Positions 1 through 64,000 of a stretch of DNA of 64,000 bases are shown here, piece by piece. How positions within the stretch are numbered: the stretch's first letter is position 1; the number at the start of each line of letters is the position of its first letter. The stretch covers positions 32,001-96,000 of the forward strand of contig JBCCHT010000031.1 in the NCBI GenBank assembly GCA_039028615.1, read 5' to 3'. Origin of the DNA: Myxococcota bacterium (lineage in GTDB: Bacteria > Myxococcota_A > Polyangia > Nannocystales > Nannocystaceae). The translations under genes were made by a program, and so were the position numbers. The notes under the pieces were generated by a model, which was not told the DNA's origin, ran no database searches, and was given only the letters and a program-made list of their open reading frames with translations.

Positions 1-828
<828 letters not shown>

Positions 829-1044
829 GCTCGGCGGCCGAAAACGCGTGATGGCCGCTGTCGGTGGGACCCTTGCGCCGACTTCGGCGCCGCGGTTTTC
901 ACGCGAATTAGATCGAACGTGAGGCAAGGGCGGCCACGCAATTCCCTCACTTTTTGGGCGCAACCGAGCCGTCGTGAAATGCTGAGCCGTACCTCCGGGG
1001 GCAGGGCCGTACTCCGCCCGCTTCTTGACCGCTTTGCCTAACAA

Positions 1045-1057
1045 ACTCAATGACTTG
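1045..1057 (+). promoter_or_regulatory. Possible IHF binding site
   Basis: ACTCAATGACTTG versus the consensus WATCAANNNNTTR (one mismatch), in the AT-richer region upstream of the pilM operon. Confidence 0.35.
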
Positions 1058-1172
1058 CCCCTTTACCGGGCCTCGGGCCGCCCCGCGGGTGCGCGATTCA
1101 GATCACTACAATGACCTATCAATTCCCTATCACTGTCATTCACTTACATATCTCTGACGCGCAATCGTCGCG

Positions 1173-1201
1173 TTGACGGACTACGAATCGGCGTCGACAA
1201 T
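1173..1201 (+). promoter_or_regulatory. Putative sigma-70-type promoter for the HTH-pilMNOPQ operon
   Basis: TTGACG (1173-1178), a 17-bp spacer, then GACAAT (1196-1201), 17 nt before ATG 1219. Confidence 0.5.
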
Positions 1202-1218
1202 GTACGTGCTTCCAACGC

Positions 1219-1638
1219 ATGGACCCGGAAACCAACCACGGAGGCGAAGCCTCGACCAGTGGCGACGACACGTCTGCAATCGCAGCCGTGCCCGTCGAGC
1301 CGACGCCGCGCGACGAATCCTCTCCTGCGGAGGTTTCGCCAGCAGCTGCCGTGGAGGCGCCGCAGCCCGTCGTGGCCGCACCAGCCCCGGCCAAGAAGAA
1401 GAAGTCACGTACGCGGCCGAAGGCGGGGACGCATCCCAACAACGTCCGCAAGCTTCGCCAAGGCGCGATGATGAGCAAGGCCGAGCTTTCGCGGCGGGCG
1501 GGGGTCAGTCCCCTGACCATCGATCGCGTCGAAGCCGGGTGCCCGTGTCGTATGGACACGAAGCGCAAGATTCTCGAGGCACTCGGCTTGGAGCCTTCGG
1601 CGGCCAAGCAAGTGTTCCCCGATCTCGAAACTCCCTAG
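1219..1638 (+). CDS. XRE/Cro-like helix-turn-helix protein with a disordered N-terminus
   Basis: NNVRKLRQGAMMSKAELSRRAGVSPLTIDRVEAG is an HTH_3-type motif; coding-like codon usage. Confidence 0.8.
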   Translation: MDPETNHGGEASTSGDDTSAIAAVPVEPTPRDESSPAEVSPAAAVEAPQPVVAAPAPAKKKKSRTRPKAGTHPNNVRKLRQGAMMSKAELSRRAGVSPLTIDRVEAGCPCRMDTKRKILEALGLEPSAAKQVFPDLETP

Positions 1639-1719
1639 GCGCGCGCGGTCGTCTCGCATCGTCGGTCGGCGCGCCTGCACATCCGTGGTCCCCAGGACCC
1701 GGGAGGGCGGCGTAACGCC

Positions 1720-2784
1720 ATGGCCAAGCAGTGCATCGGCCTGGACATTGGGTCGAGCGCGATCAAGCTCGTGCAGCTCAAGATCGGGCGGCGCGGCATC
1801 TCGCTCCTGAACTTCGGCATCGAACCGGTACCCCCGCAGTCGATTGTCGACGGCGCCGTGATGAACCACAGCGCGGTCGTCGACGCGATTCGGAACCTGA
1901 CCCGGCGGATTCACCTTCGCGGCAAGGGCATGGCGCTGGCGATCTCCGGTAACGCGGTGATCATCAAGCGCCTCACCATCCCCGCGATGGACGGCCCCTC
2001 GCTCGAAGAGCAGATGGAATGGGAGGTTCGGCAGAACATCCCGTTTTCTCGCGAGGATGTCGTGGTCGACTACGAGGTCCTGGTGCAGCAGACCCCGCAG
2101 GGCCAGATGGAGGTCCTGCTCGTGGCTGCCAAGCGAGACCTGGTCGGCCAGTACAACCAGGTCGTCCGCGATGCGGGTTTTTCACCCACCGTGGTCGACA
2201 CCGCGGCCTTCGCTCTGCAGAACGCAGTCGAGGGCGGCATCGGCTACGCCCCGGGCGAGACGGTGGCCATCATCAACGTGGGGGCGTCGTACTCCACGCT
2301 CAGCATCGTCACCAACGGGATGCCTTCGTTCACCCGCGACATCGCGGCCGGGGGCAATACCTACACGCAGGCGATCCAGCAGCGCTTGGCGGTGAGCACC
2401 GACGGGGCCGAGGCCTATAAGGTCGGCGGCGCGACGGCTGCGGCCGGGGCTGCGGCCGACGTGGTGCCGCAAGAGGTCCACCGCATCCTGGCCCAGGTCT
2501 CCGAGCAGGTGGCCGAGCAGGTCCAGCGCTCGCTCGACTTCTACATCAACGATGCGGTCGACACGCAGCTGTCTCGCATCTACCTGGCCGGAGGATCGTC
2601 GCTGGTGCCCCAGCTGCCCAAGGCGATCCAGGATCGCTCGCGGATCCCGGTCGAGATTCTCGATCCCTTTGCCCGCGCTCAAGTCGACGGTCGTCGCTTC
2701 GACGTCGAGTACCTGCGGGCGAACGCGCCAGTGGCCGCCATCGCATTTGGTCTGGCCCTGCGCCGCCCAGGAGATTCGGCATGA
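1720..2784 (+). CDS. pilM: Type IV pilus assembly protein PilM (actin/FtsA-like)
   Basis: IGLDIGSSAIKLV N-terminus, EVLLVAAKRD and IYLAGGSS; first gene of the overlapping MNOPQ run. Confidence 0.95.
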   Translation: MAKQCIGLDIGSSAIKLVQLKIGRRGISLLNFGIEPVPPQSIVDGAVMNHSAVVDAIRNLTRRIHLRGKGMALAISGNAVIIKRLTIPAMDGPSLEEQMEWEVRQNIPFSREDVVVDYEVLVQQTPQGQMEVLLVAAKRDLVGQYNQVVRDAGFSPTVVDTAAFALQNAVEGGIGYAPGETVAIINVGASYSTLSIVTNGMPSFTRDIAAGGNTYTQAIQQRLAVSTDGAEAYKVGGATAAAGAAADVVPQEVHRILAQVSEQVAEQVQRSLDFYINDAVDTQLSRIYLAGGSSLVPQLPKAIQDRSRIPVEILDPFARAQVDGRRFDVEYLRANAPVAAIAFGLALRRPGDSA

Positions 2785-3470
2785 TTCGCATCAACCTGCT
2801 GCCCACCAAGAAGAAGGCCGCGCGCGGCGGTGCTCGTCGTGCCAGCGGCGGGGAGGGCAGCGCCAACGCCGGTCAGCTGTGGGTGTTCGGCTGGCTCATC
2901 GGCTGGCTCCTGATCGGTGGCGCCGGCTACTGGTTGCTGACCATGGAAGAAGACGCGGCCGCCGCGATGCGCGAGCAGGCCGCGGCCAAGAACCACGCCG
3001 CCGAGAAGATCAAAAACGACATCGACGAAGAGGGCCTCGAGGCGAGCAAGAAGGAGCTCGAGATGCAGCAGGCCATCCGGGCGAAGGTCGCGACCAAGCG
3101 CCGCACGCCGGTCTACGTGATGTACGAGCTGGCGTCGATCCTCACCGACGACAAGGACGGGGGCGGTGCCGACGAGGACAAGGAGAAGCTTCGTCAGCTC
3201 GAGAAGTCCGACCCGCGCGCCCGGCCCAACCCGCTCTGGGACCCCACGGGCCTGTGGCTGACCAAGGTCGAGGAAGAAGGCGGCTCCCTGGTCATCGAGG
3301 GCGGAGCCCGCGACGCGACCGACCTGTCGGAGTTCACCCGTCGCCTGCGGGTCAGTGCCCGCTTCGGCAAGGTCTCCCACCCCAACTTCGAGCGGGTCGG
3401 AACCCGGAGCGACGAAGACGAGCAACACCTCACCTGGGCGCTCAACGTAGCCGTGCGGCGGTGGGATTGA
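2781..3470 (+). CDS. pilN: Type IV pilus assembly protein PilN
   Basis: MIRINLLP PilM-binding motif, one TM helix and a coiled coil; ATGA overlap with pilM. Confidence 0.92.
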   Translation: MIRINLLPTKKKAARGGARRASGGEGSANAGQLWVFGWLIGWLLIGGAGYWLLTMEEDAAAAMREQAAAKNHAAEKIKNDIDEEGLEASKKELEMQQAIRAKVATKRRTPVYVMYELASILTDDKDGGGADEDKEKLRQLEKSDPRARPNPLWDPTGLWLTKVEEEGGSLVIEGGARDATDLSEFTRRLRVSARFGKVSHPNFERVGTRSDEDEQHLTWALNVAVRRWD

Positions 3471-3479
3471 GAGGCGAGT

Positions 3480-4136
3480 ATGGCGTCAGCGTTCGATAGC
3501 ATCGAAAAGATGCCCGTGTGGCAGAGGCTGGTCGTATGGCTCCTCTTTGCCGTCGTCATCGCGGCCGTCTGGTACTACATCTTCTATCTCGACGCGGTGA
3601 CGGCTCGAGAAGGGGCCGAGCAGAGCCTCGCCAAGGCCAAGACCGAGCTGGTCCGGCTCGAGGAGAAGAAGGCCAACCACCTCGAGGAGCTGCGCAAGCA
3701 CGAGGAGCGCAAGGCCGCTCTCAAGGCCGAGCGCACGGAGCTGTCCACCAGCTCCGCCACGGTGGAGAACCTCATGCAGACCTTCCAGCAGAAGGCCCGC
3801 CAGGTGGGGCTTTCCTTCGACAGCTGGAAGAACGAGGGCGAGCAGCGCCAGGACGTCTACGCCCGCCTGCCCGTGCTGGTCACCGCGCGCGGTACCTGGG
3901 CCCAGACCGGCGAGTTCTTCCGGCAGCTGTCCGAGCTCAAGCAGACGGTCAGCATCGAGAACATCCGGCTGAACGTGAAGGCCAACCGCAGCGAGGCCGA
4001 GCAGGTCGAGAACCCCGTGCTGGATCTGGAGTTCGAGGCGGCGACCTACCGCGCGCTGACCGAACAAGAACGTAGTGCGCCGAGCAACGGCCGGGCCAAG
4101 CCGTCGCGCCGTAAGGGAGCGAAGAAGAGAAAATGA
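3480..4136 (+). CDS. pilO: Type IV pilus assembly protein PilO
   Basis: N-terminal TM, coiled coil and YARLPV...GTWAQTGEFF...VSIENI PilO pattern; synteny. Confidence 0.9.
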   Translation: MASAFDSIEKMPVWQRLVVWLLFAVVIAAVWYYIFYLDAVTAREGAEQSLAKAKTELVRLEEKKANHLEELRKHEERKAALKAERTELSTSSATVENLMQTFQQKARQVGLSFDSWKNEGEQRQDVYARLPVLVTARGTWAQTGEFFRQLSELKQTVSIENIRLNVKANRSEAEQVENPVLDLEFEAATYRALTEQERSAPSNGRAKPSRRKGAKKRK

Positions 4137-4759
4137 GCACTTCGCACTCGAATTCCCGCCCCCGATGGCTGGGCCTCGGCGTCTCGGTGCTGGCGTTGGC
4201 GTTGTCCGGGCCCGCCTGTGGCGACGACGAGCTGCCCGCGACCGCCCAGCGCGGAGCTCCGGGCGGCGGCAAGAAAAAGGGCAAGAAGAAGGCCGGCAGC
4301 CGCCGCACCGGGAAGGGTGCTGCCGCCGGCGACGGGCTGCTCGACGAAGAAGTCGAGGACCCCGGGGTCAAGCGGCCTCCGCCGCTGCTCGACGCGACGT
4401 CGTTCGCGAAGTTTCGCGACCCCTTCCAGGGCTTCGTGGCGGCCGAGCCCGTCGAGCCCGAGCCCGATCCGATCCGAGCCGAGCGCGAGGTCGAGATGCG
4501 TCAGTACTCGTTCGAGGACTTGAAGCTGATCGGGATCACCAGCACTCGGCGATCCGGGGCGAGCCCCCGGGCGCTGTTCGTGGCCAATGACGGGATCAGC
4601 GGGTCCATCAGACAAGGCCAATTCTTCTCGAGCGCCGAAGTTTTGCTTGTGGCGGTCAATCGGGATTATGTCGAGATCGAGGTCGTCGACGAAGAGCTCT
4701 CGGCCAGCCTCGGCATGGAACGTGGCGAGCGCCGCGCGCTGTACCTGCGGAACGACTAA
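4133..4759 (+). CDS. pilP: Type IV pilus assembly lipoprotein PilP
   Basis: Lipoprotein signal (LALSGPAC), RDPF motif, LKLIGI...ALF; lies between pilO and pilQ. Confidence 0.88.
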   Translation: MSTSHSNSRPRWLGLGVSVLALALSGPACGDDELPATAQRGAPGGGKKKGKKKAGSRRTGKGAAAGDGLLDEEVEDPGVKRPPPLLDATSFAKFRDPFQGFVAAEPVEPEPDPIRAEREVEMRQYSFEDLKLIGITSTRRSGASPRALFVANDGISGSIRQGQFFSSAEVLLVAVNRDYVEIEVVDEELSASLGMERGERRALYLRND

Positions 4760-4795
4760 GCCGCACTCAATTTCACCCAGGGATTTTCCGTAGCG

Positions 4796-7700
4796 ATGAG
4801 CCACACCATGTCGACGCCCCACTCGATCCTGCAATGCTTGGCGGCGCCTCTGGCTCTGGTGGTGCTCACCCAGGCGCCCACCGAGGCCAACGCGACCGCG
4901 CTGCCGGGCGGCACCCTGCTGCCGCTACTGGCGGCCAGTCCTCCCACCAAGGCCGCGGAGACCAACCGCATCGATGGCCTGAGCGTCGAGGAACTCGACG
5001 ACGGCACCACCGTGCTGCGCGTCACGGGCAGCCGCAAGCCGACCTTCAACGTCTATCGACTCTCCTCGCCCGAGCGCCTCGTGGTGGACATCGCGGGGAG
5101 CGAGCCGGGCAAGGTGGTGCCCCACGTGCCCCTGGATACCTGGGCCTGCGGTCGGGTGACCGTGGACGGGGTTTCCGAGCGCGATGCCTCTTTGGTTCGC
5201 CTGGTCGTCGAGCTCAAGCGGGACGCCAGCTACATCGTGCTGCCCAAGGGCGACGAGCTGGTCATCACCGTGACCCCGCGCCAGGTGGCCCCCGAGGCGT
5301 ACTTCGCCCGCAAGAGCGCCAACGAGCGCCGGGCGGACATCGAGAAGAGCAACCGCGATGCCAAGGCCCTGCAGGCCGAAGCGCGGGCGCTGAGCTCCCA
5401 CGCGCACAAGCAGGCGAAGGTCGCCGATCGCAAGGTGGCCGAGGCCGAGAGCCGGGCCGATGCGGCGCGGCAGGCCGAGGTGCGAGCCAAGGCGGCCGAG
5501 CGCCGAGCGACCGATCTCGAGGGGCTGGCACGCAAGACCCTGGCTGACGCCAAGTCGCGCAAGGTGAAGCTGCGTCGCGAGCTGCGTCAGGCCGAGGACG
5601 CGCGATCCAAGGCCGAAGAGGCCCGGGCCGCGGCCGAGTCCCAGCGCCGTGCGGCCGAGTCCGCCCTGGTACTCGCGCGTCGTGATCTCGAGGCCGAGCG
5701 TAGCGAGCTGAAGGCTGCACGTGGCGAGGTCGAGGCCGCCCGGGGTGAGGTCGAGGCCGAGCTGGCGAAGGCGCGAACCAAGACCGAGCGGGCCGAGCAG
5801 AACGCGGCCAAGCTCGTGGAGCAGGCCAAGGTCGAGCTGGCGCAGGCACGAAGCTCCGCCGAGGCGGCCAACCGCAAGGCCAAGGCCGAGCTGGCGAAGG
5901 CCGAAAAGGACGCCGCCCGGGCAGCGAAGGCGGCTCGGCGCGCCGACGCGGCGGCCAAGCAGAAGCTCGATGAAGCCGCGGCCAAGGCAGACAGGCAGCT
6001 GCAGCGGGCGCGGGCCGACGTGGCGAAGTCCGAAGCGGCGGTGGCCAGCAAGCTCGCCGCCGCCCAGAAGGCCGAGAAGCGGGCCGAACTCCTGTTGATG
6101 GAGGCGCGGGCCAAGGCGACCCACGAGGCCGAGCGCACGATGGCGCACGCCCGGAAGGAAGCCGAGCGCGAGGCCAAGAAGAAGCTCGCCGCAGCCGAGA
6201 AGGCCGAGGCCGATGCCCGGCGCAAGGCGGCGGCTCTGCTCGCCAGCGCCGAAGCCGAGGCCCAGGCGAAGATCGACGCCGCGACCAAGGCCGCGCGTCG
6301 CAAGGCACAAAAGCGCCTGGCGCAGGCCGAGGCGGAGGCCGAGCGACGCCTGGCCGAAGCCAAGAAGAAGGCGCAGACCCACGCGGTGGCCAAGGCCGAG
6401 CGCGAGCTCGGTGAGCTGCGCAAGAAGGCGGAAGGCGAGGTCGCCCGCGAAGTGGCCCGCGCCAAGACCAAGGCCGAGCGCGAGGCGAGTTCCGATCTCG
6501 CGCAGGCGCGCGTGCGGGCCGAGAAGGTCGAAGCGCGGGCGCAGGCCAAGCTCACCGCCGCCGAAGCCACGCTGGCCAAGGCCGAGGCGGATGCCAGCGC
6601 CAAGAAAAAGAGCGCGGCCGCTCTCGAAGGCCGAGCCCGGGATGCCCTGGCGCGAGCCGAGCGAGCGCTGTCCCAGGCCAAGTCCGAGCGCGATGCCGCA
6701 GCCGCGGCTCGTCGCGAAGCCGACGCCCGACTCGCGGCCACGGAACGCCGCGTGCGAAAGGCCAAGCGTCGGGGCAAGGCCAGCGCCGAGCTCGAGCGCT
6801 CGCTGGCGGCGGCCAAGAAGGCCTCCGCGCAGGCGCAGGGCCGGCTGACGTCGGTCCAGCGGGACATCAAGAAACTCAGCGGTGACCGCGATGCGCTCGA
6901 GCGCACGCTGGCCCACCAGCGCAAGGCCAGCAAGGCCCTCGCGAGCAAGATCGAGGCTCGCAGCCAAGAACTCGAGCGCCTCGAGCACAAAGTCGCCAAG
7001 GCCCGCAAGGCGGGGCAGGGCGGTCAGGATCGCCTTCGTCGCGAGCAGAAGGCACTGGCCAGCGAGGGCGCCTCGCTGCGCAAGCGCAACGCTGCGGCCA
7101 AGGCCGAGCTCGATCGAGCCGAGGCCGAGCTGGTCGCCCTCCGCAAGTCGATCACGCGGGAGCAGAACAAGCTCAGCGACGCCGAGCAGGCGGTCGAGCA
7201 AGCGCAGGAGAAGCTCGAGTCTCGCGTGGCCAAGCGCGAAGCCTCGGCGGGCGCGGCTGCGCCGGCCAAGGTCGCCCCGAAGGCGTCCAATCCCCCGCCG
7301 GGCGACGGCGCGTTCATCCGCGACGTTCGCTTCGAGGACGACGGCACCGAGTCGCGCGTCATCGTCGAGCTCGAGGGCCCCGTGCGCTTCCAGGGCAAGA
7401 CGCTCACGCCCGACATCCAGCTGCTGGCCCTCGAAGGCGCCCGCATCGACTCTCGGCTCGAGCGCAGCCTCGACGCCCGGGCCTACGGCGGTCCGGTGCA
7501 GCGCATCACGTCGTTCTCCGAGGACGGCGGAGCCAAGGTCATCGTCGCCACCGCGGGGAATACCAAGCCTCGCATCGAGCAGGGCGATGGCGTGCTCGTG
7601 TGGCACTTCCCCCACGGGCGTGAGGCAGCCCGGCCACCCGCCCACGAGGTGGCGAGCCTGCCCGGCACCAAGGTCGGGGGTTACGCCGCGGCCGTGCCTC

Positions 7701-9106
7701 CGGTCGCCGCGGCTCGTACCGCCGCCATGGCTCCCGCGAGCTCCTCGAGCACCCTCGGCCAGTCGCGCTCCGGCAGCAGCTCTTCGGCCCCGGTCCGAGG
7801 CACGCGCTGGCGAGGCGAACGCATCGACATCGAGCTCCAGGACGCGCCGATCAAGGACGTCTTGCTGCTGTTCTCCGACATCGGCCGCGTGAACATCATC
7901 GCGGGCACGGGCGTCGAGGGCAGCGTCACCATGAAGCTGACCGCGGTCCCCTGGGACCAGGCGCTCGACATCATCCTGCGCTCGCTGAACCTGGGCATGG
8001 TGCGCGAGGGCAACGTCATCCGCGTGGCGACCTCCGAGGCGCTCGAGACCGAGCGGCGCGAGGCCATCGAGCGGGCCAACGCTCGGGTCCAGCTCAAGCC
8101 GCTCCAGACCCGCTTGGTGTCGGTGTCCTACGCCACCGCCGACGAGATGGTGCCCAAGGTGCAGAGCGTGCTCTCGCCGCGTGGCTCGGTGACCCCCGAC
8201 GCGCGGACGAACAAGCTCATCATCATGGACGTGGCCGAGAACATCGCGCTCGCCGAGCAGCTGGTCTCGAGCCTCGACACCCAGACGCCGCAGATCCTCA
8301 TCGAGGCGCGGATCGTCGAGGCGCGGACCAACTTCCAGCGTCAGCTCGGCATCCAGTGGGGCTTCGACTTCACCGCGAGCCCGGGCACGGGTAACCCCAC
8401 CGGTCTGCTGTTCCCGAACTCGGCCGGCATCGGTGGTGGTGCGACGGGTACTCCCGTCGACTCGCGTGGTCTGGTGCTCCCGGCCGCCGCCGCGAACCCG
8501 AACTACGTGGTCGACCTGCCCGCGCCGGTCGGTACCGGGGCTGGTGGTGCGCTGGGCTTCTCGTTCGGCAGCATCAGCGGCAACCTCAATACCAACCTCC
8601 GCCTGTCGCAGGCCGAGGAGACTGGTGAGGTCCGCATCATCAGCTCGCCCAAGATCGTCGCCCTCGACAACATCGAGGCGCAGATCGAAGACGGCGTCCA
8701 GATCCCGATCTCTCAGGTCAGCGCGCAGGGCGTCAACACTCGGTTCGTCAATGCGTCGCTGTCCCTCCGCGTCACGCCGCACGTGACCAACGAGGGCGCG
8801 GTGCTGCTCGATGTCCAGGTGCAGAAGAACGAGGCGGACTTCGTCAACACGGGTGCTCGGGGCGACCCCACCATCTTGACCAAGCAGGCGCAGACGCGAA
8901 TGCTGGTCAACGACAGCGACACCGCGGTGATCGGCGGCATCTACTCTCGGAACAAGGCCGTCAACTTCACCAAGGTTCCCTGGCTCGCCGACATCCCGCT
9001 CATCGGCTGGTTCTTCAAGAACAAGAACGAAGCGGACACGCGGTCCGAGGTTCTCATCTTCCTCACTCCGAAGATCGTCAACCGCGCCAGCTCCATCGGC
9101 GGCTGA
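4796..9106 (+). CDS. pilQ: Type IV pilus secretin PilQ with two AMIN domains and a very long coiled-coil insertion
   Basis: AMIN-like segments (YRLSSPERLVVDI; IRDVRFEDDG.ESRVIVEL), N0 domain (IDIELQDAPIKDVL, VPWDQALDIIL) and secretin core (QILIEARIVEA, VPWLADIPLIGWFFK, LIFLTPKIV). Confidence 0.95.
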   Translation: MSHTMSTPHSILQCLAAPLALVVLTQAPTEANATALPGGTLLPLLAASPPTKAAETNRIDGLSVEELDDGTTVLRVTGSRKPTFNVYRLSSPERLVVDIAGSEPGKVVPHVPLDTWACGRVTVDGVSERDASLVRLVVELKRDASYIVLPKGDELVITVTPRQVAPEAYFARKSANERRADIEKSNRDAKALQAEARALSSHAHKQAKVADRKVAEAESRADAARQAEVRAKAAERRATDLEGLARKTLADAKSRKVKLRRELRQAEDARSKAEEARAAAESQRRAAESALVLARRDLEAERSELKAARGEVEAARGEVEAELAKARTKTERAEQNAAKLVEQAKVELAQARSSAEAANRKAKAELAKAEKDAARAAKAARRADAAAKQKLDEAAAKADRQLQRARADVAKSEAAVASKLAAAQKAEKRAELLLMEARAKATHEAERTMAHARKEAEREAKKKLAAAEKAEADARRKAAALLASAEAEAQAKIDAATKAARRKAQKRLAQAEAEAERRLAEAKKKAQTHAVAKAERELGELRKKAEGEVAREVARAKTKAEREASSDLAQARVRAEKVEARAQAKLTAAEATLAKAEADASAKKKSAAALEGRARDALARAERALSQAKSERDAAAAARREADARLAATERRVRKAKRRGKASAELERSLAAAKKASAQAQGRLTSVQRDIKKLSGDRDALERTLAHQRKASKALASKIEARSQELERLEHKVAKARKAGQGGQDRLRREQKALASEGASLRKRNAAAKAELDRAEAELVALRKSITREQNKLSDAEQAVEQAQEKLESRVAKREASAGAAAPAKVAPKASNPPPGDGAFIRDVRFEDDGTESRVIVELEGPVRFQGKTLTPDIQLLALEGARIDSRLERSLDARAYGGPVQRITSFSEDGGAKVIVATAGNTKPRIEQGDGVLVWHFPHGREAARPPAHEVASLPGTKVGGYAAAVPPVAAARTAAMAPASSSSTLGQSRSGSSSSAPVRGTRWRGERIDIELQDAPIKDVLLLFSDIGRVNIIAGTGVEGSVTMKLTAVPWDQALDIILRSLNLGMVREGNVIRVATSEALETERREAIERANARVQLKPLQTRLVSVSYATADEMVPKVQSVLSPRGSVTPDARTNKLIIMDVAENIALAEQLVSSLDTQTPQILIEARIVEARTNFQRQLGIQWGFDFTASPGTGNPTGLLFPNSAGIGGGATGTPVDSRGLVLPAAAANPNYVVDLPAPVGTGAGGALGFSFGSISGNLNTNLRLSQAEETGEVRIISSPKIVALDNIEAQIEDGVQIPISQVSAQGVNTRFVNASLSLRVTPHVTNEGAVLLDVQVQKNEADFVNTGARGDPTILTKQAQTRMLVNDSDTAVIGGIYSRNKAVNFTKVPWLADIPLIGWFFKNKNEADTRSEVLIFLTPKIVNRASSIGG

Positions 9107-9322
9107 TCGAACCAAGCCGCCTCCGCCCGCGCCCCGAGTCGCCTCCCATTTGCAAGTGGGGTCGCGGTCCTCGGGGCGTTTGCACGTCGGGCGGTCGTTT
9201 GCAATCACCGCCCGAGACCGCGTCGTAGCCGCGGAATCGCCGGGGGGCGCCTTGCAAGAACGGTCCCAAGTCGTTGGGGTTCATGCCGTGCGGGTGAGTT
9301 CGTTCCCCTTGCTCGCGACGCC

Positions 9323-9910
9323 ATGTCGGCGCAGGCTTGGGGGGTGCAGCGGCCGCTGTTTTTGACGGGCATGATGGGCTGCGGCAAGACGACCGTCGGC
9401 CGCGTGCTCGCCCATGACCATGAGCGCACCGTCGTCGACCTCGACGAGCGGATCGAGCGGCTCTTTGGTCGTACCGTCGCCGAGCTGTTCGGGGCCGGCG
9501 AAGCGAGCTTTCGCGAGCACGAACACCAAGCGTTGCGCTCGCTGCTGGCCGAGCCGGGCTTCGGCGGCCAGGGCACGGTGGTCACCTGCGGGGGCGGAAC
9601 CGTACTCGACCGTCGCAACCGCGACGCGATGGACGCCGTGGGCACTCGGGTGTACCTCGAGGTCGGGGTCGACGAACTCGTGCGACGCCTGCTGCCCACC
9701 GTCGAGGCCGACCCCGACGCCAGACCTTTATTGAAAGGTGAGCCGGCTCGGGTACGCGCCCGCCTCGGAGACTTGCTCGCGGCTCGTCGTTCGCTCTATC
9801 GAGCGGGCTCCATCGTGGTCGATGCCGAGGCCGATCCCGTGTCCGTGGCGGAACGCATCGTGGCGGCGCTGGACGGCGTCGCCCAGCTCCGAGACAGCGA
9901 GGCCGTATGA
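9323..9910 (+). CDS. aroK: Shikimate kinase
   Basis: LTGMMGCGKTTVG P-loop, DLDERIE, GEASFREHE, CGGG and RPLL; conserved pilQ-aroK-aroB order. Confidence 0.92.
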   Translation: MSAQAWGVQRPLFLTGMMGCGKTTVGRVLAHDHERTVVDLDERIERLFGRTVAELFGAGEASFREHEHQALRSLLAEPGFGGQGTVVTCGGGTVLDRRNRDAMDAVGTRVYLEVGVDELVRRLLPTVEADPDARPLLKGEPARVRARLGDLLAARRSLYRAGSIVVDAEADPVSVAERIVAALDGVAQLRDSEAV

Positions 9911-11019
9911 ACACAAAGCCCCTGGTTTTGGACGTCCGGGTCCCCTCCGAAGACCTCAGCTATCACGTACGGGTGGGGGACGGGCTGCTGTCCCGCCTCG
10001 GGGCCGAGCTCGCTCGCGGGCGAGAGCCGGGCCGCGTCGCGCTGATCTCCGACACCAACGTCCTGCCTTTGTATGGCCCGAGGGTCCGGCAGAGCCTCGA
10101 GGCCGCGGGCTTCTCCGTCATCGAGCAGGTGGTGCAAGCGGGCGAGGCGAGCAAGAACCCCGACGAGCTCGTGCGCCTGGTCGGGGCGCTGGTCGAGCGC
10201 GGCATCGGTCGCCGCGATCTGGTCGTCGCCCTCGGCGGCGGGGTGGTGGGCGACCTGGGCGGCCTGGTGGCGGCGCTGTTCATGCGCGGCATCGATTTCG
10301 TGCAGTGCCCCACCTCGCTTTTGGCCCAGGTCGATGCCTCGGTGGGAGGCAAGGTCGCGGTCGACCTTCCTTCGGGCAAGAACCTGCTGGGCGCGTTTCA
10401 TTTTCCTCGGGCGGTGCTCATCGACACTTCGGTGTTGACCACGCTGCCCGACGACGAGCTCGGTTGCGGCCTCGCCGAGATGCTCAAGCACGGCGCGTTG
10501 TTCTCGGTCGAGCACTTCGATCACTTGGTGGAGCACGCCGATGCCCTCTATGCCCGCGACGCGGCGATCTTGCCTCGCTTGGTCGCCACTTCGGTCGCGC
10601 TCAAGGCGGCCTGTGTCAGCCGCGATCCGCTCGAGATGGCGGCGGCGGGCAAGGGGCGGGTGCTGCTCAACCTCGGTCACACCATCGGCCACGCCATCGA
10701 GTCGGCGTCCGAATTCGGACTTCGTCACGGGGAGGCGGTCGCGCTCGGCCTACGGGCGGCGGCGCGCCTGTCCGAGGCCAAGTCCTTTGCCCCGGCTGGG
10801 CTCGAAGAGCGCATCGTCCAGGCGCTCACGGCTCTCCGCCTTCCCACCGACCTGGACGCGTGGCTCACCGGCGATCGAGCGGACGCGCTGCGGCCCGCGT
10901 TGATGAACGACAAGAAGCGCGCGGGGTCCACGGTGACCTACATCGGGCTGGCCGCGATCGGCGAACCTCGCACCGCTCAGCTGACGCCCGACGAGATCTT
11001 GACTTTGTTGCAGCGCTGA
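9907..11019 (+). CDS. aroB: 3-dehydroquinate synthase
   Basis: ALGGGVVGDLGG, PTSLLAQVDASVGGK, GKNLLGAF, LNLGHTIGHAIE, HGEAVALG, DKK. Confidence 0.95.
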   Translation: MNTKPLVLDVRVPSEDLSYHVRVGDGLLSRLGAELARGREPGRVALISDTNVLPLYGPRVRQSLEAAGFSVIEQVVQAGEASKNPDELVRLVGALVERGIGRRDLVVALGGGVVGDLGGLVAALFMRGIDFVQCPTSLLAQVDASVGGKVAVDLPSGKNLLGAFHFPRAVLIDTSVLTTLPDDELGCGLAEMLKHGALFSVEHFDHLVEHADALYARDAAILPRLVATSVALKAACVSRDPLEMAAAGKGRVLLNLGHTIGHAIESASEFGLRHGEAVALGLRAAARLSEAKSFAPAGLEERIVQALTALRLPTDLDAWLTGDRADALRPALMNDKKRAGSTVTYIGLAAIGEPRTAQLTPDEILTLLQR

Positions 11020-11047
11020 ATCCCGCGCTGCTACGCTCGATCCGTCG

Positions 11048-11908
11048 ATGGCACGCTTCGGAGGAATCTTGGCGGGTACGGGGCTCTTTGCGGGCGTCGT
11101 GTTCTTGGGTCTTTCGGGGCTGAGCTGCGCAAACGAGCAGGAGCCGCTCATCGTCTTGCACACGCTGGCGGGCGAGCCCTCCGATCCGAACGAGCAGGGC
11201 ATCGTCCAGTGCGAGTACAACTCGGGCGGACCGGTGCGCACCTCGGGTCGCTTCGACGTGCGCACGGGGGTCGCCTACCAGATGGCGCCCGTCGTGCTCA
11301 ACAACCTCGCCGCGCGGGTGAACGCTTCGAATACCGGGGTCAACGACAGCGAGCTGCAGCTCATGTCCGAAGTGGACATCCGGCTCAACGTGCCCTCTGA
11401 AGTGCGCGATGCCATGGGCACCGACGACGCGGGCAATGCTCTGCCGCTCACGTTCACGGCCAACATCGCGACCGACTCCATCGGGCCCAGCGACGAGTTC
11501 GTGGCCATCCTCGACGTCATCCCGGCCGACTACGCGGTCGCGTTCCAAGAGGGCATCGCCTACGGCGACGAAGTCGACGCTTCGGTCGACATCATCTTCC
11601 ACGCCACGCGCACGGGTAACTCCCGGGGCAACGCGGGCGTGCTCGACTCGCGGCGCTACTCGTTCCCGATCTCGCTGTGCAACGGGTGCCTGGTCTTCTC
11701 GTGCACGTGCGACACCAACGACGAGTGCGAGCTCGGCAGCGAGACCTTCTGGGGTCACTGCGGCGTCGGGGCCGACGTGTTCGGCGACGGCTTCAGTTGC
11801 TCCGACCCGCTCCCCGCGACCGGCACGGGCGCGACCACGGGCGACATGGACGACGGCAGCACCAGCCTGCCCCCGGACCCGCCCCCCACGACCACCGCGA
11901 CCGGTTGA
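11048..11908 (+). CDS. Hypothetical lipoprotein with a Cys-rich C-terminus
   Basis: Lipobox LSGLSC, FPISLCNGCL...C..C...C cluster and a Thr/Pro tail; strong coding bias. Confidence 0.75.
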   Translation: MARFGGILAGTGLFAGVVFLGLSGLSCANEQEPLIVLHTLAGEPSDPNEQGIVQCEYNSGGPVRTSGRFDVRTGVAYQMAPVVLNNLAARVNASNTGVNDSELQLMSEVDIRLNVPSEVRDAMGTDDAGNALPLTFTANIATDSIGPSDEFVAILDVIPADYAVAFQEGIAYGDEVDASVDIIFHATRTGNSRGNAGVLDSRRYSFPISLCNGCLVFSCTCDTNDECELGSETFWGHCGVGADVFGDGFSCSDPLPATGTGATTGDMDDGSTSLPPDPPPTTTATG

Positions 11909-12080
11909 TTCCTCTCATCGGGCGATCCCTTGCCACCGGTCCCCGTGCGGGCCTTTGCGCGATGGATCCTCGAGGTACCGAAACCTGCGCTAAGGGCGCT
12001 TGACCCCAGGGCCCCACCTCTGACAAGCTACCTTTGCGGGTGAGCGCTCCATGTCCGGTGGCGGCCCGTCCCGTTTGCCC

Positions 12081-12440
12081 ATGCTCTTCGACACCCTCCG
12101 AAAGATCGTAGACGAGACCGACGGCGCCACTGGGGCCATCTTGATGGGCTTCGACGGCATTGCCGTCATGCAAGCGCTCGCCAAGGGTCACGAGAAGACC
12201 GACATCGAGTCGATGGCGATGGAGTTCTCGTTCCGCTTCATCGAGCTGCAAAAAGCGGCGAAGTCGCTCGACATGGGTGAGGTCAGCGATATCACCATCA
12301 AAGCGGCCGGGGCCACGGTGCTGTGCCGCGTGCTGACCGACGAATACTTCGTCGCGGTGGTCATGCACGATCCGGCGCAGTACGGAAAGGGCCGCTGGAT
12401 GCTGCGGTCCTCGGCCGACGAGTTGGTCGCCCAGCTCTGA
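12081..12440 (+). CDS. mglC: Roadblock/LC7 domain protein, MglC-like (MglB paralog)
   Basis: LRKIVDETDGATGAILMGFDGIAV...GKGRWMLR fits the roadblock family. Position between pilQ and accB/accC matches Myxococcus mglC. Start may be 12051 or 12081. Confidence 0.75.
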   Translation: MLFDTLRKIVDETDGATGAILMGFDGIAVMQALAKGHEKTDIESMAMEFSFRFIELQKAAKSLDMGEVSDITIKAAGATVLCRVLTDEYFVAVVMHDPAQYGKGRWMLRSSADELVAQL

Positions 12441-12619
12441 GGAGCGAAGCCGCAGACCGGCCGTTCGTTCGAGCGTGGCGCGGAGCCCTGCGCAGGGGAC
12501 CGTGCAAGGGCCCTCGCACCCTTGGGTCATGCTCGTACGAGCGTTTGTACGGCGTGAGCGAAGGGGTCTGGCAGGGGTAGCGTCGCCTCCCAATCCTCTC
12601 CACAATGGCCGGCGAATTC

Positions 12620-13084
12620 ATGGCTGAGTCCATGCCCGCAGTGTTGGTGCTCCACGGCCCCAACCTCAATCTCCTCGGCCAGCGCGAGCCGGAGCACTAC
12701 GGTCGGCAGACCTTGGCTCAGCTCGACGCATCGCTGGTCGAGCGTGGTCGACAGCTCGGCTTGGCCGTGCGCTGCGAGCAAGCCAATGGCGAAGGGGCGC
12801 TCATCGACCAGCTACACGAAGCCGGTCGAACCTGCGTGGGAGTGGTCATCAATCCCGGTGGGTACACCCACACTTCGGTGGCCATCGCCGATGCCCTTCG
12901 TGCGATCGCGATACCCGCGATCGAGGTTCACCTTTCCAACATCTTTGCGCGGGATCCTCTGCGGCATCGCTCCCTGACCGGGGCGGCATGCCAGGGGGTG
13001 ATCATGGGCCTCGGCCCGTCGTCGTACCATCTCGCGTTGCACCATCTCGCCCAGGGACTCGAGTCCGCGGGCGAGCAGTCCTGA
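12620..13084 (+). CDS. aroQ: Type II 3-dehydroquinate dehydratase
   Basis: LHGPNLNLLGQREPEHYG, INPGGYTHTSVAIADA and IEVHLSN. Start uncertain (12605, 12620 or 12632). Confidence 0.95.
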   Translation: MAESMPAVLVLHGPNLNLLGQREPEHYGRQTLAQLDASLVERGRQLGLAVRCEQANGEGALIDQLHEAGRTCVGVVINPGGYTHTSVAIADALRAIAIPAIEVHLSNIFARDPLRHRSLTGAACQGVIMGLGPSSYHLALHHLAQGLESAGEQS

Positions 13085-13128
13085 CGCTCCTCTTTCTCCA
13101 ACGCACACCCCGATTTCGCGGAGCTTTC

Positions 13129-13629
13129 ATGTCCAAGACCCGTGACCCGAACCTGCCGGACCTCGACTACATTCGCGAGCTGGCCAAGGTCTTCAAGCGC
13201 TACGAACTCGACGAGATCGAGATCGAGACCGGTGAGCAGCGCGTGTTGTTGCGTCGCAGCGACACCCCCGCTCCGGTGGTTGCCGTGCCGACGCCCGTCG
13301 CGGCTCCGGCCCCCGCCGCCGTGGCCGCTCCGGCCGCCCCGGCTCCCGCCGCCGCTGCTCCTGCTGCCAAGCCGCCGGCCGAGCCCGTCGGCGAGTTCAT
13401 CACCTCACCCTTCGTCGGCACCTTCTACCGCGCCGCGCGTCCCGACACCCCACACTTCGTGGAGGTCGGCAGCACGGTCGAGCCGGGCGCCACGGTGTGC
13501 ATCGTCGAGGCGATGAAGCTCTTCAACGAGATCGAGGCCGAAGAGGCCTATCGCATCGAAGAGTGCCTGGTCGAGAACGCGGAAGCCGTCGAGTTCGGCA
13601 CCAAGCTGTTCCGGGTAACCAAGCTGTGA
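13129..13629 (+). CDS. accB: Acetyl-CoA carboxylase biotin carboxyl carrier protein
   Basis: Ala/Pro linker, SPFVGTFY and the EAMKL biotinylation motif; ATG at 13129 after GGAG. Confidence 0.95.
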   Translation: MSKTRDPNLPDLDYIRELAKVFKRYELDEIEIETGEQRVLLRRSDTPAPVVAVPTPVAAPAPAAVAAPAAPAPAAAAPAAKPPAEPVGEFITSPFVGTFYRAARPDTPHFVEVGSTVEPGATVCIVEAMKLFNEIEAEEAYRIEECLVENAEAVEFGTKLFRVTKL

Positions 13630-15002
13630 CCCAAGAGATTCGCAAAGTTCTCGTGGCCAATCGCGGCGAGATCGCCTTGCGGGTGATCCGAGCGTGCCGC
13701 GAGATGGGCATCCGTACGGTAGCCATCTACTCGACCGTCGACGAGGCGGCCCTGCACGTGCGCTTCGCCGATGAAGCGCTGTGCGTCGGGCCGGGTTCGG
13801 CCACCGAGAGCTACCTCAACATCCGCAACCTGATCGCAGCCGCCGAGTTGGCGGGGGCCGACGCGGTGCACCCCGGCTACGGGTTCCTGGCCGAGCGCCC
13901 GGACTTCGCCGCCGTGTGCCACAAGTGTGGGCTCAACTTCATCGGCCCGTCGCCGGAGCACATGCGGCTCATGGGCGACAAGGTGCAGGCCCGCGAGCGC
14001 ATGCAGGAGGCCGGTGTGCCGGTCCTGCCCGGCACCGGCGTGCTCCAGAGCCCGCAAGAGGCCATCGAGGCCGCGGAGCGCATCGGTCTTCCCGTCATCC
14101 TGAAGGCTTCGGCCGGCGGTGGTGGGCGCGGCATGAAGATCATCCGCGACATGGACAAGCTCGCGGGGATGGTCGAGACGGCCCAGGCCGAGGCGCTCGC
14201 CGCCTTCGGTGACGGCTCCGTCTACGTCGAGCGCTACGTCGAGAGCCCGCGCCACATCGAGGTGCAGGTCGTCGCCGATCAGCACGGCAACTGCATCGAC
14301 CTGCTCGAGCGCGAGTGCTCGATCCAGCGCCGTCACCAGAAGGTGATCGAGGAAGCCCCCGCCGCCTGCCTCCCCGAGGAGGTCGGCCAGCGGATCCGCG
14401 CGGCCGCGGTCACCGCAGCCAAGGCGATCGGCTACCACTCGGTCGGCACCGTCGAGTTCCTGCTCGACGGCGACGACTTCTACTTCATGGAGATGAACAC
14501 CCGGATCCAGGTCGAGCACTGCGTGACCGAGATGATCACGGGCGTCGACCTGGTCCAGGAACAAATCCGGTTGGCTACCGGAGAACCCCTGGGCCACCTC
14601 GATCGCGAACATCGCGCACGGGGCCATGCCATCGAGTGCCGGATCAACGCGGAAGATCCCATCAAGTTCACGCCGCAGCCCGGCGTGATCACCGAGGTGA
14701 ACTTCCCCGGTGGGTACGGAGTTCGGGTCGATAGCCACGTCTACGGCGGCTATCGGATCTCCCCACACTACGACTCGATGATCGCCAAGCTCGTCGTCCA
14801 TGCCCCGACACGGGATCAGGCCGTAGCGCGGATGAAGCGCGCTTTGGGGGAGCTCGTGGTGGAGGGGATCCGCACCAACACCGCGCTGCACCGCTGGATC
14901 ATGCAGCACCCCATCTTCCTAAGCGGCCGCTACGACACGCACTTTTTGGAGCAGAACCTGGATCCGGAAGCGATTCTCGCGGTCGCGGAGGATCAGAACT
15001 AA
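13626..15002 (+). CDS. accC: Acetyl-CoA carboxylase biotin carboxylase subunit
   Basis: KVLVANRGEIALR, HPGYGFLAE, GGGGRG, ERECSIQRRHQK, EMNTRIQVEH; GTGA overlap with accB. Confidence 0.96.
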   Translation: MTQEIRKVLVANRGEIALRVIRACREMGIRTVAIYSTVDEAALHVRFADEALCVGPGSATESYLNIRNLIAAAELAGADAVHPGYGFLAERPDFAAVCHKCGLNFIGPSPEHMRLMGDKVQARERMQEAGVPVLPGTGVLQSPQEAIEAAERIGLPVILKASAGGGGRGMKIIRDMDKLAGMVETAQAEALAAFGDGSVYVERYVESPRHIEVQVVADQHGNCIDLLERECSIQRRHQKVIEEAPAACLPEEVGQRIRAAAVTAAKAIGYHSVGTVEFLLDGDDFYFMEMNTRIQVEHCVTEMITGVDLVQEQIRLATGEPLGHLDREHRARGHAIECRINAEDPIKFTPQPGVITEVNFPGGYGVRVDSHVYGGYRISPHYDSMIAKLVVHAPTRDQAVARMKRALGELVVEGIRTNTALHRWIMQHPIFLSGRYDTHFLEQNLDPEAILAVAEDQN

Positions 15003-15020
15003 AGTAGCGGCTGGCAACCG

Positions 15021-17897
15021 GTGGCCTTCAGCAAGCCAAAGGCGCACGAGCGGGCGGAGCGTTATGCCGCCAAGGGGCAGCACGACAAGGCCGCCCGCGA
15101 GTACCAGACGATCGTCGAGCACGATCCGAAGGATATTCGCGCGTGGCTCATGTGGGCCGACTGTCTCGTGCGCTGTGGCGATCGACCGGGCGCGGTCGAG
15201 CGCTACGAGCGAGTGGCCACCTATTACGTCGAGGCCAAAGAGGACAACAAGGCGCTCGCCGTCTATCGCCAGGTGCTCAACCTGGCGCCGCAGCGGCTCG
15301 ACGTGCAGACCAAAGTGGCCGCGCTGAACCTTCGGCTCGGCCACACCCAAGACGCGATCGCGCTGTACGAGCGGATCGGTCACGCGCAGATGCAGCTCGG
15401 TCGCATGGGCGAGGCGTTGGCGACCTACGAGATCGTCGCCGACATCGATCCCACCGCGGTCGCGAGGCGCCTGCGCTTGGCCGAGTTGTTCTCCCGAGAA
15501 AAACGCACCAAGGAGGCGGTCCGCGCCTTCGAAATGGCCGGCGACGAGCTGCACGACGCGGGGCGCATGGCCGACTACGTGCGGGTGGCCGAGCGCCTGC
15601 TCTTTCACGACGAGAGCCAGGTCGACGTCATCCGCAAGCTGTCGCGCGCCTACCTCGAGCTGGGGGATCCCCGGCGCGCGCTGATGAAGCTCAACGGGCT
15701 GCTTCGAACCAACTCGCGGGACGAAGAGGGCATCGAGCTGCTCGCCGAGACCTTCATGAGCCTGGGCAAGCCCGAGAAGGCGCTCAGCGCTCTCGAAGAG
15801 CTGGCGCGGGCGCTCAAGGCCAAGGGCCCCGACGCCAAGGCCGACACCATTCGAATCCTGCGGCGAGGCCTGCAGTGGCGACCCGCCCACGTGGAGTTCC
15901 GCGAGGCGCTGACCGAGCTCGAAGGGCGTCGCCGTAGCGGTCCGCAGCCCACGGTGCCGGCGGCCGCTGCCGCGGCCGAAGAGTCCGACGAGATCGATCT
16001 CGACACCATTGACGAAGGCGACCTCGTCGAGCTCGACGACGACGATCTGGTCATCGAAGAGGGCAGCGATGCCCGGGCCGCCGACCAGGTCTCCGCCGTC
16101 ACGCCGAGCGAGCCGCCCACCAAGGTGGCCCTGCCCGAGGCGGGCAGCTCCGCCCCCGGCACGCGACGCACCACCGAGATGGAGGCCGTGCCCTCCGTCG
16201 AGTCCTCGCTGACGCAGAGCGTGCTGTCCGAGGTCGCGGGCGATTCCCCCGATGTCGAGAGCCTCACCGACTTCGACAAGATCCTGTTCGAGGCCCGCGT
16301 CTACATCAAGTACCGGCTCTTCGAGCACTCGCTCGACCACATCCTCACCGCGCTGGGGCAGCAGCCCATGCACATCGGTGCGCTCAGCCTGCAGGCGCGG
16401 GCGCTGACCGAGCTGCAGCGCGGCGAAGAAGCGGCCGACGTCCACGTCAAGGTCGCCGAGCTGGTCGCGCCCAACGATCCCAAGCTGGCGCGCGAGCACC
16501 TGTCGGCCGCGACGGCGCTGGTCGAGGGCCACGCCGGAGCCGAGGCTCTGGCGGCTCAGGTCGCCCCCCGCGATTCGGTGGCCGTGCCCGTGCCCGTCGC
16601 CGAGCACGACGAGCACGGCGACAGCGGAGCCTTCGACCTGCTCACCGACAGCTACGCGGGCCAGAGCGCCACGGGGATGCCGGTCGAGAGCAGCACCTCG
16701 GGGCCCATTCCCATCTCCGTCGAGGACGAGCCGGCCGAGCCCGCCGCCAACCTCATCGACGCGCACGAGCATTCCGACGAGGACGTCGAGGAGTCGACGC
16801 AGCCCTTCACGCCCGTCGATCCGTCGCTGCTCGAGGAAGAGCCCGTCCCGGCGGAGCCAGAGCCAGAGCCGGAGCCGGCGCAGACCGGCCGCACGCTCAC
16901 CCCGTACGGCAATGTGCCCGAGGAGGCACCGCGGACCGGTCGCACGCTCGTGCAGATCCCGGCCATGGGCGACGACGGCGTGGAGGTGCCCGAAGGCGGG
17001 GAGACGCCATCGCTCGACTTCGGGACCGGAGCGGACGACGACCTCGAGCTCGATCTTCCGCCCGACATGGCCGAGGCGGAGGCCCCGGCCGTCGCCGAAG
17101 AGCCCGCGGCCGCCGAGGCCGAGCCGGCGGTGGCCCAGGCCCCGGTCGCGGCTGAAGCACCCGCGGGGGGCTGGCCCGACATCTCCGACGATCTGGCCGA
17201 GGTGCGCTTCTATCTCGACCAGGGTCTCGACGAGGACGCCGAGGCGGCGCTCGAAGACCTCGATCAGCGCTACCCGGGGCACCCCGAGATCCGGGCCCTC
17301 CGGGGCGGTCCCGCCGAGGAAGAGGAAGCACCCGCCGTGCTGCTCGAGGCCGAGGCAGCCGAGCCCCTGTTCGATGTCGACGAGCCCAGCGCGGCGACGC
17401 CTCTGCTCAGCTTCGACGAGGACGAGGACGAGGACGACTACCTCAGCTCGATCTTCGCCGAGCCCAGCGAGCGGGAGAACAAGCCCAGTGCGGCGGCCAC
17501 CTCCGATGGCGGCGGTGCGGGGGCCAACCTCGCCGAGGGCCAGTCGGTGGATGCCGCCACCGCGTTCGACCTGGGCGTGGCGTACCGAGAGATGGGCCTG
17601 GTCGATGCGGCCATCGCTCAATTCGAAGGGGCCGCTGGCGATCCGCAGTGGCGAGCCCGCGCGCTCACCATGTTGGGCGCCTTGCGAGTTCATCAGGGCC
17701 AGACCGAAGTCGCCATCGCCAACCTGCAAGAAGCGGTCGGCCTGGCGAGCACCGGACCGGAGTCTTCCGAGGCCGCCTACGAGCTCGCGGTGCTCTACGA
17801 AAAACTGGGAGACACGTCGTCGGCAGTGCAACAGCTGCAGAGCGTGACCCCCGGGTATCGCGACCGCGACCAGCGCTTGGCTGCGCTGGGGGGTTGA
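15021..17897 (+). CDS. sgmX: Multi-TPR protein, SgmX-like (T4P activation / MglA effector)
   Basis: N-terminal TPR array, acidic linkers, middle TPRs and C-terminal TPRs (AFDLGVAYREMGLVDAAIAQFE). Immediately after accC, as sgmX is in Myxococcus. Confidence 0.7.
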   Translation: MAFSKPKAHERAERYAAKGQHDKAAREYQTIVEHDPKDIRAWLMWADCLVRCGDRPGAVERYERVATYYVEAKEDNKALAVYRQVLNLAPQRLDVQTKVAALNLRLGHTQDAIALYERIGHAQMQLGRMGEALATYEIVADIDPTAVARRLRLAELFSREKRTKEAVRAFEMAGDELHDAGRMADYVRVAERLLFHDESQVDVIRKLSRAYLELGDPRRALMKLNGLLRTNSRDEEGIELLAETFMSLGKPEKALSALEELARALKAKGPDAKADTIRILRRGLQWRPAHVEFREALTELEGRRRSGPQPTVPAAAAAAEESDEIDLDTIDEGDLVELDDDDLVIEEGSDARAADQVSAVTPSEPPTKVALPEAGSSAPGTRRTTEMEAVPSVESSLTQSVLSEVAGDSPDVESLTDFDKILFEARVYIKYRLFEHSLDHILTALGQQPMHIGALSLQARALTELQRGEEAADVHVKVAELVAPNDPKLAREHLSAATALVEGHAGAEALAAQVAPRDSVAVPVPVAEHDEHGDSGAFDLLTDSYAGQSATGMPVESSTSGPIPISVEDEPAEPAANLIDAHEHSDEDVEESTQPFTPVDPSLLEEEPVPAEPEPEPEPAQTGRTLTPYGNVPEEAPRTGRTLVQIPAMGDDGVEVPEGGETPSLDFGTGADDDLELDLPPDMAEAEAPAVAEEPAAAEAEPAVAQAPVAAEAPAGGWPDISDDLAEVRFYLDQGLDEDAEAALEDLDQRYPGHPEIRALRGGPAEEEEAPAVLLEAEAAEPLFDVDEPSAATPLLSFDEDEDEDDYLSSIFAEPSERENKPSAAATSDGGGAGANLAEGQSVDAATAFDLGVAYREMGLVDAAIAQFEGAAGDPQWRARALTMLGALRVHQGQTEVAIANLQEAVGLASTGPESSEAAYELAVLYEKLGDTSSAVQQLQSVTPGYRDRDQRLAALGG

Positions 17898-17951
17898 TCT
17901 CCGGTCGTCCACCGCTTGTTGCGGGCCCCGTTGCCACGCCAAAGTGAGGGC

Positions 17952-19160
17952 GTGAGCGACGAAGAGACGAAACTCGGCCCCTCGACCTTGGCTGTGCACG
18001 GGGGAGAGCCGGCGGTGCGTATCGATCGCTCGCTCACCACTCCGGTCGTCAACGCCAGCGCTTATCCCTTCGAGAACACGGCCGAGCTCGTGGACTACAT
18101 GGAGGGGAGGGTGGAGCGACCGGCCGAGTACGGGCGCTACGGCAACCCCACCGTCGAGCGAGCCGAGGCCAAGCTGGCTGTGCTCGAAGGCGGCCAGGCG
18201 GGCCTGCTCTTGTCCTCGGGCATGGCCGCGATCACCACGACGCTCCTGGCGATGCTCCGACAGGGCCAGCACATCGTGCTGACCCGCGACGCGTATCGCA
18301 AGACGCGGGTCTTCGCTCGGCAGGTGCTCGCCCGCTACGGGGTGGAGGTCGACATCGTGGAGCCCACCGCCGACGCGGTGATCGACGCGATGAAGGACAA
18401 CACCCGCATCGTGTTCACCGAGGCCCCGACCAACCCCTACTTGCGGGTCATCGATCTGGCGCGGGTGGTGAAGGAAGCCAAGGCGCGGCGGATCAAGACG
18501 GTCATCGACGCGACCTTCGGTACGCCGGTCAACATGCGGCCGCTCGAGCACGGGGTCGACTTGGTGATCCACTCCGCGACCAAGTACCTCGGCGGTCACA
18601 ACGACCTGTTGGCGGGGGCGGTCATCGGCAAGGCGCCGCTGGTGGGGGCGATCCGCGAGCACCTGGGCATGGTGGGCGCCATCGTCGATCCGCAGACGGC
18701 CTTCCTGTTGCTGCGCGGGCTCAAGACCCTCGCGCTGCGGGTGCGGCAGCAAAACGAGACCGCGCTGCGGCTGGCGGGAGTGCTGGCCGAAGATCCTCGG
18801 GTCGAGCGGGTGTGGTACCCGATGCACCCGAGCCACCCCGACCACGAGATGGCCACGCGTTACCTCAGCGGGGGCGGCGGGGTCGTCTCGTTCGAACTCC
18901 ACGGCGGACTCCCGGCCGGCACTCGCTTCGTGGATGCGATGCGCATTCCCAAGCTCGCGCCCAGCCTCGGCGGCGTGGAGAGCCTCGTCGAGCAGCCGGC
19001 CTTGATGAGCTTCTACGAGCTGTCTCCCGACGAGCGCGCCGCCATCGGCATTTCCGAGGGCCTGGTGCGACTGAGCGTGGGCATCGAAGAGGCCGACGAC
19101 CTCGAGGCCGACCTGCGGCAGGCCCTCGCTGCGGTCGATGCCAAGGGCGGAACGGCGTAG
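17952..19160 (+). CDS. PLP-dependent transsulfuration enzyme (cystathionine gamma-synthase/lyase family)
   Basis: YGRYGNPT, SSGMAAI, EAPTNP, HSATKYLGGHND (PLP lysine), SLGGVESL, LVRLSVGIE. Confidence 0.92.
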   Translation: MSDEETKLGPSTLAVHGGEPAVRIDRSLTTPVVNASAYPFENTAELVDYMEGRVERPAEYGRYGNPTVERAEAKLAVLEGGQAGLLLSSGMAAITTTLLAMLRQGQHIVLTRDAYRKTRVFARQVLARYGVEVDIVEPTADAVIDAMKDNTRIVFTEAPTNPYLRVIDLARVVKEAKARRIKTVIDATFGTPVNMRPLEHGVDLVIHSATKYLGGHNDLLAGAVIGKAPLVGAIREHLGMVGAIVDPQTAFLLLRGLKTLALRVRQQNETALRLAGVLAEDPRVERVWYPMHPSHPDHEMATRYLSGGGGVVSFELHGGLPAGTRFVDAMRIPKLAPSLGGVESLVEQPALMSFYELSPDERAAIGISEGLVRLSVGIEEADDLEADLRQALAAVDAKGGTA

Positions 19161-19236
19161 TCCGGCGCGTCGCATCGCGCGGCCGGCTCGGAAACGGCGG
19201 TCGGCTTCGCGCGGTCTCGGCGGCCATGGCGACGTC

Positions 19237-19267
19237 TTGCTGGGCCCCAATGCGTCACGTACCGTCG
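19237..19267 (+). promoter_or_regulatory. Putative promoter of tandem lipoprotein 1
   Basis: TTGCTG, 17 bp, TACCGT. The 13-mer TCACGTACCGTCG is identical to the one upstream of paralog 2. Confidence 0.5.
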
Positions 19268-19275
19268 GCCCCCTG

Positions 19276-20835
19276 ATGAAGCGTGCATGGCTTGTTTGGG
19301 GGAGCTTGGTCGCATTGCCCGTGGGTTGCTTCAACCCGGACAACGCGACCGAGGATACCGATGGCAGCTCGGGGGACTCGGGCGCGACGACGGCGACGGC
19401 CGAGCCCACCACCGCGGCCGACGACACCACCACCGACCAAGCCGACAGCACCGGGGCGGATGACGTGGACGGGTGCGTGCAGGACTCCGATTGCGACGAT
19501 GGCCTCGCCTGCAACGGCACCGAGATCTGCGACGACGGCACCTGCTCACCGGGCGCCGGCCCCTGCACCAACCCCGACGCCGAGCACTGCGACATCTCCT
19601 GCGAGGAGTCGGCCGAGGGAGCCAACTGCGGCGTGGTGGCGGCCGACGACGACGGCGACGAGCACGGCGACATGGCCTGCGCCGCCGCCCCGGGCGACGA
19701 CTGCAACGACGACGAAGCCACGGTCTTCACCGGCGCGGAGGAAATCTGCGACGGGCTCGACAACGACTGCAACGGCCTCGCGGACCTCGAAGACGGCCTC
19801 GGACTCTACGGTACGCCCGTGATCGTGCCCGACGTGTTCTTCGCCGAGCTCGCGTACTCGCCCGCGGAGGAGAACTACGCCATCGCCTACAACGGCCCCA
19901 CGGGACCGCAGTTCGTCTCCTACAACCTCGACCAGACGCTCCGCGCCACGCCGCGGAGCTTCCCGCCCGACTTGGGGCCCGGCGATCGCGTGTTCCTGGA
20001 GGCGGCCGGAACCGGCTACGCGGGGATCTACCGCGATGACGCCGACGGTGACTTCATCCGCCAGCGCCAAGTGAATGCCGACGGCGACATCGCCATTGGT
20101 GGCGTGGTCTCGTCGTCGGGTGGCGTGGGCTTCTTCTACAGCGCGAGCGAGCTCGACGGCGGAGGCCTCGGGGTCATCTGGAACCAGGACAACACCCAGG
20201 AGACGCGACTGCGCCTGCTGGGAGACGACCTCGCGCCGCTGGGGCAGGTGCTCTCGTTGCCCTTCCAGGGCAACACGCCTCGGATCTCCCGCAACGGCGA
20301 CACCTTCGCCATCGGGACGCGAGAAGAGAGCACGTGGATGCGCTTTTACGACAACGACCTGGTCGAGCAGGCCGCGGTCGAAGTCACCAGCAGCCCCACC
20401 GGTACGATCTACGGCACCTTCGGCGTGGGCCCCATGGGTACCGGGTTCGGTGTGGCCTTCAACGGCGGCGTGGCCTCGCAGCGCGTCGAGTATGTCGAGT
20501 ACGAGGCCGACGGCACCGAGCGCTGTGGGCCCATCGTGCTCGCCGATTCGAGCCAGTCCTCGTTCCTCAACATGGACACCGATGGCTCGACCGCGGTCAT
20601 CTACGCCAGCGTGGGCGACGACTGGACGCTCTATCGCGTGGGGGAGAACTGCGAGCTCGTGGACGAAGGCGTGATGATCGAGTCGGTGACCTTCTTCGGC
20701 GAGATCGGTGACGTCGACATCAACGAGTCGGGCATCGGCATCGTCTCGCAGATCTTCGACGATGGCGGCGCCAACCCGCGGTATTCGTTCCGGGCGCTGG
20801 GACCCAACCTGTGCGACGCCCCCATCGGGGCGTGA
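19276..20835 (+). CDS. Secreted lipoprotein with Cys/Asp-rich putative metal-binding (MopE-like) motif, paralog 1
   Basis: Lipobox LPVGC, Thr/Asp linker, DCNDD...GAEEICDGLDNDC motif and a beta-rich C-terminal region. Confidence 0.8.
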   Translation: MKRAWLVWGSLVALPVGCFNPDNATEDTDGSSGDSGATTATAEPTTAADDTTTDQADSTGADDVDGCVQDSDCDDGLACNGTEICDDGTCSPGAGPCTNPDAEHCDISCEESAEGANCGVVAADDDGDEHGDMACAAAPGDDCNDDEATVFTGAEEICDGLDNDCNGLADLEDGLGLYGTPVIVPDVFFAELAYSPAEENYAIAYNGPTGPQFVSYNLDQTLRATPRSFPPDLGPGDRVFLEAAGTGYAGIYRDDADGDFIRQRQVNADGDIAIGGVVSSSGGVGFFYSASELDGGGLGVIWNQDNTQETRLRLLGDDLAPLGQVLSLPFQGNTPRISRNGDTFAIGTREESTWMRFYDNDLVEQAAVEVTSSPTGTIYGTFGVGPMGTGFGVAFNGGVASQRVEYVEYEADGTERCGPIVLADSSQSSFLNMDTDGSTAVIYASVGDDWTLYRVGENCELVDEGVMIESVTFFGEIGDVDINESGIGIVSQIFDDGGANPRYSFRALGPNLCDAPIGA

Positions 20836-20906
20836 CCGGATCCGCGCCCTGCTCGATGGCCGGTGCCGACGAGGGATGACTCGTCGGTCTGGCCCGAGTT
20901 GAAGTG

Positions 20907-20937
20907 TTGTCGGGCCACTGGGCCTCACGTACCGTCG
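20907..20937 (+). promoter_or_regulatory. Putative promoter of tandem lipoprotein 2
   Basis: TTGTCG, 17 bp, TACCGT, with the same TCACGTACCGTCG 13-mer. Confidence 0.5.
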
Positions 20938-20944
20938 AATGACG

Positions 20945-22468
20945 ATGCGATGGGCTCGGCTGGCTACGGCGGGGATGGTGGCGGTGCTCGTCGGCTGTGT
21001 CGACCGCGGCTCCGCGAGCAGCGGGTCGGGTGGAGGGTCCGGCGATGCGACCTCCGCGGTCGACGGAGCGACCGAGCCGGCCGATGGCTCCGGTGCCGAC
21101 GGGACCTCGTGCGTCGGCGATGCGGATTGCGACGATGGACTCGCCTGCAACGGCGTGGAGGTCTGCGACGCGGGCGTTTGCTCGCAAGGCGCCGACCCGT
21201 GCCCGAACCCGGATGCCGAGCACTGCGACGTCACGTGCGGGGAGTCGGGGCAGGGGGCCCAGTGCAACGTCGTCGCGCATGACGACGACGGCGACGCGCA
21301 CGGCGACCTCGCCTGCGTGGCCGCCTCGGGAGACGACTGCAACGACGACGACGCGGCGATCTTCCCGGGCGCGGAGGAAATCTGCGATGGCCTCGACAAC
21401 GACTGCGACGAGCTCGTCGACATCGAAGACGGCCTCGAGCTGTTCGGCTCGGCCCTGATCGTCGAAGACGGCCTCACTCGCCCCGCGCTGGCCTACTCGC
21501 CCCGTGACGCCACGTACGCTCTGTCGTACTTCTCCGACGAAGGGTGGCGCTTTGCCTCCTTCGAGCTGGACCAGACGCCGCGCGCGGGACCAGTGCCGTT
21601 TCCGAGCATGGGCCCGGGAGGGTTCCCCGTGTACCTCGAGGCGCTCGGCACTGGCTTCGGTGCGGTCTATCGCACCAGTGAAGAACCTCGGGTTCTCGAG
21701 TTTCTGCCGATTGATGCCGATGGGAACTTCGGGTCTGCCTCGACGATCTCCGAAGGCGGATCCCGCTATACCGCCCAGCAACTCGAGGGCGGTGGCGTGG
21801 GCGCGGTCTGGCAATCCGAGGGGAGCGCACCCGCGATCGGCTTCGTCGGGGACGACCTCGTGCCGCTCGAGACGGTCGAGTTGTCCGTCCCGGGAGGGGG
21901 GACCTTCCCGCGAATCAGTCGAAGCGGCGGGGTGACGGCGGTCGGTTTCGACGGCGCCACCCTCATACTGCATTTGTTCGCGGGCGACTTCTCTTCACCG
22001 TCCACGGTCGATCTGGGGGTCGATCCCGACGGGCTCGTGTCGGGCAATTTCGGGATGGGTCCCATGGGGAGTGGCTTCGGCCTGGCCTATGGCATCAGTG
22101 CCTTTCCCCGTCCCGACCGGCACATCGAGTACGTCGAGTACGAGCCGGACGGGACTCTGCGCTGCGGCCCCATCGTGTTGGCCGATGGAGAGCACGCCGT
22201 CTTCGCCGACATGGACACGGACGGATCGACCGCCGTCATCCTCGCGGCCGTGGACGAGCAGTGGGTGTTGTTCCGTGTGGGCGACAATTGCGAGCCGATC
22301 GGGGGGAGCGTTCGCATCGAGTCCACGCCCTACCTGGAGAGTGGCGAGGTCGTCATCAACGAGTCGGGGTTCGGCATCGCGTCGCTGCTCTCGGACGACC
22401 CCAGCGATCGGCGCGTCTCGTTCCGGGCGCTGGGTCCGAACCTGTGTGACGCCCCCGTGGGCCTCTGA
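20945..22468 (+). CDS. Secreted lipoprotein with Cys/Asp-rich MopE-like motif, paralog 2
   Basis: Lipobox VLVGC, near-identical Cys module and the same C-terminal SFRALGPNLCDAP as paralog 1. Start 20939 or 20945. Confidence 0.8.
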   Translation: MRWARLATAGMVAVLVGCVDRGSASSGSGGGSGDATSAVDGATEPADGSGADGTSCVGDADCDDGLACNGVEVCDAGVCSQGADPCPNPDAEHCDVTCGESGQGAQCNVVAHDDDGDAHGDLACVAASGDDCNDDDAAIFPGAEEICDGLDNDCDELVDIEDGLELFGSALIVEDGLTRPALAYSPRDATYALSYFSDEGWRFASFELDQTPRAGPVPFPSMGPGGFPVYLEALGTGFGAVYRTSEEPRVLEFLPIDADGNFGSASTISEGGSRYTAQQLEGGGVGAVWQSEGSAPAIGFVGDDLVPLETVELSVPGGGTFPRISRSGGVTAVGFDGATLILHLFAGDFSSPSTVDLGVDPDGLVSGNFGMGPMGSGFGLAYGISAFPRPDRHIEYVEYEPDGTLRCGPIVLADGEHAVFADMDTDGSTAVILAAVDEQWVLFRVGDNCEPIGGSVRIESTPYLESGEVVINESGFGIASLLSDDPSDRRVSFRALGPNLCDAPVGL

Positions 22469-22687
22469 GGCGGCCCGCGGCACGAGCCCAGGGTCCCCGG
22501 CGCCGCCTCGGATCGCGCACAGCGCACCATTTGGGCTGGCCGTCGCAACCTCGCTCAGAGTGTGCGGGAGCCCTCACATTCGCCCGGATCGGCCGATGCC
22601 AGCCTCCGGTCGCCCCTCGGCTCGCCGACTTGTGCGCCACGACGCGCGTTGATATTAGCCCGGGACTTTTCGAGCACGAGTCGACAG

Positions 22688-24097
22688 ATGGATAGCAGTA
22701 TCGAACGGATCAGCGCGGTCGAGTGTCGGGTCAAGGTTGAGATTCCGTGGACGGATGTCTCCGGGCGCCTGGCTGACAAGATGCGAGACCTGCGGCGGCG
22801 GGCACGACTCCCGGGGTTCCGCCCTGGCAAGGTGCCTCCCCAGGTGCTCGAGCGAATGTTCGGCAAGGGTGTTCGCCAGGAGCTGGCGCAGGACCTGGTG
22901 CAGGAGACCTTCCAGACCGCGGTCACCACCCACGAGACCACGCCGCTGACCCAGCCCGTGCTCGAGACGCACTCGCTGGAGAAGGGTGAGCCGTTCACCT
23001 ACGAGGCGCGCTTCGAGGTTCCGCCCGAGATCGAGCCCGACAACTACGAGGGCGTCGCCGTGCGTCGTCGTCCGGCCAAGGCGGACTCCGCCAAGGTCGA
23101 CGCCGAGCTCGAGAAGAAGCGCGAAGAGCTGTCCGAGCTGCAGCCCCTGGCCGAGGACGAGACCCGCGAGGTCACCCAGAACCTCGACGTCTGGACGGTC
23201 GACGTCGACGGCCAGGTCGGAGGCCAGCGCCTCACCCGTCGCGACGTCGAGATCGAGATCGGCTCGACCAAGAACGAGCTCATCCCCGGCCTCGCCGCGG
23301 CGATGTTCGACACCCGTCTCGACCAGGTCGGCAAGACCCGCGAGCTTCGCTTCACCCCGCCGCCCGAGCGCATGCGGGAGGAACTCAAGGGCCAGGAAGC
23401 CGTGCTCCAGGTCGGCCTGCGGAGCCTCAAGGTTCGCGTGGTGCCCGAGCTCGACGACGAGTTTGCCCGCGACACGGGCGAAGCCGAGTCGATGGACGAG
23501 CTTCGCACCAAGATCGAGGACAAGATCCGCGAGGCCGACGGTGACGAGGCCGAGCGCGAGGCTCGACGCCGCCTGGTGGAATCACTGCTCGAGGTCAACG
23601 ACTTCGAGCCCGCGCCCTCCATGGTCGCCCGCGAGGTCCAGGCCCAGGTCGAGCAGACCAAGCGTCAGCTCGCCCAGCAGGGAATGAACTTGTCCGCCAT
23701 CGGGACCACCGAGAACCAGCTCGCGCAGCGCATCCGCCCGCAGGCTTCGTTCAACGTCAAAGCGTTCCTCCTGCTCGACGCGATCGGCAAGAAGGAGAAC
23801 ATCGAGGTCACCGACGAGGAGCTCGAAAAGGAGCTCACCGACATGGCCGAGGACAGCGGGCAGAACCTCGACCGCATGAAGGCCACCATGGAGAAGAACG
23901 GGCAGATCATGCTCGTGAAGGCCCAGATGCGCGAGGAGAGGATCCTCGACCTGCTGATGGGTAAGGCCGAGATCACCGAGGCCGAGGACCCGGTCGAAGA
24001 GCAAGACCAAGAGGGCGGCGACGAAGCGTCCTCCGACGAGAGCGCGGCCGACGGCGAGTCTTCGGACAGCCCGACGCAGTCCAGCGACTCCGAATGA
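22688..24097 (+). CDS. tig: Trigger factor
   Basis: LPGFRPGKVP ribosome-binding signature and VPELDDEFA; upstream of clpP-clpX. Confidence 0.93.
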   Translation: MDSSIERISAVECRVKVEIPWTDVSGRLADKMRDLRRRARLPGFRPGKVPPQVLERMFGKGVRQELAQDLVQETFQTAVTTHETTPLTQPVLETHSLEKGEPFTYEARFEVPPEIEPDNYEGVAVRRRPAKADSAKVDAELEKKREELSELQPLAEDETREVTQNLDVWTVDVDGQVGGQRLTRRDVEIEIGSTKNELIPGLAAAMFDTRLDQVGKTRELRFTPPPERMREELKGQEAVLQVGLRSLKVRVVPELDDEFARDTGEAESMDELRTKIEDKIREADGDEAEREARRRLVESLLEVNDFEPAPSMVAREVQAQVEQTKRQLAQQGMNLSAIGTTENQLAQRIRPQASFNVKAFLLLDAIGKKENIEVTDEELEKELTDMAEDSGQNLDRMKATMEKNGQIMLVKAQMREERILDLLMGKAEITEAEDPVEEQDQEGGDEASSDESAADGESSDSPTQSSDSE

Positions 24098-24430
24098 GGG
24101 ACGCCCCAATCTGGGCTGGAGGTGAGCGATCGACGCGCGAGCTTCCACACTGTGCCCCCCCAATCGGGCGGGGCACTACTCCCCAGGTGGGCGGAACGTC
24201 CCGAGGCGGATCCCGCCAAACAGGGTTAGTCGGCCATTGTGTGGTCGAAATCCAACGATCGCATCCGGGCCGGGCCACTTGCATCGCCTGGCGCACGCGT
24301 ACACCATAGCGAGGCGGTCGGGGACGCCCACGGGGACGCAAAGGTCGGAGAGGAGCCATAGGCTCGTGCTCCTCCTAGGCGCTGCGTCTTGCCCCGAAAC
24401 GTCTTTCCCACCCCCAAGGACAAGCCTTCG

Positions 24431-25084
24431 ATGAGTCACGGCGACCACTTCGATTCTCCACCCTCGGCGAACATCCCCTTCGTCATCGAGCAGACCCACC
24501 GCGGCGAGCGTTCCTGGGACATCTACAGCCGCCTGCTCAAGGACCGCATCATCTTCCTGGGCACGCCCATCAACGACCAGGTCGCGAACATCATCATCGC
24601 GCAGCTGCTGTACCTGGAGTCCGACGACGCCGAGAAGGACATCCGCCTGTACATCAACTCGCCCGGTGGCGTGGTGACCGCGGGCCTGGCCATCTACGAC
24701 ACCATGCAGCACGTGCGCCCGCCGGTCGCCACCTACTGCATCGGTCAGGCGGCCTCCATGGGCGCGGTGATCCTCGCAGCGGGCGCGCCCGGCAAGCGCA
24801 CCGCGCTACCCAACGCCCGCATCATGATCCACCAGCCGCACGGCGGCGCCCAAGGGCAGGCCACCGACATCGAGATTCAGGCGCAAGAGGTTTTGCGCCT
24901 GCGCGCGCGGCTCAATGAAATCCTGGCGCACCATTGCGGCGTTGAAGTGGAGCAGGTGCTCAAGGACACCGACCGGGACAAATTCATGGACGCCGAGACA
25001 GCCAAGGGCTACGGTTTGGTTGACGAGGTTCTGGCCAGGCCCTTGGGCACGGGCAAGAATCCCGACCCCAAACAGGGGTCCTGA
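24431..25084 (+). CDS. clpP: ATP-dependent Clp protease proteolytic subunit
   Basis: [30 protein letters not shown] and IMIHQP. Confidence 0.97.
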
Positions 25085-25107
25085 CCCGAATCCCGACCCT
25101 CTGACGC

Positions 25108-26367
25108 ATGAGCTCTTCCAAGCGCGATAACGGCCACGGCAACCTGAGCTGCTCCTTCTGCGGAAAGAGTCAGAAGGAAGTCAAAAAGCTAATTGCCGGG
25201 CCGTCGGTCTACATCTGCGACGAGTGCATCTCCTTGTGCAACGACATCCTCGCCGAGGAAGTCCAGAAGGAAGAGCGCTCGCAGGGTCAAGGCAAGGTTC
25301 CCAAGCCCAAGGAAATCCGGGTCATCCTGGACGACTACGTCATCGGGCAGAACCTCGCCAAGAAGATCATCTCGGTCGCGGTCTACAACCACTACAAGCG
25401 CATCACCGCGAAGAAGAAGCCCGACGAGGCCGAGCTGCAAAAGAGCAACATCTTGCTCATCGGTCCCACCGGGTCCGGCAAGACGCTGCTCGCTCAGACC
25501 TTGGCGCGCATCCTCGACGTGCCCTTCGCCATCGCCGATGCCACCAGCCTCACCGAGGCCGGCTACGTGGGCGAGGACGTCGAGAACATCATCGTCAGCC
25601 TCCTGCAGAACGCCGACCACGACGTCGAGCGAGCGCAGCGGGGCATCATCTACATCGACGAGATCGACAAGATTGCTCGCAAGGGCGACAACCCCTCGAT
25701 CACGCGTGACGTGTCCGGCGAGGGCGTTCAGCAGGCCTTGCTGAAGATCCTCGAGGGGACCATCGCTTCGGTGCCGCCCAAGGGTGGTCGCAAGCATCCC
25801 CAGCAGGACTTCCTTCAGGTCGACACCACGAACATCCTGTTCATCTGTGGCGGAGCCTTCGCCGGGATCGAAGACATCATCGATCACCGCATGAGCGCTC
25901 GCACCATGGGCTTCGGTGCCGACATCCAAAAGAAGAAAGAGCTGCGGCAGTGGGAGCTGCTGCAGGCGGTGCAGAACGAAGACCTCATGAAGTTCGGGCT
26001 CATCCCCGAGTTCATCGGTCGTCTGCCCGTGGTCGCGCCGCTCCAGGAGCTCGACGAAGAAGCCCTGGTCAAGATCCTCACCGAGCCCAAGAACGCCCTG
26101 GTCAAGCAGTACAAGCGACTGCTCGAGATGGACGGCGTCGAGCTCAAGTTCACCGACGACGCTCTCAAGGCGGTGGCCACCAAGGCCAAGGCTCAGCGCT
26201 CCGGCGCTCGTGGCCTGCGTTCCATCCTCGAGCACGCCATGCTCGACGTCATGTACGACATCCCGAGTGTCGACAACATCGTCGAAGCGGTCGTCAACGA
26301 GGACTGCATCACCGAGGACAAGAGCCCGGTCGTCGTCTATCGGAACGAGGAAAAGGAAGCGAGCTAG
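25108..26367 (+). CDS. clpX: ATP-dependent Clp protease ATP-binding subunit ClpX
   Basis: CSFCGK...CDEC zinc finger, [36 protein letters not shown]. Confidence 0.98.
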
Positions 26368-26637
26368 CGCGCTGACCGCGTTGCACCCGGTGGTCGGGCT
26401 CCACCCGACCGCGGTTCGCACCTAGTGCACGAGGCCGGTGGCCAGGCGCAACGCGCTTGCCGCCGGTTTTCAATTGTGGCGCCGAATCGCCCGCCAACCG
26501 TCGTCCACTTCGTTTTAGGATGGTGCGCGGCCGGGTCGGTGCCACGGGGGTGCAACAGGTCGGCCCACGGTCCGTCCATAGGGCGGAAGCGAGGAAGCGA
26601 GTCGATGCCGACGCAGAGGATTCATCGGGGGGCACGG

Positions 26638-27465
26638 ATGGGAGCAAGTCTCGCGATCACGGTGGGCCTCATCATCGGCACCAGCGGCTGTTTCCAAGAC
26701 ACCTTCATGATGCCCGAGGACGACGACGACACCCCGGTCGGCACGACCTCGGGTGGCACCGTCCCGGCAGACAGCGGCGGCGACACGGTCAGCGCCGAGA
26801 CCGAAGACGCGGTCGACGGCACGGACGACGCGGCCACCACCACCGGTGTCGACACGACGGGCGACGACACCACCGACACGGGCGAAGAGGACAGCGGCAG
26901 CACCTCCGACATGGTCGACGACAGCACGGGCGAAGAGGTCGTGCTCTCCGTCGACGAGCTGCTCGAAGGCGACCTGGTCATCTCCGAGGTGATGTGGAAC
27001 CCGACCTGCGCCCAGGACACCTGCGAGTGGCTCGAGGTCTACAACGCCACCGCCCACACGGTGAACCTGCTCGATCTGTTCGTGCAGGACAACAACTTCA
27101 ACCCCGGCAACCAAGGGCGCATCACCACCGACCTGCTGGTCGAGTCCGGTGACGTCGTGGTGATCACCCGCGGCGTGGACTTCTGGCCCTACGACTTTGG
27201 GGCCGACGGCATCTACGGCCCGCAGCCCGGCTTCACCAACAGCTCGCCCGAGCGCGCGGTGTTGGTCAACGCGGGCGGCATCATCGACCAGACCTGGTTC
27301 TTCGACATCGACCAGGAAGAGGGCATCGCGTGGTCGCTGTCGGGGGTGAGCCTCGACGCGGTGAGCAACGACGACCCCGACTCCTGGTGCCTCGCCACCG
27401 ACGAGCTGCCGACCTTCACCGATACCGAGTACGGCACGCCCGGGCAGCTGAACCCGCCCTGCTGA
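26638..27465 (+). CDS. Lipoprotein with a lamin-tail-like (LTD) domain
   Basis: Lipobox GTSGC, Asp/Thr linker, LVISEVMWNP...EWLEVYN...GTPGQLN pattern. Confidence 0.75.
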   Translation: MGASLAITVGLIIGTSGCFQDTFMMPEDDDDTPVGTTSGGTVPADSGGDTVSAETEDAVDGTDDAATTTGVDTTGDDTTDTGEEDSGSTSDMVDDSTGEEVVLSVDELLEGDLVISEVMWNPTCAQDTCEWLEVYNATAHTVNLLDLFVQDNNFNPGNQGRITTDLLVESGDVVVITRGVDFWPYDFGADGIYGPQPGFTNSSPERAVLVNAGGIIDQTWFFDIDQEEGIAWSLSGVSLDAVSNDDPDSWCLATDELPTFTDTEYGTPGQLNPPC

Positions 27466-27622
27466 CGGCGGCTCGTACCGCAGCGGCATGAAGCCGCGTC
27501 ATTGCGGGCTCGGGCGAGTCGTTGGCATGGCGAACCGGCGACGGGTGTCCTCGGTGCGCGGGCAAAACGAAACCGCCGGGTGGCGAGCCACCAGGCGGTC
27601 GGGAGCGAGAAGCTCGGGCGGC

Positions 27623-30600
27623 TCAGCGGAGCCGGTCGACCTTGAGCTGGCCGTTGCTCTTGAACTCGGACTCGCCGGCTCGGGCCTCGGCCAGACCGCT
27701 GGTGCGGAGCACCCACATGCGGCGAACAGACACGACGTCGTCGTCCTCGCGGGCGTAGATCTCGATGAGGTTGTTGCCGGGAGTCAGCGGGACGTCGGCG
27801 CTGAAGTCCAGGTTGCCGGAGCTGGGGGTGGCGCTGGCCTCGTAGAAGACCTTCTCGCGCTTGGCGAACAGGTCGCGCGAGGGGTTGGCCACGGTGATGA
27901 ACATGTCCTGGACCCGGGTCTCGTCGGCGACGACCCCGGACAGGTGCAGGCTGGTCTCTTCGGTCTGGGTGACCATGCCCTCGAGGGTGATCTTGGGCGG
28001 AGAGACCTCGAGGACGGGCTCGTGGGCGCCGACCTTGGCCTTGCCCTTGGCGTCGTCGCAGGCCTCGTTGGGCACGAAGGCGAAGCCGCCGTCGCCGAGG
28101 TCGAGGCGCAGCCAGGTGCTGGTCTGGCCGTTGACGCGGAAGCGCTGCCCCGCGGAGGCATGAGCCACGGGGCGGCTGCCCTCGAGCGGGCTGGCGTACA
28201 GGTCGACCTCGTCGCGGGTGATGACCGAGCGGCGGCTGACCGACTCGACGGGCTCACCCACCTCGGCAACGGGGAACAGCAGCTTCTCGGAGACCGCCTC
28301 GCCGACCTTGGTGTCGGAGACCGAAAGCTGGACGCGGGTCTGGCCGCCGCGCGGGCGCTGGCGGAGCTCGGCGTCGAGGTCGATGACCTTGGTCTCGCCC
28401 ACGGGCAAGCGCTCGAGTCGCTCGCGGCCCTCGTGGATGAACAAGGCCTCGTCGCTGAGGTTGCGCAGGTTGATCCACGTGTCGAGGGCCTCGCCCTCGC
28501 CCTTGTTGGTGACGTTGACCCGCAGCCGGACGCGCTCGCCGACCTGCCAGATGCCGTCGCCGTTGCCGTCGATCTTGGTGCCCTTGGTGGGCTGGTCGAG
28601 GATCTGGTAGCCGAACGCGAACTGCGGCCGGGGCAGGCCCTCGGCGCTGATGTCGATGGAGGTCTGCGAGCCCTTGGCCAGGATGGCGCCGTACTGCTCG
28701 AACAGGTGCACGTCGATGCGATCGGTGCGGCTGATCTCGTTTTCGCCGACGGCCAGCTTGATCTCGAAGGACTTGGAGGCGCCGGGGTCGATGCGGCCGA
28801 AGATCAGCTCCCGCTCGTCGAAGTAGCGGTAGTCGCTGTCGGTGATGGCCCGCACCTGGTACGCGGTGCCGTCGCCCCGGTTCTCGACGGTGACCTCGAC
28901 CGTGCCCTTGTCGCCGCCCTTGATGGTGTTGCTGGGCTTGTCGCTCTTCACTGTCATGAACAGCTTGGGCGCCCCCGTCCCGGGCTTGGGGCCGCGGGTC
29001 CAGTCGATATCGCGGGCGGCCAGGCTGCCCGTGATGCGCTCGTGCTCGCTGCGCTTTTGGTCGCGCACGAACTCGCCCATCTGCTCGAGCAGGTCGTCGC
29101 GGCGGCTGGTGGGAGCCCAGGCCACGAGGTCACGGGCCATGCGGATCTCGGGATCCTCGAGCAGCATGGCGGTGCGCTTGTCGAGGTCTTGCTCCTTGTC
29201 GGAGTCGCGCACGGGCGCGGCCTGACGCTTGGCGTCGGCGCGGGTCTGGGCGTCGGTTTTCTTGCTGGGATCGTCGGGGTCGAGCGAGCCCTGGTCGAGG
29301 AAGTGCAGGGCAAAGGGGCTGCGCTTGCGCTCTTCGACGAGGTCGGACTCGAGGTGGGCCGACAGCGACTCCTCGCGCAGCAGATCGAAGCGCTGGCGGC
29401 CGAAGTAGGCGACGTGGTCCTTGCTGATCCAGACCGGGAGCGTCTCGATGTCGGGGGCCACGCCGACCGACTGGATGGAGACGTCACCGGGGGTGAGGTA
29501 CTGGGCCACGGTGAGCTTGAGCGCGAGCTCCTTGTCGGCGACCTTGCGATCGCGCAGCTCCTGCACCGAGCCCTTGCCGAAGCTGCGGCGCCCCATGAGC
29601 ACGGCTCGGCCCTGGTTGCGCAGCGCCCCGGCCACGATCTCGGAGGCGCTGGCCGAGCCCTGATCGATGAGCACCACGACGGGCAGATCGGGGAAGTCGC
29701 CGCGACTGCTGGCCCGGCTCTCTTTGCGGGGCGAGGCCACGCCTTCGGTGGCCACGATGGTGCCCGAGGACAGGAACGCGTCGGCGACCTCGACCGCGGC
29801 GTTGAGCAGGCCGCCGGGGTTGCCTCGCAGGTCGAGGATGACGCCCTCCACGCCCTCGCGCTCGAATTCGGAGAGCTTGGCCTGGAGCTCCTTGCCCGTG
29901 TTGCGAGAGAAGTTGCGGGGGATCTGCACCAGCCCGACCTTGCGCTCCTTGCCCTGCTCGTCGGTGTCGCGCAGGACGTCGCCGATGACGCTGTCGAGGG
30001 CGATGGTGGCCCGGGTGATCTCGAGCGGCTTGGGCTTTTGCAGGCCGTCGCGCATGACATAGACGGTGACCATCGTGCCCGCCGGGCCGCGCAGCAGACC
30101 GACCGCGTCGTTGAGGCTCATGGTGACGGTGGACTCGGCGTCGATCTGGACGATGCGGTCGCCGGGTCGCATGTCGACCTGAGACGCGGGGTTGTCCTCG
30201 ATGACGCGGATCACGGTGATCGCCCCGTCGCGCATGCCGACCTCGATGCCCAAGCCGCCGAAGCTGCCCTTGGTGCTGGCCCGCATGTCCTCGAAGTCTT
30301 CGGGCTTGAGCAGGTTGCTGTGCGGGTCGAGGGTGCCGAGCACCCCTTCGACTACCGCGTACTCGGCCTTGCGCTGCTCGTCCTCGTCGAGGGTGGTGTG
30401 CTTGTTGACGAAGCGGAAGACCGCCCGCACATGGGGCCCCACCGCCCACAGGGCCTCGACCTCGCCGATGTCGAACTCCTGCTCGGCTGTGCCCACCCGC
30501 ACGAGCACCGTCTTTCCGTCGTCGCTCGGCTCGACCAGGACCTCGGCGATGTCCTGCTCGAGGGCCTCGAGGGCGCCCAGGGTCATGGCCTGGGGATCGA

Positions 30601-30844
30601 TGCGATCAGGCTCTACGTAGTATTTGGAGACGTTCCAGAGGGTCCAGTCGAGGACCCGCAGCTCCGTGGCGTCGTGGTCGGGGACCAGGCGGGCGTGCTT
30701 GCGCGGGTCCGTGCGCTGGGCCTGGGCGTAGGTGTCGCCCATGGCCGTCAGGCCCAAGGCGGCCAGCAGCGAGCCCACGACGATGATCGGTGCCGACGCT
30801 CGGCCGTGGGAGGGAAGCGGACGGCCGGAGGCGGGAGAAGTCAC
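27623..30844 (-). CDS. S41 tail-specific (C-terminal processing) protease with PDZ and C-terminal Ig-like domains (MXAN_5808-like)
   Basis: LDPHS, GSFGGLGIEVG (PDZ), ILDLRGNPGGLL, SASASEIVAGAL, SFGKGSVQ; C-terminal beta-sandwich repeats. Confidence 0.9.
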   Translation of the reverse strand: MTSPASGRPLPSHGRASAPIIVVGSLLAALGLTAMGDTYAQAQRTDPRKHARLVPDHDATELRVLDWTLWNVSKYYVEPDRIDPQAMTLGALEALEQDIAEVLVEPSDDGKTVLVRVGTAEQEFDIGEVEALWAVGPHVRAVFRFVNKHTTLDEDEQRKAEYAVVEGVLGTLDPHSNLLKPEDFEDMRASTKGSFGGLGIEVGMRDGAITVIRVIEDNPASQVDMRPGDRIVQIDAESTVTMSLNDAVGLLRGPAGTMVTVYVMRDGLQKPKPLEITRATIALDSVIGDVLRDTDEQGKERKVGLVQIPRNFSRNTGKELQAKLSEFEREGVEGVILDLRGNPGGLLNAAVEVADAFLSSGTIVATEGVASPRKESRASSRGDFPDLPVVVLIDQGSASASEIVAGALRNQGRAVLMGRRSFGKGSVQELRDRKVADKELALKLTVAQYLTPGDVSIQSVGVAPDIETLPVWISKDHVAYFGRQRFDLLREESLSAHLESDLVEERKRSPFALHFLDQGSLDPDDPSKKTDAQTRADAKRQAAPVRDSDKEQDLDKRTAMLLEDPEIRMARDLVAWAPTSRRDDLLEQMGEFVRDQKRSEHERITGSLAARDIDWTRGPKPGTGAPKLFMTVKSDKPSNTIKGGDKGTVEVTVENRGDGTAYQVRAITDSDYRYFDERELIFGRIDPGASKSFEIKLAVGENEISRTDRIDVHLFEQYGAILAKGSQTSIDISAEGLPRPQFAFGYQILDQPTKGTKIDGNGDGIWQVGERVRLRVNVTNKGEGEALDTWINLRNLSDEALFIHEGRERLERLPVGETKVIDLDAELRQRPRGGQTRVQLSVSDTKVGEAVSEKLLFPVAEVGEPVESVSRRSVITRDEVDLYASPLEGSRPVAHASAGQRFRVNGQTSTWLRLDLGDGGFAFVPNEACDDAKGKAKVGAHEPVLEVSPPKITLEGMVTQTEETSLHLSGVVADETRVQDMFITVANPSRDLFAKREKVFYEASATPSSGNLDFSADVPLTPGNNLIEIYAREDDDVVSVRRMWVLRTSGLAEARAGESEFKSNGQLKVDRLR

Positions 30845-31043
30845 ATTCGCAGTCTACCTTCGGGGTCGGACAGCGGCCACTTTGGCGGGCCCAGATGCCC
30901 TTTGCCGACCGTGGCCCCGCATCCAGCGTTGTTCGCGCGATCGGCCGCGTGAGGGAGCCCGGACTCGGTTGCTGCGGTGAAACATCCGAAGCCCGGGTGA
31001 CGGTGGTCGTGCGGTGGACGCCGGGATTACACTGCCGCAACGC

Positions 31044-32150
31044 ATGGCAAAGGCCAGCAAGCCCCGCACGCGCAAGAAGGCCAGCTCGAAGGGCGCCGCC
31101 CGCGAGCCCGAGCCGGTCGATGTCGAGGTCATCGAAGCCGCTCCCGCGGACGAAGAGCCCGACGAAGACGAGCTGGGGAGCGAGGCGCTGGCCGAGGTCG
31201 AGGTCAGCGAAGAAGACCTCGATGCCATCGCGACCGATCTGGCTCGTCGCGCCAAGGCGGCGCCGTCCGGCTCGACCGCGCTGGCCCGGCGCGACCCGAT
31301 GGCGGCCTACATGTCCGAGGTGCGTCAGCACCCGCTGCTGTCGCGCGAGGAAGAGTACGAGCTGGCCGTGCGCTGGGTGGAAAACGGCGACAAGGAGGCC
31401 GGTCGCAAGCTGGTGACCTCCAACCTCCGGCTCGTGGTGAAGATCGCCCACGAGTACCGCCGCGCCTATCACAACCTGCTCGACTTGGTGCAAGAGGGCA
31501 ACGTCGGCCTGGTGAAGGCGGTGCAGAAGTTCGACCCCTATCGCGGGGTCAAGCTCAGCACCTACTCCGGCTGGTGGATTCGGGCCTACATCCTCAAGTA
31601 CATCCTCAACAACTGGCGGCTGGTGAAGATCGGCACCACGCAAAACCAGCGCAAGTTGTTCTTCAACCTCCGCAAGCAGCGGGACGCCCTGACGGCGGCG
31701 GGCATCGATCCCACGCCCGAGCGCATCGCCAAGGAACTCGACGTCTCGCCCAAAGAGGTTCGCGAGATGGAGCGGCGCATGTCCGCCCCCGACGTCTCGC
31801 TCGACGCCCCGCTGGGCACCGACGATGGCGACGGCACTCGCACTCGGCTCGATCTCATCGAGGACGACTTCGCCGACCCCGAGGACAACGTCGACGCGGC
31901 CGAGTTCAAGAACCTGTTGCAAGACAAGCTCATGGCCTTCGGGGCCGACCTCGCCGGGCGCGAGCTCGAGATCTTCCGCGATCGCCTGATGGCCGAGGAG
32001 CCCGCGACGCTGCAAGACCTGGGTACGCGCTGGGGGGTCTCCCGCGAGCGGGCGCGCCAGCTCGAGAAGCGGCTGGTCCTGCGGTTGCGCGAGTACCTGA
32101 CCTCGCAGCTCGGCGACGCGGTCCAGATCGCGCTCGGCCACGACGTCTGA
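31044..32150 (+). CDS. RpoH (sigma-32)-family RNA polymerase sigma factor with an acidic N-terminal extension
   Basis: LVTSNLRLVVKIA, DLVQEGNVGL, RpoH box QRKLFFNLR and GVSRERARQLE. Confidence 0.92.
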   Translation: MAKASKPRTRKKASSKGAAREPEPVDVEVIEAAPADEEPDEDELGSEALAEVEVSEEDLDAIATDLARRAKAAPSGSTALARRDPMAAYMSEVRQHPLLSREEEYELAVRWVENGDKEAGRKLVTSNLRLVVKIAHEYRRAYHNLLDLVQEGNVGLVKAVQKFDPYRGVKLSTYSGWWIRAYILKYILNNWRLVKIGTTQNQRKLFFNLRKQRDALTAAGIDPTPERIAKELDVSPKEVREMERRMSAPDVSLDAPLGTDDGDGTRTRLDLIEDDFADPEDNVDAAEFKNLLQDKLMAFGADLAGRELEIFRDRLMAEEPATLQDLGTRWGVSRERARQLEKRLVLRLREYLTSQLGDAVQIALGHDV

Positions 32151-32176
32151 GCCGCGAGCGGGCGGGCTTCGAAACG

Positions 32177-32218
32177 AAGAGAACCGAGGCGTCGCAGGCG
32201 ACGGCTCGGTTCTCTTTT
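32177..32218. terminator. Probable bidirectional intrinsic terminator
   Basis: AAGAGAACCGAG...CTCGGTTCTCTT 12-bp inverted repeat plus an inner stem, followed by TTTT, between convergent genes. Confidence 0.75.
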
Positions 32219-32237
32219 GGCTGCGGGCGGTGACCGA

Positions 32238-33698
32238 CTAGAAGGTCAGCAGCACCCGGATGTAGCCGTGCAGGTCGGTCACGTCGTCGACGACGAAGCG
32301 ACGACCCACGTTGTCGACCACGTCGCGGCGCAGCGGGTTGACCTCGACGGTGCCCTCGTCGACGCGCTGGGGATCGGTGCCCGCCGCCGAGCTGGCGCTC
32401 GCGTCACCGCGGTTGGCGAAGGTGACGAAGTGACGGGTGTCGGTCGAGAACTTGGCGCCCAGGTTGATCCGAGCGTTCTTGCCCAGATGCAGGTTGAGGC
32501 CGGTGTCGAAGCCGAAGGTGCCGTAGTCCTGGAGGTCGGTGACGCCGCTGAAGGCCGCGCACGAGCTGCCGCCCGCGCCGACGTAGCCGGAGTCCCCGGG
32601 GTTGTCGGCGGCGAAGGCCAGGGCCGCGTCACGGTCACACTGATCGGACTGGGTGGGATCTTCGGAGCCGACCAGCGAGGGGCTGTCGGCCAGAAGCTCC
32701 CAGATCTCGCTGTAGCCGCGGCCGCCGTAGTGAAGGATGGCGCTACCGGAGAGGTAGACGGCGACCTTCATGCTCTTGGCCTTGCGCTCCCACGGCACGA
32801 TCTCGGTACCGAAGGTCATGCCCGCCGTGGACTGGGGCAGCACGTCGCCCTGCGCGCCCAGGTTGGACAGGTTCTGGAACTGGCTGCCCGAGGCCACGAC
32901 CGACTGACGCCAGTACGCGGTGAAGAACGGGTCGAGGAAGCGATAGCGACGCGACAGCGCGGTCCAGGCCCCGAGCTCGTGCACCCGACGGCCGACCCGC
33001 GAGTTGCCCTGGGGCGAGTTGTTGATGATGTCGCGGCTGAAGGTCATCGCCCGGCCCACGGCGAAGCGGCCTTCGAGACCGATCAGCCAGTTGGGCATGT
33101 GCGAGCGGGTTCGTTGGCTCAAGATGCCGTACTTGAGGCCGACGTGAAGCTGGTCGAGACCGCGTCGCACCGGACCGCGGAAGATGAGCTCGGTGGTGGA
33201 CCCGGTGAACTGGCCGAAGGGGTTGGCCGAGTTGGTCGCGTCGAAGCCCGAATCCGGGATGATCTGGTCCCGAATCGTGGTGCTGTTGTCCTTGTCGACG
33301 CAGTTGGCCGCCGCTTGGTCGCCGAACACACAGTCGTCGGGGCGCTGGTCGAAGGAGTAGTCGCGGGTGTCGCTGAGGATGACCGGCAGCGTCACGTAGA
33401 CGGCCAGGTCGTGCCACAGGCCGATCTCCATGGTCGGATACAGCGTGTGGCGCTGCTGTCGGTACAGCAGGTCCTTGACCAAGCGATTCGAGTCGTCGCC
33501 CGGCCCGGCGTTCCACTCGCGCAGAATGGCGGCCCGCTTGAAGTTGTAGTCGTAGGCGACCCCGAAGTGGATGTCGAAGGGGTTGTCGTCCTCGAAGGAG
33601 GAGGCAACCCGCGTGACCTCCGCTGCCTGAGCGTTCTGGCTCAGGCCGGCAGTGGCGACCAGTCCGAGCAGGGGGAGGAAGCGCAAGAGATTCCGCAT
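32238..33698 (-). CDS. Probable outer-membrane beta-barrel protein; N-terminus resembles GltA/GltB gliding proteins
   Basis: Sec signal (AQA-AE), AEVTRVASSFEDDNPFD start, amphipathic beta strands and C-terminal YIRVLLTF. The Glt similarity is from memory only. Confidence 0.65.
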   Translation of the reverse strand: MRNLLRFLPLLGLVATAGLSQNAQAAEVTRVASSFEDDNPFDIHFGVAYDYNFKRAAILREWNAGPGDDSNRLVKDLLYRQQRHTLYPTMEIGLWHDLAVYVTLPVILSDTRDYSFDQRPDDCVFGDQAAANCVDKDNSTTIRDQIIPDSGFDATNSANPFGQFTGSTTELIFRGPVRRGLDQLHVGLKYGILSQRTRSHMPNWLIGLEGRFAVGRAMTFSRDIINNSPQGNSRVGRRVHELGAWTALSRRYRFLDPFFTAYWRQSVVASGSQFQNLSNLGAQGDVLPQSTAGMTFGTEIVPWERKAKSMKVAVYLSGSAILHYGGRGYSEIWELLADSPSLVGSEDPTQSDQCDRDAALAFAADNPGDSGYVGAGGSSCAAFSGVTDLQDYGTFGFDTGLNLHLGKNARINLGAKFSTDTRHFVTFANRGDASASSAAGTDPQRVDEGTVEVNPLRRDVVDNVGRRFVVDDVTDLHGYIRVLLTF

Positions 33699-33724
33699 GC
33701 GGTTGACCTTCGGCGGCCCGCGGC

Positions 33725-33754
33725 ACGCTACCAGCGCACGGTCGGTTCCGTCAA
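33725..33754 (-). promoter_or_regulatory. Putative sigma-70 promoter of the beta-barrel gene
   Basis: Minus strand TTGACG, 18 bp, TAGCGT with TG extension, 26 nt upstream of ATG 33698. Confidence 0.4.
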
Positions 33755-33981
33755 TATTTCCCGTAGGATGGCCTCGTGGCGGCCGATGGAGGCGTTCCGC
33801 CGCCAAGAGCGCCCTTCGGCGGCCGAGAAGGACACGTGGGCTGAACCGCCCCAGCTGCGTTGCTTGCGCTAGCGATGGCCCCCAGGACGGAAAGTCCCCG
33901 CGTCACGGACACAAAACGCCGCGATGCGGGGACATGGAGGGGCCGATCTCCGGCCGAGCGAGGGCTGGCCGGCCTCGCGGC

Positions 33982-35523
33982 TCACGCCGTCGTCGGGGGA
34001 GCACCTTTGGTGGTGCTCTCCTCGGACGCGCTGCGCAGGCCCAGCTCCTTCATCTTGGACTGGAGGCTGCGGCGGCTGATCCCCAGCATCTTGGCCGATC
34101 GGGTGACGTTGTTGTCGGTGCGGGCCAGGGCCTCGGTGATGAGCTCGGTCTCCACCAGGCGCGAACCCTGCTTCACCGCTTCCTTGAGGTCGAGGTCGAG
34201 GGAGGACAGCGGGAGGCGGAGCAGCCGCTCGCCGTCGTCGAGCCGGCCCGAGCCGGAGTCGGAGGGATCGAGCGGGGCACCCGCGTCGCCCTCGGCTCCG
34301 GTCCCGTCGGCGCCGCGCCCCGAGGCGTCGGGCTCGAGGAAGGTGTCGGGCAGCGCGTCGCGCTCGATGGTGGGGCCCGACGCGAACAACACCATCCGCT
34401 CGACGAGGTTCTCGAGCTCGCGAATGTTGCCTGGCCACGGGTACTGCGAGAGCGTCTCGAGGGCCTCGGGGCTGAAGCCGGTGACCTGCTTGTCGAGTCG
34501 ATCGTTGCAGCGTCCGACGAAGTGCTCGATGAGCGCGGGCAGGTCCTCGATGCGATCGCGCAGCGAGGGCAGGTCGATGGGCACCACCGCGAGCCGGTAG
34601 TAGAGGTCTTCGCGGAAGCGGCCCGACTTGATGTCCGCCTCGAGGTTGCGGTTGCTCGCCGCGATGAGGCGAACGTCGACGCGGTTGGTCTTGGTTCCGC
34701 CGACGCGCTCGAACTCCGACTCTTGGATCGCGCGCAGCAGCTTGACCTGGATCTCCAGCGGAATCTCGCTGACCTCGTCGAGGAACAAGGTGCCGCCGTC
34801 GGCCAGCTCGAAGCGACCTTGGCGGCTCGAGACGGCGCCCGTGAACGCTCCGCGCTCGTGGCCGAAAAGCTCGCTCTCCGTCAGATCCTTGGGGATTGCG
34901 GCGCAATTGACCCGAATGAAGGGGGCCTCGCGACGGGGGGAGCCCAGGTGCAGCGCCCGGGCCACGAGCTCCTTGCCCGTCCCGCTCTCGCCTGCGATGA
35001 GCACGGTGGTGGGGCTGGCCGCGGCGGTGCGGACGATCTCGCGGACCCGCAGCATCTGCGGCGAGCTCCCGATCATGCCGACTTCTTCGCTCGGGTCCGA
35101 AGGCGTGGGCTCGGGCGTGACCTTGCCGACCGAGGCACCCGAGCGCGCTCGCGTGGCCAGGGCCTTGGCGAGCACGCGCTTGACCTGCTCGATCTCGAAG
35201 GGCTTCTCGAGATAGTCGAACGCACCAGCCTTCACCGCCTCGACCGCGGAGTCGACCGAGCCGTGGGCGGTCAGCAAGATGACCGGCAATTGCGGATCCT
35301 CTTGAGATAGCGCGCGCAACAATTCCATGCCGTCCATGCGCGGCATTCGAATGTCCGAGATCACGGCGTCGAAGGTGCCCGAGGGGCTCATTCGGATCCG
35401 GCCGAGGCCGGCCTCGCCATCGGGCTCGGCATGGACCTCGAACCCGGCCTGCTTGAGCAGTGCCCCGAGGACCTTGCGGATGTTGACCTCGTCGTCGACC
35501 AGGAGGATTCGTGCGGAGGGCAT
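33982..35523 (-). CDS. Sigma-54-dependent response regulator (REC-AAA+-HTH)
   Basis: [45 protein letters not shown] and a C-terminal HTH. Confidence 0.95.
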
Positions 35524-35531
35524 GAAGGCCG

Positions 35532-37706
35532 CTACGGTAGCGCAACCGGAGCGTCGGCAGGAGTCTCGGTGCCCGACTCTTCTTCGGGGGTCGGCTTCGA
35601 CGCGGATTTGGCCACCACGGGGATGCTGGTGCTCGACGCGTCCGGCTCGTCCAGCGGCAGCAGGACCGTGAACCGGGCCCCGTCATCCGCGCTCCGGCCG
35701 ACCTCGATGGCGCCGTGGTGGTTCTGCACGATACGCTGACTGATCGGTAGGCCGAGCCCCGTCCCCCCGCTCTTGGTCGTGTGGAAGGGGACGAAGATGT
35801 TGGTCATCGTCTGCTGAGACAGCCCGGGCCCGTTGTCACACACGTCCAGCGCTACGGCGTCGGCGCGCAGCAAGCCGCGGCGGCGAATCGACATGGAGAT
35901 CTCGATGGCGCCCTCGTCGTGGCCGCTGATGGCATCCAGGGCGTTGAGCACCAGGTTGAGCATCACCTGTCGCAGGGCGTCCTCGTCGCCCCGGATCATC
36001 GGGGCGGGGTCCGGCGATTCCCCTACGGTGATCGCCGCGCGCTGCTCCTCGGGGACCAGCCGGAGCGTCGCCGTGATCACGTCGCGGAGATCGACGGCCG
36101 CCATCTCCCCCTTGAACGGCCGCGAGTAGGTCAGGAACTGGCTGACCACGCGGTTGAGGCGGTCGACCTCCTCGAGAATGATGTCGAGGAACTCACGCGT
36201 CTGCTCATCCATGGCCTCCGCGCTGGGGCGCAGGACCTGGACCGCGCCCTTCATCGCGCCGAGCGGGTTGCGAATCTCGTGGGCCAGGCCGGCGGCCATC
36301 TCACCCAGGGCGGCCAGGCGCTCACGCTCCTTGCGGGCCTCGTAGACCGCCGAGTTCTGCACGGTGATGGCGGCCTGGGCCACCACGCCCTCGAACAGCT
36401 CGACCTCTTCGCGGGCGAAGGGCTCCACCAGGCGCTGGTCGTCGACGAACAGCGCGCCCAGCAGATCGGGGTCGTCGTCGGGCAGGCCCGGTCCCAGGAT
36501 CGGCAGGGCCAGGCTGGCCTCGAGCGTGGCCAGGGTCTCGAGCACGTCCTGGGCCTCGGCGCGCTCTTCCGGTCCCGCCCGCTCTTGCTCGCGCTCCAGC
36601 ACGTCGCGCAGCACGGTGCCCTGGGTCTGCATGCGCTCGAGCACGGGGCGGCGGGTGGCGAGGTCGAGCCGGGCCAGAGGGGCGGACGCGTCTTCGTCGG
36701 CGTGGGTCCAGCGCTGCAGCACCAGCGCCGTGCCCTCGCGATTGAGCAGATAGAGGCTGGCCCGGGTCAGTCGCCCCGAGGACTCGAGCGCCTCGATGAC
36801 CAGCCGGGCCATCTCCTGCACGTCGATGACGTTGAGCAGCCGCTGTCGCAGGCGCACCAGGATGCGGCGCAGCACGGGCCGGTCGTGGAACAGCCAGCCC
36901 TCGATCCGGTAGTCGATCTCGCGGCGGATGGGGTCGAGCAGGATCACCACCGCGAACGAGGCCACCGCCGCGTTGAACATGAACAGCGACAGGTCCTCGT
37001 CGATCCAGAACAGCAGGGCCGCATAGAGGATGGTGACCACCAGCACCAGGACGGTGAGGCTGAAGATCCGGGTCGCGATCTCGGGCAGGTCGAGCAATCG
37101 CTCCCGCCGCAGGGTCTGCTCCACAAAATATAGATAGACCGCGGTCACGATGGGGCCGAAGCCCGCCACCGGGAACACACCCAAGATCAGCGCCGCGATG
37201 CTGGCATAAAAGAGGTAGCGCAGCCGTGGGGCGAGGGCGGTCTGCTTGGCGGATCGCGAGGCCCACCACAGCCGCATGCTCGAAAACCACAGGCCGCCCA
37301 CCACGTAGACCGCCAGCGAGATCGGCACCACGTCCCACCACAGGTACTCGGTGACCGGCGGGTAGACGAGCGACACCGTCTGCGCCAAGACCAGGAAGAA
37401 GCCCAGCGTCGTGCGCAGGCCGCTGCCCGGCTGCCAGCGTCGGTTGCCCGAGTAGGGCACGAAGCTCACCAGCAGGCGGTCGGCCGACCACGGCAGCAGC
37501 AGGGCCACCGTCTGGCCGAACCACTTGAAGAACTCGACCTCCACGAACCCGTAGAAGAACCGGGCCAGGTGGTAAAAGCCGAGGTTGAAGCAGAACACCG
37601 CGAAGCGGACGTTCTGGCTGCGCCTGCGGTCGCGCAGCACCGCGCTCGTGCCGATGGCGAAGGCGACGGTCGCGGCCAATAGGGAGCTGAGACTCTCGCT
37701 ACCCAC
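35532..37706 (-). CDS. Membrane sensor histidine kinase (multi-TM, GAF-like, HisKA, HATPase)
   Basis: Several N-terminal TM helices, AGLAHEIRNPL H-box, NLVLNALDA, DNGPG, GTGLGL; 8 nt from the cognate regulator. Confidence 0.93.
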   Translation of the reverse strand: MGSESLSSLLAATVAFAIGTSAVLRDRRRSQNVRFAVFCFNLGFYHLARFFYGFVEVEFFKWFGQTVALLLPWSADRLLVSFVPYSGNRRWQPGSGLRTTLGFFLVLAQTVSLVYPPVTEYLWWDVVPISLAVYVVGGLWFSSMRLWWASRSAKQTALAPRLRYLFYASIAALILGVFPVAGFGPIVTAVYLYFVEQTLRRERLLDLPEIATRIFSLTVLVLVVTILYAALLFWIDEDLSLFMFNAAVASFAVVILLDPIRREIDYRIEGWLFHDRPVLRRILVRLRQRLLNVIDVQEMARLVIEALESSGRLTRASLYLLNREGTALVLQRWTHADEDASAPLARLDLATRRPVLERMQTQGTVLRDVLEREQERAGPEERAEAQDVLETLATLEASLALPILGPGLPDDDPDLLGALFVDDQRLVEPFAREEVELFEGVVAQAAITVQNSAVYEARKERERLAALGEMAAGLAHEIRNPLGAMKGAVQVLRPSAEAMDEQTREFLDIILEEVDRLNRVVSQFLTYSRPFKGEMAAVDLRDVITATLRLVPEEQRAAITVGESPDPAPMIRGDEDALRQVMLNLVLNALDAISGHDEGAIEISMSIRRRGLLRADAVALDVCDNGPGLSQQTMTNIFVPFHTTKSGGTGLGLPISQRIVQNHHGAIEVGRSADDGARFTVLLPLDEPDASSTSIPVVAKSASKPTPEEESGTETPADAPVALP

Positions 37707-37853
37707 GTTCGTCGGCCATCATACGCGGGCCCGTCGCGCCGCGAACCGGGTCTGTGCGTGCGCATCGGATGTGGCCGCAAACGTGCTCCTGCCCCGAGTT
37801 TTCGCGGGGACGGGGCGCGGGGGCGAAGGGGGATGCACGGTGGGCGCGGCGGC

Positions 37854-40800
37854 TCAGCCCCGGCTCCAGAACATCGAGTAGCGGCCGACCTTCGCCGCCC
37901 AGTCACACCAGGGGTCGATCGAGGCGGGGAGTTCGGGCTCGAGGCGTTGAAGGAGGTGGAGCAGGCGCTCGCGCTCGCGGGGAAGCGTCGCGCCGTGCAA
38001 GGGATCGCCGTCGGTCGATTGCGACGCGGCGGTGGGGTCGAGCAGGGCCACCGCTTCGGCCCATGTGGTTGGGGAGGGGCCCTTGGGCAAGTGGGCGTGG
38101 GCGAGGATCTGGAGGAAGCGGGCGCCGAGGCGGGGGAAGCCGACGTTGATCGCCAGCAGGACCGCGACCGCTCGATGTTCGCCGTTGCGATCGTCGAGGC
38201 GGAATGCCGCGTAGCGCTCGTCGGCGACCTCGCTGCGGAGTAGGCGATAGATGTTGATGAAGCGCTTGATGACCCGCGGGGTATTGAGGAAGGGGCGCAG
38301 GTGCGTGGTCATGAAGCGGCGCTCCCAAGGGTCGACGACGAAGCGGGTCAGCTTGGTCGGGGCGCGCCGGGTCTCGGGGGCTGGGGTCGCGACGAGGGCG
38401 TCGATGTCCACGCGGGCGTTGGAGTTCGCGTGGGCTCCCGCGGCGGCGAAGGCGGTGGAGGAGACCACGCCGCGGGTGGGCTCGGGCTCGGGTTCTTCGG
38501 GCTCGGGCTGTTCTTCGGTCTCGGCTTCTGTCTCTTCTTCGGGTTCGGGCTCAGGCTGCTCTTCCGCGGGGGCCGTCTCTTCTCCTGTGGGGGCCGTCTC
38601 GTCTGCCTCGGCCTCCGGTTCGGGCTCGGGCGTTTCGTGGCCGTGCCCCGCGTTCGAGCGTTCGGACTCGTCGGCGGGAGGGCTCGCCAGCTCACCGGGT
38701 ACCTTGATGTGGGCCTCGACGAGCTCGGCGAATCCTTCGTCCTCGATGCGCGGCAGGGTGAACGGGATCTGGAAGATCTTCTGCAGGTAGTCCTCGGCCG
38801 TCGCGGCGCCTTCGCCATCCGACGGAGCTTCGAGCAGGTGCTCGTAGCCTTGCTCGAGTGAGCGCGACAGCCAGCGCGCGTCGACCCCCACGACGACCAC
38901 GAACAGATCGTCGATCGCGAGCAGCAGGTGCACCGCCTGCAGGACCTCGACCACGCGATCGGCCGGGCAGCGGTCGAGGTCGTCGATATAGAGCACGATG
39001 CGATCGACCGACTCGTCGGGGTGGTCGTCTCGCCAGCCCTGAAGGGCCGCTTTGAGTTCGCTGAGGTCGCGACGCACCAGCGAGATGACGCCCTCGGACT
39101 GGCGGTAGAGGCTGTCTTCGGAGGTCTTTTCTTCGAGCAGATCGTAGACGACGCGGTCGGCCCTCAGCTCCTCGAGCTGTTCCTTCTTCTCGAGCAGTTG
39201 CTGTTCGAACAGGTCGCGGGCGATTTCTGCTTCCGCGACCTTCTCTTCGGCCTTCTCGTAGCGCTCGATCGCCGACTTCTGTTCGTCGGTGAGTTCTTCG
39301 AGGATCTCGTTGCGGAGCTCTGCGCCCTCCTTGCGGATCCCATCCAGGTACTGGACCACCGAAGAAACCCGCTTCAGACCGGCTCGCGATTTACCCACGA
39401 CGGCGGTGAAGAGCACGATGAACTGGGACATCACCGTGCCGACGGCGGAGATGTCGAACTCCTGTTCCAGCAGCCAGGGCAGGCCGACCACGGCGCCCAG
39501 CAGGAAGAAACCGATGATCCACTCGCCCCAGCTGTCGGGGGCCAGGGAGGCGACCAGCGAGCGGGTGGTGCCGACGGTGGTGTTCAGCTCTTCGCGCAGG
39601 CGCTTGGCGTCTTCGGGGGCGGCCAGCAGCGCGCCGAGCTGGTCCTCTTCGAGGTTGAGTTGTTTGAGGCCCTTTTCGATGAAGTCGCGCTTCAGCCCGA
39701 GTCGTTCGGCCGCGGCCTCCCAGACCTTCTTGTTGGTGAGTACGCCGCGGAGAGTATTCAGCTCGTCGCGGCGCGCTTGTTCGAGGCGCTCGATTTCCTT
39801 GCCTGCGTCCTCGAATTCCTTTTCTGCGGCTTTGAACTCCGCTTCGACCTTCTTGCGTTCTTCCTTGGACTCGCGCAGCTCCGCTCGTAGTCGCCTTCGG
39901 ATTTCCGCGGGGTCGTTGTTCACCCCCACGTTCAGGCTCTCGGCCAGGCCCTCGAAGATCCGCCCCGCGAGGCTGATCCACAGGGTGGTGTCCATGTAGT
40001 GCCAGGCGTTGAACTCGATCTGGCACACGCGGAGGCGGTCGGCGCCCGTGCGCTTTTGTTCTTCGGCGCGGATGGCCTCCTGCACGAGGCCCATGAAGTG
40101 GGACTTGCCCGCGCCCCAGTCACCGAACAGGCCGATGGCGAAGGGGGCCTTCATCTGGTCGGACGCGATGCCGCGGGCGAAGCGTTCCGCCTGGGCTTTG
40201 CGGTCGAGGTGGTCGTCGCCCGTCGCGGTGTCGGTCAGCCAGAGGCTGGTGTCGGTGGAAGGGCGGCGGCCGTCCACCGCGTCGAGGACTTGGCGGAGGA
40301 CGGTGATGTGGGCTTCGAGGTCGCCGGGGCGCAGGGCGTCGTAGTCGGCCTTGACGACGCCGGGCAGGGGGCGCTCGTGCCATTGCTCGCCGATCTCGGC
40401 GAAGAGGTCGGCGGTGGGGCCCTCGGGGGAGGATGGGAGGGCGATGATGGGCTTGAGTCGGCGTCGGGTCTCGCTCGCGAGTAGGTCCATCGGTTGGGCG
40501 TCGAGCACGACGACGGCGGCGGCTCGGTCGGCGTAGTCGATGCGCCAGTCTCGGGATTGCTGGGGGACGACGGGGGCGCGTTGGAGGAAGGGGGTGATCG
40601 TTTGGCCGTCGTGGACGATGACGATGTGGGGGTAGCGGCCGTTGTCGATCGAGTGCTGGACGAAGGCCTTGGCGGCGAACTCGTCTGCGCCTGCGCAGCC
40701 GCCGAGGATGAGGCCTACGGGGGACTCGGTTTCGGCGAGGGCTTTGCCTACGGCTTCGGCCCACTGTTGGGTGGTTTCGTCGGCGGCGGTGGTTCCGACG

Positions 40801-41864
40801 ACGGCGACGAAGCGGGGTGGTGGTGTCGGAGCGCGGGCCGTGGGGATGCCCGAGAGGATGCGGTGGTCCGACAGCAGCACCTGCGACGACACGACACGCT
40901 GCTGCCCATTGGGTCCGGGAGTCACGAGGCCTACGATCTCGCCTTGGACGAGTACGGGGCTTCCAATGGGGATGGATTCGCGGCCCGACTTCCCAGAGCC
41001 GCGCTCGAACTCGAGGAAAGACCCCGTGGCGCTCGTAAGCAGCGTCCAGCGCGATCGCCTTGGGCCCGGCAACGTGGCGATTCGGGATTCCACGGGCTCG
41101 AGCCGTTGCGTCGCAAAAGGCGGGCGGTCGGCGTCGGTTCTCTCGGCCAGCACGAGCGTCGCGTAGCCGTAGCCGTCGTCGGTGAGTCCAACCGAGGCCC
41201 GAATGCTCGTACCGTCGGGAAACATCAAGGCGGTTTCCGTGAGGTCCTGGACCGCCGCGGCGGAGGTGAGTGCCAACTCCGGGCCGACGATGAACGCAAG
41301 TGCGTCCTGCCCCTGAAGTTCGACCACGAACTCGTACTTGGACGTTTCGAGCGATGGCGGGGCCGAGCCCTTCGTTGCGGCTCGCTGGGTGTTCTCGAAC
41401 AGTCCCCACTCCTCCAGCGAGTCGACCACTCCACCGTCTTCCTGACTGTCGACCCACTCCACCCAGCGGAGTATTCCGAACTCCCGAACTGTTGCGCGCA
41501 AGGATTCGAGGGCAGGTCCAAGCAAGATCGGAACGAGTCGATCCGAGCTGCTCGGTCTTCCCGACGAGTTCAGTGCGTCGAGGACTTCAAGAAGGGCGTG
41601 CGGGCGTTTGCCCGCTGGTGCATCAACCAGTACGAGAACCGTCTCGCTGGAGTCGAGATACTGGTGAACAATCCGAGGTTTGGCCCCCGGAACATAGTCG
41701 TCGATGAACGTGGACCTATCCCGAGAATGGAGTGCGCTCTGCAGCGCTTCCGCTCGCTCCCGTTGCTTGTATGGAAACAAGACATAGAAGTCGATGTCGA
41801 ACTTTAGCGTGGCGGGCTGCACGGGGCCTCGGTCGCGGGGCAGAGGACGGCGTCGCGGGGGCAC
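37854..41864 (-). CDS. KAP-family P-loop NTPase with N-terminal TIR-like, degenerate trypsin-like and SLOG-like domains
   Basis: KAP motifs: AIGLFGDWGAGKS, FNAWHY, two TM helices, IVLYIDDLDRC, DYLQKIFQIPFTLP, TPRVIKRFINIY. N-terminal domains recognised by pattern (see findings). Start 41864 or 41822. Confidence 0.88.
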   Translation of the reverse strand: MPPRRRPLPRDRGPVQPATLKFDIDFYVLFPYKQRERAEALQSALHSRDRSTFIDDYVPGAKPRIVHQYLDSSETVLVLVDAPAGKRPHALLEVLDALNSSGRPSSSDRLVPILLGPALESLRATVREFGILRWVEWVDSQEDGGVVDSLEEWGLFENTQRAATKGSAPPSLETSKYEFVVELQGQDALAFIVGPELALTSAAAVQDLTETALMFPDGTSIRASVGLTDDGYGYATLVLAERTDADRPPFATQRLEPVESRIATLPGPRRSRWTLLTSATGSFLEFERGSGKSGRESIPIGSPVLVQGEIVGLVTPGPNGQQRVVSSQVLLSDHRILSGIPTARAPTPPPRFVAVVGTTAADETTQQWAEAVGKALAETESPVGLILGGCAGADEFAAKAFVQHSIDNGRYPHIVIVHDGQTITPFLQRAPVVPQQSRDWRIDYADRAAAVVVLDAQPMDLLASETRRRLKPIIALPSSPEGPTADLFAEIGEQWHERPLPGVVKADYDALRPGDLEAHITVLRQVLDAVDGRRPSTDTSLWLTDTATGDDHLDRKAQAERFARGIASDQMKAPFAIGLFGDWGAGKSHFMGLVQEAIRAEEQKRTGADRLRVCQIEFNAWHYMDTTLWISLAGRIFEGLAESLNVGVNNDPAEIRRRLRAELRESKEERKKVEAEFKAAEKEFEDAGKEIERLEQARRDELNTLRGVLTNKKVWEAAAERLGLKRDFIEKGLKQLNLEEDQLGALLAAPEDAKRLREELNTTVGTTRSLVASLAPDSWGEWIIGFFLLGAVVGLPWLLEQEFDISAVGTVMSQFIVLFTAVVGKSRAGLKRVSSVVQYLDGIRKEGAELRNEILEELTDEQKSAIERYEKAEEKVAEAEIARDLFEQQLLEKKEQLEELRADRVVYDLLEEKTSEDSLYRQSEGVISLVRRDLSELKAALQGWRDDHPDESVDRIVLYIDDLDRCPADRVVEVLQAVHLLLAIDDLFVVVVGVDARWLSRSLEQGYEHLLEAPSDGEGAATAEDYLQKIFQIPFTLPRIEDEGFAELVEAHIKVPGELASPPADESERSNAGHGHETPEPEPEAEADETAPTGEETAPAEEQPEPEPEEETEAETEEQPEPEEPEPEPTRGVVSSTAFAAAGAHANSNARVDIDALVATPAPETRRAPTKLTRFVVDPWERRFMTTHLRPFLNTPRVIKRFINIYRLLRSEVADERYAAFRLDDRNGEHRAVAVLLAINVGFPRLGARFLQILAHAHLPKGPSPTTWAEAVALLDPTAASQSTDGDPLHGATLPRERERLLHLLQRLEPELPASIDPWCDWAAKVGRYSMFWSRG

Positions 41865-42130
41865 GACACCTCAGCCCTACCGTCTCACGTCCACTTCGAG
41901 CTGACCACCGGACTCGACCTCCGTCCCGACACCTCCCGTCGCCATCGAGCCACGACTGCCTTCCACCCAGCCGAAGCCTCCCGGCCGTCGAACCACCGTT
42001 CAGCCCCACCCACCGAACGCCGACCCCACAACCCAGCTCCGAACGTCAGTCCGCCGCACCCCACACCACGTCCCGCGTCCGGGCGGATCCACCCGCCGGA
42101 GGCCGCAGGGCCTTGTGGTATCACCGGGCG

Positions 42131-43822
42131 ATGCGTGGACGATGGCGCCTGGCGTGCGGGTTGGCTTTTGTTGCGGCGGTCGGTTGTGCCACGACCATGG
42201 ACAAGGCCGAGCAGGCGCATAAACGCAAGGCGTACGAGGAAGCGGAGCAGCTGTACCTCGAGGCGGCGAAGGACGAGGAATCCGCGGAGGCAGCCAAGGA
42301 AGGCCTGGCCACGTTGCACGCCGACATCGCAGCCGAGGCGGAAGCCGAAGACGCCGCCAAAGCGGAGGCGCAGTACCGCGAGGCGCTCGAGATCCAGCCC
42401 GGCCACGACGAAGCGCTCACCGGGCTGGTGCGATTGCTCCGCGCCCAAAAACGACTCGACGACGCGAGCAAAGCCATCGAGGAGGCATCGGCTTCGGGAC
42501 AATGCGGTGCCTCGTGCAACCGACTGGCGCTCATCGTGCTGCTCGAGCAGGGCGATCGAGCCGCAGCCGCCAACAAATGGGACGAGGCACTCGCGGCCTA
42601 CACGGCAGCCCAACAGATCCGCGAGCAGGTGACGGTCGCGGTCGCGATCGCAGCCACGTCGCTCACCGCGGGCAAGCTGCCCGAGACCGAAGCCGCGCTG
42701 ACCCAAGCCCACCCGTCGATGCTGAAGGCCGACGCCTCGAGCATCCAACGCTTCCTCAGCACCCATCGCGCGCTCGTGCACGCGATGTTGTCCGCCCAAG
42801 ACATCGAGGGCGCAGACCGGGTGCGAGTGATGCGACTCGCGGACGAGCCGGCCGAGCGCCAGACCGAGCTGGCCTTGCTGGTGGCCAAGGCGGTGCTCGA
42901 CGGTGGCGACCGCGTCGGTGCGCTGACCCGCTACGAGAACATCCTGGGCGGCAGCGGAGAGCAAGCCCCGACCGACGCGCAGCGACCCGCGATCGAGGAA
43001 AAGACCGCCTTCATCTACGCCGCGCTCGGAACCGAAGACCTGCACGCGGGTCGCCCCGAAGAAGCGGACCGTCGGTTTTCGCGGGCCATCGAGCTCCAAC
43101 CCGAGGATTGGTCGCTCAAGCTCCAGCGCATCCTGGCGTTGTCGGGCACCATCGGCGCCGAGCCGGCGTTGGCGAGCCTGTCCAAGGTCCCCGCCACCGC
43201 GGGGCTGGCCCACGCCAAGGCGATCTTGCTGGCGCTGCAGGTCCGCGAGCAGCTCGATCGAGGCGAACGCGAAGCCGCGGCCGAGACGCTCGAGAAGGCC
43301 AAGCGGGCGCACTCCGATCTCCCCGAGGTACGGCTGGCGGGCGCGATGATGCTGGCCCACACGCCATCGGACGAACTCAGCGGCGGCGAGCGTCGGGCGC
43401 TGCTCGGGCGACAGTCGCTGGTCACCTATCCGGGCGAGGTCTTTCGCTTCGGCGAGGCCCTGGCCGAGCTCGACTGGGTCCACGGGGCACTGAGCGAGCG
43501 CGACACCACCTATCCCTTCACCGCACCCTGGATGCCGACCTGGATGGCGGACCTCGAGGGCAAGCTGAAGACGGCCTATCCCATGCCCGTGGTCTTCCGC
43601 GAAGACCCAGAGCCGGTCATCGTGTTCCACAACAGCGGCGGGCCGATGATCGAGATTTCCGTGAAGGGGCCCGACGGGTTTCGCGAGGAGGTCGGGGTCG
43701 TGCCGGGCACGGACAAGTCGATCACCATCCCGGACTCAGGCCTGCTGCGGCTGAAGATCGGCCGCCAGTCGAAGGTGTTCTACGCCGAGGGCTACGCCCA
43801 GGTCACGCTGACCGTGCCGTGA
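42131..43822 (+). CDS. TPR-repeat lipoprotein
   Basis: Lipobox AAVGC, TPR-like helices (YREALEIQPGH, FSRAIELQPED) and a small beta-rich C-terminus. Confidence 0.8.
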   Translation: MRGRWRLACGLAFVAAVGCATTMDKAEQAHKRKAYEEAEQLYLEAAKDEESAEAAKEGLATLHADIAAEAEAEDAAKAEAQYREALEIQPGHDEALTGLVRLLRAQKRLDDASKAIEEASASGQCGASCNRLALIVLLEQGDRAAAANKWDEALAAYTAAQQIREQVTVAVAIAATSLTAGKLPETEAALTQAHPSMLKADASSIQRFLSTHRALVHAMLSAQDIEGADRVRVMRLADEPAERQTELALLVAKAVLDGGDRVGALTRYENILGGSGEQAPTDAQRPAIEEKTAFIYAALGTEDLHAGRPEEADRRFSRAIELQPEDWSLKLQRILALSGTIGAEPALASLSKVPATAGLAHAKAILLALQVREQLDRGEREAAAETLEKAKRAHSDLPEVRLAGAMMLAHTPSDELSGGERRALLGRQSLVTYPGEVFRFGEALAELDWVHGALSERDTTYPFTAPWMPTWMADLEGKLKTAYPMPVVFREDPEPVIVFHNSGGPMIEISVKGPDGFREEVGVVPGTDKSITIPDSGLLRLKIGRQSKVFYAEGYAQVTLTVP

Positions 43823-43859
43823 TGCACCGCCCCGAGCGAAGCGGTGCTACGATCGCTTC

Positions 43860-44171
43860 GTGAAGGCGGCACTGTTCACGAGCGGGCTCATCGTCGGACT
43901 CGTCGGGCTCTCCTGTGCCGAGCCCGAGGTCGACATGGGGGAGCCGTTGCCCGAGATCGGCGAGGCCTGCAACGAGCAGGGGGAGTGCGCGATGGATCTG
44001 CGCTGCATCCCCGTCAGCGGCACGACCAACGAGGCTTACTGTCGCCAGCCCTGCGAGACGGACACCATCATCCCGGGCAACCCGTGGGTGGTCGAGCCGA
44101 GCCCCGAGTGCCCCGATCCCGACGCGGCCTATTGCTTCAACGGCGGCTGCCAGCAGGCCATCGACGATTGA
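43860..44171 (+). CDS. Small Cys-rich lipoprotein
   Basis: Lipobox VGLSC followed by eight Cys; coding-like codon usage. Confidence 0.65.
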   Translation: MKAALFTSGLIVGLVGLSCAEPEVDMGEPLPEIGEACNEQGECAMDLRCIPVSGTTNEAYCRQPCETDTIIPGNPWVVEPSPECPDPDAAYCFNGGCQQAIDD

Positions 44172-44199
44172 ACGAGGCGAGTTCGCACCCGCCTCGTTC
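44170..44199. terminator. Hairpin between convergent genes (possible terminator)
   Basis: GAACGAGGCG...CGCCTCGTTC 10-bp perfect stem; no clear U-tract. Confidence 0.45.
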
Positions 44200-44214
44200 G
44201 GGCACCGCGAAGTA

Positions 44215-46143
44215 CTAGATGCCTTCGCAGATGATCCGCGTGTCGGGCAGCACGTCGAGGTGCTGAACCGCCAGGTCGGGCCGCGACACCCGGCTGAGCG
44301 CATTCAGGGCCGACGCAATGGCGCCCTCCTGCCACCCGGGCAACGAGGAAACCTGATCGCCGACGATGAAGAACACGGGATCGGAGAGATTGCCCTCGGC
44401 ATCGTGAACCCCCGAGCCCTGCGCGATGGTGTTGAAGTGCTCGACGGGGGAGTCGACCACGTGCCACTGCGCCCAGCCGCCCTTGATGTAGGCCATGTTC
44501 TGCCAGGCGATCGCGAGCCCGTCGGTGAGCCCATCGCCGAAGGCCTCACCGAAGCGCTTGGCGCCCTCGCGGGCCTTGTGGAGGCGGGTTCCGACGTCGA
44601 GCTTGCCCCACTCGTTGGCGACTTCGGAAAAGTTGTAGGCGCCCGTCAGCACGCCGAGTTTGCCGTGGTAGTCGCACGACGGGTACCAGATCTGCGCGAT
44701 CTCGTCGTCGGTCCACGAGATGCCGCCGAAGATCGGGACCACGCCGATTTCCGAGTCGGGCACGCCGAGCAGGTCTTCGCCGCTGCTGGAGTCGGGCTTG
44801 GCCACGATGGTCGAGCCTTGCCACGAGGTGCGGGCCGCTTGCCACCCGACCTTGGTGGTGTCGGCCAGAAACCGCGGCTGATAGTCGCTGCCTTCCTCGG
44901 GCGGCGGCGGGTTGAACTGCGCCTCGTAGACGGCACGCAGGCTGGCCTTGAAGGGGTCGGACAAGCCACTGCTTTCGCCTCCGCCCTGGAGGCGCTCGGA
45001 CAGAATGCGGCTGAGGAAGGGCATGGCCAGGTTGCAGAAGCAGTAGTCGGCCCGATACTCGACGAGCTCTTCGGTGCCCAGCTGCTGCACCTTCACCACG
45101 AACTCGCGCGCGTCGGGGTCCCAGTCGATGTGCTTGACCGGACTGTTGAGGTGAATCGTGCCGCCGAGGGCCGAGACCTTCTGGGCGAACGCATGCTGCA
45201 CGCGGTCCATGCCGCCCACGGGCTGGAACAGGGTGGGCTGCCAGAGGAAATCGACGGGCTGATAAAAGCGGGTGATTCTCCAAAACTCGGACTCGAGCAG
45301 CTCGTCGAAGGGCAGGGGCGAAGCGGTTTCGCCCGCGGCGACCCCCGGTAGCACGTCGTAGCCCGAGCGGGTCCGTCCGTTCTCGAGACCGGACTGCCCC
45401 GCGGTGGGCGAAAACTCGCCGTCCTCCGTCAGCTCACCGAACGAGACCATCAGCTCTTGCAGTTGCTCGGTGCGTTTTTCGAGCAGCGCCTTGCGTGCCT
45501 CGTCGTCGTCGGGCAGCGGTAGATCCGACTGCTCGAGCAAGGTCTCGGCATTGTTGAACACCAGCTCCGCGAGCCAGCCGCGGGTGTTGTGCTCGAGGCG
45601 GCGATACACGACCGGCTTCGACTCGAAGGGCCCGCCCTCCATCTGCACGAGGTTGGAGCCCGAGTTCATGACGTAGACCTCCACGTCCACGCCGAACTGC
45701 TCGAGGTACGAGAGCAACCGCTTGTGGCTGGAGGGGATGCGCCCGGGGCCCGCGTTGAGGTAGGGCTCGGCATCGCCTAGGGGCCGCTTGAAACGGACGA
45801 CCTGCGGCTCACCCGGCTTGGAGTCGAACAGCTCGCTGTCTGCGTCCTCGATCAACGTGTCACCCGTACGCAGGCTGAGGCAGCGCCCGCCCGTGCGATG
45901 CCGGGCTTCGAGCACGGTCACTTCCATACCGCTATCTTGTTCGAGTAGCTCGTACGCCGTGGTCAGGCCGCCGACGCCGGAGCCGATGACGATCGCTCGC
46001 TTGCCGTGGTGCTGCTTCGGCTTGAGCTTGACCGCGCCGGGAGTGACCGATGCTTGTTGAGCGGTCGCCTGACGGAGCGCAGCCCATGCGCGGGCCGAAG
46101 GATTCTTGCGAAGGAAGTTTGCTCGGCTCTGATGTTTCGCCAC
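44215..46143 (-). CDS. Flavin-dependent amine/L-amino-acid oxidase family protein
   Basis: IVIGSGVGGLTTAYEL FAD motif, LEAR.RTGGR, NAGPGRIP, FQPVGGMD, GDQ.S.LPGWQEGAI.SA. Confidence 0.9.
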   Translation of the reverse strand: MAKHQSRANFLRKNPSARAWAALRQATAQQASVTPGAVKLKPKQHHGKRAIVIGSGVGGLTTAYELLEQDSGMEVTVLEARHRTGGRCLSLRTGDTLIEDADSELFDSKPGEPQVVRFKRPLGDAEPYLNAGPGRIPSSHKRLLSYLEQFGVDVEVYVMNSGSNLVQMEGGPFESKPVVYRRLEHNTRGWLAELVFNNAETLLEQSDLPLPDDDEARKALLEKRTEQLQELMVSFGELTEDGEFSPTAGQSGLENGRTRSGYDVLPGVAAGETASPLPFDELLESEFWRITRFYQPVDFLWQPTLFQPVGGMDRVQHAFAQKVSALGGTIHLNSPVKHIDWDPDAREFVVKVQQLGTEELVEYRADYCFCNLAMPFLSRILSERLQGGGESSGLSDPFKASLRAVYEAQFNPPPPEEGSDYQPRFLADTTKVGWQAARTSWQGSTIVAKPDSSSGEDLLGVPDSEIGVVPIFGGISWTDDEIAQIWYPSCDYHGKLGVLTGAYNFSEVANEWGKLDVGTRLHKAREGAKRFGEAFGDGLTDGLAIAWQNMAYIKGGWAQWHVVDSPVEHFNTIAQGSGVHDAEGNLSDPVFFIVGDQVSSLPGWQEGAIASALNALSRVSRPDLAVQHLDVLPDTRIICEGI

Positions 46144-46297
46144 GGTGGAGGTCCTATCGATGCGAACGATAGTGCGTCGTCGCGATCGGTCGGAGTTCCA
46201 ATTCGGTGGTCGTCGAGCGTGCGCGAGAACGCGTTGGTCGGCCCGCGTTGGGCCGGGTAGGGACGAACGGACACGGGACACTTCGGGGGCGGACGCA

Positions 46298-46313
46298 TGG
46301 CACGAAGGGCGCA
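46298..46313 (+). promoter_or_regulatory. Possible sigma-54 promoter for the hybrid kinase
   Basis: TGGCACG-AAGG-GCGCA: perfect -24 element, GG-N10-GC spacing, imperfect -12. Confidence 0.35.
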
Positions 46314-46451
46314 AGCGCGGGTGTGTGGCCCGTGAACGGCGTACGTTCTCCGATCGTGCACGAGCCGCCGATCGATGGTTCCATCAACGGGCATGGTTCG
46401 CAGGCGGGTCCGGCTCGACGCCGATGGCTTCATGCCCGACAAGAGGGCCGG

Positions 46452-48995
46452 ATGACGCCCGATCAGAGCCAAGACTTCAAGGTCTTCGCCTGGCGCACGC
46501 TCGATAGCGTGATGCCGCTGGTGATGATCCCGGCGTTTGTCTTGGTGGTGCTCACCGCCGACAGTTGGATCCTGCCCGCGGTGTTGTCCGCCGGGTTCTT
46601 CGGCGCCAACGTGAGCCTGAGTGTGGTCATCACGGCCATGCTGAAGCAGAAGCGACGCCCCGCGCCGTTCCTGGTCGGTAGTGCGCACGCCGTGATCTCG
46701 CTGGGGTTTCTGCCGCTGCTCATCTGGTCGGGGAACCCGAGCTATCCGATCTGGATCGTCGCGCTGCCCACCCTGTTTGCGATCCCGTTCTTCTACGGCT
46801 CGGGGACCTCGCTGCTCTACGACGGGCTCATCATGGCCAGTTGTTTGGTGGCGGTGTACTTGCGCAGCGGTTGGGGGCAGCCGCTGGCCTACGCCGCGAT
46901 CACCATGACGTCGGCGATCACGCTGGCCTACCCGGTCTTCGTGGCGATGCGGCAGAAGTACAACTCGCTCGAGAAGGCCTCCCACGAGATCAACGAGGCC
47001 AATACCCGGCTCGAGGTGGCCCGCGAGGAGGCGGTCAGCGCTCGCGAGGCAGCCGAGGCGGGGAACGTGGCCAAGTCCGAGTTCCTCGCCAACATGAGCC
47101 ACGAAATCCGCACGCCGATGAACGCGGTGATCGGCATGACCGGCTTGTTGCTCGACACTCAGCTCAGCGACGAGCAGCGGGATTTCGCGGGGACCATTCG
47201 CGACAGCGGAGACGCCCTGCTGTCGATCATCAACGACATCCTCGACTACTCCAAGCTCGAGGCCAACCAGGTCCAGCTCGAAGATCAGCCCTACACCATT
47301 CGCGAGTGCCTCGAGTCTTCGCTCGATCTGGTGGCCGCCAAGGCAGCGTACAAGCACCTGGAGCTGGGCTACCTGATGGGCAAGCGGGTGCCGGGCGCAG
47401 TCCGGGGCGACGTCACTCGGGTCCGTCAGGTCATCACCAACTTGCTCAGCAACGCGGTCAAGTTCACCGAGCGCGGGGGCGTGTGCGTCACCGTCGAAGC
47501 AGCACCGGCCAAGTCGGCCGACGCCGACGACAACGACTGGTGCGAGCTTCAGATCAGCGTCCGCGACACGGGCATGGGCATCCCCGAGGATCGGCAGCAG
47601 GGGCTCTTCGATCCCTTCAGCCAGGTCGATGCGTCGACGACCCGTCGCTTCGGCGGTACGGGGCTCGGCCTGGCCATTTGTCGGCGGCTCGTGCAGTCCA
47701 TGGACGGGCGGATCTGGGTCGAGAGCGAGCCCGATCGCGGCTCGACCTTCCACTTCACCATTCGCACCAAGAAGGCCGGCTACGAGGTCCCGACCTTCTT
47801 GCAGCCCGACCAGCCGCATCTGCGGGGCAAGCACCTGCTCGTCGTCGACGACAACTCCATCAACCGCGAGATCCTGTGTCGCCGCGCGCTCAGCTGGGGC
47901 ATGAAGGTCACCGAGAGCTCGTCCGGGCCCGAGGCGGTCGACCTCATCGAGCAGGGCACGGGCCCCTTCGACATCGCGATCCTCGACATGCACATGCCGA
48001 CCATGGACGGGGTCGAGCTGGCCAAGAAGATCCGGCACTGGGACGAGCGGCTGCCCATGGTCATGCTGACCTCGCTGGCGTGGAAGCCCTCGGACCCCGA
48101 TCTGGCGCTCTTCGCCGCGTTCCTCACCAAGCCGATCAAGGCCTCGCCGCTCTACGACAAGCTCAGCGAGGCCCTGGCCGAGGCGGGCCGCGGCACCCGG
48201 CGTCGCCGCGACGAGTCCGCCTACGACCCCGAGCTCGGCCAGCGAGAGCCGCGTCGCATCTTGCTGGCCGAGGACCACGTCATCAACCAGCGGCTCGCGG
48301 TGGCCGTGCTCAAGCGCCTGGGCTACCGACCCGATGTCGTCAGCAATGGCTGGGAGGTGCTCGATGCCCTGCGGCGTCAGCCCTACGACATCGTGCTGAT
48401 GGACGTGCAGATGCCGGACATGGATGGGCTCGAGGCCACCGCTCGGATCCGGTCCGACTTCGCGCCCGATGTGCAGCCGCACATCGTGGCCGTCACCGCT
48501 CACGCCACCCGGCAGGATCGCGATCGCTGCCTGGCCGCGGGCATGGACGACCACCTGGGCAAGCCCTTCCAGCTCGAGGAACTGCTCGCCATCTTGAAGC
48601 GCAGCCCGGCTCGGCTCGGGGGAGCGAAGCCAGAGTCCGACGCGGCCGAGCCCTCCGTCGATCCCAAGGCCATCGAACAACTCCGCGCGCTGATGGGGGA
48701 CGAAGAGGGGGGCCTGGCGCCGCTGGTCGACGAGTTCCTGGCCGAGACCGCGGTCATCCTCGAGTGGGCCGACGAAGCGCTCGGCAGCGGCAAGGTGTCC
48801 GAGGCCGGCAGCGCGGCGCACAAGCTCATCGCCTCGGCTCGCAGCTTCGGCGCGGCCCCGCTGGCTCGGCTCGCGGTCCAGCTGCAAGAGGTTGCGGAGG
48901 CCGGAGAACACGACGACGCGGTGCGGCTGCTGACCGATACTCGGGAGGAGTTTCGGCGGGTCGAGGTCCGGCTGGCGGAGTACCAAGGGCCCTGA
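46452..48995 (+). CDS. Hybrid sensor histidine kinase (TM, HisKA, HATPase, 2x REC, Hpt)
   Basis: [31 protein letters not shown], two receiver domains (LDMHMP, MDVQMP) and Hpt AHKLIASA. Confidence 0.95.
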
Positions 48996-49117
48996 CGGCC
49001 GCCGCTTCGCCGGGCCGTGCCGCGTACCTACACGCCAAAAACCCGGTGAAGGGGCCGTGACGCGCGAAGTCTGCCGCGGGTTTGGCGGGGAGACCGGGGC
49101 CGTGGCATGCTCTATCC

Positions 49118-49384
49118 GTGGCAGCGATCATCGAGGACGAGAAGCGGGCGCAACGAAAGGCGCGAGCGATCGCGTCCGACATCTACCTTTACAACAAGGC
49201 GAAGATCGAAGAGGCGCTCCAAAAAGACAGCTTCTTCGAGGACATGTCGGAGTTCATCACCGAGGGGCGTGACCTGTTCCGCTCGAGCGTGTCGCCGGCC
49301 TTGTTCAAGAAGAACTTCTACGACCGAGCCATCGTCGATCGCGTGATCAAGCCGATGGCCGCCCTCAAGTCGTCGATCTGGTAG
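49118..49384 (+). CDS. romX: RomX-like polarity protein (MglA GEF subunit)
   Basis: ARAIASDIYLYN..KI..., EGR.LF.S.VS, NFYDRAI.D, KS.IW closely match recalled Myxococcus RomX; upstream of an RluA-family gene. Confidence 0.8.
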   Translation: MAAIIEDEKRAQRKARAIASDIYLYNKAKIEEALQKDSFFEDMSEFITEGRDLFRSSVSPALFKKNFYDRAIVDRVIKPMAALKSSIW

Positions 49385-49404
49385 GTCCCTCCGACGACGG
49401 TGCG

Positions 49405-50376
49405 GTGAGGGTTCGGCTCGAGCCGGACTCTCCGCCCCTGCGTTGTGATCGGGCCCTGGTCGAAGCCCTCGTCGCCGCGGGCCACGAGTGCACGCGCTCG
49501 CAGCTGGCCCGCAGCTTCTCCGCGGGAGACGTCACCGCCGAGGGGCGGCGGCTCAAGCCCTCGTTGCGCATCGAGGTGCCGCTGGAGGTTCGCGTGGTGC
49601 TGCCGCAGCCGGAGCCGCTGCGGGCCGAGCCCGAGGACCTGCCGCTGTCGGTCTTGCACGAGGACGAGGACTTGCTCGTGGTCGACAAGGCCGCGGGCAT
49701 GGTCGTGCACGCCGGACCCGGGCACCCGCGGGGGACCCTGGTCAATGCCGTGCTGCATCACCTCGGCCTCGATGCCGACGGCCTCCCCGTGCTGCCGGGC
49801 AACGACCCCACACGGCCCGGCATCGTGCATCGCCTCGACCGCGAGACGAGCGGGGTGATGGTCATCGCCAAGCACCCGGTGGCGCAGGAAAAGCTGGCGG
49901 CGCAGTTTCGGGTGCACTCGCTGCGGCGGCGCTACATCGGGATCGTCGACGGGGTGGTCTCGTGGGACGAGCGAGAGATCGAGACCGGTCATGCTCGTGA
50001 CCCGCGGGAGCGCAAACGCTTCGCGCCGATCGAGACCGCCAGCCGCCGCGCGCTGACCCGGGCCCGGGTCGTCCAGCGGCTGCAGGGGGCGACCGTGATG
50101 GCCTTTACCCTGCAGACGGGTCGCACGCACCAGATTCGCATGCACGCGCGGCATTTCGGGCACCCCATCCTGGCCGATGCGCTCTACGGTCGTGCGCCCC
50201 GGGATCCGGCGCTGCGACGGGGCGTCGAGGGGCTCACGCGGCATGCACTGCACGCCGAGCTGCTGGCCGTGCGGCATCCCGCCGATGGTCGTGAGGTGTG
50301 CTGGCGGGCGGCGTTGCCGGCCGAGCTGCAGTCCGTGGTGACCGCCCTCGGAGGGCAGGCGCCGAAGCTCGACTGA
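49405..50376 (+). CDS. rluD: RluA-family 23S rRNA pseudouridine synthase (RluD-like)
   Basis: VVDKAAGMVVH, HRLDRETSG, TGRTHQIR, ALHAELL; S4-like N-terminus; adjacent to pgeF. Confidence 0.88.
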   Translation: MRVRLEPDSPPLRCDRALVEALVAAGHECTRSQLARSFSAGDVTAEGRRLKPSLRIEVPLEVRVVLPQPEPLRAEPEDLPLSVLHEDEDLLVVDKAAGMVVHAGPGHPRGTLVNAVLHHLGLDADGLPVLPGNDPTRPGIVHRLDRETSGVMVIAKHPVAQEKLAAQFRVHSLRRRYIGIVDGVVSWDEREIETGHARDPRERKRFAPIETASRRALTRARVVQRLQGATVMAFTLQTGRTHQIRMHARHFGHPILADALYGRAPRDPALRRGVEGLTRHALHAELLAVRHPADGREVCWRAALPAELQSVVTALGGQAPKLD

Positions 50377-50427
50377 CGCACGAGCATCCGGGTACGTCTT
50401 GGCACCGGCCTCGTCCCGTGCGATGAC

Positions 50428-51177
50428 GTGGACATGCTCGAGCGCGCGCCCTCGTTGAGTGCCCTGGCTCCCTCGATCGTGCACGGTTTCACCACGCGGT
50501 TGGGCGGGCACAGCCAGGGGCGCTACGAGTCGCTGAACATGGGTGGCAAGTGGGGCGACGACCCCGAGGCGGTTCAGCGCAACTACGCCACCGTCGCGCA
50601 CGAGGCGGGCTACGACCCCGAGTGCCTGGTGCGGGTCAAGCAGGTGCACGAAGCCACCGTGCTGCGGGCGAGCGAGGTCGGGCCCGGCAGCGAGGCCGAT
50701 GGTCTGTGGTGTGCTCGTGGTGATGGCCCTCGTGTGGTTGCCGTGCTCACCGCCGACTGTGTGCCCGTCGTGCTCGCGGATCTCGACGGCCAGGCGGTGG
50801 CGGCCGTGCACAGCGGGTGGCGAGGCACCGTGGCCAACATCGCGGGTGAAGCGGTGCGCGTGCTCGCGGAGGCGGGGGTCGATCCCGCCCGGATGGTCGC
50901 CGCCATCGGTCCATGCATCGAGCAGCGCGCCTTCGAGGTCGGCCCCGAAGTCGCCGACCAGTTCGACGATGCCTTCGTCGAGCGTGAGCGGTGGCCGAAG
51001 CCGCATGTCGATCTCGTCGGGGTCGTGCGCGCGCAGCTTCGGACCGCCGGACTGCCTGGGGGCGCCATCACCCGGGTGGGGGGCTGCACCCACGACCATC
51101 CCGAGCGCTATTTTTCGTACCGCCGCGACGGCAAGGGCATCGGCCAGATGATGTCCTTCGTCGGCTTCGTGGAGTGA
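50428..51177 (+). CDS. pgeF: YfiH/PgeF family (purine nucleoside phosphorylase / peptidoglycan editing factor)
   Basis: HGFTTRLGG, QVH, TADCVPV, AVHSGWRG, IGPCI, FSYRR. Confidence 0.92.
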   Translation: MDMLERAPSLSALAPSIVHGFTTRLGGHSQGRYESLNMGGKWGDDPEAVQRNYATVAHEAGYDPECLVRVKQVHEATVLRASEVGPGSEADGLWCARGDGPRVVAVLTADCVPVVLADLDGQAVAAVHSGWRGTVANIAGEAVRVLAEAGVDPARMVAAIGPCIEQRAFEVGPEVADQFDDAFVERERWPKPHVDLVGVVRAQLRTAGLPGGAITRVGGCTHDHPERYFSYRRDGKGIGQMMSFVGFVE

Positions 51178-51211
51178 AACCGAGCCCACGGCGGCCTGCT
51201 ACGATGGCCGG

Positions 51212-52225
51212 ATGAAGGCCGCGGCTCGCCTCCGTCTCGTCTCCGTGCTCATCGTCGGCCTGCTCGGCAGCGCCTGCGACACGACCGAAGAGCCCGAGGT
51301 GGAGAGCGCCGACCTGCGCTCCGAAGAACTCGACGCCCGCTGCGAGTTCCTCGTGCGCTGCGGCTTCATGCCCGACCGAGACACCTGCCTCGCCTCCGAG
51401 GAGCCCGACGCCGGTCTCGTGCAGGCGGTCGGGGCTACCAGCTTCGACCGCGTCGGCTACGACACCGAGGCCGCCGCGGTGTGGCTGGACACCCTGCGGA
51501 ACCTGAGCTGCGAGGGCACCATCGCCAACACGCGGGCCTTGGCCGAGGCGCGAGCGGGTGTGTTCGCCGGTCGCATCGAGACCAACGGCGCCTGCTTTTC
51601 CGACGAGGAGTGTGCGGGCGAGGCGATCTGCGAGCGCAGTGCGTGCCCCGGCAACCAGGTGTGCTGCACGGGCGAGTGCCTGCCTCTGCGCACCCTGACG
51701 GTGGGAGAGACATGCCCCTTGCCGCAGGCCGACGTGCGCATGCGGGCGTTCTGCGAGGACACGGCCTACTGCCAAGTCCCGCCCGACGATGGCAGCGAGG
51801 AGCCGCCCACCGAGGGCACCTGCGTGGCTCGGGTGGACAACGGCCTGCCCTGCGACGCGCTCGACGGGTGCCTCGACGGGCAGCGCTGCGACCTGGGAGG
51901 CTCGGGCAACTGCTATCGCCTCTCCGCGTCGGGGGAGATGTGCAACCCGGACCTGCAGCGCGGGTCGTGCTTGTCGCTCAACGAGGTCTGCTCGGGCGAG
52001 TGTGTGGCTGCGCCCGGCCCCGGGCAGGCCTGCGTGCAGGGGCAGTGCGCCGGCTATGCGGTGTGCGTGGAGGACAGCTGCGTGGCGCTGCTGCGGCAGG
52101 GCGAGGCGTGTGACGGGTCGGTGCCGTGCCTGGGCGACCTGAATTGTCGCGACGACGTATGTACGGCGGAGGACATCGTGCTCGTGTGTGTCGACGGGGC
52201 TCCGCCGCCTCCGCCCATGGAGTAG
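51212..52225 (+). CDS. Cys-rich repeat lipoprotein
   Basis: Lipobox LGSAC and many G..C...C...C modules. Confidence 0.75.
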   Translation: MKAAARLRLVSVLIVGLLGSACDTTEEPEVESADLRSEELDARCEFLVRCGFMPDRDTCLASEEPDAGLVQAVGATSFDRVGYDTEAAAVWLDTLRNLSCEGTIANTRALAEARAGVFAGRIETNGACFSDEECAGEAICERSACPGNQVCCTGECLPLRTLTVGETCPLPQADVRMRAFCEDTAYCQVPPDDGSEEPPTEGTCVARVDNGLPCDALDGCLDGQRCDLGGSGNCYRLSASGEMCNPDLQRGSCLSLNEVCSGECVAAPGPGQACVQGQCAGYAVCVEDSCVALLRQGEACDGSVPCLGDLNCRDDVCTAEDIVLVCVDGAPPPPPME

Positions 52226-52238
52226 CGGCGCCGTCACG

Positions 52239-53888
52239 CTACGGAACGGGCGGGATGCAATCGACCCCGCCCTTGCCCAGCACCTGCGAGTTGACCCGGA
52301 ACGTATTGAAGGTCTCCCAGTGCGGCGTTTCGAACTGCGGGATGGAGCCGTCCTCGCGCACGTTGGTGATGTGATACGCGTGCTGGTTCCAGATGCGGCG
52401 GCTGGCGACCCAGCGGTCTTGTTCGTCGCGAATCACCTGGACGGTGGGGGAGGTCATGCCGTGGTAGCCGACGTTCGAGACCACGACGATCTCCGCGGAC
52501 GCGTCGTTGTCGACGTCTGCGACCACGGGGTACTCGGTCTGAGTCCAGCTGCTGCGGGGGTTCTGCAGGACGACGTTGCCCTGGTCGTCCACGATGAACA
52601 GCTCGTCCTCGTCGGCGTAGATGGCCTCGGCCCCCGCATCGCCCAGGAAATCGAAGGCGGTGCCCGAGGCCGCTCCCGAGCCGTCGCTCACGGGGACCTC
52701 CCAAATGGGCTGTAGCGTGCCGTCGACGAGCCGATAGAGCGAATCGTCGGCGGAGGCGATCTCGACCATGCCGTCGGCGTCGATGTCCATGACCGCGGGC
52801 GGGGAGCGGAGGTTGCCACCGACGGAGGCGACCGTGCCGTCGTGCTCGAAGACATAGCTGGGGGCGGTATTCCCGTTTTCCATGCCGACGACCTCGGGCC
52901 GCCCGTCGCCGTCGAAGTCGGCCACGGCGGTGAAGGTCATCCAGTTTTGGCCATCGGGGTGGTCCCAGTACATGGTGCCGTCGTGGTGCCACGCGGAGTA
53001 GTTCTCGACGATCTCGAGGTCGCCGTCGCCATCGAGGTCGACGGGAATCGGGATGGCGGCGGTGCGGGGCAAGATTCGCAGCAAGGCTCCATCGCTGCCC
53101 GCATGAATGGCCTCGCCCGCGATGATCTCGACGGTGCCGTCGTTGTCGAGGTCGGCGAGGGCGACCGCCAGCTGAATCCCTCCGTTGAGCTCGGGGCGGG
53201 GCGCGGTCCAGGACACGGTGCCGTCGGCCTCGAACGCGACGACCTCGGTCTGTGACAGCGTGACGATTTCCGCCGAGCCATCGCCATCAATGTCGCCGAC
53301 GGCGGGGTTGGAGACGTGCGAGATCGGGTAGTCGGTCTGGTAGTGCAGGGTGCCCGTTGCCCCGTCGAGCACGCTGATGCGTCCGGCGTTGAAGTTGCCT
53401 CCTCCGGCAGGCCAGCCCACCTCGGGGTCGTAGGTCACGACCACGATGTCGGGGATGTCGCACAGATCGACGACTCCGTTGTCGTCGTCGTCGGTGAGGT
53501 TGATGACCAGGGGCGTCACCACGCTCGAGGTCCAGCTGTCGTCCGGCGTCCACGTCCACTGCACGGCGGGGGTGAACGAGTCGGGCGGAGCCGTCTCCAC
53601 GCAGGGCGGCGGGGCGTCGAGGCCATCGGGGTCGGGGATGATGGAGCAGGCGTCCGCGGGTCCCCCCGTCTCGTTGGGGGCGACGTCGAGCACGGGCCCA
53701 CCGCTATCGTCGAGGCCGCCACTGGCGATGCCGGTCTCCGAGGTCTGGGCCGAGGGCGCCGCGGTGGAGCCATCGCCGAGCCCTGTGCCCGAGCCGAACG
53801 CCTGGTCGCCCACGATCACGTTGTTGGTGCAGGCGCCGAGGGACAGCATCAACACGGGGCCGGAGCGAACGAGGGTCTTGATCGGCAT
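52239..53888 (-). CDS. FG-GAP/VCBS repeat beta-propeller lipoprotein
   Basis: Lipobox SLGAC and repeated DIDGDG.AEI / DLDNDG..EI / DFDGDG.PEV Ca-binding motifs; RRIWNQHAYHITNV. Confidence 0.85.
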   Translation of the reverse strand: MPIKTLVRSGPVLMLSLGACTNNVIVGDQAFGSGTGLGDGSTAAPSAQTSETGIASGGLDDSGGPVLDVAPNETGGPADACSIIPDPDGLDAPPPCVETAPPDSFTPAVQWTWTPDDSWTSSVVTPLVINLTDDDDNGVVDLCDIPDIVVVTYDPEVGWPAGGGNFNAGRISVLDGATGTLHYQTDYPISHVSNPAVGDIDGDGSAEIVTLSQTEVVAFEADGTVSWTAPRPELNGGIQLAVALADLDNDGTVEIIAGEAIHAGSDGALLRILPRTAAIPIPVDLDGDGDLEIVENYSAWHHDGTMYWDHPDGQNWMTFTAVADFDGDGRPEVVGMENGNTAPSYVFEHDGTVASVGGNLRSPPAVMDIDADGMVEIASADDSLYRLVDGTLQPIWEVPVSDGSGAASGTAFDFLGDAGAEAIYADEDELFIVDDQGNVVLQNPRSSWTQTEYPVVADVDNDASAEIVVVSNVGYHGMTSPTVQVIRDEQDRWVASRRIWNQHAYHITNVREDGSIPQFETPHWETFNTFRVNSQVLGKGGVDCIPPVP

Positions 53889-54026
53889 GCGTGTTCTCTG
53901 TCATCAATCGAACAATGCTTCGGGCGGGCGTGCAGGCCACCGGGTGCATATCGGCCGAAAACGCGGTGAAGACCCCCGTTGAGGGCGGTTTGAAGTTTTT
54001 TCGCGGTCGCGACAGAGAGTAGCCGA

Positions 54027-54584
54027 GTGTTGGCCGAAGACCATGAACGGAAGCGAGGGCGTACGGCCGGCACGGATGTGTCCGCCCTCCATCGCGAGTA
54101 CGCGACGTTCGTGTCGGGGTTCGTGCAGCGCCTGGGAGTGCGTGCGACCGATGTGCCGGATCTGGTCCAAGAGGTGTTCTTGTTGGCGCACGAAAAAGGG
54201 GGCTACCGGGAGGGAGCGGCCAGTCCTCGGACGTGGCTGGCGAATCTCGCAGTCGGCAAGGTTCGCAACCTGCGGCGCAAGCAGAGCCGTCGGTCGGCGG
54301 TGGCTCCCGACTCGCGGGCGGTGAACGACGCACCCGACTTGGGCGCGGTGGCTCGCCTCGACGAGCAGCTCGACCGGCGTCAGCGACTGCAGATCGTGCA
54401 GCGTGCCCTCGACCGCCTGGATGAAGACAGCCGCATCGTCTTCATGCTCTACGAGCTCGAAGGAGAGCGATGCGCTGCCATCGCGGCGGGGCTCGGGATC
54501 GCCCTGGGGACGGTGCACTCCCGATTGCATGGCGCGCGGCGCAAGTTCAAGGCCGCGTTCGAGCAGGAGAACGACGAACGATGA
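54027..54584 (+). CDS. ECF RNA polymerase sigma factor
   Basis: DVPDLVQEVFL, RTWL..LA and region 4 LYELEG...IAAGLGIALGTVHSRLHGAR. Confidence 0.9.
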   Translation: MLAEDHERKRGRTAGTDVSALHREYATFVSGFVQRLGVRATDVPDLVQEVFLLAHEKGGYREGAASPRTWLANLAVGKVRNLRRKQSRRSAVAPDSRAVNDAPDLGAVARLDEQLDRRQRLQIVQRALDRLDEDSRIVFMLYELEGERCAAIAAGLGIALGTVHSRLHGARRKFKAAFEQENDER

Positions 54585-55399
54585 CTTCAGACCCAAAGCG
54601 TTTGCGTGAGGCGGGCGAGCCAATGGCGTCGTTGCTGCGACAGGTTCGGGTCGAGGACTTGGGCGAGCCCGTGCCGCTCCCTCCGTGGCCGGGGGGAGAC
54701 GAACCCGCGGTGGCGGCGAGTGCCGGGGGATCGGCGGTGAAGCTCGTGCTGCTCGGGGCGGTGGTGCTCGGGGCGGGAGTCTTCGGGGTCGTTTCGAGCG
54801 GAGACGGAGAACGGCCGAGCGGAGCGCCGACGAGCACGGAGCCCCCGGGGCGGCGGCTCGCGATGGGGGCGACCGAAGCTCCCGTCGCGGGTGCGGCTGC
54901 GCCGCGGTCGGCTCGACCCGTCGTTGGCGAGGAGGCCGACGAACGACAGCGACCGGCAGTGGACGTCCCGCCTCGTCCGTCCCCCGACGATGCCACGGCA
55001 CCGCAGTCCGGGCGCGCACCGAGGCCCGCGCGGTCTCGGCCTCGTCCGTCGACCCCTGCGGCCGAGTCGGATCCCCCGTCCACGTCGTCGGCGGAGCTCA
55101 GCGCCACGAGTGAGGTCGAGCTGGTGGCCGAGATGCGAGCCTCGCTGCCGCGGGAGCCGTCGCGCGCGTTGAAGCTGGCCCGGGAGGGGGAGCAGCGCTT
55201 TCCGAAGGGTATGTTCGTGCGCGAGCGCAGGGCCTACGAGATTTTCTCCTTGCACGCGCTGGGGCGTACCGACGAGGCGGCGACGCTCGCTCGTCGCTTC
55301 GCGCGGCGCTATCCGTCGGGACCACTGAGCGAGCGAGTCGCGGCCTTGGTCTCCGCCCCCGCGTCGGGCTCAGAACCGAGCGATCGGGCCCAGCAGTAG
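54581..55399 (+). CDS. Putative anti-sigma-like membrane protein (TM, Pro-rich linker, C-terminal helical/TPR-like domain)
   Basis: ATGA overlap with the ECF gene, a single TM and RFPKG.FVRER...F.RRYP.GP motif. Confidence 0.65.
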   Translation: MTSDPKRLREAGEPMASLLRQVRVEDLGEPVPLPPWPGGDEPAVAASAGGSAVKLVLLGAVVLGAGVFGVVSSGDGERPSGAPTSTEPPGRRLAMGATEAPVAGAAAPRSARPVVGEEADERQRPAVDVPPRPSPDDATAPQSGRAPRPARSRPRPSTPAAESDPPSTSSAELSATSEVELVAEMRASLPREPSRALKLAREGEQRFPKGMFVRERRAYEIFSLHALGRTDEAATLARRFARRYPSGPLSERVAALVSAPASGSEPSDRAQQ

Positions 55400-56362
55400 C
55401 GCCACCGCCACCGACGGGCTCGTGAGAGCCGCGGTCACCTGCCCCGACGCAGGGTCGACCAGGGCGAAGCGGGGGCGCCAGACGGGCACGCCCACGTCGA
55501 GGTCCAGCCCGAGCCCGAAGCGATGCTCGGGAAACAGGCTCAACGCGAGGGCCCCGGCCAGCTCCACGTGTCCGCCGAAGTCTCGGCGCGCGCCGTCGAA
55601 GCCCCGACCCGTGGCCAGCGTGGGTCCACCCGTGACGCCCAGGCAGCCTTCGATGCGGAGCACGGGCGCACTGTCGGGGATCGTGCCCATACACGCGTCG
55701 GCCCGCAGGTGCATGGCGAACGCGGACACCTGACCGCCCGCCAGCGATTGCGGGGCAGACCAGCTGGTACGCGCGCCGAAGCGGAGCCGTACGAGGCGAT
55801 GAAGTCCGAAGACGGCGAGCCATTGCGCCGCGAGCCCGAGCTGGACGGGGGCGCCGAGGCTGGGCCCAGCCTGCAGCCGCATTGCGCTGTCGAGCGGGCG
55901 TCGGCTGGTGGGCGCGGTCGGAGGGGTCTCGATCTCCGTCGGTTCGGTGGTCGTGGTCGGGGAGACAGTTCGTGACTCGGGAGTCGAGGGGGAGGCGAGG
56001 GCGTCGAGCACGGTCGAGTCGAGCGCGATCGCAATGGCGAGGCCGACCGCGGCATCGAGGGCCGCGCAGTCCTCGGGCAGGGGCGCGAACACGCGGTCGA
56101 GGATCGTCTCGCCGTCGCGTTGGATGCGGATGCGGAGCGCATCGGGCTCGGTCGCATGCGACTCCACGTCGACCGCGATACGTGGACTGAGGGTGGTACG
56201 CCCCGTCCACGTGGCGACTTGCGCCGTGATGCCATCGTGGTCGGCACACGTCCCGGTCTCGGAGGCCACGGTGATGGCCTCGCCCAGCGGCCGCTCGGGT
56301 GCCTCGTTCGCCGGGGGCCCCAGCGTCGCCGCGAGCACCCAGGCGGCGAGGGGTCCGACCAC
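55370..56362 (-). CDS. Hypothetical exported protein with a probable C-terminal beta-barrel
   Basis: Hydrophobic N-terminus, C...C domain (EDCAALDAAVGLAIAIALD), Pro/Thr linker, amphipathic strands, terminal Phe. GTG start is 7 nt after TAGACT. Confidence 0.65.
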   Translation of the reverse strand: MVGPLAAWVLAATLGPPANEAPERPLGEAITVASETGTCADHDGITAQVATWTGRTTLSPRIAVDVESHATEPDALRIRIQRDGETILDRVFAPLPEDCAALDAAVGLAIAIALDSTVLDALASPSTPESRTVSPTTTTEPTEIETPPTAPTSRRPLDSAMRLQAGPSLGAPVQLGLAAQWLAVFGLHRLVRLRFGARTSWSAPQSLAGGQVSAFAMHLRADACMGTIPDSAPVLRIEGCLGVTGGPTLATGRGFDGARRDFGGHVELAGALALSLFPEHRFGLGLDLDVGVPVWRPRFALVDPASGQVTAALTSPSVAVALLLGPIARF

Positions 56363-56414
56363 GCGGACCAGTCTACCGGAGTCGATCGCTTTCCCGCGGG
56401 CGTTTGCGTCCGGT

Positions 56415-56690
56415 TTACGCCGAGCCGCAGCCAGGACCCGCCGCCAGCGCGGTCGGGTCGAGCCACCACGCGGAAGCTTGGCCGTAGTAGAGCGTGGTGG
56501 CCCAGAAGTCGGCGGTCTCGTGGTGCCGCAGGTCATCCACCTCGAAGCCCACGTTGCGCCAGGCGTCGTTCAGCCGAGCGAGAGCTTCGATATCGGAGAG
56601 GGCGAAGAGCCTCATCATCTCCAGGACGATTTCCCGGCACAGCCGTTCGTCTTCGGGATTGCTGGTGAGCGAGATTTCCAGTCCGATCAT
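56415..56690 (-). CDS. Small hypothetical protein translationally coupled to the cytochrome-like gene
   Basis: ATGA overlap at 56687-56690; globular-looking sequence with LRHHETADFWATTLYYG...WW. Confidence 0.6.
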   Translation of the reverse strand: MIGLEISLTSNPEDERLCREIVLEMMRLFALSDIEALARLNDAWRNVGFEVDDLRHHETADFWATTLYYGQASAWWLDPTALAAGPGCGSA

Positions 56691-59452
56691 TCACTCCCTC
56701 TCTCCGAATCCACGAGCAGCTCGACGGTGGCCTGCCGCGCCCCTTCGGGCAGGCACGAGTCGTTGCTCTGCACCGAAAACTCCACCGTGTCTCCGGCCGT
56801 GTACATGGCCGGGTCGAGCGTCAGGCCATCGTCGTCCACGGGGAGGCCGTTGACCGTCCACTGCACGACGGGTGCATCCCCGGGGCTGCCCACGATGGCT
56901 CGCACGCCGTCGCTCGTCTCGTGCAGTGCCGCCGTGACGCGGAACTCGGCCCGCATCGCGTCCCACTCCAGCAAGGGCCACGCGGCCTCGCCCCAGTCGA
57001 CGTAGCCATCGAGGATGCTGCACTCCACCCCCGCGGCGGCGTAGAGCGGCACCAGGCTGTAGGTCTTGTCCGCCCAGCGCCCGCCGATGTGCACGAAGTC
57101 GGGCTCGTCGATGAGGATGAGGTCCGCCATCGTCTTGTCGGCGGGATCGAGGGCGTTGTCGGTGCCGTGGGGCGCGACCCGATCCCAGGTCTCGAGGGCG
57201 TTTTGTGGGTCGGCCATCTCGCCGAGGAAACCCTCGAGGAACGCGTCGAGGACCCACTTTTGCAGCCCGGGCTCGACGTCGTCGAGCTGCGCGGGGACGT
57301 CCCCCAACTCCCAGCCCTGCAAGTGCCCCTTTTGGCTGACCGCGTAGAACACCCAGGGGCCCATGACGCGGATGCGGAACCCACGGCCGGTATTGGGCGA
57401 GTCGCCGCCGCTCCAGGTCCGCGTCTGATACATCGTGTTGAGCTGGTGGACCATGCGCAGCGGCTCGTGGATGCCCGAGATGTTGGACACCGCCATGGTG
57501 TGATCCTGCTGGTAGTTGTAGTCGACGGGCGAGTTGTGGCTGATCTGCCCGTTGCCGCCGTTGACGATCGACTGCAGGTGGTACCAGGAGGACGACTCGA
57601 ACTTGCCCGTCTCCAGCAGCTGGCCCGTGAAGTAGTTGCAGTCCTTGCCCGAGGGCGGGTCGGGGTCGAAGCAGGCGGTGAAGTGCGGCGGTATCTCGAA
57701 GACCTGGTAGTTGTCGCCGAACCACTGCCGGGGCGGCACCTGGTCGCCGCGTTCGCCGAGCATGAGCTGGGGTTTGTCGGCGAGCTGGAACTCGTGGTGG
57801 AGCTCGAACTGCTTGACGGCCATCAGGCGGGCCAGGCTGGTGGCCGCGAACTCCATGTCGGCGAAGCTCGCGTCGGGGCCCAGGCCGATGAGGTTGGCCG
57901 CGCTGTCCTTGGACCGCCAGTGTCGCCACTGGGTGCCCATGGCGAAGAACGCCCGGTTGGCGAACCAGTAGACCTCGAACTCTCGGAGCAGCTCGTCGAC
58001 GTCGCGGTCCTCGGGCGGCTCGGCCTCGAGGTACGCGCGCAGGTGCTGGTAGCCGCTGTCGGGGTGCACGACGCAGCCGTTGCTGCCCCCGCTGCAGTAG
58101 GGGTCGTAGTCGGCGACGAGCCCGTCGTACCACCCGCCGTCGTTGTAGGCGTCCATGGGGTGGACTAGCGGCAGCCAGTGCTTCCAGTCCGGGAACTGAA
58201 TGGCCAAGGGCAAGGTGGTGCGGTCGACCATCGCGTCCGGGTCGAGGCGCTCGTGCACGCTCGACTCGGTGACCGGATCACCGAACATGTGCGCGGCCAT
58301 GTCGGCGTCGCGGTCGAGCACCGCGTCGAGACCGGCGCCGGCCGGCCACTGCTCGACGGGCATGTCGGCGACGGCGGGCCCGGGCTGAAAAGGCGGGTTC
58401 CAGGGCCTGCCGTAGCGACCGACGTCTTCGATCGAGTCCGACAGCGAGCGAATATACGAGGCGATCTGCTCGCCCTGCTCTTCGCTCAGCCCGTGGAACT
58501 TGGCGCGCTCGATGATGCTGCGGTTGGAGTAGCTGAACAGCTCGAGGTCGCGACCATCTTGGGTGTGACAGTCGGTGCACGTCGCCCGAACGAGCTGCCG
58601 CGGCGCGATGACCTTGCCGTACCAGAACCCCGTGCGCTCATCGGGCAGGTCGTGGCTCCACAGCTGGGCGCCGTACCACAGCGCCCGCCCGGCCTCGATC
58701 GCGCCCTCGCCCGGGATGGGGGCGCTCCAGGTGGCCGGGTCGACTTCGTAGGTCGCCCACGGCGGGAGCAGCTCTATGCCCGCCCCGTCTTCGATGCCCA
58801 GGTCGACGATGCGATAGCCGATCGAGATCGCGTTGCCGAGGTCGAAGCGAAAGCGGAGCTCGTTGTCGCCGTCTTGGAGGTCGGTGGCGGGCAGGGCGAT
58901 GCGCATGGTGCTGAGCCCTCCGTGCACCATGCCGCCACGGGCGAGGGCTCGCTCCTCGACCTCGACCGTGTCGTGATTGAGCGAGATCCACTCGCCGTCG
59001 TTGATCTGGACGGAGCCCTTGTCCTGGTAGCCCAGGTTGTTGACGCGCAGCCACAGTCGGTCGGCGCCGTCCACGACCCCGGCGCCCAGCGTCAGCGTTC
59101 TCGTCTCGGTGGTGCCTTCGCGGCCGAGCACCTCGATGGGCAGCTCGACCAGCTCGTCGGGGTGGCAGCACTGTTCGTCGCAGGGCAGCAGCGGCGCCGG
59201 GCAGTCGATGTCCTCGCCGGTATCGGCCCCCGTGTCGTCGTCGTCGTCGCCATCGGTGTCGACGTCGACGTCGCCCGTCTCGTCGGCGACGCCATCACCC
59301 GTGGGTCCCGAGCCCACCGTCGAGCCGCTCGTGCTCCCACCGTCGGCATCGATGCTCTGGAGTCCCTGGTAGCAGCCGGTGACCGCCAGGGCCGAGGTCA
59401 CGAGTTCCAGTCCGAGAATCGAGGGGGCTACGAGGAAGCGGAGTCGGGTCAT
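56687..59452 (-). CDS. Large lipoprotein with a beta-sandwich domain and a c-type heme (CxxCH) motif
   Basis: Lipobox AVTGC, Asp/Gly linker, CPAPLLPCDEQCC, then AIEAGRALW...CTDCH (58565-58579)...IASYIRSL cytochrome c pattern. Confidence 0.8.
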   Translation of the reverse strand: MTRLRFLVAPSILGLELVTSALAVTGCYQGLQSIDADGGSTSGSTVGSGPTGDGVADETGDVDVDTDGDDDDDTGADTGEDIDCPAPLLPCDEQCCHPDELVELPIEVLGREGTTETRTLTLGAGVVDGADRLWLRVNNLGYQDKGSVQINDGEWISLNHDTVEVEERALARGGMVHGGLSTMRIALPATDLQDGDNELRFRFDLGNAISIGYRIVDLGIEDGAGIELLPPWATYEVDPATWSAPIPGEGAIEAGRALWYGAQLWSHDLPDERTGFWYGKVIAPRQLVRATCTDCHTQDGRDLELFSYSNRSIIERAKFHGLSEEQGEQIASYIRSLSDSIEDVGRYGRPWNPPFQPGPAVADMPVEQWPAGAGLDAVLDRDADMAAHMFGDPVTESSVHERLDPDAMVDRTTLPLAIQFPDWKHWLPLVHPMDAYNDGGWYDGLVADYDPYCSGGSNGCVVHPDSGYQHLRAYLEAEPPEDRDVDELLREFEVYWFANRAFFAMGTQWRHWRSKDSAANLIGLGPDASFADMEFAATSLARLMAVKQFELHHEFQLADKPQLMLGERGDQVPPRQWFGDNYQVFEIPPHFTACFDPDPPSGKDCNYFTGQLLETGKFESSSWYHLQSIVNGGNGQISHNSPVDYNYQQDHTMAVSNISGIHEPLRMVHQLNTMYQTRTWSGGDSPNTGRGFRIRVMGPWVFYAVSQKGHLQGWELGDVPAQLDDVEPGLQKWVLDAFLEGFLGEMADPQNALETWDRVAPHGTDNALDPADKTMADLILIDEPDFVHIGGRWADKTYSLVPLYAAAGVECSILDGYVDWGEAAWPLLEWDAMRAEFRVTAALHETSDGVRAIVGSPGDAPVVQWTVNGLPVDDDGLTLDPAMYTAGDTVEFSVQSNDSCLPEGARQATVELLVDSERGSE

Positions 59453-59654
59453 GGCGAGCGGCGTCCGGGGGCGGCTGTCCAGCCGTCGTAGGGAGTCACC
59501 GCGCGGCGATTTTTTATGCACCCCGCCGGCACTTTTCTGGGTCTTCCGAGCCCGATCCCGGCCACGGACGGGGAGCCTCGGTGGACGCGAGTAATTCGTG
59601 AGTGACCCGGCACGCAACGCGCTGAGCCGCGGCCGACGCGACGGCTCGGTGGGC

Positions 59655-60293
59655 TCAGGGGGTCGTCGGCGCGCGGCCGACCTCGGGCAGCGCTCGAATC
59701 CACTCGTCGAACCCGTCGAGCGTGCTGGTCGATTGCTCGGGCGTCTCGGCCAGCGCGGCGATCTTGTCCTGCAGCAGCTGACGCCCGCGACGGATCCGAG
59801 TCTTGATCGTCCCCACCGCGACCCCGAGGGCTTCGCTGATCTGCGTGGCGCTCTGTTGCTCCCAGTAGTGCAGCTCGAGCACGATCTGATAGTCGAGGGG
59901 GATGTGCCGCAACGCTCGCAGGAGCAGGCGCTGCTCTTGCGCGTGGGCGAGCGCGGTGGAGGGGCCCGGGGCGAGCTCGGCCGCAGAGTGAACGCCCGAG
60001 TCGAGGGGCTCGGCGAGGCGGTGGCGCTTCCGCAGGTGGTGGCGCAGGGTGTTGTGGGCGATGCCGAACAGGAAAGTGCGCATGCTCGAGTCGCCGCGGA
60101 AGCGGTCGGCAGCCTCGACACAGCCGAGGAAGGTGCGCTGGACGAGGTCCTCGGCCGCGTCGGGCACCTTGCTCATGAAGAACCGATAGATGCAGGAGTA
60201 GTGGCGCGAAAACAGCGTGGAGCCGGCGACTTGGTCGCCGGCCTGCCAGGCGCGCAGGAGGGAAGCATCATCGGTGGCGGGTCGGGAGCCCAT
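59655..60293 (-). CDS. ECF RNA polymerase sigma factor
   Basis: LLRAWQAGD, AEDLVQRTF, FRGDSSMRTFLFGIA, LELHYWE...ALGVAVGTIKTRIRRGR. Confidence 0.9.
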   Translation of the reverse strand: MGSRPATDDASLLRAWQAGDQVAGSTLFSRHYSCIYRFFMSKVPDAAEDLVQRTFLGCVEAADRFRGDSSMRTFLFGIAHNTLRHHLRKRHRLAEPLDSGVHSAAELAPGPSTALAHAQEQRLLLRALRHIPLDYQIVLELHYWEQQSATQISEALGVAVGTIKTRIRRGRQLLQDKIAALAETPEQSTSTLDGFDEWIRALPEVGRAPTTP

Positions 60294-60412
60294 GGGGACG
60301 TGGGTCGAGCATAGGCGACGCGCTCCGGGGCCCCTTCGATTCTTTTGAAATCTCCCGCAATCCGTTGGCAATCGGCCGTCACTACCCATCGAATGCGACG
60401 GGCGAGGCAGCC

Positions 60413-63454
<3,042 letters not shown>

Positions 63455-63504
63455 AAGATTCAGGATTGTGCCAGTCACCCATTGAGCGAAAGAGACGAAC
63501 GCCC

Positions 63505-64000
63505 ATGACGAACGACGAAACCAACACGAGTGGAACCCCTGCATCCGAAGTCCGACAGATCAGCGGGGATCCAAAAATCCAACTCTCCAGCGATACGGGA
63601 ATCTCGGCACTGACGCTGACCTTCACCGCCAATGGCTGGACCGCCTCGGGAGGCGACTACGACCGCGATACAGACACCTACGCCGTCTCCGCCGAGCGGA
63701 CGAGCGAGGATGGGGTCTACTTCGCGCCCGTGACCTACATCGACCAGACGGTCACGAACCATCACCACTACGGCATGGTCTACTGGGAGCAGGACATGGG
63801 CGGCTTTCCGGTTCGGCTCTTTCAGTCGGCCACCGAGATCACGTCGCCCACCGCGCACAACCAGAGCAACATCTACGGTGCCTACGGTGACGTCTATAGC
63901 TTGAACTTGTGGCTCGAGCCGGTTCGCTTCTACCAGGTCCAGACCCAGAACAACAACGACGGGCAGTGCATCTATGCCCCGTACTGGTTGCCGAATCGGT
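63505..64000 (+). CDS. Hypothetical protein, 3'-truncated by the window edge
   Basis: ATG 63505 opens a stop-free frame to the end (MTNDETNTSGTPASEVRQISGDPKIQL...CIYAPYWLPNR) with C/G-ending codons; absent from the ORF track because it has no stop. Confidence 0.65.
   Translation, partial: MTNDETNTSGTPASEVRQISGDPKIQLSSDTGISALTLTFTANGWTASGGDYDRDTDTYAVSAERTSEDGVYFAPVTYIDQTVTNHHHYGMVYWEQDMGGFPVRLFQSATEITSPTAHNQSNIYGAYGDVYSLNLWLEPVRFYQVQTQNNNDGQCIYAPYWLPNR

Follow-up and report, generated by a model that had tools for sequence, protein, structure and literature searches.

What could a single protein do that carries a TIR-like domain, a protease-like domain, and a SLOG-like domain ahead of a membrane-inserted KAP NTPase? 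The initial annotation of a 64,000-nucleotide stretch of myxococcotal DNA (the window) described such a gene and read it as a candidate undescribed defence or conflict system. Here we consider whether the domains are what they seem, where the gene came from, and which function fits best.

Domain architecture of the protein

The proposed single gene is indeed one continuous, unbroken frame (Table 1), but its start needs correction. Because the Met of the ortholog P0003 aligns to residue 15, GTG 41822 is the likelier start; each candidate GTG has a GAGG 4 nt upstream. (Domain bounds here follow the 1336-aa frame, in which Glu93 is E79 counted from GTG 41822.) The existing gene call (P0002, 1202 aa) begins at residue 135, which cuts off the TIR domain.

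Table 1. Positions of the features within the window
Feature	Position	Strand	Details
11.7-kb block, histidine-kinase gene to RluD-like gene	37707..49404		insertion relative to three genomes of the same genus
Whole open frame	37854..41864	-	1336 aa; stop codon 37854-37856
Probable true start, GTG	41822	-	1322 aa from there; aligned start of P0003
TIR domain	41481..41795	-	residues ~24-128; four parallel strands alternating with helices
Glu93 codon, putative catalytic Glu of the TIR domain	41586..41588	-	profile alignment to RUN1
Trypsin-fold (PA-clan-like) domain, triad absent	40836..41348	-	residues ~173-343; Foldseek, VIA
SLOG domain with C-terminal helical extension, LDcluster4-like	40275..40817	-	residues ~350-530; VIA, Pfam
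SLOG glycine-rich loop GGCAGAD (family motif GGxxGxD)	40683..40703	-	alignment of 7 sequences
KAP-family P-loop NTPase module	37857..40229	-	residues ~546-1336; Pfam PF07693
Walker A, GDWGAGKS	40101..40124	-	G581, G584, G586, K587, and S588 invariant in alignment A5
Charged, helix-prone, coiled-coil-like segment ahead of the hairpin	39579..39920	-	residues 649-762; composition scan
Membrane hairpin, two hydrophobic helices and a short acidic loop	39390..39527	-	residues ~780-800 and ~805-825
Charged, helix-prone, coiled-coil-like segment past the hairpin	39117..39323	-	residues 848-916; composition scan
Walker B region, YIDDLDRC	38967..38990	-	invariant in alignment A5
Acidic Pro/Glu-rich low-complexity linker	38460..38684	-	28 D/E per 75 residues

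The KAP NTPase was correctly recognized, together with both Walker motifs (Pfam KAP_NTPase, E = 6.1e-26; it scores 91.8 bits where the cut-off is 20). This match comes in two parts, an N-terminal one that includes Walker A and a second at residues 952-1211, and the module also holds the inserted membrane hairpin, the acidic linker, which varies in length and sequence across relatives, and a helical C-terminus, which is conserved and has VGRYSMFW as its last residues. Two transmembrane helices and coiled coils had been placed between the Walker motifs. Scans of hydropathy and composition agree: just two strongly hydrophobic segments lie there (19-residue Kyte-Doolittle windows above 1.6), and the segments on either side of them are rich in E, K, R, Q, A, and L, which makes them coiled-coil-like by composition. 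A third hydrophobic stretch (residues 971-999) is presumably part of the NTPase core past Walker B rather than a membrane helix.

The first of the N-terminal modules, which had been called TIR-like, is recovered as such by a family profile compared with solved TIR domains (AtTIR 3jrn, E = 3.7e-7; RUN1, 1.1e-5; SARM1, 6e-4) and by Foldseek with the predicted structure (best matches BtpA/TcpB, PdTIR, MAL, and SARM1, E = 1e-4 to 8e-3). The Glu that had been noticed near the catalytic position is Glu93. It is invariant in the four TIR-bearing members of alignment A3, and its partner in the profile alignment is the Glu within RUN1's WCLDELVKI, which we take to be the catalytic E100 of that protein; a second RUN1 entry, 7s2z, has Ala in this column. 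Pfam's TIR_2 exceeds its cut-off of 28 bits in P0004 (38.2 bits) and P0005 (50.5 bits). However, the target's TIR domain appears degenerate and could be a scaffold rather than an enzyme, because its excised piece scores below that cut-off (E = 4.7e-4, 21.1 bits), because the aromatic residue that many TIRs have four to five positions before the Glu is missing (by eye, it is His in the target and Leu in P0003), and because the TIR-only model has a pLDDT of 65 and its best VIA match (the RPS4 TIR, Z = 9.2) is tied with unrelated flavodoxin-like folds.

The middle module had been read as a pseudo-trypsin, and both halves of that name are borne out. The fold is clear from VIA (Z = 17.8, rmsd 2.6, 164 residues aligned) and from Foldseek, where the best match is MamO (5hm9, E = 6.8e-9), with HtrA and DegS at E ~1e-8; Pfam's Trypsin_2 gives E = 0.008. 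The target has lost the whole catalytic triad: the His, Asp, and Ser columns of alignment A1 hold A, G, and I in the target and H, D, and S in P0006 and P0007. (In P0007, the Ser and Asp columns match GDSGRP of the alphavirus capsid protease, with a weak E of 0.055.) MamO is itself catalytically inactive, and its likeness to the target is at the level of the fold alone (~20% identity). Inactivated protease paralogues of the scabies mite, which likewise keep the fold without a working triad, are also among the VIA matches.

The third module, proposed to be SLOG-like, matches TM1055 (1rcu, Z = 16.8), MCP (2iz5, 16.0), TT1887 (1weh, 15.5), and DprA (3maj, 15.5) by VIA. In the target itself, the Pfam scores for LDcluster4 (E = 6.6e-4) and DprA (E = 0.002) are below their cut-offs, but LDcluster4 is above its cut-off in P0004, P0006, and L113; the family profile matches LOG-family chains at E = 0.004-0.05. 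The Gly-Gly, the next Gly, and the Asp of the GGxxGxD loop are invariant in all seven aligned sequences, as are W96 and W151, at 22-54% identity. LOG enzymes have the motif PGGxGTxxE. As no conserved Gly-Thr..Glu follows the vvvLDGg strand in alignment A4, and as the second glycine loop has lost one Gly in the target and P0003, this domain is probably not a LOG-type enzyme. Both the TIR and the SLOG folds were recovered for the N-terminal segments (AlphaFold2, Foldseek, and VIA); the AlphaFold2 models of the N-terminus are well ordered (mean pLDDT 78.9), with shallow alignments of 4 to 7 sequences behind them.

Genomic setting and relatives

The gene lies in an 11.7-kb block that is strain specific and occupies a variable spot. 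In three genomes of the same genus (G003, G004, and G005), the orthologs of the histidine-kinase and RluD-like genes that bound the block are ~385-470 bp apart, and another genome (G002) has a different, 6.2-kb insert at this spot. Besides the KAP gene, the block holds genes for a TPR lipoprotein, a flavin amine-oxidase, and a hybrid histidine kinase. The amine-oxidase gene was not found in five genomes of the same genus, and no flanking repeats or mobility genes that would mark the insertion were found. A query with the N-terminal part had no match in 60 relatives (5 from the same genus, 31 from the same family, and 24 from the same class), as fits an accessory gene.

The gene does appear to stand alone, as had been noted. 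Its neighbors are a two-component pair, the TPR lipoprotein, the amine oxidase, and the hybrid kinase; PADLOC gave no specific match among them, and neither a conserved partner gene nor genes like qatB, qatC, or qatD were found nearby. A search for a defence-island context came up empty around the target and around the eight relatives examined (L033, L036, L047, L059, L085, L098, L113, and L114), whose neighbors are mostly housekeeping genes. Hints of mobile elements or conflict are few and dispersed: L036 has an integrase and a deaminase nearby, and L085 has RHS proteins and a tandem KAP. Synteny is not conserved among the relatives. We conclude that the KAP gene is a stand-alone accessory gene.

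The four-module architecture is very rare. Only five relatives were found among 1.84 billion representatives (E <= 1e-3), and TIR, dead trypsin, SLOG, and KAP occur together in four proteins: the target, P0003, P0004, and P0005. The target and P0003 share 43% identity over the N-terminal 545 residues, in an intact frame. Three other proteins (P0006, P0007, and L113) have a trypsin domain with H/D/S, SLOG, and KAP and lack the TIR, and in P0009, P0010, L033/L116, and L035, SLOG and KAP follow other N-termini. The conserved core is thus SLOG plus KAP, with N-terminal modules that vary. Among 54 more distant KAP relatives, 11 have TIR_2 at the N-terminus (7 above the cut-off) and no detectable SLOG; other heads in this set are PG_binding, WD40, HEAT, Clp_N, and DUF4062. 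Finally, P0008, one of the five relatives, is a CHAT-TIR-SLOG protein without KAP (TIR_2 at 62 bits, and LDcluster4, the same SLOG subtype as in the target). Such a modular N-terminus fits an effector or adaptor position ahead of an NTPase switch, as expected.

Comparison with described systems

In the literature that we searched, we found no description of this four-module architecture, in agreement with the initial annotation. By PADLOC (13 families matched at E <= 1), the KAP part is nearest to QatA (E = 2.9e-21) and PifA (E = 5.4e-11). Both matches are partial and run through the KAP part alone. These proteins share with the target the NTPase family PF07693 and a long insert between Walker A and B. 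The target scores only 88.5 bits with NCBIfam's QatA model, against an equivalog cut-off of 600, and lacks the Qat neighbors. PifA is described as having no membrane helices, unlike the target (excerpts of PMC13001434).

Tmn, which had been grouped with the KAP NTPases, is a YobI-family protein and distinct from KAP, according to excerpts of the same 2026 preprint (PMC13001434). As described there, Tmn resembles the target in that one gene encodes a membrane P-loop NTPase whose NTPase domain contains two inserted helices, and its defence is coupled to ATP turnover; but YobI is set apart phylogenetically and has no recognizable accessory domains, whereas the target scores as a KAP protein and bears three such domains. 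No Tmn model is among the 13 PADLOC families that match the target.

Type I Thoeris, as described in the papers cited below, has a TIR with a catalytic Glu as signal maker and a SLOG as reader, and the target has both kinds of domain. However, Thoeris uses two genes (the TIR protein ThsB and the SIR2-SLOG protein ThsA), whereas the target is one polypeptide; it carries neither SIR2 nor Macro nor any further effector domain described for Thoeris, and its output would be the membrane KAP NTPase. Neither ThsA nor ThsB matches the target in PADLOC at E <= 1, and by profile and fold, the target's SLOG scores as LDcluster4 or LOG/DprA-like.

An N-terminal TIR or peptidase module also precedes a P-loop NTPase in plant TNLs, in bacterial TIR-STAND proteins, and in the NTP-dependent conflict systems described for multicellular bacteria (PMC7159879). 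The effector position is variable in the TIR-NTPase systems and in the target's relatives alike, and excerpts of PMC7159879 report catalytically inactive trypsin domains in that position. (In the main text of that paper, "KAP" appears solely within author names in the reference list.) In contrast to the STAND, vWA-MoxR, or GTPase modules of those systems, the NTPase of the target is KAP and membrane inserted, and Pfam did not detect a C-terminal repeat array.

Proposed function and alternatives

We tentatively propose, with a confidence somewhat short of even, that the gene by itself encodes a conflict protein switched by its NTPase, with an NAD+-cleaving TIR as the output and SLOG as a ligand sensor. 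Most likely, it would be a membrane-anchored protein of the anti-phage or abortive-infection type. The steps that follow, defence included, are what we infer from the features above. As the sole membrane element is the hairpin inside the NTPase, all recognized domains are expected to be cytoplasmic. At rest, the protein would be anchored in the inner membrane, and its N-terminal modules would be kept inactive. A trigger would be bound by a non-catalytic surface, either the dead trypsin-fold domain, the conserved helical C-terminus, or both. Binding or hydrolysis of a nucleotide by KAP would then cause a conformational change or oligomerization that brings the TIRs together, and the assembled TIRs would cleave NAD+ via Glu93, leading to NAD+ depletion and/or products derived from ADP-ribose. 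SLOG would be a non-catalytic sensor of a nucleotide ligand that gates the NTPase, and the membrane hairpin may add an effect at the level of the membrane.

A second possibility is a Thoeris-like relay within one chain. Once infection is sensed, the TIR would make a messenger derived from ADP-ribose, the SLOG of the same or neighboring copies would bind it, and the membrane KAP would act as effector by perturbing the membrane or ion balance; if so, the signal would spread between membrane-bound copies. A Glu-bearing TIR and a SLOG do share one chain here, and in type I Thoeris, SLOG binds the TIR product (excerpts of 10.64898/2025.12.03.692087 and 10.1101/2024.10.24.620036). Also, P0008 unites a protease-type domain, a TIR, and the same SLOG subtype, and membrane P-loop NTPases such as PifA and Tmn can serve as defence effectors (excerpts of PMC13001434). 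We nevertheless consider the relay rather unlikely. It is weakened as the main logic because SLOG plus KAP occurs without TIR and TIR plus KAP occurs without SLOG: seven SLOG-KAP members (P0006, P0007, P0009, P0010, L033, L035, and L113) have no TIR in cis or nearby (for G442 and G140, the two genomes in which this was checked, a TIR gene is absent from the same contig), and the 11 TIR-bearing distant relatives have no detectable SLOG. The missing ThsA and ThsB matches also count against it, and there is little obvious gain in making and reading a messenger on the same polypeptide.

Third, the protein might not be anti-phage at all, and could instead be a membrane-associated protein through which a large, social bacterium regulates itself, in signaling or in cell fate (kin discrimination, developmental programmed cell death, or stress signaling, for example). 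The host genome is 12.3 Mb, the gene sits amid two-component and sigma-54 regulators, no defence neighbors were found, some family members are from records labeled Myxococcota or Polyangiaceae, and excerpts of PMC7159879 tie NTPase-centered TIR or peptidase proteins to multicellular bacteria. Still, this seems unlikely to us: the gene is sporadic even within its genus, lies in a strain-specific insertion, and has relatives without conserved synteny, all of which suits a conflict gene more than a core function in development. The defence and cell-fate readings overlap, because death-type effectors serve both.

Finally, it is quite improbable that the N-terminus is decaying or structural, an inert scaffold for KAP oligomerization or docking: the lost triad, the TIR and SLOG scores below Pfam cut-offs, the eroded glycine loop, and the absent aromatic residue would fit, but the invariant Glu of the TIR, the SLOG residues that are invariant despite low identity, the undisrupted frame shared with P0003, and the well-ordered models argue against it.

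The conflict-protein reading is the one we favor. The union in one gene of an immune-type TIR, an inactive protease fold, a SLOG domain, and a membrane ATPase is rare, and it looks like a stand-alone, conflict- or defence-like protein.

Reading frame and domain anatomy

The KAP protein (numbered here over 1336 residues) has a sole close relative, P0003 (1312 aa), with 58% identity over the full length and 43% over the first 545 residues. Because P0003 begins at a position that aligns to residue 15, the GTG at 41822 seems a likelier start codon than the GTG at 41864; GAGG lies 4 bases upstream of both. The collection's gene call (P0002, 1202 aa) starts at the GTG of residue 135, which is 134 codons too late, so the whole TIR domain is missing from it, and its precomputed annotation is PF07693 only. 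As this late start hides the TIR domain, annotation-based surveys under-count such architectures. Within the gene, G+C falls to 0.63-0.65, against 0.68-0.70 in its surroundings.

Features of the KAP gene and its surroundings (window coordinates)
Feature	Position	Strand	Residues	Remark
KAP gene	37854..41864	(-)		one open frame, 1336 codons
Walker A, GDWGAGKS	40101-40124	(-)	581-588	invariant in 5/5 sequences of the KAP-module alignment (A5)
Walker B, YIDDLDRC	38967-38990	(-)	959-966	invariant in 5/5 sequences of A5
Region missing from gene call P0002	41462-41864	(-)		
Interval between histidine kinase and RluD-like genes	37707-49404			11.7 kb
Flavin amine-oxidase-family protein	44215-46314	(-)		699 aa; within the 11.7-kb insertion
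522-aa protein	32238-33806	(-)		no Pfam match at E<=0.001
Cys-rich putative lipoprotein, 337 aa	51212-52225	(+)		no Pfam match at E<=0.001

A KAP NTPase makes up the C-terminal 790 residues (Pfam PF07693, E = 6.1e-26, 91.8 bits against a cut-off of 20, with the match in two pieces). The Walker A and Walker B motifs are 370 residues apart, and by hydropathy there are only two strongly hydrophobic segments between them (about 780-800 and 805-825, with a short acidic loop in between). Transmembrane helices inserted within the NTPase domain are reportedly a trait of the KAP family, as described in 2004, and our protein has two predicted ones at about 780-825 (hydropathy only). This hairpin is flanked by charged, helix-prone segments (649-762 and 848-916), and it should keep the entire N-terminus and the two parts of the NTPase on the same side of the membrane. 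We presume that this is the cytoplasmic side because no signal peptide is evident. After an acidic Pro/Glu-rich linker, in which 28 of 75 residues are Asp or Glu, comes a helical C-terminus; it is strongly conserved and finishes with VGRYSMFW. The closest models in the defence library PADLOC are QatA (E = 2.9e-21) and PifA (E = 5.4e-11), both as partial matches. We rejected membership in QatA because the NCBIfam equivalog score is 88.5 bits against a cut-off of 600; there are also no QatB, QatC, or QatD neighbors.

An AlphaFold2 model of residues 15-545, built from a 7-sequence alignment, has a mean pLDDT of 78.9 and contains three compact domains. The middle domain has a trypsin fold: Foldseek matches it to MamO (5hm9, E = 6.8e-9) and also to HtrA and DegS, and in VIA it reaches Z 17.8 (rmsd 2.6 over 164 residues). 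Pfam's Trypsin_2 is sub-threshold here (E = 0.008) but exceeds its cut-off, at 32.9 bits, in the relative P0007, whose Asp and Ser line up with their counterparts in the alphavirus capsid protease (a weak match, E = 0.055). The middle domain of our protein is a pseudo-peptidase, because the columns of the catalytic triad read Ala/Gly/Ile.

The third domain has the Rossmann-like fold of the SLOG/LOG/DprA proteins. In VIA, it matches TM1055 (1rcu, Z 16.8, rmsd 2.5 over 154 residues), the Moco carrier protein (2iz5, Z 16.0), TT1887 (1weh, Z 15.5), and DprA (3maj, Z 15.5). Pfam gives LDcluster4 (PF18306) at E = 6.6e-4 (19.8 bits against a cut-off of 26.3) and DprA at E = 0.002, and LDcluster4 exceeds its cut-off in two related proteins (P0004, 27.3 bits; P0006, 29.5 bits) and at a related locus (L113, 29.4 bits). 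A glycine-rich GGxxGxD loop of the nucleotide-binding type, which aligns to the 'tGGgpGvme' loop of TT1465, and two Trp are invariant in all seven sequences. LOG phosphoribohydrolases have the catalytic motif PGGxGTxxE. We rejected a LOG-type enzyme, as no conserved Thr..Glu follows the second glycine loop in the SLOG alignment (A4) and our protein reads LD-AQPMDLL. Because the stretch where LOG enzymes carry Thr..Glu is not conserved, and is shortened in our protein and in P0003, the alignment favors a role in ligand binding over an enzymatic one. Look-alikes of the SLOG part in the ESM Atlas scored 0.75-0.77, which is below the meaningful level, and in two of the four clusters shown LDcluster4 was present on just 11-13% of members.

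For the first domain, Pfam's TIR_2 matches the excised region at E = 4.7e-4 (21.1 bits, under the gathering cut-off of 28). P0003 is also below the cut-off (25.0 bits), and P0004 (38.2), P0005 (50.5), and P0008 (62) are above it. What we regard as decisive evidence of TIR homology is that the profile of the four TIR-bearing members (A3) matches solved TIR domains: AtTIR (3jrn, E = 3.7e-7), RUN1 (E = 1.1e-5), PdTIR (E = 3.4e-4), and SARM1 (E = 6e-4). A wide VIA search with the 531-residue model was swamped by trypsin and SLOG matches, so we folded the TIR domain separately on the 4-sequence alignment (pLDDT 65, versus 77-90 for the same region inside the larger model). At E<=0.001, Foldseek gives nine matches to this model, every one a TIR domain (E = 1.2e-4 to 7.6e-4; BtpA/TcpB, PdTIR, and MAL are among them). 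The top VIA match is the TIR domain of RPS4 (Z 9.2, rmsd 3.2 over 104 aligned residues); thiamine-enzyme and other flavodoxin-like domains score within 1 Z of it, and the TIR matches are not separated from them. Glu93 (E79 if counted from the GTG at 41822) is invariant in all four TIR-bearing members and aligns with the Glu of WCLDELVKI in RUN1; a second RUN1 entry, 7s2z, has Ala at that column. We take this Glu to be the catalytic E100 of RUN1 and the Ala to be its mutant. TIR activity is plausible but not assured, because the aromatic residue that usually lies a few positions before the TIR Glu is, by eye, His in our protein and Leu in P0003.

The four modules that the initial annotation had proposed from the sequence are thus borne out: a TIR-like domain with a Glu near the catalytic position, a pseudo-trypsin, and a SLOG-like domain within the first 545 residues, followed by a KAP NTPase with two membrane helices between its Walker motifs.

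Relatives and the modular N-terminus

Residues 1-545 have just five relatives at E<=1e-3 among 1.84 billion representative proteins (P0004 to P0008). A single-sequence scan of genome contigs with the N-terminal 545 residues gave no confirmed relative, and phmmer with the same query against the PDB gave only chance-level matches (RdgC and an antibody Fv). Further relatives came from scanning 401 genomes of the phylum with a SLOG profile, from a metagenome scan (with A5), and from a scan of named genomes. (A word-indexed search with the SLOG alignment is a poor guide to the spread of the family, as it returned only 3 proteins and overlooked relatives already known.)

Domain composition of the SLOG-bearing relatives (P, proteins; L, loci), with residues at the His/Asp/Ser columns of the alignment that includes the trypsin fold (A1) where given
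Member	Domains	His/Asp/Ser columns
Target	TIR, dead trypsin, SLOG, KAP	A/G/I
P0003	TIR, dead trypsin, SLOG, KAP	S/G/S
P0004	TIR, dead trypsin, SLOG, KAP	N/G/L
P0005 (= L114)	TIR, dead trypsin, SLOG, KAP	T/G/L
P0006	trypsin, SLOG, KAP; no TIR	H/D/S
P0007 (partial)	trypsin, SLOG, KAP; no TIR	H/D/S
L113	trypsin with H/D/S, SLOG, KAP; no TIR	
P0009	apparently degenerate trypsin (triad by eye only), SLOG, KAP; no TIR	
P0010, L033/L116	small alpha/beta domain, SLOG, KAP	
L035	SLOG, KAP	
P0008	CHAT, TIR, SLOG; no KAP	

From these architectures, the conserved core is SLOG plus KAP and the N-terminus is modular. The full triad is missing in all four TIR-bearing members and is kept in three of the four trypsin-bearing members that have no TIR domain. 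This pattern is a hint of effector swapping, to which the few, related sequences allow no statistic to be attached. There was no TIR_2 match on the contig of the SLOG-KAP gene in either G442 or G140 (the genomes of P0009 and P0010).

The records of four metagenome-assembled genomes that contain relatives are labeled Rickettsiales (L115, L116), Gammaproteobacteria (L117), or Enterobacteriaceae (L120). These labels look unreliable; L115 and L120 seem to correspond to G140:C124 and G442:C27, both of which are placed in the phylum of the window.

The wider KAP clade is common, with 27-35% identity over residues ~545-1333, 311 confirmed metagenome stretches, and 113 instances in reference genomes of many phyla. 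The 80 metagenome loci kept supplied 54 N-terminal regions for a domain scan; we left out loci with no Walker A match, with fewer than about 150 residues before Walker A, or with a cut 5' end (two cut ones were retained). TIR_2 was found in 11 of these 54 regions (7 above the cut-off). The other heads were PG_binding_1, WD40/beta-propeller, and Clp_N (two each) and HEAT, DUF4062, and DUF1488 (one each), and 33 regions had no recognizable domain. Our own HMMs found SLOG in two of the 54, and neither Pfam nor our HMMs found a trypsin-like module in any of them. Therefore, TIR-KAP fusion is recurrent and the four-module form is rare. In the distant TIR-KAP relatives, the ~250-450 residues between TIR and KAP match no Pfam family and none of our HMMs. 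The N-terminal peptidoglycan-binding domain (PG_binding_1) at L037 and L082 is odd for a cytoplasmic NTPase and suggests another topology in those members.

We infer everything beyond the domain anatomy, and what we tentatively favor, at a little short of even confidence, is that this is an NTPase-switched conflict protein. The membrane-anchored KAP NTPase would carry an output module at its cytoplasmic N-terminus (TIR here, a live protease in some relatives) together with the constant SLOG domain and non-catalytic recognition surfaces. Recognition of a trigger and nucleotide-dependent assembly would cluster the TIR domains, which would then cleave NAD+ through Glu93, and SLOG would act as a nucleotide-ligand gate on the NTPase.

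A second possibility, which we consider rather unlikely, is the relay that the initial annotation proposed, in which the product of the TIR domain is read by the SLOG domain of the same protein and the KAP NTPase is the effector. In its favor, a protease-type domain, a TIR domain, and the same SLOG subtype recur together in P0008; on the other hand, the TIR-KAP and SLOG-KAP associations are independent. The domain architecture and the stand-alone gene of the initial annotation hold, but its interpretation is supported only in part.

P0008 itself (727 aa, from a 2.4-kb metagenome contig) has a SLOG domain that is among the closest relatives of ours. Its CHAT domain is caspase-like, and P0008 looks like a one-chain analogue of TIR-to-caspase signaling.

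A strain-variable locus

The host genome (12.27 Mb, 96.7% complete) has three KAP genes. The N-terminal query was not found in the 60 related genomes searched (5 same-genus, 31 same-family, and 24 same-class genomes, with completeness of 54-100%). The histidine kinase downstream of the KAP gene has orthologs at 77-82% identity in all five same-genus genomes. In three of these (G003, G004, and G005), the kinase is ~385-470 bp from an RluD-like gene; in the window, the block that separates the two carries genes for the KAP protein, a TPR lipoprotein, a flavin amine oxidase, and a hybrid kinase. A fourth genome, G002, has a different 6.2-kb insert at this spot, encoding FG-GAP and TSP_C proteins. 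(The contig of the fifth, G001, is too short for the comparison.) Thus, the stretch from the GAF histidine kinase gene to the RluD-like gene varies within the genus (L014, L015, L016, L032). The KAP gene lies in a strain-variable insertion and, as its N-terminus was not found in the 60 relatives, it is not a conserved core gene.

Of the other genes in the insertion, the flavin amine oxidase had no match in any of the five same-genus genomes at E<=1e-30, and the TPR lipoprotein has a 55% homolog at another place in G003. No integrase or tRNA was seen at the insertion, and a search for direct or inverted repeats bounding it gave only short, low-identity pairs of the chance type.

A defence-island setting, which the initial annotation had suggested looking for, did not emerge. 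PADLOC found no defence genes among the neighbors, where its matches were generic (a sigma-54 AAA protein to RtcR models and the N-terminus of the flavin oxidase to a desaturase model). The neighbors of eight relatives (L033, L036, L047, L059, L085, L098, L113, L114) vary by locus and are mostly metabolic or regulatory. As no partner gene is conserved across these eight loci, the unit is a single gene, as the initial annotation had it. A non-defence role in cell fate or signaling seems to us improbable.

At L036:8294-15276, genes for a phage-type integrase and for a protein with a cytidine-deaminase domain come directly after a TIR-KAP gene, which seems to border an integrated element; L036 also has a DUF5906 gene. 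At L085:7709-16888, a di-haem cytochrome c peroxidase gene lies between two tandem KAP genes, the first of which encodes TIR, KAP, and TPR domains, and there are RHS-repeat proteins on either side.

Relation to known systems and significance

To our knowledge, bacterial TIR signaling and SLOG sensing have so far been described as two-gene Thoeris systems. Membrane P-loop NTPases such as PifA and Tmn are separate single-gene defences. Thoeris has separate genes for the TIR protein (ThsB) and the effector (ThsA), whereas here there is a single gene. ThsA and ThsB models were absent from its PADLOC matches at E<=1, and Pfam found no SIR2 or Macro domain. Tmn was not among the 13 PADLOC families at E<=1 (PADLOC may lack a Tmn model).

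SLOG-KAP or TIR-KAP fusions may already be described by Burroughs et al. (2015, in NAR, on SLOG/TIR networks) or in the 2004 account of the KAP family. Apart from what those two accounts may list, the literature searched in full text (on KAP NTPases with TIR, SLOG, or conflict systems, on SLOG with TIR or CHAT, and on Tmn, QatA, and PifA) did not describe this architecture. In a systematic Thoeris survey (10.64898/2025.12.03.692087), KAP is nowhere in the main text. PMC7159879 deals with NTP-dependent conflict systems, among whose domains it describes inactive trypsins as well as TIR and SLOG, and 'KAP' occurs there solely inside authors' names. Other papers cover KAP, PifA, and Tmn, the last as a member of the distinct YobI family (PMC13001434); an effector NTPase related to KAP and the various roles that TIR, DrHyd, and SLOG domains play (10.64898/2026.10.19.760177); and a summary of Thoeris types (10.1101/2024.10.24.620036). 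We class the protein as a putative KAP NTPase conflict protein with a rare head of TIR, pseudo-protease, and SLOG.

A bolder proposal is that this single membrane-bound polypeptide contains an entire second-messenger immune circuit, in effect a 'Thoeris in one chain' that amplifies itself. The dead protease domain would capture a phage or other foreign protein, and capture would license the adjacent TIR domain to make a messenger derived from ADP-ribose out of NAD+. Neighboring copies would read the messenger with their SLOG domains, and the KAP NTPase and its membrane hairpin would cause a membrane- or ion-level shutdown. We doubt that this is so, but if it were, P0008 (CHAT-TIR-SLOG) would be a version of this circuit whose output is caspase-like. 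Finally, that the N-terminus, with its lost triad and its invariant Glu93, is purely structural and decayed seems very unlikely.

Even if the protein should prove inert or housekeeping, it would still be a documented rare multi-domain KAP NTPase at a strain-variable locus. As a conflict protein, it and its three full-architecture relatives would unite the themes of Thoeris-type TIR/SLOG systems and of membrane P-loop NTPases. The family offers natural domain swaps around a SLOG-KAP core: some members join TIR to a dead protease, others have a live protease where TIR would be, and there is a CHAT-TIR-SLOG form that lacks KAP. This series is suited to asking whether SLOG reads the product of TIR, how KAP acts at the membrane, and what the inactive proteases contribute, so that a small family may provide natural domain-swap controls for clear experiments.
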